Virus record (IMG/VR): IMGVR_UViG_3300026076_000001
Reading direction: 5' to 3' (one strand)
Length of the DNA: 64,000 bases
Origin: a virus
Positions within the stretch are counted from its first letter, which is position 1. The number at the start of each line of letters is the position of its first letter. Positions 1-64,000 of this stretch are shown in pieces. The notes below the pieces were generated by a model. The model was not told where the DNA came from. It did not search any database and saw only the letters and a program-made list of their open reading frames with translations. The position numbers were made by a program, and so were the translations under genes.

Positions 1-419
1 TTCTCGCTAAGACCAGAGAAGCTACACTTGTTAGCAATGTAAAAATTAATTGCTGTCTCATATATGTCCTTGTTTTCTGATAGTTTTTCTTTTGCTTTAT
101 TGAATGCTTCTTTATGTGCCTTCAGTACATCTTCCTTATCATCGTGATCCATTAGATAGGTCTTGATGTTATGAAGATGTGATTGCATTTGTGGACCTGC
201 ATCTCTTAGGGCAGTCCAGAAAGCAAAGACTGGATAATATAAATCATTGATAACAACCTTAAGATCTGGACGTTGCTTTGTTAGAGCAATAGCCATAGAT
301 CCACCACCAATAAAAGGTTCGACATAGTAGTCAAACTTGCGTGGTATATAATCTAATAGTATCTTAGTAGCACGAGACTTGCCACCTGGATACCTCAATG
401 GAGTTTTAAACTTTTTCAT
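1..419 (-). CDS. dam: DNA adenine methyltransferase (Dam/D12 class), 3' end truncated by window
   Basis: Manual translation from ATG at 419: MKKFKTPLRYPGGKSRATKILLDYIPRKFDYYVEPFIGGGSMAIAL...; the RYPGGKS and EPFxGGGS motifs are typical of D12-class N6-adenine MTases. Not in the ORF track. Confidence 0.9.
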   Translation of the reverse strand, partial: MKKFKTPLRYPGGKSRATKILLDYIPRKFDYYVEPFIGGGSMAIALTKQRPDLKVVINDLYYPVFAFWTALRDAGPQMQSHLHNIKTYLMDHDDKEDVLKAHKEAFNKAKEKLSENKDIYETAINFYIANKCSFSGLSE

Positions 420-1054
420 ACTATAGGGACAAAGATAGCCTGGTTAAAATGCTCAGGTTTCGGATCGTCTAAAAGATCTATACCTATACTAGCACGTAAC
501 CCCTTGAAATTGCAAGAGACTACACGATGTTCTAGTCTAGAATCACCCATATACATTTGACCTTGTTTGTTCTTGATTACAGTACCGTTCTTGAATTCTG
601 TATCTGTCTCCTTATCAGAGAGGTGTACAAATCCGTGATGGTTACAATAGTCGTGTAAATGCCAACCAAGAGATTCATTTACACCATTGAGATCAGGAGA
701 TCTATGAACGTTCAACCAACTATGGATCCACAAATGCTTATAGTCTCCTCCATAATATTCTTTGATGTTAGCAAAGACTTGTTTCCAGAGTTGATAGTAA
801 GTTGGTAGTGGTGTACTAAGAGTAATAAGGTTGTACGTATTCTTAGATAGAGTAGGGTCAACACGAGGTTGCATATGTTCATATCGACATTCTATCTGTT
901 CCTTCCATTGAGCATAGACCCTAGCAGTCTCCTTTAGGAGTTCGTTAAAATCTAAATCTAATTGGTAATACTTCATCTTAGGATCTTTTGGTTCCTCTTT
1001 CAAAGAAATGGTACCGTATCCTTTTCTGTGGCTATCAATAGATTGATACTTCAT
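416..1054 (-). CDS. putative 2OG-Fe(II) oxygenase-like protein
   Basis: W-x-N...H-x-H(D)...HGFVHL...G-x-MYM...LEH-x-V...R-x-SIGID matches the double-stranded beta-helix oxygenase pattern common in cyanophages; 4-bp overlap with dam. Confidence 0.55.
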   Translation of the reverse strand: MKYQSIDSHRKGYGTISLKEEPKDPKMKYYQLDLDFNELLKETARVYAQWKEQIECRYEHMQPRVDPTLSKNTYNLITLSTPLPTYYQLWKQVFANIKEYYGGDYKHLWIHSWLNVHRSPDLNGVNESLGWHLHDYCNHHGFVHLSDKETDTEFKNGTVIKNKQGQMYMGDSRLEHRVVSCNFKGLRASIGIDLLDDPKPEHFNQAIFVPIV

Positions 1055-1185
1055 TTTGATTCATTAGGAGGTTTACTAAGATGAAATTCATATGCTATCC
1101 ATCTTCCCTTACCATCAGTAGCAAGGTCATTATATTTAAACTTGCAAGGGCAAGTATGTAACCATTCGTAGAACTGTTCATTCAT
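1051..1185 (-). CDS. small hypothetical protein (44 aa)
   Basis: Manual translation MNEQFYEWLHTCPCKFKYNDLATDGKGRWIAYEFHLSKPPNESK; its TGA overlaps the ATG of the next gene. Confidence 0.5.
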   Translation of the reverse strand: MNEQFYEWLHTCPCKFKYNDLATDGKGRWIAYEFHLSKPPNESK

Positions 1186-1196
1186 AGGTTTCTTTT

Positions 1197-1358
1197 TTAC
1201 CAATGTCTTACCACCCCACTAACAATAAAACAATTAGTAATGAGATAAGAAAGGAAAATAATACTACGTACGATAACAACGTAGTTGTCGTAGCGTTTAG
1301 TTCTTTCATCAGAAAAACTCCCAAGTGCATACTTCCATATCCTCCACCATCTAATCAC
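1197..1358 (-). CDS. small membrane protein (53 aa)
   Basis: GTG start overlapping the upstream stop; MIRWWRIWKYALGSFSDERTKRYDNYVVIVRSIIFLSYLITNCFIVSGVVRHW has one hydrophobic segment. Confidence 0.6.
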   Translation of the reverse strand: MIRWWRIWKYALGSFSDERTKRYDNYVVIVRSIIFLSYLITNCFIVSGVVRHW

Positions 1359-1726
1359 TTAATTCTCCTAGGTACTTGAATAGTCCAAGAAGGAGATACT
1401 AGATCAACCATCTCGAACTGCTTCTTATTCTTTTCAATATCATTCAACATTTTTTCACGACCAGGTTCAGGTTGTATCTCACCATAATGAGTTTCTTTTA
1501 TACCCAAGTAATCCAATACAGCATCATCAACCATACTGTATAAGGTATCCCAAGTTAAAGTATCTCTTAATCCAGTTGCGATACGATCAATATCACCACC
1601 ATCTAAGTACTCACCCTTGTTTACCTTTTCTGAGTAATCTTCATACTGAGAAATAAGTTTAGCTCTGATCTCTACCAACTCATTGAGGTTGATAGTGATT
1701 TTAATGTCATCATAAATGGCTGTCAT
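1355..1726 (-). CDS. hypothetical protein (123 aa)
   Basis: ORF track; tightly coupled with neighbours. Confidence 0.7.
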   Translation of the reverse strand: MTAIYDDIKITINLNELVEIRAKLISQYEDYSEKVNKGEYLDGGDIDRIATGLRDTLTWDTLYSMVDDAVLDYLGIKETHYGEIQPEPGREKMLNDIEKNKKQFEMVDLVSPSWTIQVPRRIK

Positions 1727-1923
1727 TGTTCTATACCGTATTTGGATAGGTCATACTTGGGCAAACTTAATGGTTCAACCTCTTTCTTAATTGGTTTACC
1801 TATCTTATCCTCAAGTTCAGATACTATCTTCTTCTTAGAGATATGATAAGGTGTTGGTGCATTTTGCAAACACACTCGTAAACACTGAAGTTCATCATCA
1901 GTGAATGTGAATGTGTGGCTCAT
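1723..1923 (-). CDS. hypothetical protein (~66 aa)
   Basis: ORF track gives 1723..1935; likely start MSHTF at 1923, overlapping the stop of the upstream 29-aa ORF. Confidence 0.6.
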   Translation of the reverse strand: MSHTFTFTDDELQCLRVCLQNAPTPYHISKKKIVSELEDKIGKPIKKEVEPLSLPKYDLSKYGIEQ

Positions 1924-2009
1924 TTTTTCCTCCAATGATCGATCAAACGTTTCAATTCAGCAATACGTTTCTCTGCTTCTTTGATTTTTTCTTTTAGATA
2001 ATCACTCAT
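1920..2009 (-). CDS. small coiled-coil protein (29 aa)
   Basis: MSDYLKEKIKEAEKRIAELKRLIDHWRKK; ATGA overlaps at both ends. Confidence 0.45.
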   Translation of the reverse strand: MSDYLKEKIKEAEKRIAELKRLIDHWRKK

Positions 2010-2944
2010 TTGAACTCACACTCCACCATAACTTGTGTCATACAAGCTAAGAGATTAATCTCTTGATCTGCTACAAAAGCAGACTTATACTGATAGTCAG
2101 CAATGATGAGAACTAATTGTGGTATACTCCTACCAACTAACTCTTGACTCAATCCATCATACAACTTACGAAAGATCATATTAGGATCGTTGTCAAGGTT
2201 CTCCACAACCCAACTACGGACAGTGCTGAACTCTTTTCTAGCTAGTGCTTTTACCAGCGTCGAAATGTCCAGTTCTGATATATCAACCAGAATACCACTA
2301 TCGATAGACCCAGAAGAGCTGTGTCGTTGTAGTTCATTAAGTGTTCGTCTCCAATCTGGATAATGTTTTTGTACAAGTTTAACCAGAACCTTGTCTTCTG
2401 CTGTAACCTTATTATCTTTAAGTATCTGTTTGACTCTAAGGAAGAACTGACCTTGAAGGTCTAGTCTATCCTCTTTCTTAATTACAAAATCAAATACAGA
2501 ACACCTAGACTGTAATGGTTGAATGATCTTATTCTTGTAGTTACAAGTAAAGACAAATCTACAGTTGTTCTGGTAATCCTCAATAGCAGCACGTAACTGT
2601 GACTGAACGTCAGCAGTCATATTGTCTGCTTCATCTATGATAACACATTTGTGTTTGCTTCCTGAGAGACTAATTGTACTAGCAAAGTTTTTAACTCTCG
2701 TTCTAACCGTATCGAGGTATCTACCCTCATCAGAACCATTAATAATAATACAACTAACACCCAGTTCATCACATAGAGCTCTTGCAACTGTTGTCTTACC
2801 AACACCAGCAGATCCAGAGAGGAGGAGATTCGGGAATTCACCCGCATCCACAAACTCCTGAAACGTTGTTTTAAGATTCTGAGGTAGGATGCAATCATTT
2901 ATTTTAGTGGGTCGATACTCCTCAACCCATAAGAATTTTCTCAC
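2006..2944 (-). CDS. gp44: sliding clamp loader ATPase subunit (RFC-like)
   Basis: LWVEEYRP, Walker A GSAGVGKT, DEAD, SRC motif; next to gp45. Confidence 0.97.
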   Translation of the reverse strand: MRKFLWVEEYRPTKINDCILPQNLKTTFQEFVDAGEFPNLLLSGSAGVGKTTVARALCDELGVSCIIINGSDEGRYLDTVRTRVKNFASTISLSGSKHKCVIIDEADNMTADVQSQLRAAIEDYQNNCRFVFTCNYKNKIIQPLQSRCSVFDFVIKKEDRLDLQGQFFLRVKQILKDNKVTAEDKVLVKLVQKHYPDWRRTLNELQRHSSSGSIDSGILVDISELDISTLVKALARKEFSTVRSWVVENLDNDPNMIFRKLYDGLSQELVGRSIPQLVLIIADYQYKSAFVADQEINLLACMTQVMVECEFK

Positions 2945-3612
2945 GGTTCTAAGGCAATGTAGTAAGTTAAGTCAAGGTCACTGTGATCCCACTTAGAGAT
3001 CAATTTACTGGACACACTTACTCCGTAGTCTCCTTGGAAGAGTCTGAGGTTTTCAACTTTAAAATCGAGCGAGTAATCACCGTCTGTTGATCCTTGTACA
3101 ACTTGATCATAAGAGTTGGAGGTGTCGTCTTCTTTGTCACGTACTTTAAGAATAACGGTTTGCTTTTCACCTGACACAGTGAAGTCTGGTAGACCATACA
3201 CAGCAGCAGCTTTGCTAAGTGCACCGATCTGTTCCTCAGTCACATTGAATTCAATGTTCCCACCAGGAAATTTGATCTCACGATCAGGTGCTGCCTTCAT
3301 AGTAATCTCAGGATCACTGAAGTAGTATCTGACTCTACGTCCCTGACCTTGATCTTTAATCGTAACATAGTTAGGATTATCGAAGTGGAGTACAGGATCA
3401 TCAAACAACAAGAGACCAGCAATAAACTGATTCAAGTCATAGATGGCAAAGTCAATTGGAAATGTCTCCTCTACCTTAGCAGATGCAAGAATGTTTTCTG
3501 CATTGCTGATAGTCTTAAGGACATTACCAGTCTTCACTACGATACTCGTATTGATCGTGGCGAAGTTTTTAAGAATGGATAATGTAGTTTTGGATAAAGT
3601 GACTGCTGTCAT
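2941..3612 (-). CDS. gp45: DNA polymerase sliding clamp
   Basis: TLSILKNFATINTSI...FAIYDLNQF...YYIALEP is T4 gp45-like; synteny with gp44. Confidence 0.95.
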   Translation of the reverse strand: MTAVTLSKTTLSILKNFATINTSIVVKTGNVLKTISNAENILASAKVEETFPIDFAIYDLNQFIAGLLLFDDPVLHFDNPNYVTIKDQGQGRRVRYYFSDPEITMKAAPDREIKFPGGNIEFNVTEEQIGALSKAAAVYGLPDFTVSGEKQTVILKVRDKEDDTSNSYDQVVQGSTDGDYSLDFKVENLRLFQGDYGVSVSSKLISKWDHSDLDLTYYIALEP

Positions 3613-3920
3613 TTGTCGTAGTCAACTGAGAATGATGTAGTTCCATCGTTGATAGCCATCGCACGTGCGGTTTTATCATTGAAATGGAGTAAGAGTATAG
3701 CATAGTGGGCAATCTTAATGATGTCCTTACGTGCTGAACCCTTTCGATCGTAGCGAGAAGCATACTTTAGGATGTTACTCCTACAGAATGCTTCAGCGTC
3801 ACCTACCGAATCGATGAGATCCAACGTCTGAACCCCACCTGGACTGTAATGACCTCGGTACGTGTTGTGAATGTAAGATTTGACTTCTTCTAGAAGTTCA
3901 TCTTCATTGTACTTGTTCAT
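3609..3920 (-). CDS. conserved phage protein (DUF3310-like)
   Basis: HY...VQTLDLI...FCRSNILKYASRYDRKG...DIIKIAHY pattern. Confidence 0.75.
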   Translation of the reverse strand: MNKYNEDELLEEVKSYIHNTYRGHYSPGGVQTLDLIDSVGDAEAFCRSNILKYASRYDRKGSARKDIIKIAHYAILLLHFNDKTARAMAINDGTTSFSVDYDK

Positions 3921-3955
3921 ATACGTGGTAGTTTTCTACCAGTATAACAGAGTGG

Positions 3956-5041
3956 TTACCTAATTGCAACCACTTTATCTGAATGAACTTCTACAGGAGA
4001 TTCTCCCTCGTCTACAGGAAGGTCAACTTTGTCATCAACCTTACTGTAAAGGTCTAGGAATGCTTGCTTAGTCTCATCATCGAAACGGTTCAAGCAAAGT
4101 TGTACTGCCTCTAGTCTATCGTTGAAGATAGAGAATGCCTTAGTGATGTGTACAAGTCTACGTGTACTGATCACCTCATCGATACCACCATCATAAAATG
4201 TCTTACGGATGATGTCTGCCCAGTCAGCAAGCTTCTTACAGTAGTCATTGTCCTTACATACCTTAGCAAGAATCTTCTGCTCTACCTGAGGTGATGGATA
4301 ATCTTGCTCAAAGGTCAATGCGAATCTCTCAAGGAATGCTTCGTTAAGTACATTAGTACCAATGAATCTACCATCTTCAGATCCTTTACCTTTAGTGTTT
4401 GCAGTAGCAAAGACATTAAATCCTTTTGTAGGTTTTACGAACTTACCTATCTTCTTGAGGAAGACTCCCTTCCCTTCGAGGATGGATTGAAGACAAAGTA
4501 TCTTATTAGATGCAAGGTCCACTTCATCCAAAAGTAGGACTGCTCCTTTTTCGAGTGCTTCGATGACTGGACCGTTGTGCCATACTGTCTCGCCATTAAC
4601 AAGGCGAAACCCACCAATAAGATCGTCTTCATCGGTTTCAATTGTAATGTTAACTCTAATCAAGTCACGCTTGAGTTGAGCACACGCTTGTTCGACACCA
4701 AACGTTTTACCATTACCAGAAAGTCCAGTAATGAATGTTGGGTAAAAGATACCTGACTTAAGGATCTTCTTAAGACGATTAAAATTACCAAAGGGAACAA
4801 AGTTAGGATCTACATCTGGTACCAAGTTCTGCTCTACAGCAGGTGCTGCTGCTGGTTTACTATAAGTTTTCTCTAGAGCTTCTTTAACAGTTAGATCCCA
4901 AGTACCACGCTTGACTTTGTATGCACTTAGTCTATTAGTGATGGCACGATAACCGAGTCCAACCTTTCTTGCATATTTTTTTACTTCAGTGGCAGTGATA
5001 TTATTGCCAAACTGGTCACGGAGATCGGAAACGACGGTCAT
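3956..5041 (-). CDS. cobS: CobS-like MoxR-family AAA+ ATPase
   Basis: Walker A GLSGNGKT, ETDEDDLIGGFRL, Walker B LLLDE, ATANTKG, FLERF; standard position in cyanomyophages. Confidence 0.92.
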   Translation of the reverse strand: MTVVSDLRDQFGNNITATEVKKYARKVGLGYRAITNRLSAYKVKRGTWDLTVKEALEKTYSKPAAAPAVEQNLVPDVDPNFVPFGNFNRLKKILKSGIFYPTFITGLSGNGKTFGVEQACAQLKRDLIRVNITIETDEDDLIGGFRLVNGETVWHNGPVIEALEKGAVLLLDEVDLASNKILCLQSILEGKGVFLKKIGKFVKPTKGFNVFATANTKGKGSEDGRFIGTNVLNEAFLERFALTFEQDYPSPQVEQKILAKVCKDNDYCKKLADWADIIRKTFYDGGIDEVISTRRLVHITKAFSIFNDRLEAVQLCLNRFDDETKQAFLDLYSKVDDKVDLPVDEGESPVEVHSDKVVAIR

Positions 5042-5073
5042 AGGATTTAGAAAGATTTTGTTTGTATGTGTTT

Positions 5074-5130
5074 ATTATAATGGATAAAAGGGGTGTTGTG
5101 TACACCCCAAGGACAGTTTGTTAACTGACC
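5074..5130 (-). promoter_or_regulatory. cobS promoter: palindrome + hairpin + TATAAT
   Basis: TATAAT 5074-5079; hairpin GGGGTGT-5nt-ACACCCC 5090-5108 followed by a T-tract on minus; inverted repeat GGACAGTT-N4-AACTGACC 5111-5130. Confidence 0.65.
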
Positions 5131-7283
5131 ATATCCACAAATGATGAGAGTATCTTTTTGTTGACACTCTTATTACCAAGAGATCTCTTGAAAGCAGCTT
5201 TGATCTTTGCTTTAGTTGCACCTTCATCAACCTCAAACTCAGTGTTGAGACCTAGGTTCTTGTTAGGCATTAGATACAACTCATCATATCCAAGAGACTT
5301 CTTAACAACTAAGGACTTGTCTCTTCTAAGTCTTGCTTTAATTTCATCTCTGGAAATTCCACGCTCCATCCAGTCGCATAGATTAGATGCATTACGTATC
5401 CAGTAAGAAACATCCCTACCCTCGATAAGTCTGAAACTAACAAAGTTGGATTCTGGAAACGTTTCTTTAAGATCTTGGATATAGATGCCAAGATTTGACA
5501 TATAATTACCTGAAAAACGATCAAAAACACGCCCCGTACGATTATTGCGAAGAGCAGCACGATGCTCCACAGTTCTCGTAAGGAGTTCTTCATCCCTGTA
5601 ATGGTCTTGCTCAGTCGTGTAGACTCCTGCGTGGGATTCTCCATCACTCAAAATAATACAGTTTAATTTTTCTACTCCATACTTCTTGCGGAAGTAAGGT
5701 ATTACAGTATGTAGAGATACTATTGCATCTGACAGTGGTGTACCACCTAAGTACAATCCAAGTGGATGTCCTAGTGCACGTGAACCTTCAAATACTTCTC
5801 CACCGCTATAGCTAGAATAGTATGCACCCAAACGGAACATATACTTTAACTGTTGCTCAAATTCATTACCACTAAGATCGGTGGTAAGCACATTAACAAG
5901 ATTAAAACAATCTCCAAAGGAGTATTTGTAAGCTGTACTTCTGTCTGGTCTGTGGTTTTCATTAGCATCTCTAGCCCATTCAGTTGTGAATAGATACGCA
6001 TTGAATGGTATCTGTGCCTTCTTACAGAACCAAGCTATATTGATGAGTTGCTTCACCATATTGAAGCATACATCACTTATAGATCCAGACCAGTCAACTA
6101 GTGCAATTAACCCGTGGTTCTTACCATCAGGGAGAACTGTTACCCGCTTAAACAAGTCCTCATTGTACTTGTAAGTATGTAGTAACCCAGTGTTCAAAAT
6201 ACCAGTTTTACTAGTAGATGCACGTGCATATGCTGCTGCTGATTTCTTACACTCAAACTCTTTAACAAGATAATTTACTTCTCTTGCAGCTTCTTTACGG
6301 TAAGAAAGGAATGCTTCATCAGCAAAGTGAACTGGATCATATCCAAAAGACTTATAGAGTGTAGAATAATGCTCTTCGCATCTCTCCATAAAATTTTTGT
6401 TAGGAACAACGATGTCATCATACTTACCTCTTTTGATCTCAATGATATCGATCTCTTCATAAGTATTTGATGATGCTAGATCTCTTAACTTACCTGCTAA
6501 GGATTCAACAGTAGATAGATCTTCTGGTTTGAGTTCTTGCTCACTACCATCATCAAATCCACCACCACCTTCTTGCTCAATTCCATCTTCACCTTCACCT
6601 TCACCAGTTTGAGACTTAAACTTATCGTCACCTTCTTCTGACTCACCCTCGGATTCTTCACCCCAGTCAGATGATGGTTGCTGACTCTCAGGAGTACCGC
6701 TTGTATTGCCCTCAGGTGCTTCTTGCTGCTGTTGAGGATGTTCTACATCCTTTCTATAGTTCCAGAGGACTCTCGCTGCTTCTACAGCATCTTCAAAGGT
6801 TTCAACTCTATCAATCTGTTCTACAATTGCTTGCTCAACTTCATTGAAAGGGATCTCAACATAGTTTCCAATCTTGAAATGAAGATTGACTCTATCTGCC
6901 ATAGTGAACTTAGTAAGATCTTGCTCCCATACACTGAAGAAATCTTGCTGATTGAGTTGCTTATAACCTTCGTAGAATGTCTTACGTAAACCAGGAAACT
7001 TACGCTTCATCAACTTCTCTATACGTACATCCTCTGTGATATTCAAGTAACCCTGAGGTACACCCAGAGTATGCATATCAACATTAGGAGTGAATAAAGC
7101 GTGTCCTACTTCGTGTCCTACAAGAAGGTCATAGATTGTATTGGTTAGACCCTTCCAGATAGGAAGTGTCAAAATTCTTTTGTTTACATCGAATGATGCA
7201 GTGTCAACAACTTTGTGTTGAACGATAAGGTTTTCAGTAGCTAGAAGTTTAGCAAGGTTACCTTTAACTTCGTAGTGGGACAT
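5121..7283 (-). CDS. zinc metallopeptidase-like/vWA domain protein (CobT-like partner of CobS)
   Basis: HEVGH plus NxxEDxRIE near the N-terminus; acidic linker; vWA MIDAS DWSGS, GGTPL, ILSDGES. Likely start MSHYEVKG at 7283, although the ORF is open to 7454. Confidence 0.8.
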   Translation of the reverse strand: MSHYEVKGNLAKLLATENLIVQHKVVDTASFDVNKRILTLPIWKGLTNTIYDLLVGHEVGHALFTPNVDMHTLGVPQGYLNITEDVRIEKLMKRKFPGLRKTFYEGYKQLNQQDFFSVWEQDLTKFTMADRVNLHFKIGNYVEIPFNEVEQAIVEQIDRVETFEDAVEAARVLWNYRKDVEHPQQQQEAPEGNTSGTPESQQPSSDWGEESEGESEEGDDKFKSQTGEGEGEDGIEQEGGGGFDDGSEQELKPEDLSTVESLAGKLRDLASSNTYEEIDIIEIKRGKYDDIVVPNKNFMERCEEHYSTLYKSFGYDPVHFADEAFLSYRKEAAREVNYLVKEFECKKSAAAYARASTSKTGILNTGLLHTYKYNEDLFKRVTVLPDGKNHGLIALVDWSGSISDVCFNMVKQLINIAWFCKKAQIPFNAYLFTTEWARDANENHRPDRSTAYKYSFGDCFNLVNVLTTDLSGNEFEQQLKYMFRLGAYYSSYSGGEVFEGSRALGHPLGLYLGGTPLSDAIVSLHTVIPYFRKKYGVEKLNCIILSDGESHAGVYTTEQDHYRDEELLTRTVEHRAALRNNRTGRVFDRFSGNYMSNLGIYIQDLKETFPESNFVSFRLIEGRDVSYWIRNASNLCDWMERGISRDEIKARLRRDKSLVVKKSLGYDELYLMPNKNLGLNTEFEVDEGATKAKIKAAFKRSLGNKSVNKKILSSFVDMVS

Positions 7284-7307
7284 AGGGTGTTCGTTTCTTA
7301 TGTCCTT

Positions 7308-7366
7308 ATTATACAAAGAAACCCTCCGCTTGGGAGGGTTCAGTAGACACTTTATCAACTGTCTAC
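7308..7366 (-). promoter_or_regulatory. promoter of vWA/peptidase gene: palindrome + hairpin + TATAAT
   Basis: TATAAT 7308-7313; hairpin AACCCTCC-5nt-GGAGGGTT 7320-7340; inverted repeat GTAGACACTT-N4-AACTGTCTAC 7343-7366. Confidence 0.65.
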
Positions 7367-7554
7367 GTCGTGCTCTCGCTTGACGCAGTGCCTGTGGTTT
7401 TAGTTTTCTTTTGGCTTCCTTCTTTGAGTGATGCTGCCAGTTTGGAACTTTCATTTAATTTCTCCAGAGCGGCTAGTACTTCGGGAGTCTCTTCCCAACT
7501 CCACGTTTCTTCTCGACCTTTCTTATCTATCTTGGTGAATGTTTTAACAGTCAT
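7363..7554 (-). CDS. hypothetical protein (63 aa)
   Basis: ORF track; coupled to the upstream ORF; 3' end overlaps the basic MKVPNW segment. Confidence 0.55.
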   Translation of the reverse strand: MTVKTFTKIDKKGREETWSWEETPEVLAALEKLNESSKLAASLKEGSQKKTKTTGTASSESTT

Positions 7555-7751
7555 ACTGTAAGATCCTCCGACTTGATTGAAAATAGAATGTCATCTAGTT
7601 CCTGTATGTGTTCTATATTAAACACCATCTCGCTAACGTGCTTGATGAGGAATGGACTTTCTGATCTGGCAGCAAAGGCAAGTGCTTCTCGCAAATGCTT
7701 CTGTGCTTCTGCTAGTTCGGTTTTAACTTGTTCTGAAATTTGTGTTTGCAT
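7551..7751 (-). CDS. hypothetical protein (66 aa)
   Basis: ORF track; directly downstream of gp46. Confidence 0.65.
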   Translation of the reverse strand: MQTQISEQVKTELAEAQKHLREALAFAARSESPFLIKHVSEMVFNIEHIQELDDILFSIKSEDLTV

Positions 7752-9463
7752 TAATCGGACTCCATAGTAAGTGAGTCGGGACCACCAGATTCCTTGATCT
7801 CTAGATGTGAGAAGTTTTGTGGTTTGGAGAACTGTAGTACCCGCATAAATTTATCTGTCAAGTTATCACGGTGCGAGATAACAAATACGTTTGACCTGTC
7901 GTTAAACGTTCTGAGGATGAATGATAACTCATCTGACCCTACTGTGTCAAGTGATCCATCAAATATTTCATCAAGGATAAGGAGGTTGGTGTCAACGCTG
8001 TTCTTTAGTTTAGCAATGGATCGCCAAGTTAGCAACAAACTGATATCAATACGTGCTTTCTCACCCTCTGAAAAATTTTCATATGAGAACTCATCAATGT
8101 ATCTAGACTTCAGGACTTCCTTAAACTCTTCGTCTAATGTAAAATTACAATAGAACTGTAGTTTATTTAAGTACTGGTTGATGAGTTTATTCATCACAGG
8201 TAGGTACTTCTTAATAATTCTTGTCTTGATACCTGAATCTCTAAGCAACAAACTAGCAGTCATATGAACGTCTAATTGTTTCTTAGAATCTATAAGTGAC
8301 AAGGTGACAGACTTTAAATCCTCTTGCATATCAAGCAGTTTTGTAGCTTCTTGCTCTATAGAAGAGCTAGAAGATTCCAGATCTTTCTGCTGTGCAGTTA
8401 GTGCCTTTATGGTACCGTTCTGTGTATGTGTGATTTGTATCTGTTCAGATATTGATCCGCTAAGTTCTCTTAACTTATCTAATGGCGAAATAACTTCAGC
8501 AAGACGAGCATCGATATCTTCAAACGCTCCGTTGATTTCATCGATCTTAGTATCGAGTTCTGAGATCCGTTCACGTTTTAACTCCTCACTTAGTGACTGT
8601 TTACAGGTGGGACAGGAATCTGTTTTGATATAGAATCCTTTATCTTTGTTGAGTTTGTTTACTTTAGATTTTAATTTCTTACCTAGATCTTTTAGTTGCT
8701 TCTCCTGTTTCTCTGGATCATTTAATTCTGCTATCTCATCATTCAACTCTGCTATCATCTCATTAGCTTGAGTTATCTTAGCAACACATTTATTTTGTTC
8801 TTCTAAGATGTTCTCTAATTGTTGTCTTTGTTTTGATTCTAGTTGTGTGATGAACCCTTCTTGTAGAGTTATCTTCTCCTTAACGCTTTGAGCGTTTAGT
8901 TCGTGCACCTGCACTGCATCCCTGATCTCTTTCAACCTGATTTTCAGGATCTCATTCATAGAAGAGAAGACATTAATATCTAGGAGGTCTTCAATAATTT
9001 CTCTACGTTGTGCTCCTGGAAGTCTCATAAATGGAACAAATGTTGATGATCCAAGTACGACTATCTGAGTGAAAGATTTATAGTTTAGCTTTAATATATT
9101 TTTCTCAAGAGTCTTCTGCTGATCTACGACCTTAGAGTCTTGATCAAGCATCTTACCATTCTCCCATATCTCAAAATAGTTTGGTTTGATACCACGTTTA
9201 ATGTGATAGTATCTTTGACCTATCTGAAATTCTACTTCTACTACAGTACCTTTATCGTTTACACTATTGACAAGTTGTGATTTACTGATCTTTCTAAATG
9301 GTTTTCCAAACAATCCAAAAGTAAAGGCATCAAGGACAGTACTTTTACCTGCACCATTGCTACCTATAATAAGATTAGTTTTATGAGTTATTATATCAAT
9401 CTCGGTGAATGTATCACCCGTGCTCAGGAGGTTTTTCCATCTTATCTTCTGGAACTGGATCAT
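7751..9463 (-). CDS. gp46: recombination endonuclease, Rad50/SbcC-like subunit
   Basis: Walker A GSNGAGKS, zinc hook CPTC, signature FSEGE, Walker B LILDE, ISH. Confidence 0.97.
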   Translation of the reverse strand: MIQFQKIRWKNLLSTGDTFTEIDIITHKTNLIIGSNGAGKSTVLDAFTFGLFGKPFRKISKSQLVNSVNDKGTVVEVEFQIGQRYYHIKRGIKPNYFEIWENGKMLDQDSKVVDQQKTLEKNILKLNYKSFTQIVVLGSSTFVPFMRLPGAQRREIIEDLLDINVFSSMNEILKIRLKEIRDAVQVHELNAQSVKEKITLQEGFITQLESKQRQQLENILEEQNKCVAKITQANEMIAELNDEIAELNDPEKQEKQLKDLGKKLKSKVNKLNKDKGFYIKTDSCPTCKQSLSEELKRERISELDTKIDEINGAFEDIDARLAEVISPLDKLRELSGSISEQIQITHTQNGTIKALTAQQKDLESSSSSIEQEATKLLDMQEDLKSVTLSLIDSKKQLDVHMTASLLLRDSGIKTRIIKKYLPVMNKLINQYLNKLQFYCNFTLDEEFKEVLKSRYIDEFSYENFSEGEKARIDISLLLTWRSIAKLKNSVDTNLLILDEIFDGSLDTVGSDELSFILRTFNDRSNVFVISHRDNLTDKFMRVLQFSKPQNFSHLEIKESGGPDSLTMESD

Positions 9464-9728
9464 CAGGTTCTATCACAGGGGGAATAACAAGTTCATCAGG
9501 AGTGATGATACTGTACTTAGAATTGGTTTGCTCACACGTGGCAATGACCTGACGGTCTTCAACTTCAGTGATGGCCATAGGAGGAAAATCCTCTTCTGCC
9601 TCTAGAAGTGTAGCATACCGCAAAGCGTCGTCTTTGTCAACAAAGAGATACAAAACGTTCTCATCTATCTCATCACGGACAGCATAAGCCCCCTCCTTGC
9701 CCATTCCTTGTAGTGTGATGATGAACAT
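9414..9728 (-). CDS. conserved hypothetical protein between gp47 and gp46
   Basis: ORF track; acidic 104-aa protein in operon context. Confidence 0.7.
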   Translation of the reverse strand: MFIITLQGMGKEGAYAVRDEIDENVLYLFVDKDDALRYATLLEAEEDFPPMAITEVEDRQVIATCEQTNSKYSIITPDELVIPPVIEPDDPVPEDKMEKPPEHG

Positions 9729-10759
9729 TAAACAGCTTCACAACTCTCAATATATAGTGATTTCATCAATTTCTTGAGGTCGGTTTTATCTACATTAACC
9801 TCCACGTCATCTAGGTATTCATCCAGTAATTGCAAGGTATCTTTAACATCAATATCATTTGCTTGTGGATCCTCAAAGACTCCAACCTTCTCTATAACAC
9901 TAACATCTAATGCACCCTCATCATATAATGAGTTTAGCATCTGCTCAAACCGAGCATAGTTAGTTTTCTGTTCTACTATAACCTTAACGTATTGTCCTTT
10001 ATAATTCTTTGGTTCTATCTCTGTGTCATCACTCCAGTATATCTTAGAGAAGATCTCATATGGATTCTTAATGAACTCTAGTTCAAAGGTATCTGTATCA
10101 AAGCTATGAAATCCACGAGGATCTCCATAGTCATTCCAATAGATCTGATATGGATTACCTAGGTAAGTTACGTTACCTTTCGTGCTCTTATGATGGAAGT
10201 GGCCACTGAATACGAGATCAAAGTTTGCAAAAGTACTAGCGTCCATACCGTGTTCGTAGACGAAGCCAGGACGAGCAAGATAGCCACGGAGCTCAAGATG
10301 ACCCATTGCGACTTTAGAAGTACTCCGTTGTATAGTCTGAAGAGATTTGTCATAATTATCGGGACATATCCAAGGTACAAATAGTATAGAGGTACCTCCT
10401 ATATCTAGATCAAGAGCATCCTGATAACAATACACATTGTCATATTCAGACAATAACATATACAATGTATTAAGATCGTTTGTATTTTTATAGTATGCTG
10501 TATGGTTACCTACGATAGTATGGACAGTAATATCCATAGCTCTAAGAGTGTCGTAGTATCTTCTTGCCCATTGCAAGGTAACGAAGTCTATACTCTTTCT
10601 ATTATCAAACGTATCTCCTAGATCTAGTAGAGTGGTTATATTATTCTTTTTTAACCACGGGAAGAATACATTATCGTAAAATTCTGAGTAGTAGTCTAGG
10701 TATACCTGACTACCTTTATGGCTACCAAAATGTTGGTCGGTGATGATACCTACTTTCAT
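9728..10759 (-). CDS. gp47: recombination endonuclease, Mre11/SbcD-like subunit
   Basis: Metallophosphoesterase motifs DQHFG, LGDTFD, GNH, GHFH. Confidence 0.97.
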   Translation of the reverse strand: MKVGIITDQHFGSHKGSQVYLDYYSEFYDNVFFPWLKKNNITTLLDLGDTFDNRKSIDFVTLQWARRYYDTLRAMDITVHTIVGNHTAYYKNTNDLNTLYMLLSEYDNVYCYQDALDLDIGGTSILFVPWICPDNYDKSLQTIQRSTSKVAMGHLELRGYLARPGFVYEHGMDASTFANFDLVFSGHFHHKSTKGNVTYLGNPYQIYWNDYGDPRGFHSFDTDTFELEFIKNPYEIFSKIYWSDDTEIEPKNYKGQYVKVIVEQKTNYARFEQMLNSLYDEGALDVSVIEKVGVFEDPQANDIDVKDTLQLLDEYLDDVEVNVDKTDLKKLMKSLYIESCEAV

Positions 10760-10935
10760 TTTTTAGTCGTGTTGCTTCTTGTTCTGTTTATGATAGTAAT
10801 GAATTTGTCACCAGCAAAACTACCAGCAAGACATACGTCAATCTCATCACCATCCAACCAGTTCATCTCACCATTCATTTTGGTGTGTAGCATTGCCAAT
10901 TGAATCTTGTCAATGACTTCTTGTTTTAATATCAT
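10756..10935 (-). CDS. small hypothetical protein (59 aa)
   Basis: Manual translation MILKQEVIDKIQLAMLHTKMNGEMNWLDGDEIDVCLAGSFAGDKFITIINRTRSNTTKK; ATGA overlaps with both gp55 and gp47. Confidence 0.7.
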   Translation of the reverse strand: MILKQEVIDKIQLAMLHTKMNGEMNWLDGDEIDVCLAGSFAGDKFITIINRTRSNTTKK

Positions 10936-11432
10936 CGGGACATTCTAATCTCGATGTTCTCCTTGATGCTATTCATATCGGAATCCGAACTACCCATCCC
11001 TGTCATACTACCATCATATTTGTCAGAATGCAACACCTCGCTATATCCTGATCTCTCTATAAGCTTTGTACGTATCTCCAACTGCTTCTTCTCTTTCTGA
11101 ATCTTTCTTAGGAATGCGTAGTAAATAATCTGTGTGAAGTAAGCAAAGGGGTTCTTAGATTTCTCTGGATCAAAGTTGTCCACATACTGCAAGCAGTTCT
11201 CTATACCATCGCAGACCATATCCTCTCTGAACATATAGTTCACGAAGTTTGGTTTATATGATAGGTGAGTAGCAATCTTTAAGAAGCACTCAGCGATGTA
11301 GGGGGTCAGTCGAGGACGTGGTAAATCATTCTGCTTTGCAAAATGCACCTTCTCTCTGTATGCCACAATCGCAGCCAAGAAGTCTTTATTATTGACGTAA
11401 TACTCCGTCTTGACTTTAGATCGCATTGCCAT
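10932..11432 (-). CDS. gp55: late transcription sigma factor
   Basis: YYVNNKDF...IAECFLKIATHLSYKPNFVNY...DGIENCLQY...NPFAYFTQIIYYAFLRKIQKEKKQ. Confidence 0.96.
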   Translation of the reverse strand: MAMRSKVKTEYYVNNKDFLAAIVAYREKVHFAKQNDLPRPRLTPYIAECFLKIATHLSYKPNFVNYMFREDMVCDGIENCLQYVDNFDPEKSKNPFAYFTQIIYYAFLRKIQKEKKQLEIRTKLIERSGYSEVLHSDKYDGSMTGMGSSDSDMNSIKENIEIRMSR

Positions 11433-11457
11433 AGGTATATGTTCCTTTTATGTGGTT

Positions 11458-11509
11458 ATTATAGCACACCGCCTAAGGGCTTGACAAGTACTCTAAATCT
11501 CTATAGAAT
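11458..11509. promoter_or_regulatory. divergent sigma70-type promoters sharing a palindromic -35
   Basis: Plus: TTGACA(11481-86)-17bp-TAGAAT(11504-09). Minus: TTGTCA(11482-87)-18bp-TATAAT(11458-63) in front of gp55. Confidence 0.7.
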
Positions 11510-11533
11510 AACAGTGTCGCTGTTCAGGGGAAA

Positions 11534-11965
11534 TTAGGTCCTAAACATTTTCTCAAACAGAGTCCGAGCTTTATTGACAGAACCTAGGTTACCCATTTCG
11601 AGTGTGGGTCTGATCCTGTTAGGAATAGAGTTACGGAAAACCATTTCAATATTCTCTTGATAAAAGTCGGCAATCGGTTTGTTGGCTGTTGCCATCGTTA
11701 TTATATTAGCACGATCTATCACAAATGTCTCGTCTGGTGACATACAAGACTTCATCCACAGATCTAGCTTGAATCCTTTAATCACAGTTGAACGATCTGA
11801 CGCATTTGCTTCTAACACTTGCATCGGATTGTGAAGCATTATTACAGACTCATCTTCAGGTGGGTACGTAATACCCGCAATGAGCTCATCCCCCGTCGCC
11901 AATTTTACCGTACCGATAAAATCAAACGGTTCTCCTTCTGGTGTGAATTGGATTTCAGTTTCCAT
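11534..11965 (-). CDS. conserved T4-like hypothetical protein downstream of uvsW
   Basis: KLATGDELIA...LHNPMQV...WM motif; syntenic position. Confidence 0.75.
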   Translation of the reverse strand: METEIQFTPEGEPFDFIGTVKLATGDELIAGITYPPEDESVIMLHNPMQVLEANASDRSTVIKGFKLDLWMKSCMSPDETFVIDRANIITMATANKPIADFYQENIEMVFRNSIPNRIRPTLEMGNLGSVNKARTLFEKMFRT

Positions 11966-11968
11966 AGG

Positions 11969-13444
11969 CTAGAATTTGGATTGGACTTTTATGATTTCAT
12001 AATCGAAGTTCTCTTGTTCATAAATTTTCAAGCGTTCTTCAAAGTGTTTGTATGTAAAATTTTTCCATTCTCCGCGTGAGATATTATCGCTAATATCATA
12101 GAGTGTGGCTACTGTTTTGCCTTTTCCTCTACGAAGGACTCTACCAATTGACTGGAGGTTTCTAATACGGGATTTACTGGGGCTTGCGAACACGATATTG
12201 TGAAGACGCTTAATATTGATACCAGTACTAAAAGTCCCATAGGACGCAACGATGATAGCATTTTCTTCTAGTTCAGTGATTCTGCGGACCTCTTCACGGT
12301 CTTCTGTATCTACACCTCCGTGTACAAAGAAGACTTTTCGATCCTTTACACTGGTATTTATCAAATTGTAAAGCGGTTCTCCGTGTCTTTCCACATAGTT
12401 GAACAACACGAGAGTGTTTCCACTCACGTCTAAACATAAATTCTTTATAAGGTTGTTACGTTTGGTGTGTGATATGAGGTAATCTATCTCATCTTGATAA
12501 CTATCAAACGTACCCCACTCGTGCTTTAGCACTAGACACTTCACCTTCAATGGTGTAAGATGACCCTTGTCCATTAGATCTTTGGTTTTAATGAGCTGCT
12601 CACAAGGTCCGAACAACCCTTCAAGGATCCACTTGTGTGTCAGAGTTCCGTCTAACGTACCAGTAAAACCAATTCTATATTTACAGGAGTGAAGCTTAGT
12701 CATAATCTTAGTCAGTGACTTAGATTTGAACAGGTGAGCTTCATCACCTAAAACCACATCAAATTTTTCAAAGAACTTTCTAGGTTCCTTGTAAATAGAT
12801 TGCCAAGTGGTTATAGTTACATTTGCTTTAGCATACTTATCCGCACCCGCATAAATTCGATGACAATGTTTTCTCGCATTCCAACCATACTCTATAAAGT
12901 CCTGATACATCTGTTCTACAAGAGAAGTAGTAGGAACGACAAGAAGTACTTTCCTTCTTTGGGCAACGTGAAATCTCGTAATCGCATACACCATCAGGGA
13001 TTTCCCCGAACCCGTGGGAGAAAGAAGGAGTTTACGATTGTACCTAAGAGCTAAAGTAACACCCTCTATCTGATACGGTCGTGGTTCTATCTTTTCAAAT
13101 CTACTGTTCTTGAGTATGTTCTTCATAAACATACGCACAGCTACTTGACTAATATCGTTTATCTCGTACGGTAAACCGAAATGATCATTGTCTTGGTAGT
13201 GTAGTGTGTACTTCATTGTTGCACACCACTGCTGGATATGCTCAGTTAGTCCACCGTATATCTCACCATTGCCAGGAGAGTATAAACGGATCTTACCGTC
13301 CCATACTTTATTCCTGTACAGTGGCATAAACTTTGCCTCAGGAACATCAAAGGTAAAGTACTCTGATAGTTCTCTGTGTACGTGTTCCTCAGCCTTAACT
13401 ATATTGTAGACTTCGTTCTTCTTATGTAAAGTAATTCTAGCCAC
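11969..13444 (-). CDS. uvsW: SF2 DNA helicase
   Basis: PRPYQ, SPTGSGKS, DEAH, TGT, QSIGRVLR; likely GTG start at 13444 (track extends to 13465). Confidence 0.97.
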   Translation of the reverse strand: MARITLHKKNEVYNIVKAEEHVHRELSEYFTFDVPEAKFMPLYRNKVWDGKIRLYSPGNGEIYGGLTEHIQQWCATMKYTLHYQDNDHFGLPYEINDISQVAVRMFMKNILKNSRFEKIEPRPYQIEGVTLALRYNRKLLLSPTGSGKSLMVYAITRFHVAQRRKVLLVVPTTSLVEQMYQDFIEYGWNARKHCHRIYAGADKYAKANVTITTWQSIYKEPRKFFEKFDVVLGDEAHLFKSKSLTKIMTKLHSCKYRIGFTGTLDGTLTHKWILEGLFGPCEQLIKTKDLMDKGHLTPLKVKCLVLKHEWGTFDSYQDEIDYLISHTKRNNLIKNLCLDVSGNTLVLFNYVERHGEPLYNLINTSVKDRKVFFVHGGVDTEDREEVRRITELEENAIIVASYGTFSTGINIKRLHNIVFASPSKSRIRNLQSIGRVLRRGKGKTVATLYDISDNISRGEWKNFTYKHFEERLKIYEQENFDYEIIKVQSKF

Positions 13445-13880
13445 TTCTAAACTTCTCCCATTCAATAGCGTTTTTTATCTGGTATTGACGTGCGGAGATT
13501 TGCTTGAGTACAGACTCAAGGAAGTATAGTATAATCTTGAAGAACTCGATCCTTGCTTTAATCTTACAGAGATCTTCATCTGCATCAAGAAACATCTCCA
13601 CCTCATCTTTGGTGGTTAGTTTTAAATCAAAAGGAATATCTTTATACGCTTCTGCTGGTGCTTTCTTTTTGTAGTACATCCACTTTTCTTTAAGTTTAAA
13701 CTTAAGTTCAAACTCTTTATCCAATAACTTATGCTTCCAATCTACGTATTGATCTAAGTACTTAGAATGTAGATAGGGAGTTTCGTTACAAGCTTTTAAG
13801 AAATCGGGATAACCATCATTACCATCAAGAATAGTAGAGTCTTTTCTCCACTGGTCTTTTAAATCATCAAGAAGGGACAT
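13437..13880 (-). CDS. uvsY: recombination mediator protein
   Basis: W..DS.I...LHSKYL...KW.YY...YQIKNAIEWEKFRSG; adjacent to uvsW. Confidence 0.92.
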   Translation of the reverse strand: MSLLDDLKDQWRKDSTILDGNDGYPDFLKACNETPYLHSKYLDQYVDWKHKLLDKEFELKFKLKEKWMYYKKKAPAEAYKDIPFDLKLTTKDEVEMFLDADEDLCKIKARIEFFKIILYFLESVLKQISARQYQIKNAIEWEKFRSG

Positions 13881-14391
13881 ACTTACTGGATTGCAAATTC
13901 AAAAACTCATAGAACGAATACTTAAAAGTAACCGTTGCTTGTAAAAATTCTACATCAGTAGCTGCCACATTGAGTGGTAATGTAGTTAATGACACAGGAA
14001 AGAGGTCATTAAAATTGATATAGAAATTAGGATTTAACTGATTAGTTAATATGAATAACTGTCCTGAAGCGAATTGTACTTCCTTTTCCGTATCTGGTTC
14101 ATACGCTAAGGTAGTATCATTGATCCAATTCCATAGAGACAAATAATTTTTTAGATCTTCATCTACTAGAAACTGTACTTGAAAGTCGCCAAAGGATGTT
14201 CCACCTGAAGCAGGGATAGGCAAACGTCGCCTTGGTGTAGATACCTCATTCACTACGGCAGAGATATCAGGTATCGAAGTTTGTTGACAGAAAAAATCTA
14301 CAGAAGGAAACAGATCTAGCTCCAGTTTAAAACCAACTGGTGATAGAAAGTTTCTGTTAGATGGTTGCTGACTAACCCAGTTAGCTGGCAT
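13867..14391 (-). CDS. gp3: tail tube terminator / tail completion protein
   Basis: NRNFLSPVGFKL...VDFFCQ...IP...FLVDEDLKNY...ATVTFKYSFY; late promoter CTAAATA at 14416-14422. Confidence 0.9.
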   Translation of the reverse strand: MPANWVSQQPSNRNFLSPVGFKLELDLFPSVDFFCQQTSIPDISAVVNEVSTPRRRLPIPASGGTSFGDFQVQFLVDEDLKNYLSLWNWINDTTLAYEPDTEKEVQFASGQLFILTNQLNPNFYINFNDLFPVSLTTLPLNVAATDVEFLQATVTFKYSFYEFLNLQSSKYVPS

Positions 14392-14418
14392 CGACTCATC
14401 AGTTCATTACAAGACTAT

Positions 14419-14640
14419 TTAGTCCTTGTACATTACCCAGTTTTCAGCAAAGTCTTCGCAGTATATTAAATTATCGTAGTAGCGATGATAAGAAGAAGTA
14501 GCCCCCTTAATAAAATCGGTCGCACGTATACAACGTCTGTCGTACTCAACGCATATAGCACAGAATCTTCCGTCATCTTCTTCGACAACGAGTGCTGATC
14601 TTCTATCATTGTCGGAATAGTAAGTGGAGTGTCTAATCAT
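14419..14640 (-). CDS. hypothetical protein (~73 aa)
   Basis: Likely start MIRHSTYY at 14640; the track start at 14673 runs through the gp23 terminator. Confidence 0.6.
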   Translation of the reverse strand: MIRHSTYYSDNDRRSALVVEEDDGRFCAICVEYDRRCIRATDFIKGATSSYHRYYDNLIYCEDFAENWVMYKD

Positions 14641-14657
14641 AGTTATAATTATAGCAT

Positions 14658-14687
14658 AAAAAAAGAGACCCACAAGGAGTCTCTTTT
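14658..14687 (-). terminator. intrinsic terminator after gp23 (likely bidirectional)
   Basis: AAAAGAGAC-9nt-GTCTCTTTT stem with T7 on minus, 20 nt after the gp23 stop. Confidence 0.85.
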
Positions 14688-14706
14688 GATATATTGTGAT
14701 AATAGA

Positions 14707-16152
14707 TCACATAAGGTTGCGAACAAGCACACGTCTGTAGTACTGGTTGCGTCCAGTTCCTGTATTGGAAAGTACGTCTTCGCCAACTGTTGATCCATCT
14801 GCCTTAAAGACGAATGGGTTAGCAACGATTCCGTATCTTGTCTTAAATCCAATTTTAGGTTGGAAGGATCCTTGATCCACTGCACGAACCATCTGTAGGG
14901 GTACATATGGGCAGTAGAACATACCAGCATCATAAGGAGATGAACCCTTATAACCAGCAACATAGAAGTGGTCGTTAGCCAAGTTCGCTGAATATGGATC
15001 AACGTAAACTTTAACGCCACCGTTTAGAGTTCCAACAAAGGTGTTACCTGTATCATCAGGAAGTCCGTTGGTGGATAGAGCAGGTGTATAGTCTAGAACA
15101 CCAGCCATATTGAGTGCAGAAGCAACGTCAGCAGAACAAAGGATGAAGTTACCCTTTCCTCTACGAGTTTGCTGTGCGATTGCGTTAGCATCACGCTCGA
15201 TTTGATAAATCAAACCTTTGAATTTCTCAACAGACCAACGACCATTACTGTCGGTGTCTAGGTTGAAGATTCCAGCGTTTGCAACGTTGTTTTGTGCTCC
15301 GACTTTTGCTTGGAGATAAACAGTTCTGATAACTTCACGGTTAATTTCAGCAAGGATCTCAGAAGAGAGAATGTTTGCTAATTCCGTTTCAGCATCTAGA
15401 CCGTGAATCGCCTTCAAGTCTTGAGCAAGTTCTAAGGTGTACTCTGCTTTGAGTGCACGTGATTTAGCAGTAACCGATACCTTATCGATTGTGAATGCCA
15501 TCTCACGGAAGTCTGGTGAACCTGAGGTTCCCAAAGCTTCTAGATAGTCTCTTGCACTACCAGCTGTATTCTCGTAACGATATCCAGTACCAGCAGAAGG
15601 ATATGTGGTACCATCGTTGAGGATAGCAGGGTTGTTACCTTCAGCAGTGTTGTCAGCAGAAGCAGCAGCTGCAGCACCTGTGCCACCGCCACCTGGATCT
15701 ACGTAACCAGCTGTAGGATCATAAGCGTTCGCACCAGCAGCGTCTCCAACTGCGGAGAAACCTGGGTTAGGCTCATTGAATAATGCTTCAGCACCATCTC
15801 TGTCGTTATAGTGTGAACGCATTGCGAAGATAAGTCCTGTAGGACCACTCATTGGCTGTACGCCACAAACATCGTATGCAACGAGGTTTGGCATAGCACG
15901 ACGGATCAAGCTGATTAGGATTGGATCGAATCCAGCTAGACCTGAAGAACCGTGAGAGGACTTAAGACCATCTGCACCAACAGAGTTGATTGGAGCAGCT
16001 TCGTTAAGCATACCGTGCTCTTCTTTGAGAGCTTTCTCTTGATTTTCTAGGATTGAAGCGGTAACCTGCCTTCTATGAGAATCCTTAATCTCAGATAGAT
16101 CTTTATGATCTAGAACAGGTGCCCACTTTTCCTGTAATTGACGGGTATCCAT
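14707..16152 (-). CDS. gp23: major capsid protein
   Basis: LQEKWAPVL, FDPILISLIRRAMPNL, GVQPMSGPTGLIFAMR, KSRALKAEYTLELAQDLKAIHGLDAE, YCPYVPL. Confidence 0.99.
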   Translation of the reverse strand: MDTRQLQEKWAPVLDHKDLSEIKDSHRRQVTASILENQEKALKEEHGMLNEAAPINSVGADGLKSSHGSSGLAGFDPILISLIRRAMPNLVAYDVCGVQPMSGPTGLIFAMRSHYNDRDGAEALFNEPNPGFSAVGDAAGANAYDPTAGYVDPGGGGTGAAAAASADNTAEGNNPAILNDGTTYPSAGTGYRYENTAGSARDYLEALGTSGSPDFREMAFTIDKVSVTAKSRALKAEYTLELAQDLKAIHGLDAETELANILSSEILAEINREVIRTVYLQAKVGAQNNVANAGIFNLDTDSNGRWSVEKFKGLIYQIERDANAIAQQTRRGKGNFILCSADVASALNMAGVLDYTPALSTNGLPDDTGNTFVGTLNGGVKVYVDPYSANLANDHFYVAGYKGSSPYDAGMFYCPYVPLQMVRAVDQGSFQPKIGFKTRYGIVANPFVFKADGSTVGEDVLSNTGTGRNQYYRRVLVRNLM

Positions 16153-16193
16153 CTTTATTACTTTTAAGGGGGTTGATGTTTATAATGTTAAAA

Positions 16194-17282
16194 TCACTTA
16201 ACAGCGTTTCCGATTGCATTCAGATATGCTTGCATAACTGGTGCGTACTCGGTGCTGACACCTTCAAGTGGCTCTTCTTTTACTGCTTCAGCAACTTGTG
16301 CTTTCTCAGTAAAGTATGATCCCTTGATTGTGGTTAGTTTCTCTCTATAAGATGCTTCATCTTTAAAGGTTACAGCTTCAGCAAGATCAGCGAACTTCTC
16401 TTTCTGTGTATCTGTAAGTCCTTCACTCATTTCGGAGACAATGCCTCCTCTAACTTGAGCAGAGATTTGTTTTGACAATTTCACGTTCGCATCAATCTGT
16501 TCATTGAGGCGGTCTTCCATTTCACGAAGCGAAGTGTTCATAGATTCTAGAACATCTTCTTTGCCCTCAGGCACGTCAATATAGTGCTCTTCAAAGAGTC
16601 CTTTCAGACCTTTGATGAACGACTCAGTGATCTCGACTTTGAGACCAGTGTCGATAGCTACTTGATTCTCTTCTAGCCAACGCTGAGAAGTGTACTTCAA
16701 GATACCATCAACTTCTTCGGCCAAGGACTCCCGAACTTTCTCGGTGTTCTCGGCAAGCTTTTCGCTATACTGTGTTTCGAGTTCTTCAACAATAGAAACA
16801 ACTTTAGATTTTACTGCTGCTTCAAAAATTGTTGATGCTTTCTTCAAGAACTCCTCACTCAGTTCTTCTCCTTCGGAGAGTGCCTTAACGTCAGCACTTA
16901 GATCTACTTCGATATCCTCTTTCTTGGTACCGTAAGTAATCTTGTCAGCAAGCTTAGGATCAGATCCAGACGGCTCGTCTTTACCACCACCAGTTTGAGG
17001 ATCGCTCACTGCGTCCTTAGTCGCATTCTTATCCAACTTGTTGGAATCGTCACGCGGGTGATTATGTGTGGGAGTAGGTCCACCTAAATCTTGGATTGCC
17101 TGACCAGGCACCAAGGAAGGATCTACTTTACCTGAAGCCTGATCACCTGCTGCTGCTTTTGCGTTTACCGCAGTTTTGCTTTGGGTAGATGGGGCTACTG
17201 GTTCGCTCCCAGGAACTGTTGCACTAGGAAGTCCTGCTTCACTAATAAGTTCCTCAAACTTTTCGTTCAAAATTTCGGACAT
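16194..17282 (-). CDS. gp22: prohead core scaffold protein
   Basis: LSEEFLKKASTIFEAAV, ITESFIKGLKGLFEEHYIDVP; synteny. Confidence 0.95.
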   Translation of the reverse strand: MSEILNEKFEELISEAGLPSATVPGSEPVAPSTQSKTAVNAKAAAGDQASGKVDPSLVPGQAIQDLGGPTPTHNHPRDDSNKLDKNATKDAVSDPQTGGGKDEPSGSDPKLADKITYGTKKEDIEVDLSADVKALSEGEELSEEFLKKASTIFEAAVKSKVVSIVEELETQYSEKLAENTEKVRESLAEEVDGILKYTSQRWLEENQVAIDTGLKVEITESFIKGLKGLFEEHYIDVPEGKEDVLESMNTSLREMEDRLNEQIDANVKLSKQISAQVRGGIVSEMSEGLTDTQKEKFADLAEAVTFKDEASYREKLTTIKGSYFTEKAQVAEAVKEEPLEGVSTEYAPVMQAYLNAIGNAVK

Positions 17283-17328
17283 CGGGGTTGACCTCTGTTA
17301 AGCTTTTATACTGTTTATGTCTAAGAGT

Positions 17329-17336
17329 TATTTATA
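17329..17336 (-). promoter_or_regulatory. T4-type late promoter TATAAATA (gp22-gp23)
   Basis: Perfect TATAAATA on minus upstream of gp22. Confidence 0.85.
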
Positions 17337-17338
17337 TA

Positions 17339-17986
17339 TTACAAACTTCCTAGGAAGTTTTGGAACACCTTGAGTTTCCGTGCCTCTAGATCACGGAGCT
17401 CACTTTCAGAAATGAACTTATGATATTTAGCTACTTTTTCTTCTTTTACGATACCATTATCCCAACACCATTCCTTACCTTCCATTATGCCATCTACGAA
17501 AGCATCAGGTGCGGAGGGGTCGGCGACGATATCAGCAGCAGTAGCTAACATATAGTCATCTCTAACGAAGGAAGTACCTTCACGTTTCTCTACAGTACCT
17601 AAACCTCTAGAGGAAACTCCAAGACGTACACCTTCATCTAATAGATTCTGTGCAATCTTGCCCATAGGTGTGCCAAGAATTCTTGCCTTACCTACAAAAT
17701 TATTTCCTTCTTTACGGAGTGAAACGATACGGTGAGATACCCTATCCAAATTAATGGTAGGACCATCTGGGTGACCAAGTTCACCTACAGCACGATCTCT
17801 ATTGACGTGCTCTTCAATGTACTTGTTTACTTCACGTTCAAGAATGTTAATAGGATAAACCCTATTATTACGATTCTTGAGCTCGCCTTGTAAAAAGACA
17901 CCTTCAATATACTGGGACTTCTTACCGTTCTTGGTTTCAGTCAGGTATTGTAGACCCTCAGTTAGTGTTTCCGATATCAGTTTCAT
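17339..17986 (-). CDS. gp21: prohead protease
   Basis: YIEGVFLQ...NRNNRVYP, ELGHPDGP, LGVSSRGLG, ADIVADPSAPDAFV. Confidence 0.97.
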   Translation of the reverse strand: MKLISETLTEGLQYLTETKNGKKSQYIEGVFLQGELKNRNNRVYPINILEREVNKYIEEHVNRDRAVGELGHPDGPTINLDRVSHRIVSLRKEGNNFVGKARILGTPMGKIAQNLLDEGVRLGVSSRGLGTVEKREGTSFVRDDYMLATAADIVADPSAPDAFVDGIMEGKEWCWDNGIVKEEKVAKYHKFISESELRDLEARKLKVFQNFLGSL

Positions 17987-18248
17987 CAGTTTTTGGTTCT
18001 GAGTTGTTTTCTGGTTCTACAGAAGATGGAGTGCCTGGGGCTTCCGCTTCTGGAGTTTCATCTGGAGCATCTGGAAGTTCCATACCCCCAAAGTATGACT
18101 TAGCTATTACATCAGAGTATTGATCTAATGTCTCTGCCGATTTCCCATACATTAGGTTGTTGATAGCATCAACAGCAGCAGCACGATTACCATCAGCGAT
18201 AGCATCTACAGCAGCACGTGCGGAAGTTTCGGGTGTAACTTTGTCCAT
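17958..18248 (-). CDS. small prohead core-associated protein (gp67/gp68 position)
   Basis: 96-aa acidic ORF between portal and protease; late promoter CTAAATA 18269-18275. Confidence 0.6.
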   Translation of the reverse strand: MDKVTPETSARAAVDAIADGNRAAAVDAINNLMYGKSAETLDQYSDVIAKSYFGGMELPDAPDETPEAEAPGTPSSVEPENNSEPKTDETDIGNTN

Positions 18249-18271
18249 AATATGTCAGAATATATTTTTAT

Positions 18272-19846
18272 TTAGCGTTCTAAGGACTTTGTGTCCTCAA
18301 CAGGCTGGTTTTCGGGGAGTATTGCATCAATTGGAACGATGCTTGGTATCAATCCAGAAGCACGTTCCTTCTTGATTTCTGCTTCTATTTCCAATCTTTC
18401 CGTATCAGTTTGCTGTAGAATCTTCTTCTTAATATTCTCTGCACTGAAATAACGTCCAATGTAAGGTTCCATCTTGACAACTAAGTCAAGGCGGTTGTTC
18501 ATTAGCTCCGCATCTTTCAGTTCATTAAAGTGATTATCAAAGAGATAATCATATTGAATATGCTCCCTCATCTCTTCCCACTCTTCGAGAGAGATAACTC
18601 TCTTCAGAACGAGTTGAGTCTTTAGAAGATCATCAAACAGAACAGAAAACTTTTTACGCAAGCGACCGACGAACTTGGAAAATTTAAGTTCGTCACGAAG
18701 AATTTCATTACTTCTTCCGAGACTAAATCCTTTTTCTCCATCGAGTCTACTGGGGGGTAAGTTGAGCGACTTGAAAAGTTTGGTGCGGAAGTACTCCACA
18801 TCCTTTAACTCACCAAGGTTTTGCCCACCAGGAAGAGTAGAGATCTCTGTGCCTCTACCACCCTCTCTGCGTGGTAACCAGAAATCCTCAAGCATCGACA
18901 TATGCTTTTTGTCATCTCTGATCTCACCAGTGTTAGCATCGTAAACTAACTTATTACGATACCTATTCATTACATCACGGAGGTATTGCTCCGCTTTCTG
19001 CTTAGGCAGATTACCAACATCAATATAAAATATCCTACGCTCTGGAGCACGGGATAGTCTATAGATGACTAATGCATCCTCAATCATTCTAAGTTGATTG
19101 AGTGACTTGATAGCTTTGTGTAGGAAAGATAATGTGATCTTTTGATTTAGATCCTGTAGTCCAGAATCTACGTGAGCAATAGAATCCTCTGCCATACGAA
19201 TGCCCTTTTGCTCAGGACCATTCATATTCAAGAATCCTTTTGGATTGTAGATATAGTATTCTTCGTGCTTACCGAAATCTAAATCCAGAACTGTAGGTTC
19301 TTTACCAGCTCTCTTTGCTTCGTTAGGATCTTTCTTATCCTTTAGTTCTCTTACCTTCTTTATTTTAAGTGGATCAATATACCTAAGTTCCGTTATACCC
19401 AACTTAGGGTTAGCTAAATCGATAACCTTATGGTAGTGAAGTCTACCATCAATATACCAACGACGGAATATTTCGTGTGCTCTTTGCTCGAAACCTAATA
19501 GACGCTTGCAATTTTCAAACTCTTCTCTTATCTTACCCTTAATATTCTCTCCTACGTTCAGATTAGATAGTTCTATCTGTACTGGAGTGTCATCTAAGTC
19601 AGATATAATAGCTTCGTTAACTACTTCATCAATAGCCGTATCCACTTCTGGATGAAGGGCCATATCACGATAACGGCGAATCAACTGGTACTCATTACGA
19701 GTTGACGCACCGCCATCGAGGTCTACATATTGTCCAAAGTAACCACCAGCAATAGTGGTAATACTATCATCCTGACTAGGAGGGATTGGGGATTGACCCT
19801 TCGGTCCCTCCTTTCTCTTTATAGAGAATCCAAATAATTGTGCCAT
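18272..19846 (-). CDS. gp20: portal protein
   Basis: LIRRYRDMALHPEVD, WYIDGRL, EDALVIYRLSRAPERRIFYIDVGNLP, EDFWLPRREGGRGTEI. Confidence 0.99.
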   Translation of the reverse strand: MAQLFGFSIKRKEGPKGQSPIPPSQDDSITTIAGGYFGQYVDLDGGASTRNEYQLIRRYRDMALHPEVDTAIDEVVNEAIISDLDDTPVQIELSNLNVGENIKGKIREEFENCKRLLGFEQRAHEIFRRWYIDGRLHYHKVIDLANPKLGITELRYIDPLKIKKVRELKDKKDPNEAKRAGKEPTVLDLDFGKHEEYYIYNPKGFLNMNGPEQKGIRMAEDSIAHVDSGLQDLNQKITLSFLHKAIKSLNQLRMIEDALVIYRLSRAPERRIFYIDVGNLPKQKAEQYLRDVMNRYRNKLVYDANTGEIRDDKKHMSMLEDFWLPRREGGRGTEISTLPGGQNLGELKDVEYFRTKLFKSLNLPPSRLDGEKGFSLGRSNEILRDELKFSKFVGRLRKKFSVLFDDLLKTQLVLKRVISLEEWEEMREHIQYDYLFDNHFNELKDAELMNNRLDLVVKMEPYIGRYFSAENIKKKILQQTDTERLEIEAEIKKERASGLIPSIVPIDAILPENQPVEDTKSLER

Positions 19847-19885
19847 AATAAGGTAGTATACCTTGTACTAAGGTATTTAGTCAAT

Positions 19886-20476
19886 CTAATTTATGCCGTT
19901 ATCGTACTCTTCAGGGTTGTCACCAGCAGTCCAGTATTGAACTTGGAACTCAACCGTGAATTCTTCGATCTGATCATTGCTATCATATGCAAGATCGATC
20001 TGTGATATCTGTGTTGGGAAACATCCCCAGAGCTTGTAAGACTTAACGTAGTTGTCCTGACGATCTTCGCCATTACGTCCTAGTTGATGTACTACAAGAT
20101 CCTTTGTGTATCCAGTACCACCACCATCAGGATTAACCAATGCAGCAACGTTATCTTCGTGTGCATTGATTGCCTGTAGCCATCCTTCAAAGAGATTACG
20201 TAGTCTGAAGTTAGTATCGTTGATGATAGTAACTGACCAAGTGTCAAAGGTTCTGTCTCCAGCTACCTTTACAACTCTTCCACGGAAAGGAACATCTATA
20301 ACTCCTAGGTTAGAGGCAGGAAGTGCTGCACTCTTACATAGGAATGATCCAAGTTCTCTGTCTGATTGTGATACACCTAAACCTGCTGGCCAATCGAGTT
20401 TGACCCTAAACAGATTAGGTTTAACTCCACTCCGTACTTTCGAGAGGAAGTCCTTTACATTACTTGTGACTGCCAT
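19886..20476 (-). CDS. gp19: tail tube protein
   Basis: PNLF, LPASNLG...FRGR...AGDRTFDTW, IEEFTVEFQVQYW; late promoter CTAAATA 20499-20505. Confidence 0.96.
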   Translation of the reverse strand: MAVTSNVKDFLSKVRSGVKPNLFRVKLDWPAGLGVSQSDRELGSFLCKSAALPASNLGVIDVPFRGRVVKVAGDRTFDTWSVTIINDTNFRLRNLFEGWLQAINAHEDNVAALVNPDGGGTGYTKDLVVHQLGRNGEDRQDNYVKSYKLWGCFPTQISQIDLAYDSNDQIEEFTVEFQVQYWTAGDNPEEYDNGIN

Positions 20477-20518
20477 TTGCTATTGACCTCTGTTAATTTA
20501 TTTAGCGGGAGTGAATCT

Positions 20519-22702
20519 CTATCTTCCTACAATCTCATCGAAACTAACACCAGTACGTGTAGCAACGAATGTAATTGTAATAAAGTTGATAGAGCGAGAA
20601 GGCTTAAGATAGATCTCAGCAACAAACTCGTTACGATCTATGACATCGCCTGTGTTGTTTGTCTCGTCGCAGATTACGAGGTAGTCAGTTAGACCACGAC
20701 GTGCTTGAATCTCACGAAGATAACCACCAACAGCGTTAGCGAAGGATGAACGTGTAACGTCATCGTTTAGATCAAAGAGAACATTCTTTGCAAGGTTCTC
20801 AACTTGCTTCTCAACAACCAAGAACAAGCGACGAACGTTAATTCTATCGAATGCACTAGGTGTGCTAAGTGCGGTCTTATCTCCAAAGAGAACAGTACCA
20901 CGACCCTCAAAACTAGAGATTGGGTTTACACGTGCTTGATAAAGCTTATCACGGTCAGACTTAGCAGGGGTGTATGCTAGTTTGATTACGTTGCGAATGT
21001 TACCACGGTTAAATCCAGCTGGTGAGAACCAAGGATCTAACTCATTAGCGGTTTGAACAGCCAAGCCAGCAACATCACCATTGCAAGGTACGTAGCGATA
21101 GGTATCATTAAATCTGTCGTAGATATACTTCCAACCAGAGTCAAATACTGCATAGGATGTAGAAGAACCAACTCCATCGAAGAAGTCAATTACGTTGTCT
21201 CTTTGTGCATCAGTGCTTGTAGCAAGTGTACCGATGACTGCACCCTTATAAGGTGAGACAAATGCCATACAATCTTTACGTGCAGAAGCAATGTTTACAC
21301 ACTTCTGTGCGACTGAGATTGAATCAACTCTGGTACTTAGAAGAGGACCAGCGAGGATAAAGTCTAGGTTGATTGATTCAGTGTCAGCAAAGAGATCATA
21401 ACCTGTGTTAATATCTCCAGCATTAACAGCGTAACCATCTACACCACCAGCCATTGTGTATGACTGATATCCAAGCATCGTATAGTTACGACCACTTTGG
21501 ATTCCACTTCCCCATAAACCAGTGGTGTATCCACCGTATGAAGCAGTTGTGTTAGTTACGTCGTGCTTACCCCACCATAGGTAAGTAGAAGCAAAGCGAA
21601 GGATGTTAGCGTAATAGTTGTCTGCACCTTCTGTAGTCTGTGAATCAGCAGACTTAGATACGTTCTGGAACTTCTCAAGAACTGTGTTCTTAGTACCAGA
21701 GATTGCACCAGTAGCATCTAGAACAACAATACTTAGTTCATCATACTTAGAACTGAAGTTTGAAGCGTATGTAGATGTACCAGGTCTTGAAACAAGAGTG
21801 TTCCAGTTAATGTCTGTACCACTTAGTTTTGCTGCATCCCACCACTTAGTAGAAGCAGTAACGTTTACAGCAGCAAGTTCGTATACAGTAGCATTGTCAA
21901 GAGCATCAGCAGCTGTGGTACCAAACTGTCCACGATCAACTGAGAGTTGAGGAGCAGAAGCAGTGTCAGTTACCTTAACGATTTCTCCACCAGCAATCTG
22001 GAGATACTCACCAGTTGCAATGCCAGTAGCAGAAGTAACTGTGATAGTTGCGTCACCAGCAGCTACAGCACCGTCAAGAGTAGTATTTGTAGCACCTGTA
22101 TTCTGGATCAGGAGATTAGCGGTACCTGTTACAAGGTTACCATTAGTTTCAAATACTTTAAGAGCAGTACCACCAGCAGGATCAACGAATAGTTTACCAG
22201 TAACACCATTGCTCTGGTATACAGTAGTACCAGCAACAGCAGTTGTAGCTGCACTAACAGTTAGATCAAAGTCGTGTCCGTGGTCTACTACGTGAACACT
22301 AATGTTGTTTCCATATGAGCCAGCATACTTAGCACCGTAGTGGAAGTTCTGTGCTCCATCAAAATGATTAGTTGCGTAGTCTGAATCTCCCTCAATCAAT
22401 ACAGCAGATGCACTATCAGTTACAGCGTTAACTAAGTTGCTGTCTCCAATACGTACAACTTGTAGTTGTCCACCGTATGATAAAAAGTTTGTTGCGGTGA
22501 ACCAAAACTCTGCGTTGCTTGAGTTTGGCTTACCAAAATATTCTAGTAGTGATTTCTCGTTGGTGATGTTCACCATCTGATTCACTGGACCTCTCTCGAA
22601 CGGTCCAACTAATGCTCCAACGTTATCTACTGTTGAGTCTATACGAGCGTTAGTAAGGTCACGTTCCTTAATAACAACTCCAGGTGATACTTGCCCTGCC
22701 AT
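20519..22702 (-). CDS. gp18: tail sheath protein
   Basis: SPGVVIKERDLT, WFSPAGFNRG, GDKT, AFDRINVRRLF, IYLKPSRSINFI. Confidence 0.98.
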   Translation of the reverse strand: MAGQVSPGVVIKERDLTNARIDSTVDNVGALVGPFERGPVNQMVNITNEKSLLEYFGKPNSSNAEFWFTATNFLSYGGQLQVVRIGDSNLVNAVTDSASAVLIEGDSDYATNHFDGAQNFHYGAKYAGSYGNNISVHVVDHGHDFDLTVSAATTAVAGTTVYQSNGVTGKLFVDPAGGTALKVFETNGNLVTGTANLLIQNTGATNTTLDGAVAAGDATITVTSATGIATGEYLQIAGGEIVKVTDTASAPQLSVDRGQFGTTAADALDNATVYELAAVNVTASTKWWDAAKLSGTDINWNTLVSRPGTSTYASNFSSKYDELSIVVLDATGAISGTKNTVLEKFQNVSKSADSQTTEGADNYYANILRFASTYLWWGKHDVTNTTASYGGYTTGLWGSGIQSGRNYTMLGYQSYTMAGGVDGYAVNAGDINTGYDLFADTESINLDFILAGPLLSTRVDSISVAQKCVNIASARKDCMAFVSPYKGAVIGTLATSTDAQRDNVIDFFDGVGSSTSYAVFDSGWKYIYDRFNDTYRYVPCNGDVAGLAVQTANELDPWFSPAGFNRGNIRNVIKLAYTPAKSDRDKLYQARVNPISSFEGRGTVLFGDKTALSTPSAFDRINVRRLFLVVEKQVENLAKNVLFDLNDDVTRSSFANAVGGYLREIQARRGLTDYLVICDETNNTGDVIDRNEFVAEIYLKPSRSINFITITFVATRTGVSFDEIVGR

Positions 22703-22743
22703 TTAATTACCTCTCCGAATGAAGATCCAGATTTGTCTAAATT

Positions 22744-22751
22744 TATTTATC
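22744..22751 (-). promoter_or_regulatory. late promoter GATAAATA (gp18)
   Basis: NATAAATA box ~40 nt upstream of gp18; SD GGAGAGG at 22710-22716. Confidence 0.75.
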
Positions 22752-22787
22752 TAAAAGGGATCTTTCAGTGGGGAAACGATGCGTGAA

Positions 22788-23012
22788 CTACCAGTCAGGG
22801 TATGCTTCATTAGGTGACTTATCCTTTCTTCTCTCTTGTATCCTTTTAATGGTGCAGACCTTACATTCATATGAGTAACTAGATGCCAGTTTACCTCTAG
22901 CCTTCCTAGTAAGGTAGAAGTCCTCTATCAAACTCTTCTCTTCTCCACATACTCTACAGCACCTTGTTTTAAAGACTAGATGATCTACAGAGAACTCCTT
23001 ATCAAATTCCAT
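22788..23012 (-). CDS. small zinc-finger protein (CxxC...CxxC)
   Basis: CRVC...K...DFY...YSYECKVC. Confidence 0.7.
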   Translation of the reverse strand: MEFDKEFSVDHLVFKTRCCRVCGEEKSLIEDFYLTRKARGKLASSYSYECKVCTIKRIQERRKDKSPNEAYPDW

Positions 23013-23278
23013 TATGATACTTTACCACCCCATTCAGAATTAGGATCTAATCTCTCCATATAGTTAAACCCAGATCCTTCTGGGTATATGTATTTACCAT
23101 TCTCATCAAAGTTTGGTCCTACTTTCTTTGCAGGGTATGTGGGGTAAGGTCTTAACCCTGCTCTCATCTCATTACCTTTTCTTCTTCTCAACTGATTACC
23201 AGTCTCGTGATCTTCAGGCATAGTAGGCCACGAAGATCCTAAGAGCTCTTTGATCATCTCCTTAGTGTAACCTTTCAT
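23012..23278 (-). CDS. hypothetical protein (88 aa)
   Basis: ORF track; coupled overlaps. Confidence 0.65.
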   Translation of the reverse strand: MKGYTKEMIKELLGSSWPTMPEDHETGNQLRRRKGNEMRAGLRPYPTYPAKKVGPNFDENGKYIYPEGSGFNYMERLDPNSEWGGKVS

Positions 23279-23469
23279 TTTTCAGCAGCATATAAGGCAA
23301 ACGTAGAAGTAGTTATAACAGTCATCATATTTGCTATATGTTGTTTGACATCTGAATCACAAGTTTTACCAGGTATAAAGCAACCAAATATTGTTGCTGC
23401 TACTATTGCTAATTGAAAAAATATAACAAACCTTATAAGGTCGATGACTTGCTTCTTAGTATCCATCAA
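23275..23469 (-). CDS. small membrane protein (64 aa, 2 hydrophobic segments)
   Basis: LIRFVIFFQLAIVAATIFGCF and IANMMTVITTSTFALYA. Confidence 0.6.
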   Translation of the reverse strand: MMDTKKQVIDLIRFVIFFQLAIVAATIFGCFIPGKTCDSDVKQHIANMMTVITTSTFALYAAEK

Positions 23470-25130
23470 ATGTAAGGCATCATATAATCTACTTCGTATT
23501 GTTTAGTACCATATTCATCTAGCTGCCATACATTACCATCCTCATCTACTATAGTCTCTTCTTCTAATCCTGTCTCTATGAATCCGAACGGAGCCATATC
23601 TTGTTCCATTTCATTCTTACGTTCATCATAGATCTTCTTACGAACGTCAAGGTCTGTTAATTCCCTGAAGAAATCCTGAAGTACCATCCAAGAGAATATG
23701 ACGTGACACATTACTAGGTCATCGTGATACCCTTCATCTGCTTCAAATGAATCTTTCTTCTGAACAAACGTAGTTAGTTCTGCAATAGTGTCATAGTCAT
23801 TGATAAGTAACTTATCCTCTTCTATGAGTGCCTTAAGGTTAGAGCATCCTTGCTTCTTAACCGTCTTAGACATCTTGACACCTAACTGTGCTTTACCACC
23901 AGAGAAACCAGATCCCATAACCTGACCAGCTCTACCACGCATAGCACACATCAATAGATTAGGATACTCCAGATCAAACTGAAGAATAGAAGCAACCTGA
24001 TCTCCTATATCATTCACCTCTATCATTATATTTGCATTATTATAATTCCTTGCGGTGTCATAGATTACATTAGGGAATAGTATAGGTTTAATTTCATTGT
24101 TTCTATACTTACCTACTAATCTATACGGGAACTCTGTGATATCAAATACACAGAAGGCAGAGTAATCCTGTGCGGTTCCTCTAGCTACGTCAACAGTAAT
24201 AACATACTCGTGTTTATCTTTTCTATTCTCGTATAGGTCTAATCCTTTATTCCTTACTATAGGAGTATCAAATGATAGTGCTTTTAACTTAGCAGGGTTG
24301 ATAAGAGTATCCTGTGATCCTAAGAATTCACACTCAAACTCCTGAGTGAACTGTCTTTGAGAAGTATTACGTATAGTCTGTTCCTTCCATTTAGCATCTC
24401 TACCAGGAACCTGAGACCAATGTACTTCGTGATTTACATATTCGTTTCTACCTTTGAGGGAGTCCTCCCACATCTTGTAGAACATATTCATCCCGTTAGG
24501 GGTGGATATGATAATTACTTTTGATTTCTTACCTGAACTAATCGTCGGATAAACGGAACTAAAAAACTGATCGCATATATGGTTGGGGATAAATGCAAAC
24601 TCATCAAGGAAGACAATATTGAAAGACATACCACGGACAGCACTGGCACTAGTAGAAGCTGCGATAAGTTTTGATCCATTTTCTAACTCCAGTGATCCTC
24701 TGTTCCAAGCAACGATACCTTGCTGCATCCAACGTGGTAAATTCTCATACGATAATTGGAGACGGCTAAGCATTTCCCTAGCCGTTGCAGCTTTGTTTGC
24801 AAGAATTGCTACGTTTACATTAGCATTAAACAGTGCATAATGCAACAGGTAGGTCGTAACGATAGTAGACTTACCAGACTGACGTGGTAGTTTTGCTATA
24901 TTAAATCTGTTCGTATGGAACTTATGCATCATCTCCTTCTGGAAATCATACATCTTAAAGTCCATCAAACCTTCGTCTATATTAACAATCTTCAAATACC
25001 TTTCAGTGAAGTAGACAGGATTGTCTCTACACTTAATATACTCAGCAACTTGTTTCTTTGTGAAACTCTGCTGAGTATTTGCTTTTTTTAAATTGGGGTT
25101 ACCAAGATATATGTCAGTAGCTGCTCCCAT
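23466..25130 (-). CDS. gp17: terminase large subunit
   Basis: YLGNPNLK, PRQSGKS, RGMSFNIVFLDEFAF, ISTPNG, DVARG, DDLVM; no intron or intein apparent. Confidence 0.98.
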   Translation of the reverse strand: MGAATDIYLGNPNLKKANTQQSFTKKQVAEYIKCRDNPVYFTERYLKIVNIDEGLMDFKMYDFQKEMMHKFHTNRFNIAKLPRQSGKSTIVTTYLLHYALFNANVNVAILANKAATAREMLSRLQLSYENLPRWMQQGIVAWNRGSLELENGSKLIAASTSASAVRGMSFNIVFLDEFAFIPNHICDQFFSSVYPTISSGKKSKVIIISTPNGMNMFYKMWEDSLKGRNEYVNHEVHWSQVPGRDAKWKEQTIRNTSQRQFTQEFECEFLGSQDTLINPAKLKALSFDTPIVRNKGLDLYENRKDKHEYVITVDVARGTAQDYSAFCVFDITEFPYRLVGKYRNNEIKPILFPNVIYDTARNYNNANIMIEVNDIGDQVASILQFDLEYPNLLMCAMRGRAGQVMGSGFSGGKAQLGVKMSKTVKKQGCSNLKALIEEDKLLINDYDTIAELTTFVQKKDSFEADEGYHDDLVMCHVIFSWMVLQDFFRELTDLDVRKKIYDERKNEMEQDMAPFGFIETGLEEETIVDEDGNVWQLDEYGTKQYEVDYMMPYI

Positions 25131-25474
25131 TATCTCCTCACCACAACATCACCTTCACCATCATCTTCTTCTTCTAGTTCTTTAATCCTATCCTTAAGGT
25201 CTTTGTTAAGTGGATCTCCTAGGTTGTGAAGTTCTGGTGAGTCTAGTTTAAATCTATCAGCAATTTCTTCTTCTGGTCTTGGTGGTTGTAGTTCTCTAAA
25301 GTTGACAACCAATAGTTCATCACCTTCTTTCACATCTGCCATCTCTGGGTGTGGAAGAGGTTTTTTATTTCTATCGTACTCATTTTGTTCCATAGTTTTC
25401 CAACCAACAGACATTAAACGAAATGCTTGAATCAATAAGTAGAGTGAGAATCCATAAAATAAAATAGGAATCAT
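25130..25474 (-). CDS. DUF2973-like cyanobacterial membrane protein
   Basis: N-terminal TM followed by HPEM...G.ELLVVNF. Confidence 0.65.
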   Translation of the reverse strand: MIPILFYGFSLYLLIQAFRLMSVGWKTMEQNEYDRNKKPLPHPEMADVKEGDELLVVNFRELQPPRPEEEIADRFKLDSPELHNLGDPLNKDLKDRIKELEEEDDGEGDVVVRR

Positions 25475-25659
25475 TCGCTCAGTACTTCTGGTTCCTCATC
25501 AAGCATACCTTTGACAAAGGGTGAGTCACCCTTAACTCTCATCATCTCTTGTATCTCTCGTTCTTTCTTTTTAAATCTTTCTTCCTCAAGAATCTCTTGA
25601 GCCATACCCCACGAATTCGTGGCGTTATCCTTTATGTCGATGTTCCTTATGATGTGCAT
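25471..25659 (-). CDS. hypothetical protein (62 aa)
   Basis: ORF track. Confidence 0.55.
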   Translation of the reverse strand: MHIIRNIDIKDNATNSWGMAQEILEEERFKKKEREIQEMMRVKGDSPFVKGMLDEEPEVLSE

Positions 25660-25733
25660 TTTGTTTCTCCTGGAGAGGCCATTCTATTATAAGTCTAAAA
25701 GTTTTGTAACCTTTTGAGTCTAGAGTCTCTTGT

Positions 25734-26198
25734 TCAAGACTCGACCAGAGTCCCAAACGATCTCCTAATCTCGCGTAACTCTTCAAAGTTCTTTTGTTTA
25801 GTGCCACCGTCATACTCCCAAGCATATCCTTCTGTGATCATCTGTTCATTCAGAGAAATCGTGGTGTCATCAATATATAACCAACCAAGAAGACGACCAT
25901 ACTTACCAGTCCCACCAACAAGCTCAGTGCGAACAGAAAGTTCACCGTCACCATTGATAGTGTCTTCAAGTTTCTTCTTAAGCCAATTAGTCGCATCGAT
26001 ACCCAACGCTTTCTCTTCAAGATCACGTGTGCGTTTTTCTGGCGTGTCAACTCCAGCTACCCTTACTCGCTCCTTTTTATATAGGTCGAAACCAAGGTCT
26101 ATAGTGACATCTATAGTGTCACCATCAAGTACTTTGTCGATTGAGGTCACTCGGAAGTTGTAGCAGCTCTTCCGACTCGGTGGTGTCATCTTGCCCAT
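25734..26198 (-). CDS. thermonuclease (staphylococcal nuclease-like)
   Basis: VLDGDTIDV, RVRVAGVDTPE, GKYGRLLG, LNEQMITEGYAW; likely start MGKMTPP at 26198 (track start 26216). Confidence 0.9.
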   Translation of the reverse strand: MGKMTPPSRKSCYNFRVTSIDKVLDGDTIDVTIDLGFDLYKKERVRVAGVDTPEKRTRDLEEKALGIDATNWLKKKLEDTINGDGELSVRTELVGGTGKYGRLLGWLYIDDTTISLNEQMITEGYAWEYDGGTKQKNFEELREIRRSFGTLVES

Positions 26199-26301
26199 TG
26201 GGGTACCAATCATCATACTTAAGTATGTATACGAGCACCACAGTAACAGCGATCAATAAAATAGCTATCATTATATTAACTGACCAAATGACTTCAGACA
26301 T
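26125..26301 (-). CDS. small membrane protein
   Basis: MSEVIWSVNIMIAILLIAVTVVLVYILKYDDWYPN...; one TM; 3' end overlaps the nuclease gene. Confidence 0.55.
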   Translation of the reverse strand: MSEVIWSVNIMIAILLIAVTVVLVYILKYDDWYPNGQDDTTESEELLQLPSDLNRQST

Positions 26302-26407
26302 ATGCTTCAGCAGCAAGTCTAAAAGCTAATCCTAGAGAAACCCCCATTACTGTGAGACGACTCATCCACCACATTATCTCGTGCTTATTCTTATTAATGC
26401 GTTTCAT
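26294..26407 (-). CDS. small membrane protein (37 aa)
   Basis: Manual translation MKRINKNKHEIMWWMSRLTVMGVSLGLAFRLAAEAYV. Confidence 0.5.
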   Translation of the reverse strand: MKRINKNKHEIMWWMSRLTVMGVSLGLAFRLAAEAYV

Positions 26408-26571
26408 AGCTCCATCCCCATAGTGCAGTAGTCAATAAAATGAGGATGATCCTTTAGATAGGATACATCCTCTTTACTGTGTTCTATTGCTTCGTATGCG
26501 TCTTTTGCATATTCACAAATTTCATAGTGTTCCTGGTTATTGTCGTGATAACCAACAGTGTAGTGCGACAT
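26404..26571 (-). CDS. small acidic His/Cys/Tyr-rich protein (55 aa)
   Basis: Manual translation MSHYTVGYHDNNQEHYEICEYAKDAYEAIEHSKEDVSYLKDHPHFIDYCTMGMEL; ATGA coupling to the next ORF. Confidence 0.65.
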   Translation of the reverse strand: MSHYTVGYHDNNQEHYEICEYAKDAYEAIEHSKEDVSYLKDHPHFIDYCTMGMEL

Positions 26572-26599
26572 TGGGATTACGATTATTTCGAGTCCACTA

Positions 26600-26776
26600 C
26601 TAGTTATAAGTGCTTATACCCCTATCTCGATGGGTGTGTGCTATCCCTAACTCGTGCATTTTAGCGTGCTCTGCAATGGGATCTTTCACAGTCTTACCGC
26701 CTGGTCCAAAGGTAAACCAAAGACCCACTCCTACTAGAGTTAGAAGGATTCCAATAATGACAAATACTATTATCAT
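26600..26776 (-). CDS. psbN: PsbN-like protein (58 aa)
   Basis: Manual translation MIIVFVIIGILLTLVGVGLWFTFGPGGKTVKDPIAEHAKMHELGIAHTHRDRGISTYN; TM + G-x-G-L-W-x-x-F-G-P + DP-x-x-EH resembles PsbN. Confidence 0.65.
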   Translation of the reverse strand: MIIVFVIIGILLTLVGVGLWFTFGPGGKTVKDPIAEHAKMHELGIAHTHRDRGISTYN

Positions 26777-26928
26777 AATAGTATAGCCCCTATGATGAAA
26801 CCTTTAGCAAATGAGATGCATAGCATCTTATAGTTGGATAGTTTGAACTTGCGTTGAAATTTTTCAGCAAGATCTCTATCCCATCCGACTACCTTGTCGA
26901 ATGCATTTTTAATATTTAAGTTCCACAT
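26773..26928 (-). CDS. small protein with C-terminal hydrophobic segment (51 aa)
   Basis: Manual translation MWNLNIKNAFDKVVGWDRDLAEKFQRKFKLSNYKMLCISFAKGFIIGAILL; TAATG and ATGA coupling. Confidence 0.65.
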   Translation of the reverse strand: MWNLNIKNAFDKVVGWDRDLAEKFQRKFKLSNYKMLCISFAKGFIIGAILL

Positions 26929-27332
26929 TAGTAACCTAGTTTGTCTAGAAAGAATATAGCAGTATAAGGGTGACCATTGCTAGATGTCAAGACCTCTATA
27001 GGACCATCAGCAGTGTCTTCTAGAACACCACTACCAGCAAGGTTCATCTCTCCACATCCACCAAGGATAATTGAAGTGGTACCACCACGCCCTACCTTAA
27101 CGTGCTTACCTCCATCTTGAGGCATTGAGTAAATAATTTTTGCGATATCCATTCTGGTAGGAACCTGTGTACGGGTTGCTACACCCTTACTACCAGCACC
27201 ACCAAATTCAGGGACACCTGATTCGACCACTACGTCATATGATAAATCTGACGGATCGATCGTAGTAGCATCTTCGGACGTAATCTTCACGACCGCTTGC
27301 TTTTGATTGTTTTTAAGAACGACTTTTGACAT
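26928..27332 (-). CDS. hypothetical beta-rich protein (134 aa), possibly virion-associated
   Basis: ORF track; late-promoter-like CTAAATA at 27349-27355. Confidence 0.7.
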   Translation of the reverse strand: MSKVVLKNNQKQAVVKITSEDATTIDPSDLSYDVVVESGVPEFGGAGSKGVATRTQVPTRMDIAKIIYSMPQDGGKHVKVGRGGTTSIILGGCGEMNLAGSGVLEDTADGPIEVLTSSNGHPYTAIFFLDKLGY

Positions 27333-27334
27333 AG

Positions 27335-27496
27335 CTAGTCTTTATTTGTATTTAGATTTGACGACCATTTTTTGTGGGAGTATGCACCACCCTTCACTCC
27401 AAATGATCTCTTCGTATCATTTGATACCTTGTCTGAGATCGGTGTCATCTGACCCGATTCTTCGAGATCCTTTAGTATCGCTTTGAAGGGACGCAT
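27335..27496 (-). CDS. small hypothetical protein (53 aa)
   Basis: Manual translation MRPFKAILKDLEESGQMTPISDKVSNDTKRSFGVKGGAYSHKKWSSNLNTNKD; late promoter CATAAATA 27522-27529. Confidence 0.45.
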   Translation of the reverse strand: MRPFKAILKDLEESGQMTPISDKVSNDTKRSFGVKGGAYSHKKWSSNLNTNKD

Positions 27497-27521
27497 TTCT
27501 GAAAATAATCCGCACTATAGT

Positions 27522-27538
27522 TATTTATGCTATAAATA
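27522..27538. promoter_or_regulatory. back-to-back divergent late promoters
   Basis: CATAAATA on minus (27522-29) and TATAAATA on plus (27531-38), 1 bp apart. Confidence 0.8.
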
Positions 27539-27562
27539 AATGAAGGGTATGGAACAAAAACT

Positions 27563-28054
27563 GTGAAAAAGATTTTACTAATATTAGGAATATTTGCACT
27601 TGGTGGACAAGCTGCACGTGCAGATATTACTTCACGTATGACTTCTAGCGTACAGCTAACAGTCAATGCGGCTGCAACTCAGATGCAGAGAGTGGGAAAC
27701 TCTTATAGCATCTCTGGTAATAACGTGGACACAACTGATGGAACGACTGCCAACACAGTGAGTGCTGGTTCTATTAGTAGCGGTGTCTATGGTCCTGGAA
27801 CTATTTCTGTTGTTCAAGACGATCCAGGCGAGGCGTTTAGCTTCTCAACTTCGTTTATTCAAGGTGACGCTATACATACACAAGGGCCAGATGTAGGTGA
27901 TGTATCACCTTACTCCAACCAATTATCGACTGCTGCTGGATCCGCAGGATCCCTTGCAGGAACTGTAACTTCGCAAGGTGCCTTGACGGTAACAGCTGGT
28001 GGAGCTGGAACTACAGCTACTGGACAGTTTGTTACAGAGCTCCAAATCGACTAG
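27563..28054 (+). CDS. exported beta-rich protein A
   Basis: Signal peptide MKKILLILGIFALGGQAARA; S/T/G-rich alternating beta-strands; GEAFSFSTSF motif. Confidence 0.8.
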   Translation: MKKILLILGIFALGGQAARADITSRMTSSVQLTVNAAATQMQRVGNSYSISGNNVDTTDGTTANTVSAGSISSGVYGPGTISVVQDDPGEAFSFSTSFIQGDAIHTQGPDVGDVSPYSNQLSTAAGSAGSLAGTVTSQGALTVTAGGAGTTATGQFVTELQID

Positions 28055-28075
28055 TGAAGTGGAGGTTTTGGCAAA

Positions 28076-28558
28076 ATGAAGAAGAGGATTGCCCTATATG
28101 TGACTGCTGTGGTAAGTGCAAGTGTCGTTGCTGCACCTGCCCTGGCGGTCCCAGTGGTCCCCAACTTCCAGCAGGGCTCGATGACGAGTCATACCGAGAC
28201 TGAAAGCACAGTCACGGAGACAATAAATTCAATTGATTATCGTACAGGATGGGAATACTCAGTGACAGGGGTAGGCGTGGACAACAATGGCGAAGCCCTC
28301 AACCCCCCAGTGAACACATCAACAGTGACACTCTCGCCAACAGTAGGCACGGGAGAAGCAGCCGTAACGGGAAGTGTAACTTCTTCGTTCGATGCTATAG
28401 ACTTCTCCGCACAAAACAACTTCACAATCCACGAACCTGGAGCAGCGTTTCAATTTACCCAGACATATCAAGGACCAGGGATGACCAACCAGACAATAAT
28501 ACAAAGATTAACCACCGTAACGTCAGTCACAGACACAACTTCAACGTTTACTCAATAG
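28076..28558 (+). CDS. exported beta-rich protein B (possible distant paralogue of A)
   Basis: Signal peptide ending PALA; long Thr-rich terminal strands; GAAFQFTQTY motif. Confidence 0.8.
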   Translation: MKKRIALYVTAVVSASVVAAPALAVPVVPNFQQGSMTSHTETESTVTETINSIDYRTGWEYSVTGVGVDNNGEALNPPVNTSTVTLSPTVGTGEAAVTGSVTSSFDAIDFSAQNNFTIHEPGAAFQFTQTYQGPGMTNQTIIQRLTTVTSVTDTTSTFTQ

Positions 28559-29622
28559 GTAATGTCAGTGGAAGATTATCAAGAACCGCAGCCGCTTTAT
28601 GCGTCACTAGTGCTAGTTTGTTTTCTACTAGTTCTGCTCTCGCTGAAGGTGTTGGGGGCGTAAGTGCTACTGCCAATCCAATAGCCAATAGTTCGGGCTC
28701 AGTAACCAACCAGGCAATACAGGTTTTACAAGGTCCATACGTCACTAACACCTACGGTGGTGGGGTATCTTGTCAAGGTACGACTCTCAATATGACACCG
28801 TATTTACAGTTTGCAGATTCAAGGAAAGATCCTTGGGAAGATTTTTATAACGAACCGCAATATAACCTAACAGATCTAGAAGGAAGAACAGTACAACAAG
28901 TCGTTACTGTTAAGAACTACCCTTGGGAAACTTGGTATGATGACCGTACTAAGGCAGACGGTACTAGATGGTTTGAAGATGGAGATGATATACAAATAGA
29001 AATAGATGTACCAGCTGGTGATGGTGTACCTGATGTAGTAGGTAGTGGTGGTACTATGACCCCTACTTGGTATAAACCAATTAGAACAGATATGAGAGCG
29101 AATCAGAGTTTCAACGTAGGTATCTCTGCTACGCTTTCTATACCATTGAACAGAGGTATGCAACGTAAGTGTTCTGAAGCTGCAACAGCACAAATAGCAT
29201 CTGTTCAACAGTTGACTGCTAACAAGCGTTTAGACTTTGAATTAGCTAGACTCAAGAATTGTGGCGAACTCAAAAAAGCTGGTATAATGTTCCACCCTGC
29301 ATCTCCATACCACGCAGTATGTGCAGACGTTATGGTATCATCTCCTGGTAATAGAGTACTTCCACACGAGCACGAAATACCACAACCTACTTGGACGCAA
29401 CCTTCTTCTGACCAAACTTCAGAGGAAGCATCCCCTTCTTCTCTCGATACTGATTCGTCTTCTTCTCAGATAAAGTCGGACGGTACGGAGTCTTCCCAAG
29501 AATCTTCTGAACCTTCGCAATCGTCTTCTTTATCACAGGCTTCACAACTTTCAATAACAGATCCGCAATGGGTTTTGCAAGTAGGGCAGACGTTGTTGCC
29601 ACCGCAGCAATCGAAGCAGTAG
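28555..29622 (+). CDS. exported protein C with beta-hairpin and Cys-containing coiled coil; start codon uncertain
   Basis: Signal-like stretch ending SALA-EG, then VSCQGTTLNMTPY, NQSFNVGISATLSIPL, helix RKCSEAA...RLKNCGEL. The track start at 28249 overlaps gene B by 310 bp; no ATG/GTG precedes the signal peptide. Confidence 0.7.
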   Translation: MGNVSGRLSRTAAALCVTSASLFSTSSALAEGVGGVSATANPIANSSGSVTNQAIQVLQGPYVTNTYGGGVSCQGTTLNMTPYLQFADSRKDPWEDFYNEPQYNLTDLEGRTVQQVVTVKNYPWETWYDDRTKADGTRWFEDGDDIQIEIDVPAGDGVPDVVGSGGTMTPTWYKPIRTDMRANQSFNVGISATLSIPLNRGMQRKCSEAATAQIASVQQLTANKRLDFELARLKNCGELKKAGIMFHPASPYHAVCADVMVSSPGNRVLPHEHEIPQPTWTQPSSDQTSEEASPSSLDTDSSSSQIKSDGTESSQESSEPSQSSSLSQASQLSITDPQWVLQVGQTLLPPQQSKQ

Positions 29623-30289
29623 TTGTTACTGTAGGTATAGATGGTAGAAATTGCTCTATTGTTGGAACAGGTTCCCATATGGTTTCACATATCTTACCAT
29701 CAGGTGTCAGTTTATATTCTTTAACTTTCTCTGTACCCTCCTGATTCAGGTCTCCAATGCGTCTTGCATTGATTGGAGGACATTCTACCTCTTCTTCTCC
29801 ACCTCCAGCTGGAGGAGGATCTGGAGTCTCTGGGACGGGTGCATCAGGTGGATCCCCTGTATCTACTCCTCCTGCATCTGGTTGCTCTTGAGTAATAGTT
29901 TGCCAAGATAGTTCTCTATAATCATAGTCAGGTGGTTCATAATAAGGAGCACCAGCATCACACAATACTACATTTCCTTTAGGGTCATCATCGACCAGCA
30001 TCTTATTAATATTTTTTTCTTTAGCATTCTCCTTGTGTACCTTTACGCAACCTGGCATATTAACTATAGGAGTACCAGCTAGGACAGTTACAGGAACTGT
30101 TACTGGTATAGCTTGTGGTGGTTCTATTAACCACACACGAGCATCAGCAATACCTCTAACACCTATACGATTAATTCCTGTCTCTTCTGGTTTAAGTGTC
30201 CCAATAAAACGAATTCCAGTACCGTTAACTTGAATGTTAGGGATACTGGAATTGCTGCTATTAGGGATGAATGGAATACTATTTTCCAC
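29387..30289 (-). CDS. membrane-anchored Pro-rich, Cys-containing protein (300 aa)
   Basis: Four Cys, Pro/acidic linker, C-terminal hydrophobic segment and basic tail. Confidence 0.75.
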   Translation of the reverse strand: MENSIPFIPNSSNSSIPNIQVNGTGIRFIGTLKPEETGINRIGVRGIADARVWLIEPPQAIPVTVPVTVLAGTPIVNMPGCVKVHKENAKEKNINKMLVDDDPKGNVVLCDAGAPYYEPPDYDYRELSWQTITQEQPDAGGVDTGDPPDAPVPETPDPPPAGGGEEEVECPPINARRIGDLNQEGTEKVKEYKLTPDGKICETIWEPVPTIEQFLPSIPTVTTTASIAAVATTSALLAKPIADLLLKVVKPVIKKTIAKVQKILGKTPYRPTLSEKKTNQYREKKGMLPLKFGQKKVASK

Positions 30290-30545
30290 TTTGAGGTATC
30301 ACCTGTTTATAATTTTGAGTTGGTGGTTTTATTCCCTTCACAGGACCACTAGACTTTGGCCAAGCATTAACCAATTGTAAATATACTTCTTCTCTAACTA
30401 CCTGTCTGATTGCTTCTATTTTAGCATCTTCACGTTTCTGAGGACCACCAGTTTGTTGGTCGATGAGATGATTCCCACCGACCGTAGCACCAGTACCTAT
30501 AACTGCAGCTGCTGTTACTCCTGTAGTTACTTTTTGAAAGTCCAT
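30279..30545 (-). CDS. small protein with N-terminal hydrophobic/Gly segment (88 aa)
   Basis: VTTGVTAAAVIGTGATVGG followed by a helical segment. Confidence 0.7.
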   Translation of the reverse strand: MDFQKVTTGVTAAAVIGTGATVGGNHLIDQQTGGPQKREDAKIEAIRQVVREEVYLQLVNAWPKSSGPVKGIKPPTQNYKQVIPQSGK

Positions 30546-30850
30546 TACCTTGGACCAATATCTCTAGTAGCAGGCCCCATTACTGGTGGAATAGATGCTT
30601 GATCTGGTGAGGGAGAAGGAGCAAGATCAGGAGCACCTAAGTTTCCAAAGTCAGGTTCTGCCATCTTAGGTACCATACCAGCACCACCTAGTGCACCACC
30701 ACCAACACCACCTAGAACGTTATCTAGTGCCTTCTCTTTAATGTCTTCTATGATGGCATCCTTTTGAGAATAAAGATAAAAACCACCACCAACAACGGCA
30801 CCAGATATAACGAAAGACGTAATAGCAAGTACATTAATAATTTTTTGCAT
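30545..30850 (-). CDS. N-terminally anchored membrane protein (101 aa)
   Basis: IINVLAITSFVISGAVVGGGFYLY TM, amphipathic helix, Pro-rich tail; late promoter CTAAATA 30873-30879. Confidence 0.75.
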   Translation of the reverse strand: MQKIINVLAITSFVISGAVVGGGFYLYSQKDAIIEDIKEKALDNVLGGVGGGALGGAGMVPKMAEPDFGNLGAPDLAPSPSPDQASIPPVMGPATRDIGPR

Positions 30851-30879
30851 AATAAATTTTAATACTCTGATCTATTTAG

Positions 30880-31500
30880 CTACTCTTCACAAGCGTCTGC
30901 AAAATCAGCAGCCATATTACCACCGAGTTCAGCACCTTGGTTTCCACCAAACATTGCTACCCAACCAGCAGCCAACCATCCTACGAATGGTATGCCTGAT
31001 ACAGCAGGTGCAGCAGCTGCTCCAACGCTAGTGCCTACAAGTCTTCCTGTTTGTTCACCACCACCGACTGCCTTTATACAGGCTTCGGTTTTAGCAGTTA
31101 CATTTCCATCTGCATCTGACTTACCTCCTGTAACAGCTAATGCAGCAGGGTCAATCCAAGCACTCCGTGTGGATACAGGTCCACCGTGATGGAACGCACC
31201 GTCCATTGTGTACTGTGAAACTACTTTCTTATTCTCATTAGCGAGTCCAAGGAACCCACCTTTCTCTTTAATTAATTCCTCTCTCCACATCACCTTAGGA
31301 TCGTTAGCACGATATGCTACTTTATATCCTTCCTCGTTTGCTTCTATATTATAAGCAGAATAAGGTCCGCTAGGTAAATTAAAATCAGGTAACTTACTAT
31401 TATTCTTAGTAGCAAGCATACCAATCATACCTATATGACTAATGCCTAGGAGACCGCCAGCTCCCAAAGCAAACCATTTTGTCCAGTTAATTTTTTCCAT
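30880..31500 (-). CDS. membrane protein with C-terminal glycine zipper (206 aa)
   Basis: N-terminal TM; VGTSVGAAAAPAVSGIPFVGWLAAGWVAMFGGNQGAELGG. Confidence 0.75.
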   Translation of the reverse strand: MEKINWTKWFALGAGGLLGISHIGMIGMLATKNNSKLPDFNLPSGPYSAYNIEANEEGYKVAYRANDPKVMWREELIKEKGGFLGLANENKKVVSQYTMDGAFHHGGPVSTRSAWIDPAALAVTGGKSDADGNVTAKTEACIKAVGGGEQTGRLVGTSVGAAAAPAVSGIPFVGWLAAGWVAMFGGNQGAELGGNMAADFADACEE

Positions 31501-31515
31501 AATAACCTCAAGTTG

Positions 31516-31932
31516 TTATAACGTATATTTTTTATCTGTGTCTTTAGGTGACTCAGCAATGATTTTTAATGGTGCTTGTTCTATAACAATAGTTTGTGTA
31601 GGACCGCCATTCTTTCCTACTCCATTAGGACCACCATTTCCATTCATTTTCATTGTACCGTCACCTTTCTTACTAGCTGTCTGAATTCCGAAGCTAGCTA
31701 AAACTCCAGTAAAAACTGAAGCTATAAAAGTTGGGTCAATTTTTTGTTGCGGAACTCCAGGAATTGCAACGTAATTTAAAGTCAATATACCCCCAGACCA
31801 CACTAGTACACCCAATCTCACGAAAGTGGAGATTATGGCAGCCTGTTCGTCTTCATCAGGTAGTATCTTGTCTTTTAGTTTCTGTAGTGGCCCTTTTTTC
31901 TCCACTAATTCTTCTTTAATTTCATCAGCCAT
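31516..31932 (-). CDS. two-TM membrane protein (138 aa)
   Basis: IISTFVRLGVLVWSGGILTLNYV and FIASVFTGVLASFGI with charged termini. Confidence 0.75.
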   Translation of the reverse strand: MADEIKEELVEKKGPLQKLKDKILPDEDEQAAIISTFVRLGVLVWSGGILTLNYVAIPGVPQQKIDPTFIASVFTGVLASFGIQTASKKGDGTMKMNGNGGPNGVGKNGGPTQTIVIEQAPLKIIAESPKDTDKKYTL

Positions 31933-32332
31933 CGGTAGTTTCCTCTACTTTTTTTAACATTTTTGCTAGTTCAGCAGTGCTACCAACAAACATAGTGTTG
32001 TTGACAGTAGACGGACCTTTTGATGGCCCTTCTTCTTTGACTTCTTTAGTCTCTTTCTGTAACTTCATCAACTTGTCAGTTGTATCCGCTACGTTCTTAA
32101 TCATCAAAGCTGCAACTTCATATGCTCTCGGATGATCCGATGATGCTGCAACATCAAGAATACCGTTAAGTGCTTCTTGACCTTTATCGATTAAATTATA
32201 TAGCTGACCACGTGTATATTCGTAGTCTTGAGTGACATCTTCTTTTACTTCACGTTTAGGTTTTGCAATAACGTCTACCGTCTCCTCAGGGAGATTTAAG
32301 ATGTCTTGCATATTATCATCTAGTTTACTCAT
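31925..32332 (-). CDS. gp16: terminase small subunit
   Basis: DYEYTRGQLYNLIDKGQEAL...HPRAYEVA...NNTMFVGSTAELAKML; follows gp15. Confidence 0.88.
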   Translation of the reverse strand: MSKLDDNMQDILNLPEETVDVIAKPKREVKEDVTQDYEYTRGQLYNLIDKGQEALNGILDVAASSDHPRAYEVAALMIKNVADTTDKLMKLQKETKEVKEEGPSKGPSTVNNTMFVGSTAELAKMLKKVEETTDG

Positions 32333-33123
32333 AACATTTCAAACCCTTCGTTGAAACCGAAGTTGTCATCTGGTTGTACAAGAGCATCATCTAATGCATC
32401 GATGTTACCATCAGCATTCTTATCCTCCAGTGCCTTAGGAGTATAAGTGAGTCTTGTATCCTTACGTCTAGTAGTATCACCCAACGTACCAATTTCTGCA
32501 ATAGACTTCTTGATAACACCAATATTGGTAACAGGACCATAGAGGTATGTCTTGACAGTAAACTGCATACGATACTCTAAGTAACGACGGTTAAGAAAAC
32601 TACCGTCATAGGTATCAGTATAATCAACACTGTTGAGAACAACTGGACAATCCTTTATCTCATCCATATCAGGAATCATCTTGATAGGAAGGTTAAAGGA
32701 TGGTTGAAAATAAGGTAAGATCTGTTCTAAGATACCAAGACCATCGTCTTGTGACTTAGCTAAGATACCTAATTCAAAACCTATATTGTAAGGTACTGGC
32801 ATATACTGTGAACGTACGCCACCAGTAGCGTCGTCTGTCTTCTTATAGACAGAAACAGGACTAGTCTTTCTTTGAGGATCATAGGTATAACTATTCATCT
32901 CAAAATATATTCGTGGCAAAGTGATTTGCACTTGCTTATTGATATCACTTAGATCTTCTAGTCTTGCGAGAAACTTATCTCTAGGACCATAAGCTAAGGG
33001 TACCTTTTCACGTACTTGCTCAACACCATTCTCATCAAAGTCACGTAGTTCGATATTATTAAAAATAGTACCGAATGCTATGACAGTTCTACGAATAGTA
33101 CCGTTATAAAAATACTGCAACAT
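32329..33123 (-). CDS. gp15: tail sheath stabiliser/completion protein
   Basis: YFYNGTIRRTVIAFGTIFNNI, VPLAYGP, LPRIYFE, EQILPYFQP. Confidence 0.95.
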   Translation of the reverse strand: MLQYFYNGTIRRTVIAFGTIFNNIELRDFDENGVEQVREKVPLAYGPRDKFLARLEDLSDINKQVQITLPRIYFEMNSYTYDPQRKTSPVSVYKKTDDATGGVRSQYMPVPYNIGFELGILAKSQDDGLGILEQILPYFQPSFNLPIKMIPDMDEIKDCPVVLNSVDYTDTYDGSFLNRRYLEYRMQFTVKTYLYGPVTNIGVIKKSIAEIGTLGDTTRRKDTRLTYTPKALEDKNADGNIDALDDALVQPDDNFGFNEGFEML

Positions 33124-33986
33124 TAGAAGCTACCTGTCTTATTTCCAATTTCGCCGAATGGATTCCTTTCAGAGAAGTCAAGAACATCATCTGCTTTGAA
33201 TTCAATAACAGCATTGTCATCATATTGAACACTCTCGACCGTAATCGTAGTGAACGACTGGATCTCTCCAGTACCATTTGGTCCTGTAACAGTTTCCCCT
33301 TCTTGGAAACCACCAGTAGGATAAACTACAACTAGTTTACCTGTAGCAGCATCAAAGGAAACTACAGTACCTGCACCACCACCGCTAGAAGTAAAGTCCT
33401 CACCCTCTGCAAATGTACCTGTGACATTAATCAAGGTAATTGGGAAGGTATATGCTTCACGTTCTAATTGATCGACTGCCGAATCACCAGTATCAAAGAT
33501 CGTGTTACCACGCTCCATAATCTCTGTAGTGATCGTGTAGAAATATACTTTGCCCAATTGGAAGAAAGGCATTTCTTTCTCTACGAATTTGATTTCATAG
33601 TTATCTCCTGTTAAAGGATAGTGTATGATATCTCCTTCATTAGGTCGATCTGGAAGAGATGGATTAGCAGCATCTACCTCTTCCCACCTATTAACTGAGA
33701 CAATAAATGTTGCCTCATCAGTGATCCTTAAACCGAACTTGGTTGCAAGCTCAGCACCAACACCACCGAATCCTTCTACGTTCTGTAGAAGCATTTCTAC
33801 TGTGTATATAGTTGTAAACTTTGATAAAGTGACATCATTCATCACTTGATCTTGAACCATTATACGAGGGATGTACTTGACATCACTACCAAATAGTTTA
33901 ATCTGTTCGTCAACTAGGTCTTGAATAAGACCTTGTTCACCAGTAGTACCGCCGTGTAAGGCAGGGAAGTAGGTGCTAGTAGGCAT
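33123..33986 (-). CDS. gp14: neck protein
   Basis: EQGLIQDLVDEQIKLFG, KFGLRITDE, RPNEGDIIHYP, FFQLGK, DFSERNPFG. Confidence 0.95.
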   Translation of the reverse strand: MPTSTYFPALHGGTTGEQGLIQDLVDEQIKLFGSDVKYIPRIMVQDQVMNDVTLSKFTTIYTVEMLLQNVEGFGGVGAELATKFGLRITDEATFIVSVNRWEEVDAANPSLPDRPNEGDIIHYPLTGDNYEIKFVEKEMPFFQLGKVYFYTITTEIMERGNTIFDTGDSAVDQLEREAYTFPITLINVTGTFAEGEDFTSSGGGAGTVVSFDAATGKLVVVYPTGGFQEGETVTGPNGTGEIQSFTTITVESVQYDDNAVIEFKADDVLDFSERNPFGEIGNKTGSF

Positions 33987-34795
33987 TATCCAATAAGGTC
34001 AAGGGGTGGAATTGCATAAGTTGAAAGTATTTGACTTTCAATCTTTTCTAGCTCCAGAACTGCCTCCTGATATATCTTCTCTCCATTGAGAGTAATACCA
34101 CCAGGCAATTGAATGTTCTGATACTTAGTTAAGTTGATACCCCATTGCTTCTTAATAAGAGCAGTGAGATACTTTTTCATAAAGGGATCATTGTTCATAT
34201 CCGTATATGTTGTAGGATCTAATGCCCTATAACATTCAATGATAACGAACTCACCTGCTTTCATATCTTCAGCAGCAGTGTCAAGATAAAGTCTGTCTTG
34301 TCTCTGGTTAAATCTGAATTGAATGAACGTACCGTTATTCAAAACAAAATCAAGAGTCTCAAGATAACTCTTGGTCATATAGTAGTTAAGTATATCAACT
34401 GCACCAAAATGATATAAGTCATTCAGGAAGATCTGATATTCTATACCAAATAAATTACCTCTTATACCACTAGACTTGATACCAAATATACGACTAATAC
34501 CATATATGTGTTCAGGAACTAGGATATAATTATCTCTCTCTGTCCACTCAGTTGTACTACCAGCTACCGTAGTAGTCTGGTTCTGAGATGCAAAGCGTGT
34601 AACATCGTCAGCAGTAACCTCGTGCTTAAGAAGCATCTTCTCAGCACCGTTATAAGTCCATTCAGAGAACTTCTGGAAAGCATCATCCGTCAGATCATCG
34701 ATCTGTTCCTGAGCTACGTTAATTTGCAGTACAGGTTCCCCCAACTGCCTCTTACAGTATGCTTGTAATTCTGCTCTCGTACTAGGTTTTGCCAT
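33986..34795 (-). CDS. gp13: neck protein
   Basis: YCKRQLGEPVLQINV, YLTALIKKQWGINLTKY, LPGGITLNG; late promoter CTAAATA 34819-34825. Confidence 0.95.
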   Translation of the reverse strand: MAKPSTRAELQAYCKRQLGEPVLQINVAQEQIDDLTDDAFQKFSEWTYNGAEKMLLKHEVTADDVTRFASQNQTTTVAGSTTEWTERDNYILVPEHIYGISRIFGIKSSGIRGNLFGIEYQIFLNDLYHFGAVDILNYYMTKSYLETLDFVLNNGTFIQFRFNQRQDRLYLDTAAEDMKAGEFVIIECYRALDPTTYTDMNNDPFMKKYLTALIKKQWGINLTKYQNIQLPGGITLNGEKIYQEAVLELEKIESQILSTYAIPPLDLIG

Positions 34796-34858
34796 TACAC
34801 AATATTACCCTTCTCCTATATTTAGACAGAAAGGAATATGTGTAATGGAGATTGTATA

Positions 34859-35083
34859 TTAGCTTTCGTTGAGGAGTTCACGCTCTGGTGCTTCTTCCTC
34901 AGTTGCAACTACAGGAGCAGACTGGTCTTGGAGAATGTTTAGACCTTCAACAGCACCTTGAAGTTTTAGATATCTTTCTTTAGCTGTGTTAAGCTTTTGC
35001 TCGTACTCAGAGATCTCTTTCATAAGATCTTTCATCTGAGTCGAAAAGTTTAGAATTAATTCTTCGGTATTCATTTTAGCCAT
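34859..35083 (-). CDS. small coiled-coil protein (74 aa)
   Basis: Heptad pattern ending YLKLQGAVEGL. Confidence 0.75.
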   Translation of the reverse strand: MAKMNTEELILNFSTQMKDLMKEISEYEQKLNTAKERYLKLQGAVEGLNILQDQSAPVVATEEEAPERELLNES

Positions 35084-35089
35084 AGCTGA

Positions 35090-35118
35090 AAATAAAAAGG
35101 AGGGTTATATAACCCTCC
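35090..35118 (-). terminator. intrinsic terminator-like perfect 20-bp palindrome
   Basis: GGAGGGTTATATAACCCTCC 35099-35118 followed by TTTTTATTTT on minus. Confidence 0.75.
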
Positions 35119-35119
35119 A

Positions 35120-35148
35120 ATTATATGCGATATTTATCAGAGTGTCAA
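35120..35148 (-). promoter_or_regulatory. consensus sigma70 promoter with embedded late box
   Basis: TTGACA(35143-48)-17bp-TATAAT(35120-25); GATAAATA (35131-38) lies in the spacer. Confidence 0.8.
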
Positions 35149-35150
35149 GA

Positions 35151-38100
35151 TTATGCCTGAGACTCACTCCAAGAAATACGTCCTGTTACGGTGAATGGGT
35201 TAGAGTTGCTAACACCCGTCAAGTCAACAGGTTCTGCGGTAACAGTTAGGAGGTCAGGTCCGTTCGGGAAGATTCCGTCACCACCAAGTATGGAGTTACC
35301 CATCTCAATGATCGAACTAATGTCGTAGGACGTAGCACCAGTTAGTCGGTTACCACTGTTGTCTATACCACCACCAGCAGCACGGAAGGAGAAGATCTCA
35401 AGTCCACCAGCGTAGGTGTCATCATTCGTGTGCTTAATCAACTGAGACAGTGACGGAGGTGCCACGTCTAAGTATGAGTCAGTACTTAGTGATGGGTTTA
35501 GAATTAGTTTTACTTCGCACTCGTGTGTGTTAACAACGTCGAGAGAGTTGAGCTGCAACTGCATTCGGTTGATAATTTCACGTTCACCCAAGTTACCAGA
35601 TAGAGACGAGTCAACAGAAGGTGACAGTCTAATTGATACAAGAGGTATCTGCGAAGGAACGGTGTTGTCAGTACCAGCGACAGCACCAACACTCATTGTT
35701 GTGCTTGAAGGAACTGCGGGGTTACCTAGAGCACCGTTAATGATGTTATAACCTTGGTTCCACTGGAAGGTTGTGTTACCGTTAGCGTCAACGTATAAGA
35801 AGTCAACTTCTAAGTTACCACCTGAGGATCTAGATCTGTAGATAGAACGTCCATCCACGAACCAACCATTAGCAACGGAACTATTATAAACCGTAGTACC
35901 CTGTGTTAGGACACTTGCTTGGTTTGTATTGAAGAATAGTCGTACATAGAATCTTTGGTTTCTAGACCAACCCTCACCCAAGTCATACTGTCTCTTAACT
36001 TGAGAGTTCTGTTGTGTTTGAGAACTCTGTGACACTTCGTTGGTAAACTTAAGCAAGTTACCAGACGCTGTGAAGAGGTATGCTTTGTCAGAGTCGAATC
36101 GACCATCTGTGATAACAGAAGTACCCCAGTGGAATAGACTTGGGATGTAAGTCGGAATTCCAGTGTTGTGAATCTCGTAACGAGCAGGTAGGTTACCTGA
36201 TCTGAAGTATGCTTCTGTCAAGCGGTTGTTGTGCTTGAACTCGTGGATGTACTTAACGTGTCCGTTCTGATCCTTAAATCCGAAGCGAATCTTACCAGCA
36301 CCATACCAAGAGTAATCCATATACGCCATCTGGATCTTAGTGATGTCTAGAATGAATCCAGACTTACCTGATCCATCACATCTATCGATGTTCCACTCAC
36401 CCTGAGGAATCTTAGTATCGATTGTCTTAGTTAGAATGATGTTTGCAGCAGTAATACCTTTGTACTGTGGCTGAATGATAACTGATTCATTGTTAACAAC
36501 ACGAATCACCTTATGTGACTGTCCACGAATAACAATGTATTCTCCATTACTTAACTGTGATAGGAATGAAGTATCAGAACCTGTTACAACGTTAGAACCA
36601 CGTGTTACAGATACACGACCTGTTAACTGAGTTGTGGAACTACGGCGAACGGCGTTCAGAACGTTACCATCATACTCGAAGAACATACCATTCTGGAAGT
36701 CAAACATACCAGCACGTACATTGGAGTTAGACCAAGTTAATACGTGGTACCCTGTAAATCCACCAGCAGCAGATGAAGTAGGTGCCTGATCTATGTTATA
36801 ACTGAACGTGAATGCGTTGTAAACGTAATCAACTGGATATGCTCCATTGTAGCTAGCATCAGTTGCATCAACGAACTCACATTGTGTACCAACCTCAAGG
36901 TTATGAGGAAGCTTAGTCTGAACCACAATACGATGCATAACAACACCATCAACATATGGTGAGTACCACGCACGTATAGAAGGATTCTTCGGTGCGAAGT
37001 TGATAGCGAGTGATACCTGTATACCTTTACCTGACTGGTAACGGAAGTATCTACGTGTCTGTCTGACAATCTGTCCATCAGGTGACTTACTGGTTCCAAT
37101 ATCCATACCACCGTCAAACGGTCTGTGTAGGAAGTATCCATCTGGACGTACGTAAATCGCAGTGTCGATGAAGTACTCAGTGTTACCAGCAGAGTTGTTA
37201 CCACCTGTTGTAAAGGTTGCTGCATCAGCCATTAGGAGTTCAGTGTCATCCTTAATAGCAGAAATGGTTGTCTCTACAATTGTAAATGTAGTAGCAGAAT
37301 CGTTGTTGACGTATCTGAATGTGTCACCAACCTTGAAGTAACGTGTGAAGGTAGTATCAGTACCAGTAGCAACACGTGAACCAGTTGTAACTGCGATATT
37401 ACCATTACCAACAACCTGTCCATCCATATTGGTGTGGATCAGTTTCTGTAGTGGTGTCTGTGAACCACCAGTTGTTAGGGTAACGTTAGTACCAGCCACA
37501 GCAAGTGCAGTTGATTCTGCCAACTTAATATGGTCTTGGTCAACAACAATAACGAAGTAGTCTCTGTTATCTGTCAATCCACCAATGGTTGTACCACCAG
37601 CATCTTGATAGATTACACGTTGACCAGTTCTCATAAAGTGATCTTCAATTTGGAGAGTATGGTTTGTCGTGTCAACAATACCACCTGATCCAGTGTCTCT
37701 TGCATCGAACGTCTTAGTTGTTGGGACGATCTGGAATGGGACATCAACAACGAGTTGAGTCTCACCCTTGACTTCAGATACGTTGTAAGCACCGTCAGTC
37801 GCACCAAAAGCAGCAGTCTGGTTCTCGAAGACCTGAGTACCAGATCCAGCTGATGTGAGGTCGTTCTCACCGCCTGGGTATGTGAACGAACTTGAAGTGC
37901 CCAATGCGAATCTATCGTTCGTCGCAACTTTAACATAGTACTGAGTATTAGGTGTAAGGTTACCAATTGAAGTTCCAGCAGTTGTGTAGAACAAACGTTC
38001 TCCGTTGGAAAGGTTATGGTTTTGATAGTATATACTATTCCTCATTGGGTTAGCAAATATACCAGTCATACCATAGGTACCAATAGCATCAATTAGTCTG

Positions 38101-40535
38101 TAAGGTGAAGTCCAAGTTTGCTCTTTGATTCTAAATCTATTGTCATCAACCTTCTCAGCATATACTGTAGCTGGAAGTGAAAGTGTTGTGATATCGTTGT
38201 CACCATTATAGTAACGTGGATCATTACCAGCAGTCTTAGTAATAACGATCTGGTCGTTAGTTACAGCACCGTGGTTCTCAACGTAGAAGGTATCGTCATC
38301 ATTTGAACGATCCTGTACAAGCATAATATATGCGTTACCATAGTAGTCATTACCGTGGTTCCAAACCCAAGATCCGTGAGGTTGACGATAAGCATTCCAC
38401 CAGGAATATCCATACCTGAAGTGATATCCGTAGTCGTTACCATTCAATGAGTAGTTGTAACGATACCTATTAGATCTGTAGTTGTTTCTATCATACAGTG
38501 GGTTGAAGTCACCGTTAGTTAGTGTAGTAGGGCTTTCAGGTAGATAGTCATCATAGTTCCAACCAGGACTCCATCCCCAAACTGCGTTACCACCGTGGTA
38601 CCAAGCAAGGTTGAATCTTCCGTCATAGTTAGAGTTGTTAAGATCACCATTACCATTATATTGACGACGGTTCATCGTCAAGAAATAAGTTCTGTTCCAG
38701 TTGGAGTTAGAAATACCTCTGTTATCTGAGATGTCGTTGAAGTCACGACCAGAGTTAGTTGAACCCCAGTTCCAAGATGCCCATCTGTATCTCCAGTACC
38801 AGTTCCACCAAGGCTTCTCATCTGAAACGTATCTGTGGACTAGAGCAAAGTTGTGCTTACCGTAGTTGTAAGTAGCTTGTGTACCCTGTAGTGATCCACC
38901 ATCATTTCTTAGGTTAATGATACCGTGCTGTCCTGGGTTACCACCATTAGATGCTTCAAAGTAAGCATTAGATAGTTTAATAACAGCAGTACCACCATTA
39001 GCAGATGATGTAGATTCTACACGTGCGTGATAAACACCATTACGTTGTAGGTTCTCAATACAGTAGTCACCTGGGTTAGGATAGTAAAGTAAGCAATATC
39101 TAGAACGGAAATAGTTAGCATTAGTACCAGTTAAGGTAACTGTCTTACTTGTATAGTCAACGTCACCATCATTAACTGTCCATAATCCAGTTGGTTTATG
39201 ATCCCAAGGCTGGAACTGAGCCATATCAGGTGTGATGGTTGTTGATATGTTATCCTCGTAGTCAACTACGGGTCTACCATCAGCAGCAGTTGCTGTTGTA
39301 TTAGCAACTGATAGAATTTTAGGAGAAATGGTATTAACAAAGTACAATGCAGTACCGTCAGCAAAACCATTCTCATATTCAGTTGAAAGAACAACCTTAG
39401 AGGTTGTTGCAGGGCTGAATGAAGCTTCAAATCCAACACCAGTATTACCAGCCTGTGCATCATATGCATACAGAGTGGCAGGAGTATTAGCGGTTACGTA
39501 AATACGAACATAAGCACCAGCAGTACCTTCTGTTCCATTTACATATACACCATCAGTATAAGCAACACCACCACCGTGGATACCATCAGCAGTTGTACTG
39601 AATCTGAATGGGTGACCAATATTGGTAGCATCATCTAACTTAAAGATGTACATACCGTTTTTGTTAACGGTAAATATATTGTTTCCTTGAGGAGTTCCAT
39701 CAATACCGAAGTAGTTCTGACCACCAACGTTAACGACATTAATAGCATACTCAAATGTGTCAGCAAGAATACCTTTGTCGTTTTGAAGACTAATGGCAGA
39801 GCCTTCATAGAACAAACCAGGAATAATACTGGTATATGAACCAGCAATATTAGCACTAATTGCTTGAGTAGCACGTGCCTTATATGTAAAGGTAGTTGCA
39901 CTAGGTACAGACTGAATTAGGTATGAACCTTCAGCAGTTGTAGATGCAAGACCAGATACAACAATAGGAATACCAGATGTAAGACTGTGCTCGTATAGAG
40001 TTGTTACAGTTACAATGTCTGACAATGCAGTGACTTCAACAGTCTCAATAAACGGAATTGTTGTGTCAGATGTAGCAGAGTAAGTAGAAGGGATGTTGTT
40101 AACCAACTGTAGAGTTTCCCACTTAGTTGCCTGTGGCCCGTACTCAAAGTCGGTGTCAATCATCGTTTCAGGGTTTGAAACTCTGAGTTTTGATACTGGG
40201 TCAACCAGTGTCTCAGACGGTTCAAACTCTGCTGATTCTGACTCTACGAATATTTGCAGCTGATCCGTAGCTGCCATCGTACTAGTATCAGCTTGCAGAC
40301 TGATAACAGTTTGTTCAAAGTCTTTGTCGTAATCGCATCCAGTGTCATTAGCAGATGGAGGATTAAAACCTTTTGTAGGATCTGAGAAGTTGTATAGAAT
40401 CTCGTTATCTGTAACGTTCGTAATCAGAAGGATCCTCTCTCCTGATATGTTATCCTTAATAGAAACTGTACCACCCGTTAAAGTATTTGGATCATACGGT
40501 ACGAAGGTATAGTCACTGATTAGTTTCTTTGCCAT
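35151..40535 (-). CDS. large virion structural/fibre-like protein (1794 aa)
   Basis: N-terminal DPVSKLRVSNPETMIDTDFEYG; repeated H-G/N-L...IGGLT..Y modules; C-terminal laminin-G/ConA-like region (KIQMAYMDYSWYGAGKIRFG). Confidence 0.8.
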   Translation of the reverse strand: MAKKLISDYTFVPYDPNTLTGGTVSIKDNISGERILLITNVTDNEILYNFSDPTKGFNPPSANDTGCDYDKDFEQTVISLQADTSTMAATDQLQIFVESESAEFEPSETLVDPVSKLRVSNPETMIDTDFEYGPQATKWETLQLVNNIPSTYSATSDTTIPFIETVEVTALSDIVTVTTLYEHSLTSGIPIVVSGLASTTAEGSYLIQSVPSATTFTYKARATQAISANIAGSYTSIIPGLFYEGSAISLQNDKGILADTFEYAINVVNVGGQNYFGIDGTPQGNNIFTVNKNGMYIFKLDDATNIGHPFRFSTTADGIHGGGVAYTDGVYVNGTEGTAGAYVRIYVTANTPATLYAYDAQAGNTGVGFEASFSPATTSKVVLSTEYENGFADGTALYFVNTISPKILSVANTTATAADGRPVVDYEDNISTTITPDMAQFQPWDHKPTGLWTVNDGDVDYTSKTVTLTGTNANYFRSRYCLLYYPNPGDYCIENLQRNGVYHARVESTSSANGGTAVIKLSNAYFEASNGGNPGQHGIINLRNDGGSLQGTQATYNYGKHNFALVHRYVSDEKPWWNWYWRYRWASWNWGSTNSGRDFNDISDNRGISNSNWNRTYFLTMNRRQYNGNGDLNNSNYDGRFNLAWYHGGNAVWGWSPGWNYDDYLPESPTTLTNGDFNPLYDRNNYRSNRYRYNYSLNGNDYGYHFRYGYSWWNAYRQPHGSWVWNHGNDYYGNAYIMLVQDRSNDDDTFYVENHGAVTNDQIVITKTAGNDPRYYNGDNDITTLSLPATVYAEKVDDNRFRIKEQTWTSPYRLIDAIGTYGMTGIFANPMRNSIYYQNHNLSNGERLFYTTAGTSIGNLTPNTQYYVKVATNDRFALGTSSSFTYPGGENDLTSAGSGTQVFENQTAAFGATDGAYNVSEVKGETQLVVDVPFQIVPTTKTFDARDTGSGGIVDTTNHTLQIEDHFMRTGQRVIYQDAGGTTIGGLTDNRDYFVIVVDQDHIKLAESTALAVAGTNVTLTTGGSQTPLQKLIHTNMDGQVVGNGNIAVTTGSRVATGTDTTFTRYFKVGDTFRYVNNDSATTFTIVETTISAIKDDTELLMADAATFTTGGNNSAGNTEYFIDTAIYVRPDGYFLHRPFDGGMDIGTSKSPDGQIVRQTRRYFRYQSGKGIQVSLAINFAPKNPSIRAWYSPYVDGVVMHRIVVQTKLPHNLEVGTQCEFVDATDASYNGAYPVDYVYNAFTFSYNIDQAPTSSAAGGFTGYHVLTWSNSNVRAGMFDFQNGMFFEYDGNVLNAVRRSSTTQLTGRVSVTRGSNVVTGSDTSFLSQLSNGEYIVIRGQSHKVIRVVNNESVIIQPQYKGITAANIILTKTIDTKIPQGEWNIDRCDGSGKSGFILDITKIQMAYMDYSWYGAGKIRFGFKDQNGHVKYIHEFKHNNRLTEAYFRSGNLPARYEIHNTGIPTYIPSLFHWGTSVITDGRFDSDKAYLFTASGNLLKFTNEVSQSSQTQQNSQVKRQYDLGEGWSRNQRFYVRLFFNTNQASVLTQGTTVYNSSVANGWFVDGRSIYRSRSSGGNLEVDFLYVDANGNTTFQWNQGYNIINGALGNPAVPSSTTMSVGAVAGTDNTVPSQIPLVSIRLSPSVDSSLSGNLGEREIINRMQLQLNSLDVVNTHECEVKLILNPSLSTDSYLDVAPPSLSQLIKHTNDDTYAGGLEIFSFRAAGGGIDNSGNRLTGATSYDISSIIEMGNSILGGDGIFPNGPDLLTVTAEPVDLTGVSNSNPFTVTGRISWSESQA

Positions 40536-40582
40536 TGGTAGTCCCTTGGTTTATCTTGTGACAATTAAATAATAAAAAATCC

Positions 40583-40810
40583 TCAACCGCCTAAGGCAAT
40601 TGAGAGTGCAGCAATCTTGGATGTGATGCCCACACCACCGATTTTGAGGGTCTTGTTAGTACCTGTCAAGTTTAGGTCGCCACCAACGTCGATGTCTCCA
40701 ATAACGTTTCCAGTTGCGACATTTCTAAGGTTTCTTGATCCATCAAGTACTTCTGTGCCAGCCACGGACAAGCCGTTCTTGGCATTAAAATTGATATTTG
40801 ACGTTGCCAT
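40583..40810 (-). CDS. small fibre-like protein ending AALSIALGG
   Basis: ORF track; own late promoter TATAAATA 40858-40865. Confidence 0.7.
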   Translation of the reverse strand: MATSNINFNAKNGLSVAGTEVLDGSRNLRNVATGNVIGDIDVGGDLNLTGTNKTLKIGGVGITSKIAALSIALGG

Positions 40811-40868
40811 CGTGGTTCCCTGTCCCCCCGATAATCGGAATATAGGTTTTCTTCAGTTATTTATACAA

Positions 40869-42035
40869 TTAGACATTCATTGTCGTTCTTGTGAACTGAA
40901 TAAAGGTTCCTATCGTGGCAGTTGTACTTAATTCTAGATTGACACCATTAATTGCAGCACTAAATGTGGCTACTGCAACTCCTGGATTTGAATGTACATC
41001 TCCGTACATCACCACGAATGCATCAGTTCCATCGTGAGTTAGAATTACTTCACTAGTAGATACGTGTCCACCGTGTGAAGCATATACTGTATATTTGGCA
41101 CCACGTACATTTGCAACGATCAATGAATCGAATACTTCTGTAGCAGATGTAGTAGTCATTGTACCAGCACTAATACCAGTTTTATCTGTGATATTAATAT
41201 GGTCTGTATTATTTGTTGTACCTATCTTGACAACTGAAGAACAAGAAATATCTCCTGTAACAGTAAGAGTTAATGGAATATGAGTATCGTAGTTAGACCA
41301 AATAGATGATCCTCTTATCTCCAATGCTGGTGTTGCTTGGCTACTGATATGGAAACTAATATTTTGGTTAGTTGTAGTAATCTCAGTGAAATTACCATTC
41401 TCTTTGAAAGCAAGAGTATTATTGAATAGTGGATGTGTATTGTTTAATTGTATAGATCCCAGAAGAGTTGCGTTATCTGGTTTAATAGTAAGGAACTGAT
41501 CTCCACCTTGGATCCTAGCCTTATTAGCAGTAACACCAAATGCAACTTCTTTAGCGTTATCTAACTGGATATCACCAGCAGATATGTGTAAACGTGAAGT
41601 TGGGTTTGCAGTTCCCAATCCTACACGGTGATTTATTTTATCAACTACAAGTGTTGTACTGTCTAGGTTAACATCACCATTAACCTCAAGTCCACCCATA
41701 GTAAATGTAGCACCTTGATTTAATTTGATAGCACTAACAGTACCATCAGAAGGTTCACCTACATCTATAGTATCTCCAATAACCAATCCAAAGAAATCGA
41801 TTCCTGGGTTTGGAGGATCAGAGAATGTTAATTGATCGTTATTAATTTGATAAGCAACGTTTGCTTCTTGCAGAACACCACCAAGTGATATAAACAACTG
41901 CAAAGGAGCACCAGGATATATTACCTGACCACCTACTCTCAGGTTAAATGTGGTATTAACTCCATTAAACTGAGAAGCTACGTCATCCAGTTTACGGATG
42001 TTACCTATTTTTGGTGTAACGCCTAAATACGCCAT
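40869..42035 (-). CDS. tail fibre-like structural protein (388 aa)
   Basis: N-terminal MAYLG/QFNG module, central beta-solenoid-like segment, C-terminal HDGTD module. Confidence 0.7.
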   Translation of the reverse strand: MAYLGVTPKIGNIRKLDDVASQFNGVNTTFNLRVGGQVIYPGAPLQLFISLGGVLQEANVAYQINNDQLTFSDPPNPGIDFFGLVIGDTIDVGEPSDGTVSAIKLNQGATFTMGGLEVNGDVNLDSTTLVVDKINHRVGLGTANPTSRLHISAGDIQLDNAKEVAFGVTANKARIQGGDQFLTIKPDNATLLGSIQLNNTHPLFNNTLAFKENGNFTEITTTNQNISFHISSQATPALEIRGSSIWSNYDTHIPLTLTVTGDISCSSVVKIGTTNNTDHINITDKTGISAGTMTTTSATEVFDSLIVANVRGAKYTVYASHGGHVSTSEVILTHDGTDAFVVMYGDVHSNPGVAVATFSAAINGVNLELSTTATIGTFIQFTRTTMNV

Positions 42036-42038
42036 TTC

Positions 42039-43016
42039 TTATATAATGAGTAGTTTGCCATTGGTACCAGATGAGTTTTGTGCACCGCCTTGTCCAGCAG
42101 TACCTCTATCTGGATCAGCATTATTACCAGGAGTTTCGTCTGTCCCTCCTAATGTAGAACCAGCTTGTATTCTGGTCTGATCTATGTAGGAAGATCCACC
42201 ACCACCTCCGTGGCCATTGGTATCTCCTGAACCGCCACCACCACCTCCGTAGTAGCCAGCACCACCCCCGCCACCAGGATAGATGAGCAACATACCTGCT
42301 CTACCACCCAATAGAGAAGAACCATCTACTGAATCAGTGAAACCAGCAAAACCACCTGCGGTTTGACTACCTCCACCACCACCTCTTTGATCGAATAGTT
42401 GACCTATTTGACCGTGAAGAGCACCACCAGCACCACCTCTCTGATCGGCACCAGCACCACCTCCACCAGCAGCAACTAACAATGCATTAGATTGAACAGC
42501 AGAATTACGGAAGACTGCTGAGAATCCTCCACCACTTCCACCATATCTTACACCATTAATACCACCTAAGGCACCACCACATTCTCCTGCTGTTGCAGCA
42601 TTTGTGGAACGAGGATCACCTCCTCCACCGACACAGATATAATATGTCTCGCCAGGTAGTAATTCTAATCCCCCAGCTACATATCCACCTGCACCTCCAA
42701 TACCACCAGGATCAACACCACCAGCTCCACCAGCACCCCAAGCAGTAAACTGCACAGTGATTCTAGCGTCTCCAGTGACGTTTGATTGTAGTGTATATTC
42801 ACCCAAGTTTAAGGTTAGTTTTCCTTGAGTATCTAGATCGTGATTTATTACAGGATCACCATTCTGAGGAGTAACTATGATGTTACGTACTGGCTCATAT
42901 TGTGATCTTCTAATTTTTGATGTGTCATAAAATGGACGCAAATGTCCTTCATCGGTCATAGCATCTAACCGACTTTCGTAATTTAAGGTCTTTAGATTAC
43001 CGATGCGAAATGACAT
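42039..43016 (-). CDS. glycine-rich protein (poly-Gly hexagonal-type domain)
   Basis: WGAGGAGG...GGAGGY...PGETYYICVGGGG and multiple GGGGG runs, like the ALK/LTK-type glycine-rich domain. Confidence 0.7.
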   Translation of the reverse strand: MSFRIGNLKTLNYESRLDAMTDEGHLRPFYDTSKIRRSQYEPVRNIIVTPQNGDPVINHDLDTQGKLTLNLGEYTLQSNVTGDARITVQFTAWGAGGAGGVDPGGIGGAGGYVAGGLELLPGETYYICVGGGGDPRSTNAATAGECGGALGGINGVRYGGSGGGFSAVFRNSAVQSNALLVAAGGGGAGADQRGGAGGALHGQIGQLFDQRGGGGGSQTAGGFAGFTDSVDGSSLLGGRAGMLLIYPGGGGGAGYYGGGGGGSGDTNGHGGGGGSSYIDQTRIQAGSTLGGTDETPGNNADPDRGTAGQGGAQNSSGTNGKLLII

Positions 43017-43391
43017 TTAAGTTTCCTTGTCTCCTATAAGAATAACGGTTACAACCTGAGATGAATCCGTTAATCCAAAAACAGCATCATTTGTATCTGT
43101 TAGAACAATAGGATAGTTAAGTTCAACATAGAATGTTTCACCAGAAGCTAACTCCTGTCTAATAAACTGTTGTGGTTTATTAGCAATATCTAACGTATCT
43201 AAAGCACCTACATTATCTTCAACATAATACAAGTTAACTGTCTCGGTAGTTGTATTACCATTAAACAGTATGAAACCCTTGATATATGTTAATGTGCTAG
43301 CTGAGTTAACGTAGATTGGGGCAGCCGTACCTGTTGGTACGAACTGAATGTTCTTCCCATTATACGTTAAATTTCCTCTTGATAGTGCCAT
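43017..43391 (-). CDS. small beta-sandwich accessory structural protein (124 aa)
   Basis: IY...YIKGFILFN...PIVL...D pattern; late promoter CTAAATA 43413-43419. Confidence 0.65.
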   Translation of the reverse strand: MALSRGNLTYNGKNIQFVPTGTAAPIYVNSASTLTYIKGFILFNGNTTTETVNLYYVEDNVGALDTLDIANKPQQFIRQELASGETFYVELNYPIVLTDTNDAVFGLTDSSQVVTVILIGDKET

Positions 43392-43415
43392 TGTTTACTA
43401 GTGCCTCATTGGTAT

Positions 43416-44783
43416 TTAGCTGAACAGCCAGATGTCTCTCATCTCGTTGCGATCACTGAAGTCCATACTAACAGTGCCGTCCCCATTGTCTGAGGTTACA
43501 ACTAAGTTGTATCCAATTTCAGCAGTTGACGTAGCTGGGAAAATTATGTTCCCCAAACGAATTCTATTTGGTGCAGGACCACCAGGGTCTGCTTGTATAC
43601 TTACTCCGCTTATAGTAGCGTTATTAAGTGTAGCAGTATTAATAACACCACCAGTAGCATCTGCTTTTAAAGCAATTGCATTGTTAATGGTGGTGCTAAA
43701 GTTTGCATCATCTCCTAAAGCAGCACTCAATTCATTTAATGTATTAAGTGCACCAGGAGCAGCACCAATCAAGTCATTAAGTTCTTGACGAACAAAACTT
43801 GTGGTAGCTAGTTTTGTAGAGTTGTCATTAAGAGATTGGAGTACAGCAGTTGAGTCGGAAGCGACATTAACTGTAGTCCTATCTGATAATGAACCTAAAG
43901 AGTTCTCAGTGGTAATGTAAGTCCCGTCAGAGACTAAGATATCGGTGGTGACACCGCTTACAACTGCAAATAAATGGAAGTTATCACCATTTTGAACTAA
44001 TTCTGTTTTACCACCTGTGTCATCAGACTCAAGGGTAATTTTTGGTAGGGTATTTGCTTTGACTCGTAGTGCATTAGAACTTCCAGCACTATCAATGTCA
44101 ACTTTAAATGAAGGACTATAGTTTCCTACACCTATAGATCCATAGCAATCAATGTCCCTTACATTGATATCATCAGTTGTTAGAAGTTCAGTAGCACCAG
44201 ATCTTCCATAGAAAGAAGATACCGCACTGGTAGGTCCAACAAGTGAAGATGAGAAACCAATATGTGTGACTTCTATTTCACTATTAATATTAGGAGCATC
44301 ATCAAAACGTAGAGTTAAATTCTGTCCAACCAAGGTATAAGCATTCTTATGCTGTACCAAACCATCTATGGTAACCATAATGGCATTAAGGTTTGGAGCT
44401 GCCTTTGACATTGTGAAATCAACATCAACTCCATTAGCAGTGAACGTTTCAGAGAAGATCTCTGAACGATCCATATTATTAACTACAGAACTCTGTACCT
44501 GTCCAAAAAAGACATCACCTGTATCAGGTGCTTCAGAGAAGTAGATTCTTTCTCCTTGTACCCAGAATGATCCAGGAGAACTAGTAGAACTACCTGTATT
44601 AGGTTGTTGGTGAACACCATTCAAACTGACGCTAAGTTGCATCGTTTGACCAACTGTTACAGGGTTATTGTTTGTCGTACGTAAAAGAAAATTGTCAGTA
44701 GTACCGTCAAATTGAGAGGAAATGTCTTGGATCTCCTTGATCTTTGAGACGTACGCTTCTGGATTAAGACCAAGATATGCCAT
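43416..44783 (-). CDS. tail fibre-like structural protein (455 aa)
   Basis: MAYLG/QFDG module, FTANG...VTIDGLVQH module, ATTSFV...APGALNTLNELSAALGDD fibre motif. Confidence 0.75.
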   Translation of the reverse strand: MAYLGLNPEAYVSKIKEIQDISSQFDGTTDNFLLRTTNNNPVTVGQTMQLSVSLNGVHQQPNTGSSTSSPGSFWVQGERIYFSEAPDTGDVFFGQVQSSVVNNMDRSEIFSETFTANGVDVDFTMSKAAPNLNAIMVTIDGLVQHKNAYTLVGQNLTLRFDDAPNINSEIEVTHIGFSSSLVGPTSAVSSFYGRSGATELLTTDDINVRDIDCYGSIGVGNYSPSFKVDIDSAGSSNALRVKANTLPKITLESDDTGGKTELVQNGDNFHLFAVVSGVTTDILVSDGTYITTENSLGSLSDRTTVNVASDSTAVLQSLNDNSTKLATTSFVRQELNDLIGAAPGALNTLNELSAALGDDANFSTTINNAIALKADATGGVINTATLNNATISGVSIQADPGGPAPNRIRLGNIIFPATSTAEIGYNLVVTSDNGDGTVSMDFSDRNEMRDIWLFS

Positions 44784-45427
44784 TAGACTGATACCTCCAT
44801 AACACTGGCAATACAGTCTAGAGAACTTACCGTGTCACATTTAACTAGAATTTCGTCACCCAGTCCTACCTCTACTTTAACTATAGCATCACCAGATGTG
44901 TGAGTAGTAGGAGTTGAGTTTGCTTGTGCTCTATCAACGTTGAGAGTAGTATCTCCAGCACCAGCTAAAGAAGTAATCTTTAAAATCTCATTGTTGATCT
45001 TAATATAATCCTGTGCAAGCAGTTTCGGACCTGTGTTGTCACTGATAGTGATTGATACAACACTAGGAGATGTCACGTTAGCAGCAAGAGTATCACTGAC
45101 AGCTGGGGTCGAATCCCTATATGCGTCTTCGTTATACTCTAAAATGATTTTCTGACCCTGCATAACTTCAAATGCAGATCCAGCTGGGATAGGTACATTC
45201 TTTACAATCATCACAACATCCTTAGGATATTGAGGATCGATGCTGAATGCTGGATACCTATTGATTGATACTTCAGCAATCACCGCCGTTTGGGTGGTGT
45301 TTGATAGGTTGCATCCAATAATAACTGTTTGCTTCTCAGTTTGTGTTCCTTGAAGTTCAACAGCATATATGGAAGTCGTAGATGTTCCTACGTTTTGTTT
45401 TGAAGTTGAGATGAATTTATTTGCCAT
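44783..45427 (-). CDS. accessory structural protein MANKF-type with inserted module (214 aa)
   Basis: MANKF...VIIGCNLSN...IVKNVPIPAGSA...KIILE, insertion, then GDEILV...SLDCIASVMEV. Confidence 0.7.
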   Translation of the reverse strand: MANKFISTSKQNVGTSTTSIYAVELQGTQTEKQTVIIGCNLSNTTQTAVIAEVSINRYPAFSIDPQYPKDVVMIVKNVPIPAGSAFEVMQGQKIILEYNEDAYRDSTPAVSDTLAANVTSPSVVSITISDNTGPKLLAQDYIKINNEILKITSLAGAGDTTLNVDRAQANSTPTTHTSGDAIVKVEVGLGDEILVKCDTVSSLDCIASVMEVSV

Positions 45428-45433
45428 TGTTAA

Positions 45434-46087
45434 TTAACCGAGAGCGATAGCAAGTGCAGTAGCGTCAAGACCCGCTTCAACAGATACACCGACCTGTGCA
45501 GCAAGGGTATTCACCTCAGCCTGCAATTCATTGATCGCATTAACGAGGTTTGCTTTGTTTTGAGTAGTTAAGTTAGAGAGATTACCGATAGTAATATCTT
45601 TAATCTCATTGATAGCAGCGACAATACTAGATTTAGATGTTGTGCTTAAATTGGAAAGAACACCAATAATGATATCCTTTGTTTCATTAAGAGCAGCCAC
45701 CAAACTTGTATGATCAGCGATGTTTGCTGATAAACCTGCAAGGTTACCAACATCTTGATCAAGTTCATTGAGTGCATTAACAATACTAGTTTTATCAGTA
45801 GTTGTCAGTGATGACAATGATTTGATAATAGTATCAGTAATATAGTTAATTGCTTCGACAACATTGTCTTTATCATTAGCGGGAATTTCGTTAGTGATAG
45901 AAGCAATTGGACCTAACTCAGTGTCTAACTCAATAAGACAATCAGTAATAGTCTGTGCAACTAAATTGTTAGCTACAGACTGGGCAATAACTTTGCCAGA
46001 AAAATCACCGTTGTCAACACCGATCTCGTTGATCTCGACACGTTGTTGTTCAAAGGTAAATGTTTTGTCTACTGTTCTTACTGGCAT
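45434..46087 (-). CDS. fibre-like protein with tandem AINE repeats, ending ALAIALG
   Basis: About five 24-27 aa repeats of L-x-x-L-x-T-x-x-K-x-x-I/L-V-x-A-I/L-N-E; late promoter TATAAATA 46110-46117. Confidence 0.75.
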   Translation of the reverse strand: MPVRTVDKTFTFEQQRVEINEIGVDNGDFSGKVIAQSVANNLVAQTITDCLIELDTELGPIASITNEIPANDKDNVVEAINYITDTIIKSLSSLTTTDKTSIVNALNELDQDVGNLAGLSANIADHTSLVAALNETKDIIIGVLSNLSTTSKSSIVAAINEIKDITIGNLSNLTTQNKANLVNAINELQAEVNTLAAQVGVSVEAGLDATALAIALG

Positions 46088-46117
46088 TAGACTCTAGGGT
46101 GCTCGGTTTTATTTATA

Positions 46118-47659
46118 TTAGGCAGTAATGAGGTCTCTGTAATACTTGATAGTATTAGTAGCGTATACTGGTGTGAAGATAATTTCAATGTTTGCTCCAT
46201 TAAATTGTGCAGAAATGGTACCTAAACCACCCTGTGCAATTCCACCTGAAGTCATAGTTGCATATTCTTCAATGTAAATGTCTGTTCCATCGTGAAGGAT
46301 AAGAACTTCTTTTACCTGAGTATATGCACCAGATGTGCATTGAACAACATACTTACCACTAGTGTAACTAGCAGTAGCAAACTGGTCGATCACAGCAGCA
46401 GTAATAGAAGCAGTAGTTGCTGTTCCTGCATCAGATCCACGAATATCCTTAACGGTAATAAGAGAATCTGCTTGATCGTTATAACGAATTTTTTCGTCTC
46501 CACCTAAGCATAGACCCATTTGGTCAGCTGCTGGACGGTAGAAACCATTGTCTTGGTCTTGATAGAAACTAATACCTGGAATAGCTTCGGTACCGTCACC
46601 AGCACCAGTGAAACCAGACAGGTTAGTTAGTCCATTACCATCTCCAATGAATGCAGTTGCACCAACAGTACCGTTGACTTGCATTATCTGTGCAAGAGCA
46701 TTGTTTGGATCTTGTCCAATACCAATCTTGTTATTGGTAGGATCTAACTTAAACAGTGCAACGTTAGAACCAGATGGTTCCATTGTTACAACTGCACCGT
46801 CAAACTTGACGTATGAGTTAGCACCTGAAACATCGATTTCAACTGCATCGATGTTAGACTGTAAAGTACCTAATGTATAAGTTACATCACCAACAGTACT
46901 ACCAGTAAAACTACCAGTACCTAGTGCGAACTTATCTTCTGATTCATCAAATCCAATAAAAGCGTTGTCTTCACTACCACGCTCAATTACCAGACCAGAG
47001 TCACCAGTTGGTGCTCCTACAATACCATTACCAAGTTCTATTAGTTTGTCACCGATTACGGTGTTAGTTGTAGTGATAGTTGAAGTACCACCTAGTACAG
47101 TCAACTCACCATTGATTACGACATTATTAGCAACTTCTAAATCTTGTGTTGGGTTTCCAACTCCGATACCGACTTTACCTTCTCCTGTAACAACTAATGC
47201 ATCAGTTACTGAGTTAACTCCACTACCACTACCTCCAGCAGCAGGTGCAGTCTTTACTCGAACAAATCCACCTGAAGCAGATCCTGTTCCAGATCCACCA
47301 GCTATAATTAAGTCTGATCCAGCAACGTCTGTACCACTAGCGTCATCCCTACTAACTTTACCAGTAACAGAAAGAGTAGTAGCAACCGATGCTGCATTAA
47401 AACTGAACGTACTTGTTCCATCTATCTTAGGTGGTGTGACAGCACCATCCTGTATAACTGAAGTTCCAACAGCTTCTAGTCCACCAGTAGAACTTAGTTT
47501 TTGAACTGTAATACTGTTGTCAGCTAGTTTTAACGTGGTGACTGCACCATTTCTGATAGTAGAAGTGGTGACCGCCTGGGTACCGACTCCGCTATCTAGC
47601 TTTGAGTCACTAACCAGCCCATCGTTCAAACCAGTTCTTCTGATTCTTGTTAGAGCCAT
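46118..47659 (-). CDS. tail fibre-like protein (513 aa)
   Basis: AVTTxKLADxSIT collagen-free fibre repeats, DKLIELG...SGLVIERG, PGISF..D.DNGFY, C-terminal HDGTD module; late promoter TATAAATA 47684-47691. Confidence 0.75.
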   Translation of the reverse strand: MALTRIRRTGLNDGLVSDSKLDSGVGTQAVTTSTIRNGAVTTLKLADNSITVQKLSSTGGLEAVGTSVIQDGAVTPPKIDGTSTFSFNAASVATTLSVTGKVSRDDASGTDVAGSDLIIAGGSGTGSASGGFVRVKTAPAAGGSGSGVNSVTDALVVTGEGKVGIGVGNPTQDLEVANNVVINGELTVLGGTSTITTTNTVIGDKLIELGNGIVGAPTGDSGLVIERGSEDNAFIGFDESEDKFALGTGSFTGSTVGDVTYTLGTLQSNIDAVEIDVSGANSYVKFDGAVVTMEPSGSNVALFKLDPTNNKIGIGQDPNNALAQIMQVNGTVGATAFIGDGNGLTNLSGFTGAGDGTEAIPGISFYQDQDNGFYRPAADQMGLCLGGDEKIRYNDQADSLITVKDIRGSDAGTATTASITAAVIDQFATASYTSGKYVVQCTSGAYTQVKEVLILHDGTDIYIEEYATMTSGGIAQGGLGTISAQFNGANIEIIFTPVYATNTIKYYRDLITA

Positions 47660-47686
47660 TGCTTTAGACGATTCCTATGTGAGTAT

Positions 47687-47890
47687 TTATAGTTTTGAAA
47701 GGACTTCTTTTAAAAGACCCTTTATTTCATCTATCTCTTGCTTGAGATTTTTTAAATCCTCTGCATTTGTAGTTGATTGAAGAGCCAAAGATCTTTGTCT
47801 CCTGTATGCTTCAAATGCTTGTTTATCGGTATTAATAACAGCTCCAGTTACAGAATCCTTAGATAATTCTGGGTGTCCTGTAACTTTCAT
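47687..47890 (-). CDS. conserved small coiled-coil protein (67 aa)
   Basis: KVTGHPEL..D..TGAVINTD followed by a heptad tail. Confidence 0.75.
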   Translation of the reverse strand: MKVTGHPELSKDSVTGAVINTDKQAFEAYRRQRSLALQSTTNAEDLKNLKQEIDEIKGLLKEVLSKL

Positions 47891-48099
47891 CGATCTGAAA
47901 AATACCTTTCAACAACTTGAAGTCTCTCATCCCATTGAGCGATCATATTGATCTCAGTTTCCATAGCACCCAAGATATCGGAATGTTCTCCAATACCAGC
48001 AGGGTTCTGTAAATATATTTCAACATTAGCTTTGTGCTTTTCAATTTGACCTTGATAGTAAGCACGTAAAGCGTTAATGGTATTTGCTCTTGTAGACAT
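47887..48099 (-). CDS. conserved small protein (70 aa)
   Basis: IEKHKANVEIYLQNPAGIGEHSDI motif. Confidence 0.75.
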   Translation of the reverse strand: MSTRANTINALRAYYQGQIEKHKANVEIYLQNPAGIGEHSDILGAMETEINMIAQWDERLQVVERYFSDR

Positions 48100-48101
48100 A
48101 A

Positions 48102-51100
48102 TTAGAAAGTGGCGATAGCACGGAGATCTCTTATTCGAGGAGGTAGAGCAGGGTTTCTACTCTTCATTACAATTTTAATAGCGAATGAACTAAACTCTTT
48201 CAACCCAGTAATAGTATAATTGTACTCCTTGAAATCTGATTGAGATTCCGTAGTTGGAGAGAAATTAGTACCACTGGAAGGTGTAACCTCTACATCTGAA
48301 ACACCTGTCTTATTAAAGTAGCTCCAGTTAATATCCTTAAAGAATATTTGTTGTGATGAACGTTTAGTCTTATACATCACGGTCACATCATCTATTTCCT
48401 GTAGTGCAGCACTTAACACAACGTTAATACTATTACCAGGATTATCGATTGAGATTTCCTTTGTAACATATGTAGCTACGTTAGAGGAATTTTTCAACCT
48501 ATCAGGTGTGAATAGATATCCATTAGAAACATAAACCTGTTTAATGCTTACAGGAACTTTAAATGATTCGTTAATTATAGAAACTCCACCTTCATAAAGT
48601 CCATCAGAAACTGCACCAGATCCCATCAAGTCACTCTCATCGAATGAAGAATCATTAGATGTGAATGTCAATCTAAAGTTTTCTGCATTCCAACGAGTAA
48701 CAGTACCAGTCTTAGAGTCATCACTATTAGCAAGTTTAATACCAGAAGCAATATTCAACTGTGCTAATGGTAAACTACCTGTAATTGTAATTGGTCTCGT
48801 TAGACTTAAATTACCCGAAGCAGCACCTGTTGATCCAGAAGAACCATTCAAGTCAGCATTGTATGGTGAAGATCCACCAAACTCGATGGATTCTCCAAGA
48901 ACAAATCCATCTCCTTCTGTAATTCTAACATAAAGTTCACCAGGAGTGCTAGAGTTATCCCAATAAGAAAGTATTGCTCTAGTACCAGAAGTTAGACCTT
49001 TAATTGTCTCACCAATACCATTACTAACAACAATATTAGCAGTAGTACCTAGAGGAATAGGACTTCCAGCACTATCTTGTAAGCGAAGCATTACTGTCTT
49101 ATGTAATTCTACTTCTTGTATCTTTCTACCATATCTTTCTTCAGAACCACTAGCAGATTCAATACGGTTTGATGTTAATATAGCCTTAGGATTCTTAAGA
49201 CTTAAGATGGGTGAAAGATTAGGATTGCTAGTGCTAAGAGTTGCGGTAAGGATAAACGATTTTTGACTGTTAAGTCTACTACTGAATAATTTTTCATTAA
49301 GTTTAGATGCTACAACTCTTTGAGTTGGGAAATAGTACTCCTTATTCAATATAACTGGCAATGCAGAATCTGGAGTATAATCAACCGTAGTAACAGCAGA
49401 GTCTATTGGTTTAACTAATGTAGATGTTACAGCAGTTTCCAACGTAGTAGTTGGGAAATCTAAAGAATCTACTTTAAGTAATGCTTTCTCATACTTAGTT
49501 TGACCTAAGCCTTTAACTTTGAGTCCACCACCAATGGCACTACCACCTGCGACTGTTGACATCCCAACAGTATAAAAATCAAGACCAGCAGATAGAACTG
49601 AGAAGATCTGACGATTTAATGCAGTAGTAGAGAATCCTCCTACGGATGATGCATCTTTAAGTGCAACGTAGGATCCCGCATTCAAACCGTGATTTTTATG
49701 TAAGACTTTAACAACCTTGTTATTAGCAGCAAACAAAGGACTGGATGTAGTATTAGCTCCAAGTGCATTTGTTTCGATAGGATTGGATTGTAAAGGTTCA
49801 TATCCTTGATCCATATTCACTAGATTGATAACACCTGAATGTGTGGTATCAAACTGTGCCATATAAAGGTCAAACTTTAGATCCTCATATTGATTCTCAG
49901 TCCAGAGGTTAGAGTTCTGAGACTTGAACAGAGATCCAAGTAGAGGTTGTGTGGTAACAGTAGAGTTAGAGTTAATCTCTGTCTCACCTAACCTAGAGAT
50001 AAATGTTTGGTATAGCGTGCTGTTACTTTCAACAACTACAGCATACTCTCTATCATTCTCTAAGTAAATAGGATACTGGAACTGGAATTTGGTTGGAATA
50101 AGTGCTTTATCTGAAGTAGCAACACCCATTCTTACAGCAGGTTTTGTAATCTTAAGAACTGCTTTAGCAGAAGATAATTGAGTTGCAGAAGCACTTACAA
50201 TCAACACACTAGGTGCAGTAGTGTACTCACTACCACCTAAAGTAGGTTGAATTTCATATACTTTCTGATCTGTGATCTGTGGAACAGCAGTTGCTGTAAC
50301 ACCACCAGGTAATTGAGGTGACTCAATTGTGACAGTTGTAGAACCTGCATATCCATCACCCATATCATCAACAACGATCTCAGAAACGTAACCAGAATCA
50401 AGAACGATCTGCATCTTAACGATGTCATCACCAGATCTTGAGTTATTAGCTACGGTCAATGATGTAAGAACTAGAGGTTCACCTGCAATGAAGTCCTCTT
50501 TATTGTGATCTCCAAGAATTAAAGTATAAACTTGTGATGTACCTAGGGTATAAGTATCATTGACCACAGGTACTGGTTGATTCTGTGAATCAAGTACACC
50601 AATTAATGGTCCTTGAGCATTAGAAGTATCACCTTCAACGATCTCATTATGAATTAATGTATGGCTACCACTAGTGATTGCTCTAATATAAGTATTGGAT
50701 TCCATTACAGAAACAGATCCAGGAAGAATATTCTTAGTAGGTCTGCCTGAAATAGTATCTGTCAATTTGACAGTAATAGGTAGTGTAGGATCCTTGACTG
50801 AGAAGTACATATCAATAGATGATACAAATACTCCACCATCAAAACTCTCAACACGGAATGTTTGTGCTAGAGGGTCAGATACACTAACATCTGGATTTAA
50901 GATGTTCTCAGTATACTGAGTACCATCTACCTTATCAGCAGAATCAACATCTTCCAAAGCAATGATGTCATTTGGAGTTGGTTCAGATGTAGCAGCAGCT
51001 TTGAAAGTTACAACAGCGTGTGACTCAGCAGTTGATGCATTAGTATTGCTACTTGTAAACTTAATCTTCTTATCACCTAATGGGAAACGTAATCCAGGAG

Positions 51101-54100
51101 CAGTTTCATCCCAAGTAATTGCATCGATGTCATCTTCATACTGAGTTCCTTTAGTTGGCTTTCTACCTGAAGGCATCAAGATAACACCAGTTGCTGCACC
51201 AGTATCATCAGTAACTAAAGTATCACCCCAATTTCTAAGAGATGATCCAGGCATTCCTGAATAGTTACGATCTGGTACTAGGTAATCAGAAACATCCAAT
51301 CCATCAATGAAAGGATAGATCCTAGTATTAGGCTTCATCCTCTTAAGATGGAATTCAATATATTGTTCTTTAACGTATAGTGTAATAGCAGTACTAATTG
51401 TTTGCTCACCAACAGTAGTTGAAGACTGTTGAAGTGGAACCTCAGTATTCTGAGCAGCAATATTAGAACTACTACCAGAAGATGCTAGAACTACCTCAGA
51501 TTCAGGTAGATCAGGTGCGTCAGAACTTAGAGAATTAACGTTACTAAATTCTGTACTATTACCTGTAACAGCTAGCTGAGTTACATTATGAATTTGAGAT
51601 AGAGCATTCTCTCCATCATCATAGATCTCTAGAGGATCTAGTGTTTGGTTATCATTATTGTTGATAGATGGAAGAGCGTGCTCATCAAACCAAGGATCAA
51701 CATTAGGACTAATTTCTACAGTTCCTTTATAATTGAAAATAAGGAATGGATTAACAACTGTTGTATTTGTAGCAAAGATGTTCTGACATAGAACCTTCTC
51801 TGTAAATGGTAGAGTTACTACACCGTGATTAACAACATAGTTAGAAAGAGTACGTGCGGTACTAGATTTATCTTGTTCAACTAATGATACAGTAGTTTCT
51901 TTTGACTCAGGACGTAGAGTACCACGTGTTAAATCTAGTGCTGCTTTATAATCAACAGAGTTAATATGTGAAAGACTATAGCTTTCAAAGTTATCAACTA
52001 CGAAACCAGACTTGAATCTATCCATTCCAGTCTGACCGTCTTTGATTTGAGTGTTTAGAGCACCTTGCTCTAGAACAGAAAGCATTGTGTATCTTTCTAG
52101 ACGTTCAACTTTCTTTTCGAGTTTATGGATATCACGCATTGTGAATCGCTTATTCTCTACTGGGAAGATCTTAACTTTCTTAAGATTGTCAGTGAACGCA
52201 GGGATATAGATCTTAAAGACCTTAATCGCTTCGTCTAGAGATACAGAAGATTGTGGGTTTGTTGATCCAGCACCCTTCTTAACTGCGAAGGTACCATCTT
52301 TCTTTAAGTAGACAGTATCGATACGATCAACATAATAATTATAAGAACAACTAAAGGTAAAAGGAGTTCCAATGCTAGTTTTAGTGTCAGCAGGAAGAGC
52401 AGCAGTAACACCACCAGCCGTATATACTTCAGAAACATTTGATCCTGTATCCATTACAGAGGCGTTTACATAGCCAGGAATACTGGCTGAAGTTCCGACC
52501 AAAGGACGGAAGTCAATAACATCAGCAAGACTCTTCTTACCGTGAACCAATGATGTTACTGTAGGAATTGATTCATAAGGAACACCATTCTCGTGTAGAT
52601 AAGAATCTACAGTAAAGAAGTCTCCTTCTGAATGCTTGAAGTAATCAAAACCAATGACTAATGTGCCAGTTGGAACTCTGACTCCAGGCTTCCTAATAAT
52701 AGTAGCAGTATCATACAGGTTATCCCTTTGACCATCGTCAAACAAGAAGAAATCTGTAATATTTGTACCAGTGTTACCTAGAATGTTTCCATCTTCATCG
52801 ACAGTAGGAGCAATTCCAGGAGTACCCTCATATACATAACGCAAATTATATACATCAGAGAAAGATTTAACCTGTCCTGTAGGATTATCATAATCATCAC
52901 CTCTCAAAGGAATAATAGTATTATCTAAGTCAGCAGTAAGAGAGATTCTCTTATTCTTAGTTGCTGTCTTAAGTTTTGGTTTTGCTTTGGTAGTTTCGAT
53001 GGTGGCATTCATCTTCAACTTCATACCTGTAAGTTGTAAGTTGCCACTTTGTACAAAGTAATTCTCTGGAAGTGTAATTACCAAAGAACCAGCATTATTA
53101 GTAGAGGATCCACTAGTTACACTGACCATAGATGAATCAATGTATAGTAAATCACCATCTTGAACTACATCACCAGTAAGACTACCATAACGAATAGTAT
53201 CAGTACCTGATTCATATACTTCTATAACATAGTCACCTTGACTGAATGGTACAAATTGCTGTTGACCATAATCTAACTGTGCAGCAATACTAACAGTATT
53301 ATTAGTACCATCTATAGTTACAGGTTCAATGAACTGCTTTCTAGAATAATATGTAATACCACTATCATCATCACTCTTAATTGTACCAGCTATCTTAGAG
53401 TTAGCTAGTGGTAATAGAAGTGTTGATTTACCTGAGTTTTCAATCTTAGCTCTAACACGAGTAATAGTATTAGAAGAGAATCCTTTAATAAGACGTTGCT
53501 TAAGATATATTCTACCTGGTCTATCAGTTGATGGATTACAAGCACGATAAACCTCATACTTATAAGTAACACCATCTACAGTGATCTGTATAAGATCATC
53601 TTCTACTAGTTCATCACCAGGACGTGCACTGTAGTTTGTTGCCTCAACATAATCTGTATCTTCCTTACCAGAATACTGTAGATTATTACTAATAGTCTTA
53701 AGATCAGTAGAATCTGGTTCACCATACTGAATATCACCAGTAAATTTCTTACTAGTTGCACCGTGCTCCATACCAAGAGAACGAATGTCCTCAATACCAA
53801 AGTTTTGGATTACATCTGTATACAATACAGCTCTAACATATGCGTTTTCATCTACTGCACTATGTGTTCCACCAGTATCTACAACTTCTAGCATAGGAGG
53901 AACAGCAAAAGTATCAATAATCTCTCTTCTTCCTAATTCTGTGAAACGAACATTACGGATGTAATCAGATTGTCCATTAATACCATTAGCACCTATATTT
54001 CTAGAGCAAACAATATAGTTACTAAGATATTGTCTGTCTCCAACTTTTAATTCTAGGTTATTACTTGGACCATAGTTCTCTCCACCATAAGGAACGATGA

Positions 54101-56360
54101 AGTGACTAATACGTCCATTAACTGCAATTACAGCAGACTTCTCGCTATTGTCTGCATCGTATATTTCTTCTCCTTCTACAAACTCTCCAACAACGTTGGA
54201 TATCATAAGAATATTACCGTGAGATAAAGTAGCATTCTCAGGATCATTTTGTCCTACAGAAAGACCACCTTCCACAACAGCAGTAGAACCACTAATAGAA
54301 CCAATGATGTTACCACCAGTTTCAAAAGCGTGATTTCCTGTTAATTTAAGTTTAGTGAATAGGATTGGGTTTGTGTATGACAAATCAAAAGTACAATCCT
54401 GTTGACTTGCAGAAGCTACAACATTCTTTGTTTTATCAAATCCATTTGGTTTAGACCTAAACTTAAAGTCTCTTGCCATAGTACGACCAATGATAGGTGT
54501 CATTGGCAATGTATAGTCAAGGATCATTCCGTAGTAAGTACTACCAGTATTATTACCATATAATGTAATACCATTCTGAGATCCACCACCAGCAGAACCT
54601 AACTTAATAGGACCTTGTGATTGATAAGAAGTATGAATACTTGTCAGTGTCGAAATAGGTGCTCTAAGAATAAATTCTTGAATAACGTGAGTTGGATTAC
54701 CACCACTATTCTCATTCATTCCACCAACAGCTACATCACCAGCCCAAGCAAGATTACCATCAGTATCCTTGTTGTACATTAAATTGGCACGTGCAGCTAT
54801 GACATCAACTGGGTCATATGAAGCACCATTATAATGATAAAGAGTTTTCTTATTACCGTTAATTAGTTCAGAGAATACTAAGTCAGATACAGAACTAAGA
54901 TCAATAAGATCTCCATTAGAAGGAGGTGCACCAGCATAAAGCCATACTGACATTATAGCTTCATCATTGGTGTAGATAGTTCCTCTTAGATCATCTACAG
55001 AATATACGTTATTAGTACCATTACCAACACCATTAACACCTAAGAAGGAATCAATAAACTTACGATAAAGATCTACCTTCTTAAAAGGAGTTGATTCACC
55101 ATCAGAAGTAGTGCTAATAGGTGCAGAACCTGCAACTCCACGGAGAGGAATACGTGATAAGCTAGACGCATATAGTCTAGTAGTATCACGATTTTGTGTT
55201 GCTTTTGCTTTATCTAAATCTACGTACTTAGGATCTGTATTCTCTACTTCATAACCACGAATATATGCTTTACCTGGACCTACACTCAATACTAGTTTAT
55301 TAGTAGCATCAGCAGTAGTATGTCCATTAACTAGACCTTCATCATCTGCCTTATAGAAACCAGTACCATCTGCTTTGTAATATTCCTTAACATCTGAAGT
55401 GAATGCCTTAACAACATAGTCTCCAGACTCATCATATGTTCTACGAGCTAGTATCTCTTCGATCTGACTAGGTGCAGTTTGCTTAATCTGCCTTTGGATC
55501 TTACCTTGCTGAAGGTATACTAACTGTACAAAATTCTTATTTGAAGGAGATTCGATTGCAAACTTCTCTAGTTCTAACTCAATCTTGAGTCTATGACCAC
55601 CAGGGGCAGAGAAATTAGAATATCCTTGTGCATTATCCTTAAGGGATATATCATCCTCAGGAGTAACAATAGTCTCTGTGATAGACCAACCAACTTTATA
55701 TGAAGTGTTAGTGCTATACTTACTCAAAATCAACGTCTGGGCATCGTTCTGAACGAAATGACCATTGATAAAGTAAATACCTTTTTGGACGTTTACAGCA
55801 GATCCATAACCCATTGCAGCACTGTCTGAGGGTTTGATGCCATCAGAACCTACTACCAATGTAGGATCATCATCTGTAGTTGGATTCTCTAGCTTAAGAG
55901 ACTCACCTTGACGGAACTTAACATCGATATTATCAGCACCTGAACTGATATACTTAACAAAAATAGTGTCAGCATCCAATGTAGTTTCAAAAGCATAGTT
56001 ATCAACATATGCTTTAACACCAGAAGTCTGACCGACCATTACCTTGCCGACCAGTTGCGAAATATTATATTTGACGAAATTAATTACACCGTCAACACTT
56101 TGAGCAACTTGAGAGACGCTACTTAACTTAACATATTCATAAGTGTCTGTATATGACACTTCACCAGGGATCACCATCTGTCCCTGTTTAAACATACTAT
56201 TACCAACCGACTCCAACTGGTTCTGCAACATTGATTGCAGTTGAGTCAGTTCTCTTGCTTGGATTGAATATCCTGGTCTAAAAAGTATCCTGTAGAAATT
56301 CTTCCCCGCATCAAAGTCGTCGAAGTACGGGGTTCTATTCAGATTAGTATTTTGTGGCAT
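48102..56360 (-). CDS. VrlC-like giant virion structural protein (DUF4815-type)
   Basis: N-terminal PYFDDFD...FYRILFRPG..IQARELTQLQS; RFKSGFVVDNF; DPLAQTF; follows gp8. Confidence 0.85.
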   Translation of the reverse strand: MPQNTNLNRTPYFDDFDAGKNFYRILFRPGYSIQARELTQLQSMLQNQLESVGNSMFKQGQMVIPGEVSYTDTYEYVKLSSVSQVAQSVDGVINFVKYNISQLVGKVMVGQTSGVKAYVDNYAFETTLDADTIFVKYISSGADNIDVKFRQGESLKLENPTTDDDPTLVVGSDGIKPSDSAAMGYGSAVNVQKGIYFINGHFVQNDAQTLILSKYSTNTSYKVGWSITETIVTPEDDISLKDNAQGYSNFSAPGGHRLKIELELEKFAIESPSNKNFVQLVYLQQGKIQRQIKQTAPSQIEEILARRTYDESGDYVVKAFTSDVKEYYKADGTGFYKADDEGLVNGHTTADATNKLVLSVGPGKAYIRGYEVENTDPKYVDLDKAKATQNRDTTRLYASSLSRIPLRGVAGSAPISTTSDGESTPFKKVDLYRKFIDSFLGVNGVGNGTNNVYSVDDLRGTIYTNDEAIMSVWLYAGAPPSNGDLIDLSSVSDLVFSELINGNKKTLYHYNGASYDPVDVIAARANLMYNKDTDGNLAWAGDVAVGGMNENSGGNPTHVIQEFILRAPISTLTSIHTSYQSQGPIKLGSAGGGSQNGITLYGNNTGSTYYGMILDYTLPMTPIIGRTMARDFKFRSKPNGFDKTKNVVASASQQDCTFDLSYTNPILFTKLKLTGNHAFETGGNIIGSISGSTAVVEGGLSVGQNDPENATLSHGNILMISNVVGEFVEGEEIYDADNSEKSAVIAVNGRISHFIVPYGGENYGPSNNLELKVGDRQYLSNYIVCSRNIGANGINGQSDYIRNVRFTELGRREIIDTFAVPPMLEVVDTGGTHSAVDENAYVRAVLYTDVIQNFGIEDIRSLGMEHGATSKKFTGDIQYGEPDSTDLKTISNNLQYSGKEDTDYVEATNYSARPGDELVEDDLIQITVDGVTYKYEVYRACNPSTDRPGRIYLKQRLIKGFSSNTITRVRAKIENSGKSTLLLPLANSKIAGTIKSDDDSGITYYSRKQFIEPVTIDGTNNTVSIAAQLDYGQQQFVPFSQGDYVIEVYESGTDTIRYGSLTGDVVQDGDLLYIDSSMVSVTSGSSTNNAGSLVITLPENYFVQSGNLQLTGMKLKMNATIETTKAKPKLKTATKNKRISLTADLDNTIIPLRGDDYDNPTGQVKSFSDVYNLRYVYEGTPGIAPTVDEDGNILGNTGTNITDFFLFDDGQRDNLYDTATIIRKPGVRVPTGTLVIGFDYFKHSEGDFFTVDSYLHENGVPYESIPTVTSLVHGKKSLADVIDFRPLVGTSASIPGYVNASVMDTGSNVSEVYTAGGVTAALPADTKTSIGTPFTFSCSYNYYVDRIDTVYLKKDGTFAVKKGAGSTNPQSSVSLDEAIKVFKIYIPAFTDNLKKVKIFPVENKRFTMRDIHKLEKKVERLERYTMLSVLEQGALNTQIKDGQTGMDRFKSGFVVDNFESYSLSHINSVDYKAALDLTRGTLRPESKETTVSLVEQDKSSTARTLSNYVVNHGVVTLPFTEKVLCQNIFATNTTVVNPFLIFNYKGTVEISPNVDPWFDEHALPSINNNDNQTLDPLEIYDDGENALSQIHNVTQLAVTGNSTEFSNVNSLSSDAPDLPESEVVLASSGSSSNIAAQNTEVPLQQSSTTVGEQTISTAITLYVKEQYIEFHLKRMKPNTRIYPFIDGLDVSDYLVPDRNYSGMPGSSLRNWGDTLVTDDTGAATGVILMPSGRKPTKGTQYEDDIDAITWDETAPGLRFPLGDKKIKFTSSNTNASTAESHAVVTFKAAATSEPTPNDIIALEDVDSADKVDGTQYTENILNPDVSVSDPLAQTFRVESFDGGVFVSSIDMYFSVKDPTLPITVKLTDTISGRPTKNILPGSVSVMESNTYIRAITSGSHTLIHNEIVEGDTSNAQGPLIGVLDSQNQPVPVVNDTYTLGTSQVYTLILGDHNKEDFIAGEPLVLTSLTVANNSRSGDDIVKMQIVLDSGYVSEIVVDDMGDGYAGSTTVTIESPQLPGGVTATAVPQITDQKVYEIQPTLGGSEYTTAPSVLIVSASATQLSSAKAVLKITKPAVRMGVATSDKALIPTKFQFQYPIYLENDREYAVVVESNSTLYQTFISRLGETEINSNSTVTTQPLLGSLFKSQNSNLWTENQYEDLKFDLYMAQFDTTHSGVINLVNMDQGYEPLQSNPIETNALGANTTSSPLFAANNKVVKVLHKNHGLNAGSYVALKDASSVGGFSTTALNRQIFSVLSAGLDFYTVGMSTVAGGSAIGGGLKVKGLGQTKYEKALLKVDSLDFPTTTLETAVTSTLVKPIDSAVTTVDYTPDSALPVILNKEYYFPTQRVVASKLNEKLFSSRLNSQKSFILTATLSTSNPNLSPILSLKNPKAILTSNRIESASGSEERYGRKIQEVELHKTVMLRLQDSAGSPIPLGTTANIVVSNGIGETIKGLTSGTRAILSYWDNSSTPGELYVRITEGDGFVLGESIEFGGSSPYNADLNGSSGSTGAASGNLSLTRPITITGSLPLAQLNIASGIKLANSDDSKTGTVTRWNAENFRLTFTSNDSSFDESDLMGSGAVSDGLYEGGVSIINESFKVPVSIKQVYVSNGYLFTPDRLKNSSNVATYVTKEISIDNPGNSINVVLSAALQEIDDVTVMYKTKRSSQQIFFKDINWSYFNKTGVSDVEVTPSSGTNFSPTTESQSDFKEYNYTITGLKEFSSFAIKIVMKSRNPALPPRIRDLRAIATF

Positions 56361-56377
56361 CTCTTAAGACTCTTTAA

Positions 56378-58195
56378 TTAGAACTCTACGACGAGTTTGA
56401 TATCTTCAATCTGGTCAGAAGCACGAGAGATAGCACGACGGTTCTCAATGTAAATGATATCGCCTGAGTTCTTCGCAATTTCAGCGTTAGCTACGCCACT
56501 TGCGAATACAACACCACCATCTGTCTGTCCACCAGGAGTATTATATGTACTATTTACCGTAGCAGTAGAAAGTGATCCTGCACCAGAGATAGCGTCAGAT
56601 CCGTTACTGAATGGGTAAACAACACCGTTGTGGGTGTGACGATCAGGAGACTGGAAGTACTTAACGATGTTGTATGTTACACCATCTACAGTTCCTTTCC
56701 AAGAAACAACTGTTCCCTTAGCAGTTACAGATGAACCACCAGAGGTATATGTCTGTGAAATTTCCTCGTCAACAAAGAAATCTCCAGAAGGACTTTGTAC
56801 CTTGAGTGCACCAGTTGCACTTAGATTGTCAGCAGTAGCAAAGTCTGTAGTACCGTAGTTGTATGGGTCACGAAGTAGACCAATACGACGGAAGTCATTA
56901 TCTGTTGGGAAGTCACCTTCTCCTTCATCATATGTTAAACGAGTGTTAATCATAACTCGCTTACCACCCAACTCTTCAACTGGGTCAGCACCGTGTCCAC
57001 CCTGAGGAGGAATAACAACCTCTAGAGCACCACCAGTTGCGTCACTGTTAGCGTCAATGTTAGAAGGTGTTGTCAATCCAGTGTCACTGTATACATCACC
57101 TAGGTTAAGAGATGCGTATGTATATCCAGTACCAGCTGCCTGTACACTTGCTTCAGCAATAGCACCAGAATCAACTACTAGTTTAGCGATTCCAGCAGAA
57201 CCATCACCCTTAATTGGAGTGTAGTAAGTACCAGCATCATAGTTAGTACCAGAGTCTGTAATTAGGATAGTATCAATTGCACCATCTACAGCAGCAGAAG
57301 TAACAGCAGTTTCTTCAATAATTGGAAGGAAGTCAGTTGACAAGAACTTCAATACGCTGTCAGTAGGGATGGTGTACATATACTTCCAAATATATGGACG
57401 CTTACCATCAGTTCTGAATCCTGGGTTACCAGCATCTTCTGGTTCGATGAAGATACCAGAGATAGATTGAACCTTAGTAGGTTCTGTAACTGATACTACA
57501 CCGTTAGGATCAGTAGGAGTTTGACCGTTATATACACACTTAAAGACCTCATAGCTGCTATTCATCACATAGAATGTGGAAGCAAACAATGAGGTAGAAC
57601 CAGTCGCAGTAGTCTTAGCACTAGAATAATCGGGCTTGTACATATCGTACACTGTGTTAGCACCGAAGTTATAACGCTTAACCACGAATGTTAAATCGTC
57701 TTTCTTAACCCTTTTAAGTGAGATCATATCATCGTAGATCTCAAACTTCTCTTCCTGAGAGTCAAATGGTTGTGTAGGAACGTTCTCGGATCCAGTCCTC
57801 CACACACCAGCCTTAGCAGTAGCACCACTACCATTACCAGTTACGGTAGTACCAGGAACGAAGTTAGAGTTCTGACCCTGTGTACCATTGACACCAGAGA
57901 GTAGAACAGAATTTGGGAATACTTTTTCGACTGTACCATATACAGAAGCACCACCAGGATATGACGTACCTTGATAAACAATCTCTCCCACTTGGAAAGT
58001 ATTGTTAATAGCATAAAGCTCTAGGTATGCACGCCACTCTTGCGGTCTTCCGATAAAGAAGTAGAGTCTTGTACGTTGGGTACCTGCCTCAGCCGCTGAT
58101 TCCTCAGCTGGTGTGGAGGTTGTTGGTTCAGATAATGCCTCGACGAACTGTTGGGCATTATGTATCCTGAACAGATCAGTGATAATAGCAGACAT
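56378..58195 (-). CDS. gp8: baseplate wedge subunit
   Basis: MSAIITDLFRIHNAQQF, FYVMNSSYEVFKC, WKYMYTI, PQGGHG, FRRIGL, YIENR..ISRASDQIEDIKLVVEF. Confidence 0.92.
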   Translation of the reverse strand: MSAIITDLFRIHNAQQFVEALSEPTTSTPAEESAAEAGTQRTRLYFFIGRPQEWRAYLELYAINNTFQVGEIVYQGTSYPGGASVYGTVEKVFPNSVLLSGVNGTQGQNSNFVPGTTVTGNGSGATAKAGVWRTGSENVPTQPFDSQEEKFEIYDDMISLKRVKKDDLTFVVKRYNFGANTVYDMYKPDYSSAKTTATGSTSLFASTFYVMNSSYEVFKCVYNGQTPTDPNGVVSVTEPTKVQSISGIFIEPEDAGNPGFRTDGKRPYIWKYMYTIPTDSVLKFLSTDFLPIIEETAVTSAAVDGAIDTILITDSGTNYDAGTYYTPIKGDGSAGIAKLVVDSGAIAEASVQAAGTGYTYASLNLGDVYSDTGLTTPSNIDANSDATGGALEVVIPPQGGHGADPVEELGGKRVMINTRLTYDEGEGDFPTDNDFRRIGLLRDPYNYGTTDFATADNLSATGALKVQSPSGDFFVDEEISQTYTSGGSSVTAKGTVVSWKGTVDGVTYNIVKYFQSPDRHTHNGVVYPFSNGSDAISGAGSLSTATVNSTYNTPGGQTDGGVVFASGVANAEIAKNSGDIIYIENRRAISRASDQIEDIKLVVEF

Positions 58196-58233
58196 TGTTT
58201 TCTAAAAAGGTTTCTGAGACTGGATCCGAAAGT

Positions 58234-58247
58234 TATTTATATTTATA
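58234..58247 (-). promoter_or_regulatory. tandem late promoters TATAAATA (gp8/VrlC-like)
   Basis: Two overlapping TATAAATA boxes at 58234-41 and 58240-47. Confidence 0.8.
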
Positions 58248-61200
58248 GATCTAAATCTGCGGTGATTATATAGTCACCTGCGACATAGGAGTCAGTATTG
58301 GTATCGTTGAACCACATTAAACGGACACCATATTGATCTGATGTCATATTTGTCGAGTCAGCCATATAGATACGGATTATCGTTGTGGCAGTTTGAGCAT
58401 TGACTGGAATATTTTGAGTAATTGTATTCCAATTAGTGTAATTCGCTTGACTGTAGGTCACTACTGACCCAATATCAAAGAATGTAGTTCCACCATCAAT
58501 ACTGTAACTCAGCATTAAATCGTTAACTGCGGAGCCTGGGGCATTACCACCATTGCTTCCGTCACCACGAATCGCACTAAATGTTACCGTATTGTATGTA
58601 GTCAAGTCAGTAGGAGCAAATGTTGCGGATCTAGCTCCACCTGCACCTGAGAATAAAAGATAATTTATGTTGGAATCAAAAACTGTTCCACCAGATACGA
58701 CTGATGCTCCTACGTTAGTAGTATTAAAGTCGTAAGCACTAAATCCTTTTTCGACTACACCTAAAGGATTAACACGTACACAACCAACAAACCTGTCAGG
58801 GAATGCTTGTGTATATGTCATTTTTTCTACCTTGGTTTGATCTGCTGCACTTCCGATAATGAAGCTACCTCCATTTGCGGGGAATCCAGCAGTAGAATCC
58901 ACAAGAATAGTATCTGCACCATTCGGATTATCTAATGCAGAATATGTAAGTTTGGTACCGAAATGTACCTCAGATCCTTGCATATACACAAAGTTATTTG
59001 TGTCACCAGGATCATTAACTTGAGAATTATAAACTTCGGGATTATCGAAATCTTCAATCGTCAAGTTAGGATACTTCTCAGACCACCATCCTATATTCAT
59101 ATCTCCCATAATGTATTGTATTGTCCTACCCATACCATCAGTGTAGTATCCATTGTTATTGGTTGTACTCTGTGGTTGGATTTCAAACTTGAAGCTCTGT
59201 AGGTAATTCAAATGAGGACCAAGGTTACCAGGACTGAATGTCTCCTTAACACCCTTCATTTGAGGGTTGGTACCTGCTTGTTTCTCAACACAACCTGACT
59301 GAGCAGTTAGTTTTGTCTCTGTATGCCTGAACTTAGTAATAGCAACTGAGACACCCTGAACACCACCTGTGCATTGTGTATTAGTGACGTTAGTCTTAAG
59401 ATATTGAACTCTTGTTTGTTCAGGTTTAAGTTCAACAAATATTTGTGGTTGAGGTTTAGTAGCAAGATCTTGTAGATCAATAATCTTCCTAATATGAATT
59501 ATAGGATCATATGATCTGTTAATAAGATATGCACTACTACCAGCATTACCAAATACTATAGAGACACCATAAGGAACAACAGCAGCCCATTGTGCCCAAG
59601 TTCTTTGTGCACCACCCTTCTTAATGGTAGTGAGGTAAGATCTCATTAATGAAGCTGCATTAATACCTACTGGTTCAATACCAAATGTAGTAAGATTCTG
59701 GATGTCAAGAGGGTTCTTACGGATAACGAAATAACCTCTAGTAAACAGGATCTGAGGAGGAACCTTATATCCTGAACCAGCAGAGATAATTTCAGTATCT
59801 GCTATTTCACCTCTAACAGCAACAGCATTAGCACGTGCACCACCGCCAGCAGGTGCTCCAACTGGATCACCATTTGAATCAACCTCAGGCTGACTACGGA
59901 AGATCATTACTGGTGGTTCACGATAGTTCTTAGAAATCTGATCCTGTAAATCATCAGAATATAGAGAAGAACTAAAGTCATATTCTTGTGATATATTGTT
60001 AGCACTAGCATTTTGCTGAACAAATGCAGCACCCAAATTAGCTACACCTTTGTTCAATACATTATCTGTTCTCCAAGCAGCGATGTTATCGAAGTAAGTA
60101 GAGTTGTCTCTCTTAGAAAGTACGATACTATTAACACCACCTGGTTTGAGGTATTGAAGACCAACACATTCTGTACCAGCTACATTATTGATATAAACCT
60201 TTTCGCCAGGACGGAAGTTAGCAGCTACTGGATCAGTATTACCAGCACCATCAAGATATAAACTGAATAGTTCTAAAGTCTTTCTAGCTGGGATGTAGTT
60301 CTTAACTGTACCTTGCCATACTATGCCAGAATTAATATCATTCTGATCATTGTACTGACATACGACATCGTTAGGTAGGAATTCTACACCAGCTTGTCTA
60401 CTAGATGTAAGTGAGTGATATCTCAACTCAGCATCAATACGTGCAACTGCCTGTGCACCATCTCCTTCAATCTGACCAGAGTAAGCACCAACGTTGATAA
60501 CAACTTCATACTCATAAGATCTGAAGAATGATCCAACTGTTGTATCACTATCATAACCAGAAGTTACAAGTGCTTCTCTAGCAGCACGGATGATAGAACG
60601 AGTACCAGCCTCACCATCGATCTGAATAAAGTCACCAGTCTTAAGTGTAGAAGGTATTCTATCCTGTCTATTAAATAATTTTTCTCTTAAGTCAGCATTA
60701 GTAGTCTCTTCAACTGCCTGAACTGTCACATCAAGTAATGATGCACTAGCTCCTCTGTCTCTGGTTATACTTAAAGTACCATTCAACCAGTTAACTTTCT
60801 GTGCAGTAACACCCTCAACGAATAGAAGGTTTCTAGCACCAGGTGCCCAGTTCTGCTTATAGATTCTACCTCTTGCATATGAGTACTCATAAGTATGAGT
60901 GCCACCATTAGGATCAGTAGAGATCCAGCAATCTGCACCTTCTAAAGGAAGAACGATTTGCTGGTCTACAGTTAATCTGAAGAACTTCTTAAAGGTACCA
61001 GGAGGTTCAATATTGAATCCTAAAAGAACACGTTCTGGATCTAAACCATAGAAGTATAGGATAAAGCAAGCAGATCCTTCTGTAGGTGCTTCTTGGAATA
61101 CGATAATATTATCTTCAATTCTATATGCTAATCTGTTCTGCTGGATAACACCGTTGAGTATAACTACAACGTTTTGACTTCTTTCTGCATAGAAAGGAAC

Positions 61201-64000
61201 ACCATTACGCTCTAATTCAAATATAGTCTGAGCATCATTGAATTGAGCTTCAATGGAGTCCATCTTATAGTACTTACCGTGCTTGAATCCAAAGAATTTC
61301 TGTTGAACACCTGGAGCAATAACAGCAGTACTAGAAATACCAACTGTATTCAGAGTTGCCTCACTTTGAACATCTTCACCATTCAAGAACTCTTTCTCAG
61401 TCATTTCAACCTGAATCCTGTTAGGATTGGGGAAGTCTTGAGTTAAAGTTAGTAGATAGTTATTATTGTTATATGCTGTCTCTTTAATAGTTGTAAGGAC
61501 TATACTGAATAATGTTCTGATAGCAGACTCAACCTGTGCACACTGAGGAATAGAATCAACAGTGATAGTAAGATCTCTATTAGCAGTCAAGGAACTGTAC
61601 TCAATAGGCCATCTCTCTGGAATAGTTCTAGTTACACCAGATTCAAATGTAGTTGGGTTCTGTACAGCATTCTCAATCAAACCAACAAATGTATTAACAG
61701 AAGATTCAACCTGTGCACATTCGTTAGATTCCTTAGTAATAGTAGGATCCTTAATCTGAGTTAAACCGTGAGTACCAACAATATTAACTGTGTTGCTACG
61801 AATAACGTTAGCAAGAATAGTCTTAAGATGTCCCATTACATTCAACACCTCAGGTACTGAGTGCTGAATATGCTCTAGATATCCATCTCTGTCTATGAAT
61901 AGATCAGCAGCATCCCAAACCTTGTTATTACCACCATACTTAAGGTTAAAGACAATAGCCTTGAGGATATCTTTAACGTCATCAACACAATCACCAAGTG
62001 CATCGTGTGAAGAAGAACGAGGATATGTGTGGACAGTTGAATGATTGTCCATACCACAAGTTAGAGAGATAGCATCTCCAAAGAACTTGAATCCTGTATG
62101 TCTATTCAACCTATGAGGTCCGATATCCATTGTGATATCACCTGTATAAGGGTCGTAAACGACAGAAGATGGTTCGTATGGTATTGGTACAGATTTACCA
62201 ACGTGCACAGTAATAGTAGTAGCATCTGCTGCTTTAACTACTAAGTTCCTTCCGTAAGAAGGATCTCCTTTACGTGGATATGCGTGTGGAGTCTCATTAG
62301 CATCCATTGAGCATCTCAATACAATAGAGTGCTCTAGTATTGTGACAGTATTAGAAGTGGTTATAGAGTGACTACCAAGGGTCAACACCATATCACCAGT
62401 TGCAGGGTCATATGCAACATCTGTTGGTTTGAATTTCGCACCTGTGTTAACAGTAATAGCATCATCAAGTGCTCTATCAAAGACGTGTGTATATGTTCCA
62501 CCAGTTGCTAGTGAAGCTTTCTTAACACTATTTGTAGCAGCAGATTGGAATACGTGATTGGTTGTATTACTTGATGGTACAGTTGTATTAACGATTACTT
62601 GGAATGTATCATCTGATACATTACTGATCTCGAACCAACCATCAGATCCCCAGTCTTTCTTATGTTTAATCCCATCTGCGACTCCTGAGGCAAAGGTATG
62701 GTCAGTTGCGTTAGTAGATGGAATAATATCTAATACAGTAACATCAAATGAAGTACCAGAAGCATTGGAAATCTCTAGCCATCTGTTACTTGGATAGTCT
62801 GTATACCTAGGATAACTGTGTGTTGTTTGTCCAGCATCTTCAAGACAAGTAAATGAGATTGCATTATCTTCAAACATAATCCAATCACCATCTGATAGAT
62901 TATGTGCAACAGTTGTACGTACGTTTAGTACACCTGTACTAGGATCATAGCTAGTACCTGTATCAGCAGTAAAGGTATCTGCAATTGCTCTAGGATATGC
63001 GTGATCGTCAGCCTGTCCATTTTCATCACAACGGAATACAATAGAACCTACATCAAATTTAACCCAATCACCATTGCTCCATCCGTGGTCAGCAATAGTA
63101 ACTTCCATTATTCCATTGGAAGGAGTATATGTTGCATTAGTAGGTGTCTTACCTACTTGAGGAACAAACTGATGAGGACTTTGATTTGAAGACTTACCAA
63201 CATTACCTACGATAACACCATCTTGCTTGATAATTCCATTTGTCATTGCAGAGACAAATGTATGATCAGTCTCATTAGTAGATGGTATAGTAGTCAAACA
63301 TTGAATATCAAATGTATTAGTTGTAACATTTGATACAGGAATCCACTTATCACTTATAGGATCTGTCTCTCTTGGATATGGGTGATTAGTCTGATTACCA
63401 TCTTCATCACAGGTAAATGTGAGTGAATGATCAATTAGTTTGATATAATCACCATTTGTTAGTCCGTGACCGTATGTTGTAACACCATTAGAACCAGAAC
63501 CTATGAATGTATGAGGAACATCGTGGCTAATAGCACCTTGTCCACCATTTACATTAATTGTAATAGTTGCAGTATCACATTTGAGGACAGGTAACCAAGT
63601 GTCATAGGCATAATCAGCACCACTTGTAGTATTAGCACCTGCTGCTCTAGGATATGTCTTAGTCTGTGTAGTTCCGTTGTATAGACAACTGAATGATAGT
63701 GAATCAGGAGATAATTTAATCTTATCGAATGTTGTTAGGTGATGAGTACCAATAGTCAACTCCATATCACCTGAAGTTGGGTTGTATGAAGCACCTGTAA
63801 CAGTAAATTGTTGAGTAGGTACTGTTATAGTAACAATTCCAGTATCAGGAAGATATGATGCATCAGTAGCAGTAAGAGGAGTACCCTCGTACTTGATATA
63901 AACAGCATCATCATAATATGGATCAGCAATTACACCTACTCCAACTTGTATTGGTGTTGGTGAACTGATGAATGTATGTGTATAGTCACCACCAGAAACT
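58243..64000 (-). CDS. gp7: giant baseplate wedge protein (gp7-like), 5' end outside the window
   Basis: The frame stays open from the track start 63765 to the window edge (...VSGGDYTHTFISS...PTSGDMELTIG); upstream of gp8; modules typical of cyanophage gp7. Confidence 0.7.
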   Translation of the reverse strand, partial: VSGGDYTHTFISSPTPIQVGVGVIADPYYDDAVYIKYEGTPLTATDASYLPDTGIVTITVPTQQFTVTGASYNPTSGDMELTIGTHHLTTFDKIKLSPDSLSFSCLYNGTTQTKTYPRAAGANTTSGADYAYDTWLPVLKCDTATITINVNGGQGAISHDVPHTFIGSGSNGVTTYGHGLTNGDYIKLIDHSLTFTCDEDGNQTNHPYPRETDPISDKWIPVSNVTTNTFDIQCLTTIPSTNETDHTFVSAMTNGIIKQDGVIVGNVGKSSNQSPHQFVPQVGKTPTNATYTPSNGIMEVTIADHGWSNGDWVKFDVGSIVFRCDENGQADDHAYPRAIADTFTADTGTSYDPSTGVLNVRTTVAHNLSDGDWIMFEDNAISFTCLEDAGQTTHSYPRYTDYPSNRWLEISNASGTSFDVTVLDIIPSTNATDHTFASGVADGIKHKKDWGSDGWFEISNVSDDTFQVIVNTTVPSSNTTNHVFQSAATNSVKKASLATGGTYTHVFDRALDDAITVNTGAKFKPTDVAYDPATGDMVLTLGSHSITTSNTVTILEHSIVLRCSMDANETPHAYPRKGDPSYGRNLVVKAADATTITVHVGKSVPIPYEPSSVVYDPYTGDITMDIGPHRLNRHTGFKFFGDAISLTCGMDNHSTVHTYPRSSSHDALGDCVDDVKDILKAIVFNLKYGGNNKVWDAADLFIDRDGYLEHIQHSVPEVLNVMGHLKTILANVIRSNTVNIVGTHGLTQIKDPTITKESNECAQVESSVNTFVGLIENAVQNPTTFESGVTRTIPERWPIEYSSLTANRDLTITVDSIPQCAQVESAIRTLFSIVLTTIKETAYNNNNYLLTLTQDFPNPNRIQVEMTEKEFLNGEDVQSEATLNTVGISSTAVIAPGVQQKFFGFKHGKYYKMDSIEAQFNDAQTIFELERNGVPFYAERSQNVVVILNGVIQQNRLAYRIEDNIIVFQEAPTEGSACFILYFYGLDPERVLLGFNIEPPGTFKKFFRLTVDQQIVLPLEGADCWISTDPNGGTHTYEYSYARGRIYKQNWAPGARNLLFVEGVTAQKVNWLNGTLSITRDRGASASLLDVTVQAVEETTNADLREKLFNRQDRIPSTLKTGDFIQIDGEAGTRSIIRAAREALVTSGYDSDTTVGSFFRSYEYEVVINVGAYSGQIEGDGAQAVARIDAELRYHSLTSSRQAGVEFLPNDVVCQYNDQNDINSGIVWQGTVKNYIPARKTLELFSLYLDGAGNTDPVAANFRPGEKVYINNVAGTECVGLQYLKPGGVNSIVLSKRDNSTYFDNIAAWRTDNVLNKGVANLGAAFVQQNASANNISQEYDFSSSLYSDDLQDQISKNYREPPVMIFRSQPEVDSNGDPVGAPAGGGARANAVAVRGEIADTEIISAGSGYKVPPQILFTRGYFVIRKNPLDIQNLTTFGIEPVGINAASLMRSYLTTIKKGGAQRTWAQWAAVVPYGVSIVFGNAGSSAYLINRSYDPIIHIRKIIDLQDLATKPQPQIFVELKPEQTRVQYLKTNVTNTQCTGGVQGVSVAITKFRHTETKLTAQSGCVEKQAGTNPQMKGVKETFSPGNLGPHLNYLQSFKFEIQPQSTTNNNGYYTDGMGRTIQYIMGDMNIGWWSEKYPNLTIEDFDNPEVYNSQVNDPGDTNNFVYMQGSEVHFGTKLTYSALDNPNGADTILVDSTAGFPANGGSFIIGSAADQTKVEKMTYTQAFPDRFVGCVRVNPLGVVEKGFSAYDFNTTNVGASVVSGGTVFDSNINYLLFSGAGGARSATFAPTDLTTYNTVTFSAIRGDGSNGGNAPGSAVNDLMLSYSIDGGTTFFDIGSVVTYSQANYTNWNTITQNIPVNAQTATTIIRIYMADSTNMTSDQYGVRLMWFNDTNTDSYVAGDYIITADLDL
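61990..64000 (-). repeat. protein-level tandem repeats (~95-110 aa) in the gp7-like protein
   Basis: At least six copies of Y-x-P-x-T/N-G...H-x-L/W...F/L-x-C-x-x-D/N...H-x-Y-P-R...H-x-F. Confidence 0.85.

Follow-up and report, generated by a model that had tools for sequence, protein, structure and literature searches.

Prochlorococcus and Synechococcus are the most abundant phototrophs of the ocean, and the lysis of both by phages moves a large share of marine carbon. To our knowledge, most phages of the marine picocyanobacteria have no recognised holin, endolysin or spanin. Two-component spanins, such as lambda Rz/Rz1, T7 gp18.5/18.7 and P2 LysB/LysC, are late, envelope-directed proteins encoded by a same-strand overlapping gene pair, with a periplasmic helix-rich partner carrying conserved Cys, and they lie beside the terminase genes in T7-like genomes. 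Other lysis genes are overprinted and kept open in a second frame (phiX174 E in D, MS2 L across coat/replicase, and lambda Rz1 in Rz), while the curli and Fap systems (CsgA/CsgB with CsgG; FapB/FapC with FapF) export a paralogous pair of small beta proteins. The three genes A, B and C described here belong, by homology, to the cyanophage core clusters T4-GC 237, 236 and 235 (Syn9 gp167/166/165; P-HM2 PHM2_197/196/195). These orthologue families were already known as core clusters and are uncharacterised in the sources, and we found no study of the cassette genes in the literature on gp165/166/167, DUF6322, OMP1 and cyanophage spanins or holins. Compared with the orthologues, the cassette has the same order, strand inversion and late-type promoter position, with no structural difference, and the identity is 57–77% for A, about 80% or more for B and 42–77% for the C domain.

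The window, that is, the whole 64,000-nt stretch of DNA analysed, comes from a T4-like marine cyanophage. A, B and C are co-oriented on its plus strand and all three are real. They are the sole substantial plus-strand ORFs in the 64 kb without a longer minus-strand ORF over them, and the first-pass annotation, which had called them the only plus-strand genes, was right for substantial, unshadowed ORFs. A T4-type late promoter box of the operon, an exact match to TATAAATA, lies on the plus strand at 27531..27538, 24 nt before the GTG start of A. A divergent late-type box, CATAAATA, was read from the sequence on the minus strand at 27522..27529 and is putatively that of a 53-aa minus-strand ORF (27335-27496), which gives the back-to-back arrangement described previously. 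The reading of A-B-C as a late-promoter-driven operon of predicted exported proteins is thus supported. In most of the 57 distinct relatives, a late-type box (TATAAATA, CTAAATA or CTATATA) is located 17–40 nt upstream of A. All seven copies of TATAAATA in the window sit just 5' of gene starts; the raw count of seven is not above chance (4.8 expected). The transcription classes reported for P-HM2 are late for the A homologue, late/mid for the B homologue and 'mid' for the C homologue (PMC5082946 supplement); the scoring of the last as 'mid' and not late speaks against a lysis role.

Gene A (27563..28054, plus strand; 163 aa; T4-GC 237, 'OMP1') matched phrog_564 at E 2e-65, and gene B (28076..28558, plus strand; 160 aa, ATG start; T4-GC 236, Gp166 family) matched phrog_650 at E 9e-54. 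B also passed the cut-off of Pfam DUF6322 (PF19847; 126.3 bits against 30.6 bits, E 7.7e-37). A reached only 12.4 bits with the DUF6322 HMM in the Pfam copy used, and its nearest Atlas clusters are 100% DUF6322 under Pfam 38.1; its feature neighbours were DUF6322/OMP1 clusters, from viruses only. The comparison of A and B by hhalign gave 95% probability (E 2.6e-8), and the G-x-A-F-x-F core that had been noticed in both therefore reflects true homology. By these profile comparisons, A and B are paralogous small DUF6322 proteins. On inspection, both N-termini have a K/R n-region, a hydrophobic core and an AxA site, as in a Sec (type I) signal peptide, ending ARA before DITS in A and ALA before a conserved VPVVPNF in B. 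In the relatives of both, a variable signal peptide is followed by a conserved mature N-terminus. These features are typical of Sec-exported proteins, and cleavable signal peptides are predicted for A and B. The mature proteins have no Cys, and the C-terminal aromatic residue typical of outer-membrane barrels is absent from both. The ESM Atlas held no structure for A or B, and a profile search against PDB sequences gave no match for B and only noise for A.

Gene C (28249..29622, plus strand; 457 aa) has its ATG start within B and is read in the -1 frame relative to B. It matched phrog_848 at E 7.7e-101 and is 66% identical to 'gp165' of P-SSM2, and it belongs to Gp165/T4-GC 235, a family of 365 clusters at 50% identity. 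In order, the protein has an Arg-rich leader of about 102 aa, a hydrophobic stretch carrying an AxA site, an alpha/beta domain with four Cys, and a tail of low complexity. The signal-peptide-like segment (28552..28644, plus strand; residues about 102–132) has an n-region with two Arg, an Ala/Ser/Thr-rich core and ALA followed by E, and it is homologous to true N-terminal signal peptides of MKK-starting relatives. The first-pass annotation had assigned Sec signal peptides to all three proteins. Inspection agreed with this for A and B, but in C the segment stands internally, behind the 102-aa leader and without a preceding start codon, and is not an N-terminal signal peptide in the phage of the window. 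Given the canonical signal peptides at the N-termini of relatives and the conservation of the four Cys, C is counted as exported and is predicted to be a disulfide-type four-Cys alpha/beta protein.

The conserved domain of C (28645..29400, plus strand) was modelled on its own by AlphaFold2, with an alignment of 62 diverse cluster representatives, at a mean pLDDT of 78.8 and a pTM of 0.45; full-length C with 61 close relatives gave a pLDDT of 37.9. The domain model has long beta-strands and a 42-residue helix, and it reproduces the beta-hairpin and following long helix with paired Cys that had been proposed from the sequence. The four Cys were 95–100% conserved in the diverse alignment. As modelled, the fold is without a solved relative. 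In Foldseek against the PDB, the best E was 0.25, for unrelated proteins; in VIA-align, run against 48,161 chains, the single long helix was all that matched, at a Z of 5 or less; and a profile search of C against PDB sequences gave no match. The structural matches in BFVD were the Gp165 family only. PHEHEI, an HxH motif that follows the domain, was weighed as a possible metallopeptidase site and rejected, being less than 80% conserved in the diverse alignment. In A, B and C, no peptidoglycan hydrolase domain, lipobox or stable transmembrane anchor was found, and NCBIfam gave nothing meaningful.

The cassette is carried by nearly all phages of Prochlorococcus and Synechococcus, and its three genes co-occur across genomes, as the earlier proposal required. 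The 415 phage records with the family range over T4-like myoviruses, S-TIM5, T7-like podoviruses and a siphovirus-like phage. Outside the T4-like group, B and C are found as a pair in the T7-like cyanopodoviruses, the siphovirus-like phage and S-TIM5. The matches in cellular assemblies (MAGs, SAGs) were on phage-like contigs only. On the minus strand, a convergent gene (29387..30289) encodes a 300-aa protein with a C-terminal TM and a basic tail (T4-GC 234, phrog_570), whose homologues adjoin the cassette in P-SSM2, ACG-2014b, S-TIM5, P-HM2 and the contig of a podovirus-like relative (L088) and, judged by eye, in the podovirus P-GSP1. A further minus-strand gene (31516..31932) encodes a 138-aa DUF6450 protein (Pfam PF20048, E 1.9e-34) with two predicted TM helices; the two hydrophobic helices and charged ends suggest by eye a holin-like topology. 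DUF6450 was present in all five cyanophage genomes and in none of the 14 control cell genomes. In MED4-184, P-GSP1 and L088, its gene immediately precedes A or B, and in S-TIM5 it is far from the cassette. In the window, the cassette is located between the small (31925-32332) and large (23466-25130) terminase genes, i.e., gp16/gp17, and in P-GSP1 between a tail-fibre-like gene and the small terminase gene. These are the positions of T7 genes 17.5 and 18.5/18.7 in the established T7 gene order. The module is kept in minimal genomes of 38–45 kb, beside the holin-like gene.

The cassette shares with the two-component spanins each of the features named above, from late expression and the same-strand overlapping pair to the predicted periplasmic helix-rich partner with conserved Cys and, in T7-like genomes, the place beside the terminase genes. 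However, no similarity of sequence or fold was found between them. A and B have no lipobox Cys and so differ from an o-spanin, since the signal peptide is followed by D after ARA in A and by V after ALA in B. The long predicted periplasmic helix of C, with Cys, would suit an i-spanin, but its short Ala/Ser/Thr-rich hydrophobic core with an AxA site looks cleavable, and the relatives carry this segment as a plain N-terminal signal peptide in place of a spanin anchor. Lambda Rz1 is embedded in the +1 frame, whereas the B/C overlap is -1 and partial. We therefore use the parallel only as a lead on what the cassette may work like.

Our best guess, to which we give a probability of about 0.4, is that the A-B-C cassette has a late role in envelope breach or lysis. 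Late in infection, A, B and C would be translocated by Sec; the leader of C would remain cytoplasmic and would probably be removed by signal peptidase. Together with the membrane proteins encoded nearby (the two-TM DUF6450 protein, T4-GC 234 and others), the three could then act in the periplasm or the outer envelope, most likely as part of an egress machinery that breaches the outer envelope layers. The cassette would thus do the work of spanins, or of other disruptors of the outer membrane, in phages without recognisable lysis genes. This role is favoured by the synteny with the two-TM DUF6450 and other small membrane proteins and by the spread of the family over unrelated cyanophage virion types. 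A search for endolysins with five Pfam families found Phage_lysozyme, Amidase_2 and Peptidase_M15_4 absent from five cyanophage genomes. Cyanomyoviruses reportedly lack the T4 r genes (PMC2984593), and T4-GC 234-237 have no proteomics (virion-proteome) flag in File S1 of Sullivan 2010 (PMC3037559). Evidence against the role is that A, B and C showed no peptidoglycan hydrolase domain, lipobox or stable transmembrane anchor, and that the DUF6450 gene of S-TIM5 is distant from the cassette.

A wider form of this proposal, which we consider possible but doubtful, is that A-B-C, DUF6450 and T4-GC 234 together make up the missing lysis/egress system, non-homologous to the enteric holin-endolysin-spanin set, and that the overprinting of C on B is then functional. 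If so, the overprinting could set a fixed low C:B ratio through ribosome competition. Alternatively, signal peptidase could free the Arg-rich leader as a peptide of about 130 aa that is membrane-bound and helps to time or trigger lysis. As a late, exported and virus-only gene set found across unrelated virion types, the cassette offers concrete knock-out targets for the lysis question, and the homologues in T7-like cyanophages are reachable with published cyanophage genetics.

It is unlikely, but deserves weighing, that the exported proteins instead coat or block outer-membrane receptors late in infection, so that incoming phages, or the progeny released into debris, are not wasted, in the way that Llp of phage T5 and Lom of lambda block or mask receptors. 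Such superinfection exclusion or receptor masking would suit proteins that are predicted to be exported, are late and carry no virion proteome flags, in cyanomyoviruses without T4 r/imm-type exclusion genes. A recent preprint also argues for an exclusion/masking role of phage-encoded outer-membrane proteins in general (10.64898/2026.10.24.761521). However, receptor-specific blockers would be expected to vary, and very strong conservation was seen in B and in the first 45 mature residues of C, even between phages of differing hosts and tail fibres. The retention of the module in the minimal 38–45 kb genomes, beside a holin-like gene, also argues against masking.

The first-pass annotation had proposed that the subunits oligomerise into a long beta-barrel, tube or fibre in the host envelope. 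On this model, A and B would build a fibre, an amyloid or a beta-tube, and C would be an outer-membrane conduit, giving a curli- or Fap-like apparatus for secretion, solute exchange or a surface structure. We regard this as rather improbable. A and B are indeed paralogous small Sec-exported proteins of beta type, rich in Ser/Thr/Gln/Gly and encoded beside a further exported protein, as in the curli and Fap systems, and C is predicted to have strands of about 20 residues besides the 42-residue helix, with a pTM of 0.45 that is low enough to be compatible with an oligomer. Aerolysin and lysenin pores appeared among the Foldseek rows for C, at E above 3 only. On the other hand, Pfam detected neither curlin nor Fap repeats in the three proteins at E up to 1, no CsgG or FapF was among the structural matches listed, no accessory chaperone or protease genes were recognised, and the missing C-terminal aromatic residue of A and B does not fit barrels. 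The suggested likeness of C to TolC-type channels was not supported, as no TolC, CsgG or FlgH was among the Foldseek and VIA-align matches listed. The likeness is confined to one strand-helix junction, where a beta-hairpin and Pro-Leu precede the long helix, and the model of C has this one 42-residue helix and few long strands in about 250 residues.

A different family of cyanophage-encoded small beta proteins with signal peptides, Pfam Phage_OMP (PF24653), is described as 'cyanophage outer membrane protein like beta barrel' (IPR056410; preprint 10.64898/2026.10.24.761521) and can lie near the module. A neighbouring gene on L088 (7283-7648) matched it at E 6e-33, so the model works, but A, B and C gave no match, which also speaks against the fibre or conduit.

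The overprinted start of C had been missed by the first-pass annotation. B and C overlap on the plus strand over 310 nt (28249..28558), which code for the leader of C; it is poorly conserved and has a net charge of about +11 in the phage of the window. No ATG, GTG or TTG is present just 5' of the signal-peptide-like stretch, and the ORF start lies 103 codons upstream, within B; the sole in-frame canonical start after the stop of B is a TTG inside the hydrophobic stretch. Among the relatives, C was in the -1 frame of B at 63 of 63 junctions. This frame was open across the 3' two thirds of B. In 62 of 63 relatives, no stop interrupted it over the last 100 codons of B, where 4.6 stops were expected; the +1 frame control had 11. 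Synonymous T that would create a -1-frame stop (before AA/AG/GA codons) was used at none of 964 sites in the overlap, compared with 206 of 568 upstream of the ATG. The ATG takes its TG from a Trp codon of B (xxA TGG), at ACA GGA TGG, where GGA was kept in 62 of 66 sequences and ACA in 64 of 65. These codons are the most constrained in B, whereas other conserved Gly sites in B vary freely, and the open frame of C always begins a few codons before the ATG. The same internal-start design is built on a different Trp in ACG-2014b, S-TIM5, S-H68, S-RIM2, P-HM2 and S-CAM1, and on a GTG in P-GSP1. More than 5,900 relatives of C were found, many of them called at full length. Initiation of C at the ATG at 28249 inside B is strongly supported, with translation of the leader deduced from sequence evolution alone, and it predicts that a synonymous change in B would abolish C.

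With regard to gene structure only, C could also be made as a B-C fusion by -1 frameshifting, or by reinitiation at an ATA or GTA overlapping the stop of B, which we consider very unlikely. The constant -1 frame, open through the 3' two thirds of B, would agree with this, as would the ATA/GTA codon placed exactly where an ATG stands in relatives with an ATGA junction. Canonical frameshifting was not supported, since no X XXY YYZ slippery heptamer is conserved, the best column holding in 13 of 66 sequences and lying upstream of the ATG. A start at the ATA/GTA was likewise dropped. Reinitiation at the stop of B would exert no pressure to keep about 100 upstream codons stop-free, and it should favour TGA stops giving ATG or GTG, yet canonical starts overlapping the stop of B were found at only 4 of 56 junctions. 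Both codons forming the upstream ATG are fixed and the open frame begins just before it, which again points to the internal start. A Cys-rich 49-aa ORF in the -1 frame of B (28054-28203) was not retained, as it has stops in relatives and T usage is normal upstream of the ATG.

In the podovirus-like relative L088, the stop of B and the start of C share ATGA, and C begins with MKKR. This plain arrangement looks to be of ancestral type and explains the fixed -1 frame of C. In the T4-like lineages, the ATGA is now ATAG, ATAA or GTAA, and the start of C lies upstream. The leader is absent in the ATGA-type relatives, and it may be a by-product of the relocation of the start codon. The second frame kept open, and the poor conservation and odd, basic composition of the overprinted part, recall the overprinted lysis genes, but in C the overprinting is limited to the leader at the N-terminus and the tail at the C-terminus of a larger protein, which is conserved and exported. 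As a case in which the relocation of a start codon has produced an overprinted leader of 100 codons, the B/C overlap is clean and strongly supported. The overlap also accounts for the GenBank records that omit B (P-SSM7, S-CAM1, ACG-2014b) or truncate C (P-SSM2, S-TIM5).

That A, B and C are virion or assembly components after all is most improbable: the late promoter and the place inside the structural/packaging region between gp16 and gp17 would suit this, but the signal peptides on A, B and the relatives of C, the missing proteomics flag of T4-GC 234-237 and the presence of the same genes in myo-, podo- and siphovirus-type cyanophages of unrelated virion architecture all stand against it, in line with the initial view that they are not ordinary virion parts. 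At its other end, the Ser/Glu/Pro/Gln-rich tail of C (29387..29622, plus strand) covers 236 nt at the 3' end of the convergent, minus-strand gene. In 56 relatives, the overlap between the tail and the convergent gene had a median length of 215 nt, over which about 4.8 stops would be expected from resampling, a test that is biased as the overlap is defined by the first stop.

The window comes from a T4-like cyanomyovirus of the Kyanoviridae; at the DNA level its closest isolates are P-SSM2 and P-SSM7 (69-73% identity). The minus strand carries nearly all of its genes. The first-pass annotation described the three genes A, B and C as the only plus-strand genes, and they are indeed the sole substantial plus-strand ORFs that do not shadow longer minus-strand ORFs. 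Gene A (27563-28054, +) starts with GTG and encodes 163 aa, gene B (28076-28558, +) starts with ATG and encodes 160 aa, and the frame of C spans 28249-29622 (+). They are equivalent to the cyanophage gene clusters T4-GC 237, 236 and 235 (Sullivan et al. 2010), to Syn9 gp167, gp166 and gp165, and to PHM2_197, PHM2_196 and PHM2_195. A matches phrog_564, B matches Pfam DUF6322 (E 7.7e-37) and phrog_650, and C matches phrog_848; no Pfam family was found for C.

A profile-profile alignment shows A and B to be paralogues (95% probability, E 2.6e-8), and the aligned core holds the G-x-A-F-x-F motif that they had been noted to share. Their ESM Atlas feature neighbours are DUF6322, 'OMP1' and 'Gp166' clusters, from viruses only. 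Sec signal peptides had been proposed for all three proteins; those of A and B are textbook examples, but C has no ATG, GTG or TTG before its hydrophobic stretch. Among relatives of A and B the signal peptide varies, but the sequence directly behind AxA is conserved, with DITS... for A and VPVVPNF... for B.

The junction of B and C was analyzed by scripts on 80 related loci, giving 63 distinct junctions, and C lies in the -1 frame of B at 63/63. A canonical start is rare at the stop of B, because the overlapping C-frame codon is ATA in 35, GTA in 17 and GTG in 4. The last 100 codons of B are stop-free in the -1 frame at 62 of the 63 loci, where synonymous resampling predicts 4.6 stops (P(zero) ~0.005 per locus), while the +1 frame control showed 11 stops vs 9.5 expected and the -1 frame over the first 50 codons of B contains 1-6 stops. 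Stop avoidance was scored at codons with a synonymous third-position T followed by a codon beginning AA, AG or GA. Upstream of the internal ATG such a stop-making T was found at 206/568 positions, and within the overlap at 0/964; T makes up 24.7% in other contexts of the overlap. The open -1 frame always begins a few codons ahead of an ATG formed by Gly-Trp of B (GGA TGG). At this site GGA is used in 62/66 sequences and the preceding codon is ACA in 64/65; no other sites of B are as constrained in codon choice as these two, and its other conserved Gly sites vary freely. In ACG-2014b, S-TIM5, S-H68, S-RIM2, P-HM2 and S-CAM1 the ATG lies on the other Trp of B, with an overlap of 166-178 nt, and in the podovirus P-GSP1 the start of C is a GTG 112 nt into B. 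No conserved X XXY YYZ heptamer was found. On the basis of the frame, stop-avoidance, codon-constraint and heptamer results, we conclude that C has its start at 28249, inside B, on which it is overprinted, and a length of 457 aa.

Gene callers have produced the long form of C thousands of times, and several GenBank records annotate it, at times losing B in consequence; we found no paper discussing this long, B-overlapping form. The overlap has led to inconsistent public annotations: B is missing from the records of P-SSM7 (L093 among the related loci), S-CAM1 (L092) and ACG-2014b (L002), and in those of P-SSM2 (L001) and S-TIM5 (L083) C is truncated, starting at or after the mature N-terminus. 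A 49-aa Cys-rich ORF (28054-28203, +) also lies in the -1 frame of B over its signal-peptide region, with a similar one in ACG-2014b; it has stops in relatives and no stop avoidance, and is therefore probably not coding.

The podovirus-like contig L088 has a plain form of the junction, in which B ends ...CAA TGA and C begins at the ATG of ATGA with MKKRVAFALLALCHSPVHA. Other cluster representatives of C also start with canonical signal peptides, and in view of these relatives the hydrophobic segment of C in the window is, by its ancestry, a genuine signal peptide. ATGA coupling has left its trace in the invariable -1 frame. In T4-like lineages the G has changed to A, which preserves the stop of B (TAA or TAG) and removes the ATG of C, and initiation has shifted upstream. 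The resulting leader, the part of C encoded within B ahead of this segment, has ~102 aa, a net charge of +5 to +18, 16% Arg and a poorly conserved sequence. Because relatives lack the leader, it may be a by-product that is tolerated; alternatively, it may serve in dosage or timing.

At its other end, the Ser/Glu/Pro/Gln-rich tail of C overlaps the convergent T4-GC 234 gene (29387-30289) in antisense by 236 nt; this gene travels with the cassette. In 56 relatives the median antisense overlap is 215 nt (17-427), ~5x the run length expected from resampled stop density, in a test that is biased since the first stop defines the overlap. At 29387-29622 the strand opposite the low-complexity tail of C encodes the basic C-terminal tail of T4-GC 234.

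The operon has late transcription signals. A perfect T4 late box TATAAATA (27531-27538) lies 24 nt ahead of A and is set back to back with CATAAATA on the opposite strand, in agreement with the earlier description. All seven TATAAATA of the window are directly upstream of gene starts, with a raw count not above chance (7 vs 4.8 expected). Most of 57 distinct relatives have a late-type box (TATAAATA, CTAAATA or CTATATA) 17-40 nt upstream of A. The PMC5082946 supplement classes the P-HM2 homologue of A as late, that of B as late/mid and that of C as mid. Another TATAAATA box (40858-40865, minus strand) lies within a ~330-nt gap (40536-40868) separating two minus-strand structural genes; a 104-aa plus-strand ORF with a TTG start in the same gap (40617-40931) is probably spurious.

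The cassette is virus-only and pan-cyanophage. The C domain was found in 415 phage records; these cover essentially the whole of the Kyanoviridae, together with S-TIM5, the siphovirus-like MED4-184 and P-GSP1. Its matches in 'cellular' assemblies fall on MAG and SAG contigs that are short or of phage size. A-B-C is intact as a unit in S-TIM5, S-H68, MED4-184 and L088, and P-GSP1 holds B-C only. The cassette is also syntenic with small membrane proteins. A two-TM DUF6450 protein (31516-31932 in the window) is encoded directly upstream of it in MED4-184, P-GSP1 and L088, with one copy in each of 5/5 cyanophage genomes and 0/14 control cell genomes. A small membrane protein labelled 'plasmid stability' is another companion of the cassette.

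In the window the whole block is flanked by the small terminase gene (31925-32332) and the large one (23466-25130); in P-GSP1 its flanks are a tail-fibre-like gene and the small terminase. In the T7 gene order the holin and spanin genes occupy these positions, with the spanin genes 18.5/18.7 at the place matching the inter-terminase block. Between the window's terminase genes (23466-32332) is an insertion of ~6.8 kb that consists of small membrane, exported and nuclease genes. An endonuclease gene of staphylococcal-nuclease type (Pfam SNase, phrog_452) near the cassette, at 25734-26216 (-) in the window and 6432-6965 (-) in L088, could be part of the same mobile block. At a distance of ~1.6 kb from its cassette, L088 also encodes a protein of 121 aa with a signal peptide (7283-7648, -) that matches Pfam Phage_OMP (PF24653, E 6e-33), a 'cyanophage outer membrane protein like beta barrel' family distinct from A and B.

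We infer that, late in infection, the A-B-C products have their site of action in the periplasm or the outer envelope. Our best single guess, with a probability of about 0.4, is that they take part in envelope breach at lysis. Phage_lysozyme, Amidase_2 and Peptidase_M15_4 were absent from five cyanophage genomes, in which M23 and SLT gave sub-threshold signals only, within one 1020-aa S-TIM5 ORF. It is reported that the T4 r genes are absent from cyanomyoviruses (PMC2984593), and T4-GC 234-237 carry no virion-proteomics flag (PMC3037559 File S1). Receptor masking or superinfection exclusion, ranked second, appears unlikely.

A fibre or channel in the envelope, as first proposed with a TolC-like C, is ranked third and more doubtful still. 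The C domain was modelled by AlphaFold2 from 62 diverse representatives with a mean pLDDT of 78.8, and its low pTM (0.45) would be compatible with an oligomeric state. The model has long strands at full-length residues ~185-204 and 274-293, followed by Pro-Leu, a 42-residue helix (302-343) and a short helix. The likeness to TolC is unsupported, because only generic single helices came out of a Foldseek search of the PDB, a VIA-align comparison with 48,161 chains and a PDB-sequence profile search. BFVD matches belong to the Gp165 family only, including those of the podoviruses P-SSP10, P-SSP3, S-RIP1 and S-TIP37. To call A, B and C spanins or endolysins would be wrong, since they contain no hydrolase domain, lipobox or stable anchor, and the cassette resembles spanins in context and topology only.

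The first ~30 mature residues of C are invariant among T4-like cyanophages, yet they are modelled without structure. Cys 175, 308, 338 and 358 are 95-100% conserved, which fits an oxidising compartment. The motif PHEHEIP after the C domain (29365-29385, residues ~373-379) could be a metal-binding site or nothing; it is invariant in close relatives and <80% conserved in the diverse family alignment.
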